Source of the DNA: Macrostomum lignano
Taxonomy: Eukaryota
Length of the DNA: 29,726 bases
Reading direction: 5' to 3'
Assembly (NCBI GenBank): GCA_002269645.1
Contig: NIVC01004976.1
Coordinates: 1 to 29,726 of the forward strand
The notes beneath the pieces are model-generated. The model saw only the letters and a list, made by a program, of their open reading frames with translations. It ran no database searches and was not told where the DNA came from. This document shows positions 1 to 29,726 of the stretch, in pieces. The number at the start of each line of letters is the position of its first letter. Within the stretch, counting starts at the first letter, position 1. Both the position numbers and the translations under genes were made by a program.

Positions 1-1476
1 AGTGAGATTGCAGAGCTGAGAGTGAGATGCAGAGCTGAGAGTGAGATTGCAGAGCTGAGAGTGAGATTGCAGAGCTGAGAGTGAGATTGCAGAGCTGAGA
101 GTGAGATTGCAGAGGCTGAGAGTGAGATTGCAGAGCTGAGAGTGAGATTGCAGAGCTGAGAGTGAGATTGCAGAGATGAGAGTGAGATTGCAGAGCTGAG
201 AGTGAGATTGCAGAGTCTGAGAGTGAGATTGCATCTCTGAGTGAGATTGCAGAGATGAGAGTGAGATTGCAGAGCTGAGAGTGAGATTGGCAGAGCTGAG
301 AGTGAGATTGCAGAGCTGAGAGTGAGATTGTAGAGCTGAGCGAGATTGCAGAGCTGAGAGTGAGATTGTAGAGCTGGGAGCGAGATTGCAGAGCTGAGAG
401 TGAGATTGTAGAGTGGGAGTGAGATCGCAGAGCTGAGATGAGATTGCAGATCTGGGAGTGAGATTGCAGAGCTGGGAGTGAGATATTGCAGAATCTAAGA
501 GTGAGATTGCAGATCTGGGAGTGATATTGCAGATCTAAGAGTGAGATTGCAGATCTGAGAGTGAGATTGCAGAGCTGGGAGTGATATTGCAGATCTAAGA
601 GTGAGATTGCAGATCTGGGAGTGATATTGCAGATCTAAGAGTGAGATTGCAGATCTGAGAGTGAATTGCAAAGCTGGGAGTGAGATAATTGCAGATCTGG
701 GAGTGAGATTGCAGATCTAAGAGTGAGATTGCAGATCTGGGAGTGAGATTGCAGATCTGGGAGTGAGATTGCAGATCTGGGAGTGAGATTGCAGATCTGG
801 GAGTGAGATTGCAGATCTGGGAGTGAGATTGCAGATCTGGGAGTGAGATTGCAGATCTGGGAGTGAGATTGCAGATCTGAGAGTGAGATTGCAAAGCTGG
901 GAGTGAGATTGCAGATCTGGGAGTGAGATTGCAGATCTAAGAGTGAGATTGCAGATCTGGGAGTGAGATTGCAGATCTGGGAGTGAGATTGCAGATCTGG
1001 GAGTGAGATTGCAGAGCTGGGAGTGATATTGCAGATCTAAGAGTGAGATTGCAGATCTGGGAGTGATATTGCAGATCTGGGAGTGAGATTGCAGATCTGA
1101 GAGTGAGATTGCAAAGCTGGGAGTGAGATTGCAGATCTGGGAGTGAGATTGCAGATCTGGGAGTGAGATTGCAGATCTGGGAGTGAGATTGCAGATCTGG
1201 GAGTGAGATTGTAGAGCTGGGAGCGAGATTGCAGAGCTGAGAGTGAGATTGCAGATCTGGGAGTGAGATTGTAGAGCTGGGAGCGAGATTGCAGAGCTGA
1301 GAGTGAGATTGTAGAGCTGGGAGTGAGATTGCAGAGCTGAGAGTGAGATTGTAGAGCTGGGAGCGAGATCGCAGAGCTGAGAGTGAGATTGTAGAGCTGG
1401 GAGTGAGATCGCAGAGCTGAGAGTGAGATTGCAGATCTGGGAGTGAGATTGCAGAGCTGGGAGTGAGATTGCAGAT
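1..1476. repeat. 20-bp tandem minisatellite (GAGTGAGATTGCAGA[G/T]CTG[A/G]), continues past left edge
   Basis: About 70 direct copies are visible, with variant blocks (GAGCTGAGA early, GATCTGGGA in the middle, GTAGAGCTGGGAGC late). Isolated copies occur near 5567-5600 and 5861-5880. It explains the repetitive ORFs at 595-1501. Confidence 0.97.
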
Positions 1477-1520
1477 GAAGGCCATGAAAAAGATGACACA
1501 CTGTCCTTTCTGTATCTACT

Positions 1521-2516
1521 TTAGTATTGAAGCCGCGAATTTACCGCCTTATTCCGATCAGCAACCGCCGCAGGGCCTGGCGCCTTCCAGCAGATGCGCG
1601 CGCACACGGGCGCCAGCAGGAGCAGCAGGAGGAGGCAGCCGGCTGTCAGAGCCACGGGCAGGCTGGCCGCGTGAACTGGCAGCGACTGGACAGTCAGGCT
1701 GAAATTCGTCTGGCCGCCGCCGACATCGCTAATTCCGGTGTCCAAGATGCCGCACTGGCCGCCCCCGTCAGGAAAAGTCCGGACAGTCAGGAAAAATGTC
1801 GATAGCGTGGAATTTGCGCTTCGAATTGTGGCGGCGGCTGCACTGACTAGAAGGTAGCCGCTGCCTGTCAGGGTCTGCGCACTGATGACGCTGCTTCCCG
1901 AGTCGCTCAGCGGACATCGAGCCTGATGCAGCTGTACCAGAGCGCAGCGAATCGACGGCGCCGCTCTGAAGGCCAGCCGCCACGCTGTTTGGAGCGCCGC
2001 TGGACCTGACGGCACGCGAATCGCCAGCAGTTGCGGAGAATCCGCCGATTCCACCGTGAAACTGACGCTGGAGCCCGGAGTCACGGTGAAGTCCGACATC
2101 AGCTGGCCGGAGAACTCAACCAGCACCGGCCGGGCAGACTGGGTAGCGATGGTCAGCGTCAGCAGCTCCCAGTCTGTCGCCAGCTCAAATTCTCTGCTCA
2201 AACTCATTGGAGGGCAAAGCGTCCTAGCAACGGTTGCCAATGGCGCTGTAATTATCCAAGATTCGACAGACTCTCTGTGCTGCAGGCCAATCAGAACTGG
2301 CGCGACAGCTGAGGCATTCGGCGACATGACTCGGAGTCTGAAGGCCGCATCGAGAAGCTGCTCAGCCGGTATGGAGAACTCGGCCTGGTACGGCCTGAGT
2401 CGGGAGATAACAGCTGTGTGCGCTTCATCAATGGATGCAGACTCAGATGGAACCCAGCTGACTAATAGAAGTACAATGATAGCCGCGATAAAACGAAAGG
2501 GACGCATTTCCAACAA
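1521..2516 (-). CDS. sid-1: SID-1/SIDT-family-like protein: signal peptide, ectodomain and first TM helix (complete single-pass gene, or first exon of a longer gene)
   Basis: N-terminal hydrophobic signal (IAAIIVLLLVSW). APVLIGLQHRESVESW...ARTLCP resembles SIDT YPVLxVVRQQKxVLSW...SRTLCP. RCALVQLHQARCP and GQCG supply the other three ectodomain cysteines. C-terminal TM is LPVALTAGCLLLLLLLAPV. Recognised from memory of the family. Confidence 0.7.
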   Translation of the reverse strand: MLEMRPFRFIAAIIVLLLVSWVPSESASIDEAHTAVISRLRPYQAEFSIPAEQLLDAAFRLRVMSPNASAVAPVLIGLQHRESVESWIITAPLATVARTLCPPMSLSREFELATDWELLTLTIATQSARPVLVEFSGQLMSDFTVTPGSSVSFTVESADSPQLLAIRVPSGPAALQTAWRLAFRAAPSIRCALVQLHQARCPLSDSGSSVISAQTLTGSGYLLVSAAAATIRSANSTLSTFFLTVRTFPDGGGQCGILDTGISDVGGGQTNFSLTVQSLPVHAASLPVALTAGCLLLLLLLAPVCARICWKAPGPAAVADRNKAVNSRLQY

Positions 2517-3350
2517 AGTAGAGGATATAATTAAAAGCCTCTATAATATTCTGCACGGGCCAGCTCAACTTCGCCATTTTATATACTCTTGATTCTCAGC
2601 ATACGTGTATCCTCTAGCTATCTCTGTGCAACAGAGCCTTGAAATGGTCTATTTTTAATTAATGAGCTGATATAGCTAATTAATTTTGCAAATAAATGGC
2701 CGCATAGTTCAATTTGGCCGGATGTGGTTTTTTTAAAACAAAAAATTTCGAATGTTTTTCAAGCAGTTTACTTATAGCCAGAAAGCTTTAATTCGCCTCG
2801 CGTGTACCTCATACACTACACTATCTTGCATTGCTCAGTGTTTTGAAAAAAAAACTTGATAAGTGACTCTCTTGACCTTTAAGTCTATATTCTTAACGTC
2901 ATTTAAGACGCCTAACTTTTTCGGTGTGAAGGATTCACTTGAATTTTTATTACTCTATTTCCGTACTGTAGATTGTGATGGGTTTCGGCCTTTCGGCCCC
3001 CTTGTGGGGAAGCCTTCGGGCCTCAGGTCTTAGAAATAAATCAATTAGAGTCCTGGCCCCCACTCCTGTCAGATGGTCAGCCCCATGGTAGCTGTGATCT
3101 GTGGTGAGCAGTCTAGGTCCTATAGCTAAGAGAGGGACAGCGAGAGACAAACGGAGAATTTTGAAGGTAGAAATTAGTTAATCCGCAGATTAGCTAACTC
3201 GCTGCCACCAGCCCGTTCGTCCTGGCTCACCACACCGGGACTCTCAAAATTGGGCTTCCGACTAGAAGGGGCTTTGCACTTACCTGCTGCCAACTAGTGT
3301 CTTTTTGCTGTCAATCTCGAAGTCATAGCCGATGATAAGGGACACTGGTT

Positions 3351-3454
3351 GGTTATTCGTAAGTGAGACTTTAGGATAATAGTCCGGCTAATGAGTGCGC
3401 GCAGCGCACGAGTGAGTATAGGACTATTATCTAAAGTCTCACTTACGAATAACC
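3351..3454. repeat. Near-perfect inverted repeat (35/34-bp arms) with internal GTGCGC-GCA-GCGCAC hairpin
   Basis: 3351-3385 GGTTATTCGTAAGTGAGACTTTAGGATAATAGTCC is the reverse complement of 3421-3454 except for one bulged base. Confidence 0.9.
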
Positions 3455-3668
3455 GCATTGTCGAATTTCAGTGGGGCCATAGACAAAAAGGGCATTGAAA
3501 GGAGAGAGGGGTTACCGAGGAGAGAGAGACATAAAGACTGAGGTGGTTTACTGGAGTTTGGGCCATAGACAACGAAGTTGCAAACAGGCTGGGGGTTAAG
3601 AGGGTGGAAAGGAAGGAGATGTGGAGAGAAAGAGAGAATAAAACGTAAATAGCTACATTCGCTTGGCC

Positions 3669-4138
3669 ATGGAGAACCAGACGTCATATCCGATCAACTG
3701 GGGCAATATGCCTGTCGAAAGTTTAGCCAACGTATCTAGCAGCGAACTCAATTGGATCTCAAGACTTTCCACATCTCAGAAGGACATGAAGGATAACGAA
3801 GACTTTTTGAACTTCTTGCACTTTCTTGAGACCTGGAATCGGCTGGGCATTCGATGAGCGAGATCATGGCTATCACGGGTCAAAAGTCCGAGAGCACGGT
3901 CCGGCGCTACCTGGCAGTTAAACGGGACAAGTCCCTGCAACAATGCAGCGATGCAGTGTCGCGTGCGTTGAACATGGGACAAAGCGCCGCGACCCACGGT
4001 CAAGTAACAATGCCTGCTGACATCAGCATCCAAAGTTCCATCGTGCAAGAAGCAGTGAGCGTGTCTGATGGTCGTCAGATGAACGATCGGAATATCTTTA
4101 TTATGAACAACTGCACTTTCAACAATTGCAATCTGTAA
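3669..4138 (+). pseudogene. Tyrosine recombinase (Crypton/DUF3504-like) remnant: N-terminal piece joined out of frame to C-terminal piece
   Basis: Frame from 3830 reads DLESAGHSMSEIMAITGQKSESTVRRY, matching LxxAGxxxxxIMxxTGH(R/K)SxxxxxxY with His changed to Gln. It ends in NNCTFNNCNL, a tail typical of these proteins. ORF 3669-3857 resembles the N-terminal segment; the central catalytic part is absent. Confidence 0.6.
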
Positions 4139-5603
4139 TGGTCTTCGGCACTATGACAATTGCGCCATATTGATATTGCACAATTAACTTTCCATAGCGC
4201 TAATCTTTTGTTGTTGGTGTTTGCTGTTTTGTTCTAAAAATAGGCGTCCATTATCCCGAGTTTGAAATCATTATCCTGAAGTTTAAGTGAAAAAAATAAA
4301 TAAATGTGCTCATGGTTTAACCATAGACGATTGCATTATCCTAAAGGCTGATTTTTGACAATGCTGGGACTCGATCGCATTGGCCATGCAGGTACAGAGG
4401 GGACTTGTGCAGGGGATTCTTGCGGTGGCGAGTCTATGGGGTAGCTATACATGTACTATTACATTGCTAAATACGAAGAATTGTACTTTTGGCCTTCAAC
4501 GCGCCAACTAGCCTCTCCTAGCGCTGATGATAGACTAACTCGAACTTCAGAGACCGCATGATTGATCACCCGAGCCACTTGGCTAACCTAGAGTGCGCAG
4601 AGTACATCTCTGGAGCCGATTCTGCACTATTGGCAATTTCGCTAACGATTTGATAGCTCGTAGATTGATCGACTGAGAACTGCCTTGCCATTGGTCCACT
4701 GTGACCGGCGCCTACTAGCTTAGCTATTTATCTGAGCCATCGGCGAACAAAGAAATAGAATTGATAAAAATAACTGTTAGATTTAACCTTCTCTTTAGAT
4801 CACAATTCACACTTCAGATTGAATTGGGGTTTAGACTACTAGCAGTATTATTGAATGACTTCTGCCTCGATTAACAGCACTACTGAATAAAATGAGCAAA
4901 ATTTTGCGCCTAATCCAGCTACTGAAACAGGGGACAGATAAGGAATCATCCAATCAAGCAAGTCTAGGCAGCCTCTCACCCAACCAATCAGAAACTCAAC
5001 AGCCGGAGACCAGGTAATCCACAGTGACCGAATCGGCTTAGTGCTTCGCAGCTGTAGGCCCGGGATGATGCTGATGTCGTAATCTTCGCTAATAGCTAGC
5101 AGGTGATGCACTTCACTTTGATGTTCACTGCTGATGACCGGGGGGACTCGCCCTTGATGATGATGGGGGGGGGGTCGCAATCCGTGGATCAAGAAACGAC
5201 GGTCAATTCCTGGCCGGTCAATAGGCCCTGACCTCATAAATCTTGATGGCCTGTCAAAATGATGAGAAAAAAGCTTTCATTCGCATCCCCTCAGACCATC
5301 TGGCGCCCGCCTCAACACTGAGTGAGGCGCAGGTGGCTGTCAGAATAGCTTCGAAAGCGATGATTTATGACCCAAAAAGCTGCGCCTATGTTATTATGAC
5401 TACTAGTATGACCAAACATTATATCTAGTATAGATTCCATGACAATTCGCAGAAAAATGATAAAAATGCCCATTGTTGCCCACTGTTAGTAGGCTAGTAA
5501 GTTTAGAGCCTATGTGCTAGCGCGGGATTTGGAAAAAAAGTGCGTCCTCATCAATTGTAGGGCTGACTTGAGATTGCAGAGCTGGGAGTGAGATTACAGC
5601 TTC

Positions 5604-5862
5604 TGGCGCCGCGCAGGCTTTTTTTGGCGCCACAGCAGGCATTTCCTTTGGCGCCGCAGGCTTTTTTTTGGCGCCGCAGGCATTCTTTATATTTTGGCGC
5701 CCTATTTTAGCGCCCTTCTCTATATTTTGGCGCCTTGAGGTGAAAAAAAAATAATTTCACTATAGTCACAAGGTTTGGGGGAGGGGACAAAGCATTGACA
5801 TGTCCCCCATAGCTTTTACTGGGAGGATAGCCCCCTGTCCCCCCCCCAGCGATGCGCCTGGC
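5604..5862. repeat. Cluster of T-rich TTTGGCGCC repeats followed by a G/C-run hairpin; probably a MITE/DNA-transposon end
   Basis: About seven (T)nGGCGCC or TAGCGCC units in 5604-5735, then GGGGGAGGGGACA ... TGTCCCCCCCCC. Confidence 0.4.
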
Positions 5863-8123
5863 TGAGTGAGGTTGCAGAGCATTTCAAAAATTTATACCTC
5901 CATAAGCCATTTTAGCACACAGAGCATTCTTAAAACGCTGTTGGTTGGTTGGAGCATGCATGGACCCAAACCCCGGATTCACATTTAGCCCCAAATTAAT
6001 CATGTGACAGCACTTGGGCAGGTAATTGAGCAGTCAAAATATTTTATTGTATTGTATAGCTACGAGTACATAGTTCTTTAGCAAATGGTAAAAATAAGAA
6101 ACTGCACTTGCATGTATTGATTGGGATCATTCAACTAGCAGTGCACACTCGATCTGCCCTCTATTGCATGCACAGTTCCTCTCAGAATTGCCTCTCCTTA
6201 TGATGGATGCATTTAAAATGCATTTAATTTGAGGTTGTTAAAATCTCAAATCACAATTGACAAATTCAAAATAACCGCGCCCTGACCTTTGACCTTGGAG
6301 ATTGAAGTTCTTTCGTCGTCTGTCTAGCTGTCTCACTGATCTCTGATTACATGTAGTTGTAGAATTAATAAAACAAAAATCAAAGTTACATTGAACTTAA
6401 ATTTACAAGGCCTTAAATAATTTTGGTTGCAACTTGGTAATTTTGAATCTGCACGTTCTAGAATCCAGAAGCTACATGTATAATTACTAGAACTTTCTAG
6501 CAGTCGGTTGCTTTGCTTTAACTAGGCCTAGCTATAGGGCCGCGCCTATACGGTAGTAGGTGCGATAAAAGTAGGAGGTTCCGAGGGAGTTTCTGGTTTT
6601 CTAAAAATGCATTTATTTTTCCTCAAGTCTGATCTGGTCTGGTCGTGTCTCGTGTCGTGGTGTTATTTTAAGCTAGGCCTAGGCCTAGCAATGTAAAAGC
6701 TTTATTTTTGTGAAAATTCTATCGGGAACAGAATCTCAAACTCATATACATATAGTCGTCATACATGTACAAACTACCTGATCGAGACATAACCATGCCC
6801 AGGTAAAATGAACCTTATAGCACACAAGTAGTACAGCTATAGGGCCTAATACAGCAGTACTACATTTATGATGAGTTTAGAATTTTGGACAGGTAGATAT
6901 TCTCTAGACTTGAGAAATGATATTAGTAGGCCTACATAATATCAATTATTTAAAATTGCAATTTGAAGCTCAAAAGTCTCTGTCTAAATCCTGCACTTTT
7001 TATATTAATAAATAATTTATGCCCTAGTAGGCCTACTTGTTTTTGTTTTGTTGTAGGTTGAATTAGGACAAATATTATAATCTAAGTCTAATAGAAAGTA
7101 CAAATGATGAAGTGCGTAGCAGCCATCTGCTACGTACTTCATCCAGAATATCTGGTATTTCCAGAATACCGGAAAATGATTTCACACTGAACCCTGTTTG
7201 TTATTTTTGGCTTATTAATTCATGCTCACGATTCTTTAAGTCCATGATTATAATATTAAAATATACTTGTAGGCCCGCAATAGTAGTCATGGATTTACGA
7301 ATTTTGTTTAAGTGCATGAGTCTATAATTGTTAAATCAAATTAGAATAAAAATTAATAGACAAAATGGAATTTTTTTAAATTATAACTCAACACATATCG
7401 GATTGCTATACTCGTATTGTGTTGTTCAGGGATGCATTTGGGAACAACAAAAAGTAGGCCCAGTTCATTTCAGTTTATGAATTACAAATGAATTTTTTAA
7501 TAGAAACTTATTGGAATGCCAGTTTCAAAATATCTTGACAAAAGTCCGCAAACATTCAAATTTGCACCAGGCTATAGACACTTACTTTTTGCACCATAGG
7601 CACTCATTTTGTGGCATTGCATGTGCTCATTTAAGTGTTTTAAACATTCATTTTGGCGCTAGTGGTGCTATATTTTGGCACTTTAAAACAAATCTATTGA
7701 TTGGGGAAACAGTGCAAATTAGGCCTACCTATATAGCATCAATCTCATAGCTTTTTTAAAGAGAGGGTGGCCCACGTATAACACGCCAAATTTAAAGTAA
7801 AACATTAATAACTTTGTCATTTGCAACCTATACGAGGTATTGACAAAATTTTAACACTTAATGTTGCCACAAGTATAGCATACTAGCCATGTAGCCCCCC
7901 ACTGGGGGGCCTTAAAAATGACACCAAATTGCCATAAATCAAAACTTTAATCAGCCAAAAAAGTTTCCTTCATCAACCCAAAACCCTTTCTCAATCAGCA
8001 AATAGTGCTTATCCTTTCAAGCACTAACTCTTAGTGCATATTGTCACTATGGCCGGGGCATATTCTGGTCTACAGCGGGAGCTCACAGCCTTAGGCCCCT
8101 CTTTATTAGCCTAACTCAAAGAA

Positions 8124-8681
8124 TCCCCCAGAAAGCAAGCATCCCCCAGACAGCAAGCATAAGCAAACATCCCCCAGACAGCAAGCAATCCCCTCAGACA
8201 GCAAGCATTCCTCAGACAGCAAGCATTCCTCAGACAGCAAGCATTCCTCAGACAGCAAGCATTCCTCAGACAGCAAGCATTCCTCAAACAGCAAGCATTC
8301 CTCAGACAGCAATCATTACTCAGACAGCAAACATCCCCCAGACAGCAAGCAATCCCCTCAGACAGCAAGCATTCCTCAGACAGCAAGCATTCCTCAGACA
8401 GCAAGCATTCCTCAAACAGCAAGCATTCCTCAGACAGCAATCATTACTCAGACAGCAAACATCCCCCAGACAGCAAGCAATCCCCTCAGACAGCAAGCAT
8501 TCCTCAGACAGCAAGCATCCCCCAGACAGCAAGCATTCCTTAGACAGCAAGCATTCCCTAGACAGCAAGCATTCCTCAGACAGCAAGCATCCCCCAGATA
8601 GCAAGCATCCCCCAGACAGCAAGCATTCCTCAGACAGCAAGCATTACTCAGACAGCAAGCATAAGCAAGCATTTCTCAGAC
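8124..8681. repeat. 18-bp minisatellite (CAGACAGCAAGCATTCCT) with a ~128-bp higher-order duplication
   Basis: About 30 direct copies. The same variant series recurs at 8281 and 8409. It explains the ORFs at 8106-8672. Confidence 0.95.
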
Positions 8682-8759
8682 CCAGGGCACACACAGATGG
8701 ACAATTTTTAGCATCAGCCAATGAAATGCTTCAGCAATGCAGTCAAATACATAGCAGCT

Positions 8760-8822
8760 GATATACACAGTGAGTGATATACACAGTGAGTGATATACAC
8801 AGTGAGTGATATATAACAGTGA
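8760..8822. repeat. 16-bp tandem repeat (GATATACACAGTGAGT), about 4 copies
   Basis: Direct copies visible. Confidence 0.9.
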
Positions 8823-9144
8823 GGCCAAATCATGTTGGAAAGAATAGAATGGAGTGCTAGTCTGAGCCAGTTGTTTTTATCTCACTCGATCTTAACTTTT
8901 AACATCCCTTTCCCCTGTTCTTTCCTATTGGCTCGTGACTACCATAGACAAAGTATTTTTTGTCTCATTTTCATTTTCATTCCCCTCTGAAAGGTCTGTC
9001 CCAGCATAGTATGAGCTCGCATCAAAATATGCTTTTAGCCAATAGGAAGGAACGGGGGGAAAGGGATGTTAAAAGCAAAAATTGAGCGAGATAAAAATGA
9101 CTGGCTCAGATTGGCGCTCCATTCTATTCTTTCCTCCATGGGCC
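8823..9144. mobile_element. MITE-like element with ~110-bp imperfect terminal inverted repeats (possibly PIF/Harbinger type)
   Basis: GGCC...GAAAGAATAGAATGGAG...TTTCCTATTGGCT (8823-8933) pairs with AGCCAATAGGAAG...CTCCATTCTATTCTTTC...GGCC (9038-9144). Flanks are TGA and TAA, close to a 3-bp TWA-type target site. Confidence 0.65.
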
Positions 9145-9494
9145 TAATACACAGTTGCATATAATACTTCAACGCTTTTAAAGTGCACTGGCTGATATCT
9201 CTCTTTTATACAAAAAAGCATGTTTTCGAATACACGTATTTAATTACTTATAGAGAGTAGCATTAGCTCAAGAAGTTGAAGTTTAGTCTATGGCCATAGT
9301 TATATTGAGCTCTCACTATGAGAAAAATACACTAATTAGATAGGGAAAATATAGTTTTCCAAATATTTAACCATCTTCCCATTCGATTTTATCAATGCAA
9401 TTACATCCACACAATCTCACAAGAATTTCCGAATGAATAAAGCAAGTTTGAAAAAAATCGGTTCAGGCTTCAGGCTGTAGACTAAAATACCAGT

Positions 9495-10116
<622 letters not shown>

Positions 10117-12917
10117 ATCTAAGAGATTTAGTATATTGTGATGATTTACAAAATTTATGCACACAAGCACTCACTCACACACAAAGCAAAGTGAATGTGG
10201 CATCCCCGCGGCTTGCTTTTTAACATTCAACTTCGGACCTCCACTTGCATGTGTATATGTGATTGCTTGCATGCGTAAATTCTGCAAATATAATGCTATA
10301 TTTGTGACAACCTTGTGTTAAAATTATGTCAACATTGGTTGAAATATCTTTCTTTTTTAAATGAAGGATAAAAAATTATCCAATGTATTTTGAAAAGTGC
10401 AAAGTTACTAAGGGCAAATGCATTGCCCTCGGGTAATAAGGGCAAGGACAGAGACAGATCCCTTGTATTTCTCTGCAAATTGTCAAAACTCTGTTTTATT
10501 AAATACTACACAACTCTGTTTTGCTCTATAAAAAGGAATCAGAAAATATTCTGACAGACCAACTTGTTCTTGGTGTTGCAACTTGCAATTTTTGCTTATG
10601 CCTATCCAAGTTTTAAAAATAGCATATTCATCAATGCCTTATTTCTTAGTCATTCTGCCCCTTGTCCCTAGGAAACATCCTGTCTAATAGGGGCATGTTG
10701 CCTCTTCCCTTCTCCTCAAGGCATATAGGCCTGAATAGGCATCTTGCCTATTTCCCCCCCCCCTTAGATGTGCTGTCTTCCTAGGTGTTTTGCTTATCCC
10801 CAGATATACTGTCTCCCTAGGTGTCTTGCCTTACCCCCATAGATGTTCTGCTGTCTCCAAGGCCAGGCATCTTTCCTAACCTTAGACCTCTATCCATAAG
10901 GAATTTTGTCTCTTTCCCAATTCCCTATTGTTGTGACTGTGTTACTGTTTAGTGTACAAAGTGTATGAAGCATGCGTGACTGCTAAGTCATACAACCATT
11001 AGACTCGCTCTGTCAGGTCAGGTTGTACCTGCATTTTCCCACTCTCTCATCAATGTACAGCTAGAACCTGCTAAGGCCAATGAGGATTGAGGAGGCCCTA
11101 AAAGGCCAGGAAATAATACAGTAGGCCTATGCTTTGTTCCCAAATGGGGGCAAGTATTGTTTCTTTGGAGACATAGGTCAAAGAACCTGCCTCTCTTCCA
11201 AGTCTTAATTTTGTGCCCAGCACAGTTGGAACACCTATTAGACATTCTGCCCTTACCGCTAAAATTCCCCAAGAAAATTGTCCCTTTGTAAGAGATTTTA
11301 GTGGCATGATGGGCATCACAATTTGCTATTTGCTTATTGCCTGTTAGTATCAATAAATACTTTTAAATTACTACACAACAGAAGTTTTAAAAGGGGATTA
11401 AAAAAGATAAAATGGTTCAATCTAAATAGTAAGGAATCGAATCATAGAAAGAAGACCTAGCCAAACCAACTTATTCCATAGAATTAAACAAACACAAAGG
11501 CTCTCTGCCAACCCCCTCCATTTTATCGATTGGTTTGGGATAGAGGGAGGGGGGTTGCATTCTGCTGCGTACACAACAACCCCTCTTTTTTGACTTGGGG
11601 CTATAGAGTTTTTTGTCCTACTCGTGTATAGGGTCATTAAACCTATCTATCACACCCGGCCATGCCCTATCCAATAGTGATTGACTTATTAGAGATAGAG
11701 GCAAGGAAAATGAAGGAAAGTCTGGAAAGATCAACCCTGCAGTCTACTAGACTTAGTGGTTTTGAAAAGAGTTGAAATGCCTTTGGCTTTCAGCTTAGGC
11801 TTAGGCCTAATTAAAATTAAGTGGACCTAGACTGCATGGGATACAGTGCATGATTTTGCTTTGATTTTAGTTCTTGCTCTTTAATGTGCAGGGCGATCTA
11901 TAATTGTACGAGTAATAATGCTTTCAAATTCGTGCCTAAACGCTAAGTAAATAATTTGTTATACTGTACGATTTTCTCATAATATTTTACAAATATAATT
12001 TTTGTTTTAATCTACGAGTAAAATTAGTATAAATAGAAGCGTTTTTGGCGGAGGAAGAACAAACCCCTCGCGCATCGCGGTTCGCAATAATACCGATTAA
12101 TAGCAGTTAATGAGAGTTCCGAGAAAATAAGAATTGAAGAAGTGTTTTCTGTATTCATTCCTTTGAGAAGTAAGAGTGAAGTAGACGGAGGTGTGTACCG
12201 TATATACTACTAAGAAGGAAAGTGTTGAGTAGTAAGAAGTTGCGAAGTAGATCTGAAACAAGACGTGTAAGAATAACGGAGGCTGTGACCCTCTGATCTC
12301 GGTAACGCCCAAGGACTTGCAAAGTACATGAAATACATATACCAGTAAGCCAGAATACCGCTCAGGCCATTATTAAGTAGAACGCTACCAGAATAATAGA
12401 ACGCTACCAGAATAATCAGAAGAGTAAACCTCTCAGGGCTAACAGTTTTTCTAAGAATAATACTCAGACTAAATACTCAGACCTATTCTAAGAAACATTT
12501 TCAGATTATTCTAATATTGATAAACTCATAATTTATTAATAGAATAATCTTGGTGGCAGCTACCAACCTAACAAGAACATTTAAGAGAATAGTAAATTAG
12601 CCCTGTTACAACTTTGGTGGCATTTAGTGGAATTCTATAGAGAGCCAAAAGGCCTGTAACATTAATTTCTTATTCTAAAAGTAATAAAAAACTGTCAGCA
12701 ACCAACTCTCAATGCATTTTGGTGAGTTTTTTTATAAAATAAATGTGATTTATATTAGTAGTTATAGCTTATTAAAATTAAATACCATTTCTCACCTAAT
12801 TTGGTCCTACAAAAAGTCGATATAGTTCTAAATAAAGATACAAACTCTAGGAGTCTCAGGTTCTATACTATAGCTAAAATTGTCTTTGCATTCCAACTAG
12901 AGGAATAGAATAATAGA

Positions 12918-13659
12918 ACAGCATACATTGTGCAATATCTAGCCAAGCCAGACAATTGGGCCAGCTAATAAGGGGTCCACCAAATAAGTTGCAAAAATGC
13001 CCAGCTGAAAATCTGCATGTATTTCTAATTAGATGATGAGGCATTTAGTATTAATAATACATTAATAGTTACTCATGCTGCTTACCCAAAGTTATGTAAA
13101 TTTTGCTTAGGTTTCTTTTATAAGTAGGCCTAAGTCGCATGGCCACTTGGCCGGTGAAATCAGGGGGTTACATATGCAGAAGAGCCATTTTTCTAAATAG
13201 GGCCTGGTCAATTTCAAGTTACCAAACTTAAAGAATATGACAATATAGATATGATAGTAGATAGTAGATCGTAGAGAGATACATCATCTATGATAGTAGA
13301 TAGTAGATAGTAGAGAGATATATCATATTTATATTGTCATATTCTTTAAGTTTGGTAACTTGAAATTGACCAGGCCCTATTTAGAAAAATGGCCCCTCTG
13401 CATATGTAACCCCCTGATTTCACCGGCCAAGTGGCCATGCGACTTAGGCCTACTTATAAAAGAAACCTAAGCAAAATTTACATAATTTTGGGTAAGCAGC
13501 ATGAGTAACTATTAATGTATTATTAATACTAAATGCCTCGTCATCTAATTAGAAATACATGCAGATTTTTAGCTGGGCATTTTTGCAACTTACTTGGTGG
13601 ACCCCTTATTAGCTGGCCCAATTGTCTGGCTTGGCTAGATATTGCGCAATGTATGCTGT
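12918..13659. repeat. Foldback: 339-bp inverted arms (12918-13256 and 13321-13659) around a 64-nt spacer with GATAGTA repeats
   Basis: Arms aligned by eye with about 8 mismatches and no indels. The centre is a tandem pair of ATGAT...ATCAT units. Confidence 0.95.
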
Positions 13660-14529
13660 ATCTCTATATTAATAGAGATAGATGACATATTTCTGTACAA
13701 TGCCATCATTGTATTTTCAATTTTTTAAAGATCTAAAAGATAAAGCAATGTTTGTCAGTTTGTATGTATTCATCTTGTAACTTATTAATATCTGCTACCT
13801 TTTGTCATTGATATATAATCTAAGTAGGCCTATCTAGTTATAAAATACTATCTTCTAAGTTCTAGTCTAATTTAATAAGCCTAGATAGGGCCTAGGCCTA
13901 GTCTAGATAAATATCTGTGGCTTTTTATTTTTAGAACTAGATTTATATTTTTTGGACCAAATTAAGTAGTAAATACTATAATAAATAGCTTTAAATATTT
14001 TATGATATTAGATACTTCAAATCTAATATCTTATATAATTAATGATTAATTAATAATTATTTGACAATAATTTATTCAATATAAACATGAAAAATTATAA
14101 TCATTGTGTTGACTCATTTTATATTTCATCAGCTTATATTAAAGCCCATTAATGGCTGTATTATAGTAAAGTTCTCAAAAACAAAGTCTATCAACATGCT
14201 AAGCATTATATAGGGCCTATTATCTATAGTTAGGATCGTATATTAGTGTATGTCAGGTTTAATGCCAGAAAAAATGACAAAAAAATTGTCATTTGACACA
14301 ATATATCTGCTGTGTCATATATTCGGGGATATACCCTAATGTTAATGTATACTAAAAAATGGTAAGACTTGTTTTATGCTAGGAAATCTTAGCATACATG
14401 TTGCCTTCCAAACTATAGTATACTATATATGCCAAAGGCACTAAGCTTTATATACTTTGCAAGCCAAGCATACATGCACAATCCCACTGATTTATACTAG
14501 CCATGCAACTTACTTTTAGACCAAAAATG

Positions 14530-15350
14530 CAATTTACCCATAAAAGAAACCATTAAGCAAAAATTAGAATGTGAATTTTAGTAAATAGCAGGAGTAACTA
14601 TGACTTGTAATGCCACTCTGGCCAGTGCTAGCTTGTACATTATATTAGCACGTACATGTCGCTACCTAACTTATGTACATATGGCATGCGGGTCTTGTGC
14701 ACGTTGCAATCAGATCGCTTCCAAATATATAAATATTGTCTCACCCTACTTGGAGGGTTAAGACCTTTTTCTTGCATGCCACAAATACTGCCTGATTCCT
14801 GAGTCATTACATGACTGTCTTATTAAGGCTAAATGCCTCATCATCTAATTAGTATTATATCTATTCTTTGGGTAGGCATTTTTGCAATTTACACCTAGTC
14901 TACCACTATTTATGGTAGCTGGATTGGCTAGGTTGGCTAGCAGTTGCGCATGTATGAGGCCAAGCACATAAAGTATCATATATTATGCACTAAGGATACC
15001 AAGTAGCACTTGCTTTATATGCTAAGCATTACACTATGTACCAAGTCTTTAAGAGTTTCATGACTGATTTTGAAATTGTTGAAACTTTAATCAAATTAAT
15101 AATGTTAGGCTAATAACTTATTCATAGTAATATTATAACTATATCATTCCTTTAAATTAAATGAGTACTGGCATATGATCACTGGCATAAGCCAAGGTAA
15201 GTAGTCACAAAAATGCCTATCCAAAGTATACATAGTATTAATTAGATGACGAGGCATTTTCCCTAAAAATTTAGTCATAGTTATACTCTTGCCGTCTACC
15301 CAAAATCACGTTTATTTTCTTAAGCTTCTTTTATAGGTAAGTCACATGGT
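14530..15350. repeat. Two diverged copies of the foldback arm in inverted orientation (about 14530-14965 and 15205-15350)
   Basis: TAAATGCCTCATCATCTAATTAG...GGCATTTTTGCAA near 14830-14890 pairs with CAAAAATGCC...AATTAGATGACGAGGCATTT near 15207-15260. Both match the 12.9-13.7 kb arms. Confidence 0.75.
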
Positions 15351-16153
15351 CAAAAGTATGTCGCATAGCTGGTGTATAGGAGGGAGAGTTGCGCATGTAT
15401 AAGTATCAAAATCCTAAAAGTATAATACTAGTAGTAGATAAAAATCGGACACGGAGGGTTTTTTTAAATACAAAAAATGTATGGTTGGTACATGGGCGAA
15501 ATACATGGGAGATAGCCGAAACTTCGGCTAAATTTTCATCCCTCTCCCGATAGCAACTGGGGCGCAATTTTCCTCTCTTCCATGCAGCGCAGACCTCCAG
15601 TTTTTCTTTCCCTTGCCGCCAGAGTGGTGCAAATGATCGTAGCTAGGTCCGTGCAAAAGCAGATTTTTGCTTTTTCCTCCGTCCGTCGGCCAAAGTGCCA
15701 CTGCCTTTTTTCTCGATGCCAGACTAATTTTCTGTTCTAATTACCCGCCCGTTTTTCCATGGTGCGTCGACTGGAGAGGTTTTTAAATCAGACCAACAAC
15801 GGCAAAGATTTTTTCATAAACAATATTTTATTTCGCCACCGCATAAACAAGTAACGCGAGACAGACTGAAATAACAGCGTGCAAAAGCGTTTTAAAGCAG
15901 GCAATAATCCAAGGAGTTAAAAAACTGATACGTCAGAGATTACCACTTTAGGGGATTAAGAATTTTCAGCTGAAAACTGCGTAGAGCATGAAAAGCAGCG
16001 CGGAACGAAACAGAACTACGGCGATATGTAGAGTGTTCTACCTCCCGTAAGAAGACATAAAAGTGTTAATGTACTACTCACACATTTTATTTAGTAGTAA
16101 ATTGAAGAGCATGAATAAAGGTATGCTTTGAACTATAAGTATATTCGGACTAA

Positions 16154-16449
16154 CCAATAGGAAGAGAGAGACCTCGAGCATGCTAATTTTAGAAATCACC
16201 CAATCACGTGCGACCAACAACTGTCAATTCAAACCCCACCTTCAAGTCATCATTTTGTTTGCACTCGGGTTGCACCCGGATGAACCAATCAAAGTCTACC
16301 AGCTACGGTAACCAATCATGCGCTTTTACAGTAGACTAGTTGCGCAACTTTCTACCCTGTCATGCTTGACAGCCACCGAATCGTGACCCTTTGACATTTG
16401 CGAAGACAGTGATGTACGACCTCGAGAGAGGTCTGAACGCCTATAAATA
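16154..16449 (+). promoter_or_regulatory. Candidate Pol II promoter in the element's left region: four CCAAT boxes, an E-box and a TATA box
   Basis: CCAAT at 16154, 16200, 16285 and 16312. CACGTG at 16205. TATAAATA at 16442. Possible donor G|GTAAG at 16564. No product identified. Confidence 0.4.
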
Positions 16450-16995
16450 CAAGTGGTCCGGAACGGACCCGGAGCCAGAAAATCTCCAAGAGAGAGAAGC
16501 TCCGAAGAGGAAGCTCTAGTGAAGCCTTCCTGAAGAAACTCGCGTCGTGGACGAGTTCTTGCGGTAAGCCTTACTCATTTGCGCCCGTTGGTTGAGACGT
16601 CTCGCTCAAGTCTATTGAGACTTGAGTTTATTTGAGTCTGCTGAGACTCTTGAGTCTGTTTAGACTCCACTGGTTGCAGTCTCCAGAAGGACTGCCCCTG
16701 ATAGATCTTAGAAGACTATCAGTGGTTTCCGGAGCCATACCTAGAGTGCATAGAGGCACTACTAGAAGGAGTAGGCTTATATTAAACCGCAGTTTGGCGC
16801 AGGGATCCCCATTGTTAATTTGGAAGCTTCCGATTGGTCCGAACTACAGATACCGGCCGGCAAGAAGTCAAGAGGACAAAGGAGATAACGGACCAGATCA
16901 ACTGTTACCAGGCGCCTAAACTTCCTGAAGGACAGGAAAGTTACTGATCGCGATACTACGGACGAGGATTATTACGAGAGCTCTCATTTAAGGAC

Positions 16996-17577
16996 TCAAA
17001 GGTAATTGAATACCTTCATTTGATTACTGGGTTGCCTAGCTACAGAGCTAGAAGTGATTGTTCCTTGATTACAGTTGAGGACTGGTAATAAGGAACACAT
17101 CAGATATCCGCGCAAAACAAAGTTGATAAAATGTATCAGAGGTTCTCTAGTAGCAAGTTTAAAATACAGATAAAACAAAACCCACACGCCACAATGTCCC
17201 GTGGAGGGATGCTGAACAGAAAAGCGAGTAAAACTCCAAGTGCCTCCACACTCGCGGCTCAGCCACTGCGAAAATTCAGGCATTGGTTGCAGTCCTAGTG
17301 GGTCAAAAAATTCTCCTCGTCGCCCCGCGGCCCCAATCGGACCAGGTCCAACCCAAATAGCAATCCAATGCCGGCCAGGTAGGTTACTAGTGTCTGTGTT
17401 TGCAATTAAAAAATAACTTTGAGTGTCAAGCAAGCCACCGTTTCTTGCGGGCAGTAAAGGCAGAGAGTTGCTAGAGTAGACTCCCAAAAACACGGCGTGC
17501 CGGTAGATGCGTTGCAGTTTGCGGGATACTGCGGCCAGATAAATGTTTGTCAATCCGCTCGGGACGCCGCTTTTCAT
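16996..17577 (-). CDS. Adenain-like (C5 family) maturation cysteine protease
   Basis: NTD...PGRHW (His), FFDPLG (Asp), VQ...GHCG (oxyanion Gln and catalytic Cys). ATG overlaps the capsid stop (ATGA). Confidence 0.93.
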   Translation of the reverse strand: MKSGVPSGLTNIYLAAVSRKLQRIYRHAVFLGVYSSNSLPLLPARNGGLLDTQSYFLIANTDTSNLPGRHWIAIWVGPGPIGAAGRRGEFFDPLGLQPMPEFSQWLSRECGGTWSFTRFSVQHPSTGHCGVWVLFYLYFKLATREPLIHFINFVLRGYLMCSLLPVLNCNQGTITSSSVARQPSNQMKVFNYL

Positions 17578-18898
17578 TTCCAGGCGGTGCCAGGCACAAC
17601 GTCACGAAACTCCGTCAGCTGCAATTGCTTATCAAAGAGCCCTCCAACAATTACATTGTAGACACTTGCAGTAGCGGTGCTAAACCGCAGTTCCAAGCGC
17701 ACGCTGCCCTCTTTGTATAGCTGTGTTCCAACACCCACTCCCAGCTCACTGCAGAGATTGAACGCAAAGATGCCATATCCTCGAGCATACTCGTCCATTC
17801 TAAAGCCAATTTCTCTGCTCTGCATATACAGGCCCAGTTGCTGTAGCAACCAATTGTACTCCACCTCACCATTCTCCTTCGCCAGATTTACTTGCAGGGG
17901 GCGCGAAGGAACTGACTCTCCGTTCACAAACACAGCAATGCATGAAGCGTTTGCATGTCGAAAGTTGAACGGATTCGTATCCATGCTACCGTTGAAAGCT
18001 TTGTTGGTCACAAAAGCGACCAGCAGCAGTTTCGGCACGCCTCCCTGGAACATATTCTCGCGCGTGTAGCTGGAGGTTCCTTGCGGAATTGTGAAGGTGC
18101 TCATTTGCAGGCTGTTCAGCGGGTAAAGCGCATTATGCTTCTTGAGTCCCTGTGCATGGGCAGCCAGAACACTAGGCGATGGCAGCACATAATGAACTCG
18201 CAGCTCTGCACGCTCAATAACCACCAAATAGTCCTTCAGCGGTTCTGCACCGACGCCGGCTCCACTGAGCACAAACTTCGGATCGGAGGGAATCAACTTC
18301 AGTCGCAAGTTTGTCTTTGACAGCAAGAAACGTGGCTGACGGAACAAATCAAGGAACAACGGTCCTGAGAGACTGCAAGTTCTCCCTCCAGCAATCAACG
18401 CCACGCGCGATTTGCGTCCGACATTTGCATCCGTAGCAGAATCCATTTCTCCCGCAGTATCCTTGTAAAATCCCCAGGGCACCAATGCAGCCTTCTGAGC
18501 GATGCTTCCATACTCAAGCAGCGTCAGCAGCATACTCTTGTATGGATAGAGAAAGCTTCCGCCCTCGATAACGCTGTCTCCAATGCTAAGCTGCGCATCT
18601 TGAAACAGCGAGGCAATCGGCAGGTTGTTCAGACACACAAAGTTTTTTGCAGCATCGATGCTTTTGTTTTCCGAATCCACCACTCGAAAACTCACATTGA
18701 GCGCAGTCTCATGCAAGTCGAGATACAAATCCCCAGCCGGAGGAATTTCGAATTCAATTGGAGCACCAGCAGCGAGGCCATGCTGCGGCTGAATGTTCGT
18801 AAACTGACTCTCCAAAACACTAAACTGGACCGGAGAGGGGTCAAAAGAGACAATTCACTCTTCAGTGCGACAACATCCGGTCCCAGCAGCTGGTTCAT
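17574..18898 (-). CDS. Major capsid protein (double jelly-roll), about 441 aa after correcting a 1-nt deletion at 18843-18846
   Basis: PIEFEI...DL, NNLPIASLFQ, YPYK, PKLLLVAFV, FNG...NPFNF, FAFNL and VRLELRF motifs. The N-terminus MNQLLG...KSELSL (from 18898) joins FDPSPVQFSVLESQF if one T is added to the T-run, restoring the KSELxLFxPxPxQ start typical of Polinton capsids. Confidence 0.93.
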
Positions 18899-19392
18899 TC
18901 TTTATTAAACAGACTAAACAGACTCTTTGAAGCGCTTGCTTTGCCTCGTTTCTTGTGCCGCTTGCCACGAAGCTTTTTCCTGCCGGTTCTTGATTGCACA
19001 CCACGACCCTTCTGCTTGCTTGTCCTTGATAGTTTTCCTCGTCCGCGCCCCGCCTTGCTTATAGTAGCTGGCATCTTGTTGGTACGCGAACGCCCATGTT
19101 TCCTTCTCTTTGGGGGAGAGGCAGCCGGTTCGTTCCCAATTACTCCATAGTCGAATCCCCCTCCTCTCTTCTTTGCCTTTCGGGATTCTTCATCGCTATC
19201 TGCAAGGTAGGTCAATCCTCGTCGCAGCAGATCTTTGCCAGTATTGCGCAGAACAGGGTAAAACAAACGATTCGCAAGGCTTGACAAGAATCCGTAGCCC
19301 TCGTATACGGGAATTGAGCGCGAAGAGGAACTTCCGCGTCCACCCACCTGTTCATGGTTCGGGCCCGCGTAGAAACGAAACACGGGATCCAT
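18895..19392 (-). CDS. Basic virion core protein (adenovirus pVII/pVI-like), 165 aa from MDPVFRFY (ORF track starts at 19410)
   Basis: QVGG and YEGYGFLSSL glycine motifs, an amphipathic segment and a very K/R-rich C-terminal half. Stop overlaps the capsid ATG. Confidence 0.7.
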   Translation of the reverse strand: MDPVFRFYAGPNHEQVGGRGSSSSRSIPVYEGYGFLSSLANRLFYPVLRNTGKDLLRRGLTYLADSDEESRKAKKRGGGFDYGVIGNEPAASPPKRRKHGRSRTNKMPATISKAGRGRGKLSRTSKQKGRGVQSRTGRKKLRGKRHKKRGKASASKSLFSLFNKE

Positions 19393-19431
19393 TTGAATAC
19401 AGGCATACATTTAGCAAGTTCATGCTTACAT

Positions 19432-20634
19432 TTACTTATAGACACGTTTGAACAGTTTCTGGGTCTCTTCGTCCAGCTCTTGTTTCTTCAGCCACTGCGC
19501 CCGATATTCTGGTAGATTTCTCCATTTTACAAAATAGCGTCGATTCCCGCCCGGCAGCTTCTCCACTCGAAGAACTTTCTCTATTTCATTCACGTCGTTT
19601 TCAGGTCCCTCAACTTGCTGAAGCTCTGCCTCATTAAAAAATCCCTTGAGCGGTTCGAAGTCATCTTCTGGATCCTCGAGCACATACATGGGCGGGGTTC
19701 CTTCGCGGACTCGTCCTATTCGATAGACAGCATTGCTCCAAACAGTCGAGTAACCCTTTTCAAACGTTCCTCTGCGTCGCGCGATTCGAACCCAATCGCC
19801 AGGCACATAACGAGGCGAAGTCGGTATTGCACCAAACATCTGATCCCACAGAATTCCCTGCAGATGGGGATCTGCTTGCACCACTTGTGGCGTTAGGCCA
19901 TACAATGAACGGTTCGCACTTTGGTTTAGATTTTTTTCCATCTTTGGTAAAATGTCATACCACTGTGGCAAGTTAATTGACCTGAAATAGCGCGACAACC
20001 GCTCCTTCAGAGTTCGAATGATTCGTTCAGCCATTGCGGCCTTGTATGTGCTTTGGCTTACAAAAAAGTGAACTCCCTCTTCACGCAGCATCGTTTGTGT
20101 TGCACGTCCTAAAAACTCCATCCCAGCATCCCCCTGCAAATACTTTGGTTTGAAACCGGTGTTGAAAATCGCACGCAACACTTGACTAACTTCTGTGGGC
20201 TTTTTTGTGTACAGCGGTCGAAGACGAACAACTCGTGTTAGACAATCAATCAAAACGAGAACAAAGCGATAACCTTTATTGATGTCCTTGTACTGCTGCA
20301 AGTCAGCAAGGTCAATTTGAAATTGAAATTTTGCTGTTGGAGGCACGCTAATCCGGGGCGTGGGAAATCGCAGGCGCGCCTTGCGAAATAAGTTATATTC
20401 GCGTGTTCCCCGCGCCCATTTGTCTACAAACTTTTTTGCAGCAGCAAAGGTAAGTCCTGCGAATTTCTTTCGTACAGCGCGAACCAGCTCCGCCTTGTTC
20501 CCTCCAAATGAAGTTGGATTTTCCAAGTCAAAAAAATTCTCGCTCAGAAATTTCCACGCGTCTTGTTCATTTGCAGCCGCGTCGTTCAAACTAGTTCGCG
20601 CCCGCAACCGCTGTTTCGTCCTCTGCTCCGACAT
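19432..20634 (-). CDS. Retroviral-type DDE integrase with C-terminal chromodomain-like module
   Basis: QIDLAD, LQGDAGMEF and AERIIRTLK (D, D, E). GDWVRI...FEKGY..W is typical of Polinton integrases. Chromo-like tail EIEKVL...YFVKW...W. Confidence 0.96.
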   Translation of the reverse strand: MSEQRTKQRLRARTSLNDAAANEQDAWKFLSENFFDLENPTSFGGNKAELVRAVRKKFAGLTFAAAKKFVDKWARGTREYNLFRKARLRFPTPRISVPPTAKFQFQIDLADLQQYKDINKGYRFVLVLIDCLTRVVRLRPLYTKKPTEVSQVLRAIFNTGFKPKYLQGDAGMEFLGRATQTMLREEGVHFFVSQSTYKAAMAERIIRTLKERLSRYFRSINLPQWYDILPKMEKNLNQSANRSLYGLTPQVVQADPHLQGILWDQMFGAIPTSPRYVPGDWVRIARRRGTFEKGYSTVWSNAVYRIGRVREGTPPMYVLEDPEDDFEPLKGFFNEAELQQVEGPENDVNEIEKVLRVEKLPGGNRRYFVKWRNLPEYRAQWLKKQELDEETQKLFKRVYK

Positions 20635-20806
20635 TCTCGAACGAAATGGTGTTGCTCTGCTTAGTGCAGCATTTGATATTTGTCCGCAGGTTTACTGTCA
20701 CATTGTCTACTTCATCTTGAATCAATTCACCGCAAAGCGATCCATGGAAGCAAACGCGAAAGATTTCCACCAGAAAACGAAAAAATCGCTGGCCCAAAGA
20801 AGCCAT
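20591..20806 (-). CDS. Small hypothetical protein (71 aa from MASLGQRFF)
   Basis: Fills the gap between two conserved genes on the same strand and overlaps the integrase start by 44 nt. No recognisable motif. Confidence 0.35.
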   Translation of the reverse strand: MASLGQRFFRFLVEIFRVCFHGSLCGELIQDEVDNVTVNLRTNIKCCTKQSNTISFENVGAEDETAVAGAN

Positions 20807-20890
20807 AACATACACACGCAAATGTTTTATATTTATCTCGAATAAAAACAAGTTTGCATATAGATTAACCAAACCACCAGCATTGCATAC

Positions 20891-21640
20891 TCAATTTAGA
20901 GTTTCATAGTTTTCAAGCATTTCCATATCAACGCCTTTTCTCTCGCCATGTGGCATTTCAGCAGAACTGTCGGCCTCCTTGTCTCCAAGATTTGGTCCGC
21001 CATTTTGCAAATCTCCACGAAGATGCTTCCCAATCATGCTGGGATCTAAATTCCTCTTTTGCAGATATTCTATAAAATTTGATAGTCCACTCGGTGGCCG
21101 CTCTACGTGGCGCTTAAGCGGCTTGTCTCGCACAACATATTCCATTAGATTTTTAACCTCATCTTGAGTAAGTTCAGATGGTAGTGCAGCCTCCTCGCTC
21201 TCTTCAAACACCTTGTCTGCAAGGCGTTTATATCGGGCCCTCAAAGCTTTCGGAATGCTTGTTTCTTCAACAGTAATGAAGCTTCCAGCAGATTCCTTTT
21301 TAACTTTGCTCGGAGGCGCAGGTGGTAAAGGCTGAAAATAATCTCGACGCGCGTGAAGAAGCCGACTTTCCAACTGTGAGCGCTGCAGGTGTGCGCTTGT
21401 ATTGGGCGGGTGCTGAGTAGAAGCAGCAGCCGCATCAAGTTCATCTAACCGTTGTCGCATCCCAACCAGATTTTTGCCTAGTGCCTCGCGTGGCCCGTCC
21501 AAAACGCTAGTTCGAGGTTCCTCGTGCTCCGGCAGAGAGGTATTGGCTTCATTTGTAGGGGGAGTTTTTTTATCACACATCATATTGTATGTTGCCTCGG
21601 GAAGTAGAACCATCCGCTGAAGCCCGTCGTGCCGACTCAT
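20891..21640 (-). CDS. Conserved Polinton protein of unknown function (PW/PZ type, exact label uncertain)
   Basis: N-terminal RMVLLP and C-terminal PSGLSNFIEYLQKRNLDPSMIG resemble the KKMVLVP...PxGxxxFxxxLxxxNxPxxxIGN pattern I recall from Polintons. ATGA overlap with the upstream gene. Confidence 0.7.
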   Translation of the reverse strand: MSRHDGLQRMVLLPEATYNMMCDKKTPPTNEANTSLPEHEEPRTSVLDGPREALGKNLVGMRQRLDELDAAAASTQHPPNTSAHLQRSQLESRLLHARRDYFQPLPPAPPSKVKKESAGSFITVEETSIPKALRARYKRLADKVFEESEEAALPSELTQDEVKNLMEYVVRDKPLKRHVERPPSGLSNFIEYLQKRNLDPSMIGKHLRGDLQNGGPNLGDKEADSSAEMPHGERKGVDMEMLENYETLN

Positions 21641-22080
21641 TTCTTGTTTTGAATATTCCGCACAAGAGTTGCTGCTCCAGCTGCTGTGCCCGCAATTCCG
21701 GACGTAATTCCTAGCGCTGTTCCAATGGCAGGCAAGGCCGAGGTGATGCCAGCAATGATGGGCGCCAGGAAAGGAAGGAAGCCTCCGTTTTGAACAATAA
21801 TTTTCTTCCTTTCAACTAGACTCTTTCCACCGTTCAGCAGCTTGCGTATCACAGGCGCGTGTTTTTGCAATCGGCGCTGATCGCAGGCTTTTATCGGCAC
21901 GCGCCGCTTGACAATATTCAGCAACAGTTCAAGTAGACAGCGGACTTCCGTCAGAGTCAAGCTTTGCAGAAATTGGCGGCGTTGGTGCTTATCTTTCAAG
22001 CGGGCCGCACTCTGCAATAAAATGGCACACTTAGAAAGCGAGCAGAGGCTCTTCCTAGCTTTTTCTGTTAATAAAGGCAT
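21637..22080 (-). CDS. Small basic Polinton protein with an adenovirus pX-like hydrophobic C-terminus
   Basis: CLLELLLNIVKRRVP...LQKH...RKL...RKKIIVQNGGFLPFLAPIIAG. The GG|FLPxLxPII tail resembles adenovirus pX (GG|ILPLLIPLIAA). Confidence 0.75.
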   Translation of the reverse strand: MPLLTEKARKSLCSLSKCAILLQSAARLKDKHQRRQFLQSLTLTEVRCLLELLLNIVKRRVPIKACDQRRLQKHAPVIRKLLNGGKSLVERKKIIVQNGGFLPFLAPIIAGITSALPAIGTALGITSGIAGTAAGAATLVRNIQNKK

Positions 22081-22137
22081 TTAAATTATTGGTCAAATCA
22101 TACTCAACACCCCAAAGTTTGCTTATAAATTAGTCAC

Positions 22138-23127
22138 CTAGTCAATTCTAGGACGAAAATGGAGCACCGCCACAGTATGCGAGCCCGGTTGAAATTGTAT
22201 TCCTTTGCCACGCTGATCAGTCAGTCGAATTGAAATCTCGCTGATGCCCTGACGATTCACTCCAACATAGTAAGGATTTGTCAAGGAACTATGTTCATGC
22301 GTTACTTCGTGTCCCTTCCGCTGCAAATCCACGACGCGCAACAGTGGAACAGATGTGCTTCCAACGGGCTGATAGTCGATGATGTCAGTGTAGCAATGCA
22401 TATACTGCTTGCTATTGTCGTCCCCAGCACCGGACGGCTCACCAGGCAAATATTGTATGGTAAATGTCCACGGGTGCACAAGCTTCCAAACATTTTTTTT
22501 CAGAGCGTCGTCCACTGAACCACTTTGTAGAGATTTCATGCGTTCTCCATCGCCCAAAAATTTCACAGCATGATATGGGTCCAGAACAAAATTAAAAATC
22601 ATAGTATACTTATCGTTCAATCTATCCATCTTCGCTGAAACCTCTTCCAAAGTCCGTAGAGAAGCCTCACTCCATTCACCTTCTTCATTGCCTATCCCCG
22701 CTCGAACCACAACCCACTCGTCTAGGGCAAATGTACTGAGAAACGTCATTGGAATTTCCACATGAACCGATCGGCTACCACCGTTTCGCAGGAACCACTG
22801 ATATGTGATTTTTGCTCCCGAGCCCGCCTCCGCTTGCCTCCACAAAAGATATGCCTCCAAGTTTGCTTGGGACCACAACTTCACAAATCGAGGTGCTGTT
22901 GAAGAAAAATACGTTTGCACGTCTCTTTGATAGTAGACAATTTCCTTTTTATCTAACGAAGAGTCCTTTGCAGCCGAAGCAGGAAACCCTCCGCAGATTA
23001 GCTCAACCAGTGCTACTTCATAGCGCGTTCCAACATTCAGTGGATCCTTTAGCCGGACTCGAAACTCGCTGGGTGAATTATCTGCATAACTCTTGTCATT
23101 CGAAGGCAAAAACACATAAAAACTCAT
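22138..23127 (-). CDS. Minor capsid protein (penton, single jelly-roll)
   Basis: MSFYVFLPSN...NSPSEFRVRL...YEVALVEL at the start. YTDII..QPVG...PLLRVV...NPYYV...I.IRLTDQRG..IQF..G.....LHFR at the end. ATG at 23127; the track start at 23133 is TTG. Confidence 0.9.
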   Translation of the reverse strand: MSFYVFLPSNDKSYADNSPSEFRVRLKDPLNVGTRYEVALVELICGGFPASAAKDSSLDKKEIVYYQRDVQTYFSSTAPRFVKLWSQANLEAYLLWRQAEAGSGAKITYQWFLRNGGSRSVHVEIPMTFLSTFALDEWVVVRAGIGNEEGEWSEASLRTLEEVSAKMDRLNDKYTMIFNFVLDPYHAVKFLGDGERMKSLQSGSVDDALKKNVWKLVHPWTFTIQYLPGEPSGAGDDNSKQYMHCYTDIIDYQPVGSTSVPLLRVVDLQRKGHEVTHEHSSLTNPYYVGVNRQGISEISIRLTDQRGKGIQFQPGSHTVAVLHFRPRID

Positions 23128-23160
23128 TTTCAAAATTTCTACAAAGGAGCAAAGTGCAAT

Positions 23161-23868
23161 CTATGGATTGCTTATAAAATCAAGTGAAACAGAGTTGCTT
23201 TTACCAGAGGTGTACGCAAGCTGTTTGTCACCCGGGAAAATACCAGTACGAAGCCTTAAAAAGTCGGGAGTTTCTTGTCGCAGATCAATAAACAGGTATG
23301 AATAGGGCCTATTGTCAGTTGCGTTTTCATAGACACGAACTAGAAAGTTGCTCCTCTTTGGAAACATTTGCTTCCCTAGGCTTTGAACAACCGTTCGATC
23401 GCGAATATTTCGGGTCAGGCAGATGTAGCTAGCAGAGAGGCTTCGCGAGCGCGCTTCAGCATCAGAACGATGAAAGAGATTCTGACATAAATAGAGACAA
23501 GTTAGTGGTGTGTGGTGGGCATATTTTGTAAAAATTGCTGTAAATTCGGGGGACTTGGCCATTTCACTCTGGAGATCATCGACAACCAGCAAATCGTGTG
23601 GGCGAAGTTGAGAGATAAGCTCGAGCGGAAATCCTCGAATCAAATTATGCTGCCCGCTCCCGCCCTCCTCCCAGCTTGAACGAATGCGGTGCTGTTCACC
23701 AGGACTCAGGTCCGTGCCATGACACCACACGAGACGCGTTGGCGCTTGCTTAAATAACAAATTTCGTTCGCGCAGCAAACGCAGCGCCCATTCAGTTTTG
23801 CCAGAGTTTGATGGTCCGGCCAAGATGATTGAGGAATCGTGTGCCAACTGCAGATTGAAAGTTTCCAT
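23161..23868 (-). CDS. A32-like (FtsK/HerA) genome packaging ATPase
   Basis: Walker A GPSNSGKT, Walker B LLVVDD, plus HH, QNLF and PYSYLFID motifs. Confidence 0.95.
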   Translation of the reverse strand: METFNLQLAHDSSIILAGPSNSGKTEWALRLLRERNLLFKQAPTRLVWCHGTDLSPGEQHRIRSSWEEGGSGQHNLIRGFPLELISQLRPHDLLVVDDLQSEMAKSPEFTAIFTKYAHHTPLTCLYLCQNLFHRSDAEARSRSLSASYICLTRNIRDRTVVQSLGKQMFPKRSNFLVRVYENATDNRPYSYLFIDLRQETPDFLRLRTGIFPGDKQLAYTSGKSNSVSLDFISNP

Positions 23869-23874
23869 TTGTGT

Positions 23875-24368
23875 TCAGGCTGCCAATCGCTGCTTAGCGT
23901 GCATCACCTTAGCCACGAATTTTGAAGCAAGGCGTTCTCCCCACCCAGTATTCGGATCGCTTATAATCTCTCTAGCTCCGGCTTCTAACAACCGATCAGC
24001 TTCCAGACGAGAGTTTGTGTCCGAGCTCTTTTCGTATGCAACATCATGTAGTAGGCAAAGATCATCCAACCGGTTTTTCCCTCGCTGTCCTTCCGCAAGC
24101 CGTTTTCGCAACCGCGTGCCCCTTAATTAAGAGCGAATTTAATACTTCCTAGTTAGAACAGTGTCAAACTAAATCATGAAAAAGTTTGGCTCACTTACGG
24201 TCCACAAAAATTGTAACCAGGGAGGTGGACCTCAAATGGTAGGTGATTGATTAACCAGTTTACAATCCCAGATCCTCTCTGAACACGTTTGCTAGAGCGC
24301 GATTTCCGATTCGGGACAGATTTCCTCTTTTGCTTGCAGACACCTTTTCTGCGTTTTGATGCGTACAT
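23875..24368 (-). CDS. Parvovirus-type phospholipase A2 (PLA2X-like), two exons: 24368-24199 and 24121-23875, 138 aa
   Basis: Spliced product reads MYASKRRK...VQRGSGIVNWLINHLPFEVHLPGYNFCGP|GTRLRKRLAEGQRGKNRLDDLCLLHDVAY...ADRLL. The CGPG Ca loop and HD dyad are restored only by removing the 77-nt GTAAGT...TTAAG intron. Confidence 0.9.
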
Positions 24369-24420
24369 TTTGTTGCTTAAATAGTAAAGACTTGAAAACC
24401 AATAGCAAATAATTTAGTTT

Positions 24421-24740
24421 AGCTTATATGCGTTAAGGATTCAGATACAGATATATTTGTTCCTTGCAATTAGCATAACTTATAGTCTTTATATGCATGC
24501 AGAATTGTTTATTCTTGAATAAAAGATAGCTTATATGCGTTAAGGATTCAGATACAGATATATTTGTTCCTTGCAATTTTGGAGCATAACTTATAGTCTT
24601 TATATGCATGCAGAATTGTTTATTCTTGAATAAAAGATAGCTTATATGCGTTAAGGATTCAGATACAGATATATTTGTTCCTTGCAATTTTGGAGCATAA
24701 CTTATAGTCTTTATATGCATGCAGAATTGTTTATTCTTGA
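24421..24740. repeat. Three tandem AT-rich units of about 111 bp (starts 24421, 24528, 24639) between dUTPase and the structural block
   Basis: Near-identical units; the first lacks 4 nt. Each carries TATAAGC, TATAAGT and TATAAA on the minus strand and AATAAA-type signals. Confidence 0.93.
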
Positions 24741-24807
24741 AAAAAAGAATGAACTGCAGTAATTTCCAGATACTACCGCTCTTGCGCGCAATTTAAACCT
24801 GCAATCT

Positions 24808-25677
24808 TTACATCCCCGTGCTGCCAAAGCCTGAATCGCCCCGCTGCTTGCAAGCTTCTTGTTGAACGATTGCGTCCGCCAGATTCTTCATCTTCTCTTC
24901 TTCATCAACCTTGGCGGTCTCCGCAACTGACGATGCTGACGCTGACAACTGACGCTGGTTGTCCAGCGCTTCACGCTTCTTCCCGCGAGCGATAGTGTAG
25001 TTCTCTACCTTGACCGGAGCGATTTCCGCCTTCTCCAGAACCAGCTGCGCAATCCTTTCGCCGATGCGAACATGATAGTCTCGTATGCCGTGGTTGAAGA
25101 GAATCACCGTAATTCGTCCGCAGTAGTCTGGGTCAATTACTCCGCCGCCCACCGTGATTCCGTGAAACGCTGACAGACCAGAGCGCCCAGCGATTCTTCC
25201 ATAGGTGCCAGCCGGTACTCGGACTGAAATCCCAATATCAAAAATCGCTCGTCCCTGCGCAGGGACGGTCTTGGTCTCGGCTGCAGTCAGATCATACCCG
25301 ATAGAGCCCTCTGTCTGTCTGGCCGGAACCGCAGCATGATTGCTGAGAAGGCGGACAATTAGATTTTTCTCGATCGGTGGTGAGCCTGCGAGGTATTGTT
25401 GACACCAATCGGGATTTAGGCGTAGCGGAACTGGCGCTGCGTCTTTACAGCTGCTAGTGTCACTTGGATTTAGAGATTCTTGCTGCTGGCGCTGCATTGT
25501 ACTGGCTGAAACATTGAAAATAAATTTTTTGTTTGCATTCTCGGGAGTGGGAGTTGGTGGCGGGACTGGGAAATTGCACAAACCACTCGTTTGTGTATAT
25601 GGCGAAATGAACAGTTTCGATAATTGGCTTTTCCTACTTCTTAAACTCGGTTGGCTAGGCGAAGAGGACGACTGCAT
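24808..25677 (-). CDS. dut: dUTPase with S/P-rich N-terminal extension and an elongated linker before motif V
   Basis: Motifs I-V: GSIGYDL, IAGRSG, GGVIDPDYCG, ERIAQL and RGDSGFGSTG. Confidence 0.95.
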   Translation of the reverse strand: MQSSSSPSQPSLRSRKSQLSKLFISPYTQTSGLCNFPVPPPTPTPENANKKFIFNVSASTMQRQQQESLNPSDTSSCKDAAPVPLRLNPDWCQQYLAGSPPIEKNLIVRLLSNHAAVPARQTEGSIGYDLTAAETKTVPAQGRAIFDIGISVRVPAGTYGRIAGRSGLSAFHGITVGGGVIDPDYCGRITVILFNHGIRDYHVRIGERIAQLVLEKAEIAPVKVENYTIARGKKREALDNQRQLSASASSVAETAKVDEEEKMKNLADAIVQQEACKQRGDSGFGSTGM

Positions 25678-26006
25678 TTTTCGGACAAAAGTTAAACTAA
25701 AGTCTCAACATCTGGGCTTATATACTCTTGCAAAAGAAGGAGCGAAAAACCAATCACGTTCGTTAGTCATTCAATACACATTTATTCTAGAGCGCTGTGT
25801 CAGCCAACGAAAATGAGTGAACCTCAAGAGATAGGACACCATGCTAAAATGATGACTAGTCTACACACGATGCCTGGCATATATGGTGTTAATGTACAAA
25901 GCAAAAGTCAATTTTCATCCATCGAATAGTCCTCCTTTTCCGAATCGATTGTTGCCTGAAATTAAAAAAACGAAAAAATATTAAGCTAAAGATGCTACTG
26001 TATCAT

Positions 26007-29000
26007 CTAGATGCTAAACAGTATCAAGAAAGTAATTCTTGCCTGCGTTTCGCATGCTGCTCGCAGCCGCCAATGTCCGAATGGTTGAGAAGCAAGGAGG
26101 GTTGTCCAAGCGCGCTTTGTATCAAAAAATCCGAGCGCGAGCTTCTTCTGTTCCATGAGAAAAACAACTTTCTTCTTAGAAGCAATTCGAGCGAAGCTTG
26201 CATACATCACTCTTCTCTTCTCCAAGACCGAGAGGTAGGCCGTGTGCTTGAACGTGCGAGCCACTTGCTTGCTCACGCCTTTGCATCGAGAGAGTTGCCG
26301 AATCGTATCGGTAACGTAGAGAAAAGAGTAGTTCTTTGGTCGTAAAAATACCAACTCGATTGGAACCGCTCCAGCAAATTCGTCTTTCCATGCAAGCAGC
26401 CGACCCTTGTGTTGGGTAGAATAAAGGGCATGATCCGGCGGATAGTTGCTGGTATCAAGTAGTCCTTGAGCGATCAGGTCCTTGAACAATGAATTATAGG
26501 GCGTGTCACCAGGTCTGCGCATCACCAGTGCCATCATCAGACTGTCGGTGTCGCCTGCCAGAACGCGTGCACATGAAAGCGAATGATGAGCCTGAACATG
26601 GTTGTAATAAAAATTGTAAACCATAGTTTTGGCAATGTCCAGAATTGACGCGCCAATGATAATTGGCTTGTTAAGCAAAACTTGACGAGGAGATAGACTA
26701 ACTCCCGCCAAATTCTCGTTGTAAATGATAACATCTAGGAAGCTTTCCATGCTGACATAGGACTCCAGCTTTGCAGCGTCGGTGCACATCTTGAAGCACA
26801 ATCGGTCACGAACACGTTGCAGAAACTTGCCAAACAAAGCATTGTTGAGTAGCTTGAACAGATCACGTTCAAATTCCGTCTTGGCTTCTATTCGTCGGCT
26901 AATGTTGCGCTCAATGTAAGAGCGTAATATTGGCTTCTCGGTGAAACAGATGACGCGATAGACCCTTGTGACTCGCATCCCCAACTCGAGGTAAAGTCGC
27001 AATGCACGGTGGTGCAACACATATTCGCGCTTGTGCTCGACAGAACCGATGAGCTTGCGCGCAGGGCTCTTGAATGCCTTCACGTCTTGGTAACAGCTGG
27101 CAGAGGCATATCGCTCGGGGTTCAGTTGTCGTTGAAGTGCTGTCCAATCTTGCCGCATTTGATCCGTCAGCCGATCTTCTCTCACAATCTCGTGCCCAAT
27201 CGCCAGTGGGAGGTCAGCAGTGCTATCGTGTAGAAACTCGGGATAATGCAGATCGACTGTGAAATAAGCTCCTCGCTCCTCAGAACAAAACTTCGTCAGC
27301 CAGTCTAGCATTTGACTCTTCACTTGCGGATTTTCGAGGTAATAGCCTGCGCCGGGGGTGTTATCGCATGGTATGCGATTCACATCTCGAGCAGAAAGCC
27401 AACGAAAGTTCTTGTATGGTAGAGGTTGTACCATGCAACTAGAATAGAGCGAGTTTGCATCCAAGTAAACCAAAAAGGTGTTTTCTGGTGCATTTGCCCT
27501 CAGGCTCGCAAAGTTGCCCTCGTCCCTGTCCAAATCTTGACGAATGAGCGAAACCAACGAGTTATTTGCTGTGGTTACGTGACGTGTCCCAAAGCTGAAA
27601 CCGCCGCGCACAGAGCTCTCAATTTCAGCATACATGGCTGTATCAGTGAAGAGTTGAATTGGCTCTGCAAGTTGAAGCAAGCACGCCGCCAGGCTGTACA
27701 TTGGAGAGCCAAGAAAATGAGCGGGATCAATTTGATACTCTTTGATTGCATTATTTCTGAAATTTTCAAACACGTCGCAGAGCAAAAGCACATCCAATCG
27801 CAGGTAGGCAGTAGTGTAGTCACGCAGAGTGTGGCAGCCGAATTCCTCCCAGCTGGCCTTGGCTCGAGCGTAGTCGGCGTCAGAGCAATGCTGCATTGTT
27901 AGTCTATTGAAAAACCTCTCCTTTGCTGGCAGAGATTTTACGCTGTCCAATTTGTCCATTCGATCAAGGAACGAATAGGGAAAAACTCCCTTCTGCTGCA
28001 ACGTCTCCGGTCGTAGTCTCGGGTATTGCTCCAATAGTTTGCTTGTGTGCACCAGCTGAGAAGGGAGCAGGCGTTCAGCTAGACTTGCTAGGCTAGTTGG
28101 TAAATACGCAAAAGTGTCCTTGAAGCAGATTTCAAACCAAACGTGGTGCTGCCCATCAGCAGCAGGCAGCTTGAACTTGATAGAGAACGTTTTGAATCGC
28201 TCGCGATTTTCAGGCAAAACATAAAGTTTAACTTCTTCACCGGAAAAGGTTTCGTAAACTTGGCGAACAATAAACTTGCCATCATATGCCGACAGGTTGT
28301 GAAAATAGACCAACAGCCGGTGGCGATTCAAGCTCAATTTGCGATTGCAGCTGACACACAAAACTCCCCTAGGCAGGCCAGTAAGATGATCGTGATCCAG
28401 GACTTGGCGTTCATCAAGCTCAAAAACGCGATTACATAGCTGACAATGCTTGTGGCGCCGCTTCTCGACACGGTCCGTCAGATGAAGATATTTTTTAAGC
28501 AAAGGAACATATGTTTCATCCTTGCGTGTCGGTAGATCTCGCTTGCTAGCTGGCGGAGCTTGATCAAAAACAGCCCAATGCAATCATCTCCACCGTTGGG
28601 CCGCGAATAGATAACCGAACAGGCGGACCTTTCGCCATATAGTGAAGGCAGCCGGCTTTCAACTCCGGGACAGGCCACCACCCGATAACCGATGCAAAGC
28701 GGTTTGTGGATCTCGCGAATCTTTGAGAGGCTCCCACATGTGGAGCGCTGGCGTCCGGCGGTGCACATAGGCATTCCATGTCGGCATAAACTACGTACAG
28801 CGCCGGCAGCCTTGCAGCATGTTCGGTAAACTCAAGACTAGCATTCTCCGGCAGAGGCATCTTCTCAATTGGCGGCCTGCGCACCTCCCGTATTTGTGGC
28901 AGCGGCTCGGACATCCAGCGGAGCGAGGACTGGCTCTCGCACCCTCCGATGCATTGGTGCTCGTTCAGAATGAAGTCCCATGATATTTTTTCCGAAAACG

Positions 29001-29726
29001 GAGCCAGGCAAGTTGGGCAGACACGCCGTCGTTTGCCTCGGCAGCTTAGAAGTGAGTTCAAATTACGAACAGGCATGTAGTGGCCCAGCTTGAATTTGCC
29101 ATATGGTGGGATGAACAAACAGTTTGCCATGAAGCGGGCTGTCTCCGGGGAACAGTGGCGCGAAAAGTAATGCACGGCAGTCTTTGCTTCGTAATCCCAA
29201 ACGAATACACGCAAACTTAACCCTGGATTTTTGTTCAAAAATTTAATATATGAGCATTTGGCATGTCTCGCTGATCCGACTTGTAATTTAGTTCCAAAAT
29301 CCAATTCTCGCAAATGTTCTGTATAGCTGCTCTTCAAATGAGGACGCTTCACTTGGGCATAAAAGATGCTTGCTACGATTGCATACTTGAAGCAGTTAGG
29401 CTGCCGATTATTGTTTGGCTTCAAAAATATTACGGCTCCTCTCTTGCATCCAACCGACAACGGGACTTTAAATGTTCTGGCCTCGCCGCCGCCGCGCCGC
29501 CGCCGCCGCCGCTACCACCGCCCAGCTGTTGCTCTGCCGCTGTGGAATTCCTACTGCCCGGGTTGTAGCTTGGCCGAGAACGAGACTTCCTATAGGGGCA
29601 TAGCATCAGGTCAAGCTGTTCAATGCTGTCATACTTCCAACCACTGCCACGTTTCTGGAAGCTGTCAATTTTGCTTGTCACTTCGGTGATTGCACGCATA
29701 AACCAGTCGTTGAAACTCTCCTCAGA
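26007..29726 (-). CDS. polB: Protein-primed family B DNA polymerase (>1,200 aa in window, N-terminus beyond edge), split by three 1-nt frameshifts
   Basis: GSGW and CFKYAI in the N-terminal region. ExoI VVYADME, ExoII FHNLSAYD, ExoIII YLRLDV. PolA YLDANSLY, PolB KLLNNALFGK, PolC GDTDS, then PKNY, CKGV and FDTKR...PFGH. The pieces are track ORFs 29430-29699, 28564-29460, 28478-28774 and 26007-28583, each offset by one missing base. Confidence 0.95.

Follow-up and report, generated by a model that had tools for sequence, protein, structure and literature searches.

Does the phospholipase A2 (PLA2) gene of an integrated Polinton carry a spliceosomal intron, or has the gene been broken? The question is raised by a 77-nt segment at 24122..24198 (minus strand) of contig NIVC01004976.1 from Macrostomum lignano, which we analyzed over its full 29,726 nt (the window). 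The initial annotation of this DNA read the segment as an intron that splits a viral PLA2 gene. We predict that the stretch from 24198 to 24122 is indeed a real U2 (GT-AG) spliceosomal intron, with a probability of about 80%, judging from the sequence and from its relatives. The readings that we weigh are not all mutually exclusive, and neither are the degrees of confidence that we attach to them. Statements about published work refer to the accessible portions of the sources cited.

The segment lies in a Polinton/adintovirus-like element that extends from about 17.1 kb to the end of the window, with all of its genes on the minus strand. Recognizable by Pfam matches are a protein-primed DNA polymerase B (pPolB) at 26007..29726 (PF03175, E = 4e-15), whose 5' part is spread over several frames and runs off the window; a dUTPase at 24808..25677 (PF00692, E = 9e-30); a packaging ATPase of the A32-like type at 23161..23868 (Pox_A32, E = 0.0036), whose start lies 7 nt beyond the stop of the PLA2-like gene; and an rve integrase with a C-terminal chromodomain at 19432..20634 (PF00665 and PF00385). 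A 147-aa ORF at 21637..22080 has a C-terminal pX-like domain (Adeno_PX, E = 1.7e-5), and we take it, by resemblance, to be GasderminX-like. Three further genes have no Pfam match and are presumed by resemblance: a 329-aa ORF at 22138..23127 is probably a penton or minor capsid gene, 17574..18898 (frame broken near its 5' end) is probably the major capsid gene, and 17103..17577 probably encodes an adenain-like protease. The combination of pPolB with an rve integrase that has a C-terminal chromodomain is what defines adintoviruses and Polintons (10.1101/2024.03.25.586562), and the window has both. Features of this adintovirus type would by themselves point to an animal host.

This copy of the element is damaged, with frame changes in the 5' part of the polymerase (27960-29726) and at the 5' end of the capsid gene (17574-18898). 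We checked these breaks for donor-like sites and found two weak motifs and no convincing intron. Because the copy is damaged elsewhere, selection on the PLA2-like gene may have lapsed. In the capsid region, the sequencing runs that cover this DNA are not all identical; in the polymerase part, the frame changes may reflect either decay or assembly error. We also note that a high-copy repeat at about 16900-17103 adjoins the protease gene. At 17103, contigs from two of the runs (X1 and X17) diverge from the window into about 460-470 other letters, so the protease end of the element differs between samples.

The PLA2-like gene can be read as two exons. Exon 1 (24199..24368, minus strand) has 170 nt, or 56 codons plus 2 nt, and ends in phase 2; it begins with an ATG and encodes a basic leader, with 14 lysines or arginines in the first 31 amino acids, followed by a conserved stretch that reaches the first half of the presumed calcium-binding loop. 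Exon 2 (23875..24121, minus strand; 247 nt) encodes the region of the catalytic HD helix. Both exons are free of stops, and joined they make 139 codons including the stop, or 138 amino acids, which is the frame that had been proposed. If the segment is left in, the frame meets a TAA inside the donor and the product has 57 amino acids. With table 11, a gene caller recovers just this fragment of 57 amino acids and one of 78 amino acids from exon 2, so the initial annotation was right to expect that ORF finders would truncate the gene.

The case for joining the two exons rests largely on conservation across the junction. At E <= 0.001, exon 2 retrieves 470 relatives, and our motif counts are from the best 150 of these. 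Among the 139 with at least 12 upstream residues, GP stands directly before the site in 132 and GT directly after it in 125; in the window, the intron splits a CGP-GT motif, and no residue is gained or lost. Exon 1 matches the column pattern of these 139 relatives. By BLASTP, it also matches P0005 (19/37 identical, E = 2e-15) and P0006 (18/26 identical, E = 5e-13). On a profile of the relatives, which was built only from proteins chosen by exon 2, exon 1 aligns to positions 3-29 (32 bits) and exon 2 to positions 31-109 (98 bits), while the two exons read through, with an X where they meet, align to positions 3-109 and score 145 bits, as compared to 98 for exon 2 alone. The PF08398 model is split in the same manner, with exon 1 on positions 2-13 (weak alone) and exon 2 on positions 22-58 (E = 0.0095); each half is under the curated cut-off, and the uninterrupted P0005 scores 41.9 bits versus 23.9. 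A shared-word search with exon 1 did not find any longer homologue. By BLASTP, the profile, and PF08398, then, the upstream exon is homologous to the N termini of PLA2s, and the alignment that could have refuted the initial annotation came out in its favor.

The YXGXG calcium-binding loop and the HD dyad are motifs of secretory and parvoviral PLA2s (PMC10267136). In the window, the presumed loop spans the exon junction and has F where the motif has Y, as do 52% of 126 relatives (from the best 150 of 470), and the dyad is kept in exon 2, as it is in 147 of the 149 relatives listed. The placement of the intron within the presumed loop, which had also been claimed, follows from the way the motif is split. 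The top match of exon 2 in the Atlas (0.95) is to a cluster in which 45% of the members have PF08398. By the PF08398 matches on its two exons, the predicted product has a parvovirus-VP1-like PLA2 domain.

Structural comparisons gave weaker matches. With a model of P0005 (pLDDT 71), rice PLA2 takes Foldseek ranks 1-6 at E values of at least 0.32, which is weak, and VIA-align places a PLA2 at rank 21 (Z 6.4, rmsd 3.6, 83 aligned) in a list of mostly unrelated helical bundles. A sequence search of the PDB returned only matches with E of at least 0.39, and 4 of the 5 are PLA2s.

The gene had been likened to PLA2X, and in the strict sense this name does not fit: exon 2 ends after 81 amino acids without a pX domain at the C terminus, and it is the separate ORF at 21637-22080 that matches Adeno_PX. 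Short forms are found elsewhere too. Among the 149 listed relatives, 19 are similarly short and 48 have a pX-like motif in the tail; the near relatives P0005-P0008 and P0012 are short like the PLA2 of the window.

Turning to the segment itself, it runs from GTAAGT to TTAAG, its GC content is 31% (versus 45% in exon 1 and 52% in exon 2), and it has stops in all three frames. So the anatomy that was first described, with a GTAAGT donor and an AG acceptor around 77 AT-rich nucleotides, is correct. GTRAGT is the consensus of U2 donors, and RTATCCTT is that of U12 donors. On the minus strand of 16900-29726, GTAAGT occurs only once, as the donor of this intron. By a simple nine-position score, the donor reaches 5 of 7, and 3 other sites among 608 GTs score higher. 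The 3' end is less typical. The acceptor is AAG instead of the commoner YAG, and the pyrimidine tract is poor, with none that is clear. As proposed, there is a CTAAC (24152..24156, minus strand; nt 43-47 of the intron), and it is a candidate branch point, but its role is not established: CTRAY arises in the same zone in 16% of shuffled sequences, and two AGs (nt 50 and nt 54) lie between it and the acceptor. Of the AGs that we tested in the 140 nt 3' of the donor, only the one at nt 77 leaves the frame usable; the AG at nt 50, though in frame, leads to a stop, and the AG at nt 5 is too near the donor.

We considered and rejected other kinds of interruption. The donor is GTAAGTGA and not RTATCCTT, which rejects a U12-type intron. 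Self-splicing introns of group I or II have a structured ribozyme core and are several hundred nt long; the segment has 77 nt and a fold of -9.0 kcal/mol, and a search of 23000-26100 gave no match to Rfam at E <= 1. Ribosomal hopping was rejected as there is no matching landing codon 3' of the segment.

Contigs from three runs (X1, X5, and X17) bridge the segment, and no difference within it is listed. Because they bridge it unchanged, we take the segment to be genuine DNA and not an assembly error; the runs are from three studies, one of which is possibly the source of the window itself. Four of 24 listed runs were covered (X1, X5, and X6, presumed to be RNA, and X17), and no joint between 24121 and 24199 is listed for them; among the X6 pieces listed, none spans the intron. 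These data are contigs, which lose rare forms. Contig depth is flat across genes and intergenic DNA in X1, X5, and X17, and these runs may be DNA, so they do not bear on splicing.

Genuine DNA could still be a chance insertion of AT-rich sequence, an intron look-alike that disabled the gene as the integrated copy decayed. At the base composition of the element, the probability that the ends of a random insertion read GT...AG, in either register, is 0.009, and for GTRAGT...AG it is 8e-5. Such an insertion would also have had to leave both exons intact, with no residue lost or duplicated, and in the four nearest relatives, the gene calls lack what lies upstream of the same point (see below). The mediocre context of the branch point and the acceptor does suit a look-alike, as do the other lesions in the element, and there is a precedent for the error: 96% of vertebrate Maverick loci are degraded, and Genewise takes insertions in them for introns (PMC8097293). 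On balance, we consider a look-alike to be very improbable.

If the segment is an intron, then how widely is it shared? At the intron site, viral loci are contiguous in 29 of 29 cases (these are the confirmed loci out of 41 pattern matches). Intron-bearing viral copies could have been caught, because one of the search patterns lies wholly upstream of the site. Since all 29 are contiguous, the intronless state is the norm for the family, and the segment would be an intron gain. On the other hand, the four nearest relatives (P0001-P0004; 77-88% identity) are all called as starting after the intron site, and two of them have the same 78-aa start as the table-11 call for the window. Just 5 of the 149 more distant relatives listed start after the site. 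In a FastTree tree of the exon-2 region (154 sequences), these five are 1.9-2.4 substitutions per site away, and the four nearest relatives group with the window (support 0.918), inside uninterrupted forms. The starts from gene callers suggest that the intron is common to the window and its four nearest relatives, keeping in mind that such calls could also result from contig ends or from other lesions. Databases of proteins tend to miss copies that carry an intron, and some entries, P0005 for one, could derive from cDNA. Probably, a PLA2-like gene native to the Polinton gained an intron once, and we lean towards the view that the intron travelled with the element family and was not acquired by one copy.

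Other searches were negative. Exon 2 matched none of 46 stretches from viral contigs and none of 596 from metagenome contigs, and the single match in 54 stretches from prokaryote genomes has 15 residues and is taken as chance. A pattern that combined the motif and the donor hit no viral stretches and 18 metagenome stretches, with no PLA2 genes among the latter (best tblastn E of 0.02). No exact-sequence match to any of nine proteins from the window was present in the protein collection.

Introners have many similar copies in a genome and often have terminal repeats or a target duplication. A host introner, or a small transposon, that arrived after integration would make the intron real and selectively neutral. 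The segment does not have the look of one: it has no terminal inverted repeat, its ends share a direct repeat of only 1 nt, and there is no second copy of the 77 nt within the window. Nor is there a repeat-like rise in depth over the bin with the intron in any of four runs (at 90% likeness), unlike what is seen for the repeat below 17103. Also, the pattern within the clade suggests that the intron is older than this copy. It is true that, in dinoflagellates, introners enter Polinton-like proviruses, for the most part once these have integrated (PMC11957031), and that the GC content of the intron is nearer to that of the element's intergenic DNA than to that of its exons. Even so, we judge this origin to be improbable. 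Both a look-alike insertion and a neutral introner fit less well than a real, constitutive intron.

Under the reading that we prefer, the 77 nt would be an ordinary short U2-type intron, acquired by a single lineage of PLA2-like genes in Polintons/adintoviruses. TATA-like promoters would drive transcription of the element in the host nucleus, and the host spliceosome would remove the segment, which would give a stand-alone parvovirus-type PLA2 of 138 amino acids with a basic leader. Judging by analogy with parvovirus VP1u, this PLA2 may help the particle or its DNA to cross a membrane; the parvoviral PLA2 domain is thought to act on membranes (PMC8502044). Unspliced RNA would yield only the 57-aa piece, which, from the frame that we observe, is without the HD dyad.

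A candidate for the TATA-like promoter element of the PLA2-like gene is a TATAAG at 24423..24428 (minus strand), 60 nt upstream of the ATG, which we picked after inspection. Between 17103 and 29726, the coding strand has 12 copies of TATAAG and the opposite strand has none; the copies are at 25722, 24428, 23965, 23176, 22127, 19440, and 19063, plus five in a tandem repeat. TATAAG lies within 70 nt (at 30-60 nt) upstream of 5 of 10 ORF starts, as compared to 6% of random windows, and TAAGC is within 70 nt of 8 of the 10. TATAAG may serve as a common promoter motif within the element; allowing for its choice after inspection, it is a hint of host nuclear transcription. The occurrence at 23965 is inside exon 2 of the PLA2-like gene, 97 nt before the start of the ATPase. 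The tandem repeat has a 111-nt unit (two exact copies and partial ones) and lies between the dUTPase and the PLA2-like gene (24365..24748); it carries repeated TATAAG and AATAAA and is the source of a spurious 95-aa ORF.

The initial annotation went further and suggested that the intron might be a switch that limits a membrane-damaging enzyme. Retention of the intron, or use of the AG at nt 50, would give a dead 57-aa piece, and only efficient splicing late in activation would give active PLA2, so that host membranes are spared until then. This is the only intron-like segment that we found in an otherwise intron-free element, its acceptor is weak and has a competing AG, and the unspliced frame stops inside the donor. 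Also, in densoviruses, splicing decides whether PLA2 is included in the proteins, and a stand-alone PLA2 is toxic when expressed alone (PMC10267136). However, almost any intron would bring in a stop if it were retained, and the relatives do without this one, as none of the 29 viral loci is interrupted. The anatomy is just as compatible with a constitutive intron. The switch is not supported, and we hold it to be unlikely. Most simply, the intron is constitutive. A more elaborate version would have an animal Polinton lineage gain one intron in the calcium-binding loop of its only lytic enzyme and keep it through 12-23% divergence, with weak or alternative 3' splice sites that gate PLA2 to the particle-making phase. 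We find this unlikely.

How does the predicted intron compare to what is known from related elements? As in the adintoviruses with PLA2X (Starrett et al. 2021, PMC8502044), a parvovirus-VP1-like PLA2 gene is the neighbor of the packaging ATPase, and the element also has pPolB and a chromodomain integrase. Unlike PLA2X, the gene in the window is split by a GT-AG segment, and pX is on a separate ORF. An arrangement with pX on its own ORF is tied to the GasderminX of the Beta class (PMC8502044). Having both a PLA2 without pX and a separate ORF that bears pX and resembles GasderminX, the element shows marks of both the Alpha and the Beta virion modules, as these are defined in PMC8502044. In its accessible parts, the main text of that paper does not mention splicing and uses "intron" once, in an unrelated context, and neither word appears in the accessible portion of the supplement.

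The premise of the initial annotation, that Polinton genes are generally intron-poor, is supported, in that the core genes are described as intronless. Intact vertebrate Mavericks have no introns (PMC8097293), and in nematode Mavericks, the core genes are intronless and introns are found in cargo genes that derive from the host (10.1101/2022.07.12.499685). The element in the window resembles these Mavericks/Polintons in its core gene set and in being an endogenous, partly degraded copy. It differs in that the predicted intron is in a native gene of viral type, whose relatives lack it.

Introns do occur within Polinton-like elements of protists, namely introners in dinoflagellate proviruses (PMC11957031) and group I introns in cryptophyte PLVs (PMC12220804), and in this sense the window is similar. 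However, those are multi-copy introners or self-splicing introns, while the window has one short GT-AG intron with no sign of a repeat and no Rfam match. Densoviruses share the PLA2 family, with the YXGXG loop and the HD dyad, and they share host splicing, which is predicted here (PMC10267136). In densoviruses, splicing joins or removes the whole PLA2 region (PMC10267136), while here the loop itself is cut by the predicted intron, and in a dsDNA element that integrates. Mirusviruses are rich in introns (PMC12768974). The accessible portions of PMC5718144 and PMC11296320 contain nothing on introns in genes of this kind. Among the papers listed by our literature search, none is on an intron in a Polinton PLA2 gene. 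We are only moderately surprised by the prediction, because related nuclear DNA viruses (adenoviruses and densoviruses) splice routinely.

Still, the intron would be an exception among elements that are usually described as intron-free. The idea that Polintons are nuclear viruses run by host transcription has so far been inferred, and a spliceosomal intron that is inherited in a native gene of the virion module would, if true, be direct genetic evidence for it. The exon junction would also be a clean RT-PCR marker to distinguish true transcripts from DNA carry-over. Finally, surveys that demand intronless ORFs, like those that rely on prokaryotic gene callers, would count genes of this kind as broken: exon 1 is missing from the gene call for the window itself and from all four of the nearest proteins in the database.

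The host flank has some features of its own. At 1521-2507 on the minus strand, there is a 328-aa host-side ORF with a start that resembles a signal peptide and a hydrophobic end; its nearest named Atlas cluster is SID-1-like (score 0.89), which we treat as a lead only. At 12918-13659, there is an inverted repeat of 339 nt, with arms that are 98% complementary and 64 nt between them, and a related stretch lies near 14811-14892; the inverted repeat looks like a MITE or foldback element. Long tandem arrays with units of 20 nt, 18 nt, and 8 nt are found at 1-1500, at 8108-8715, and from 9428 onward.
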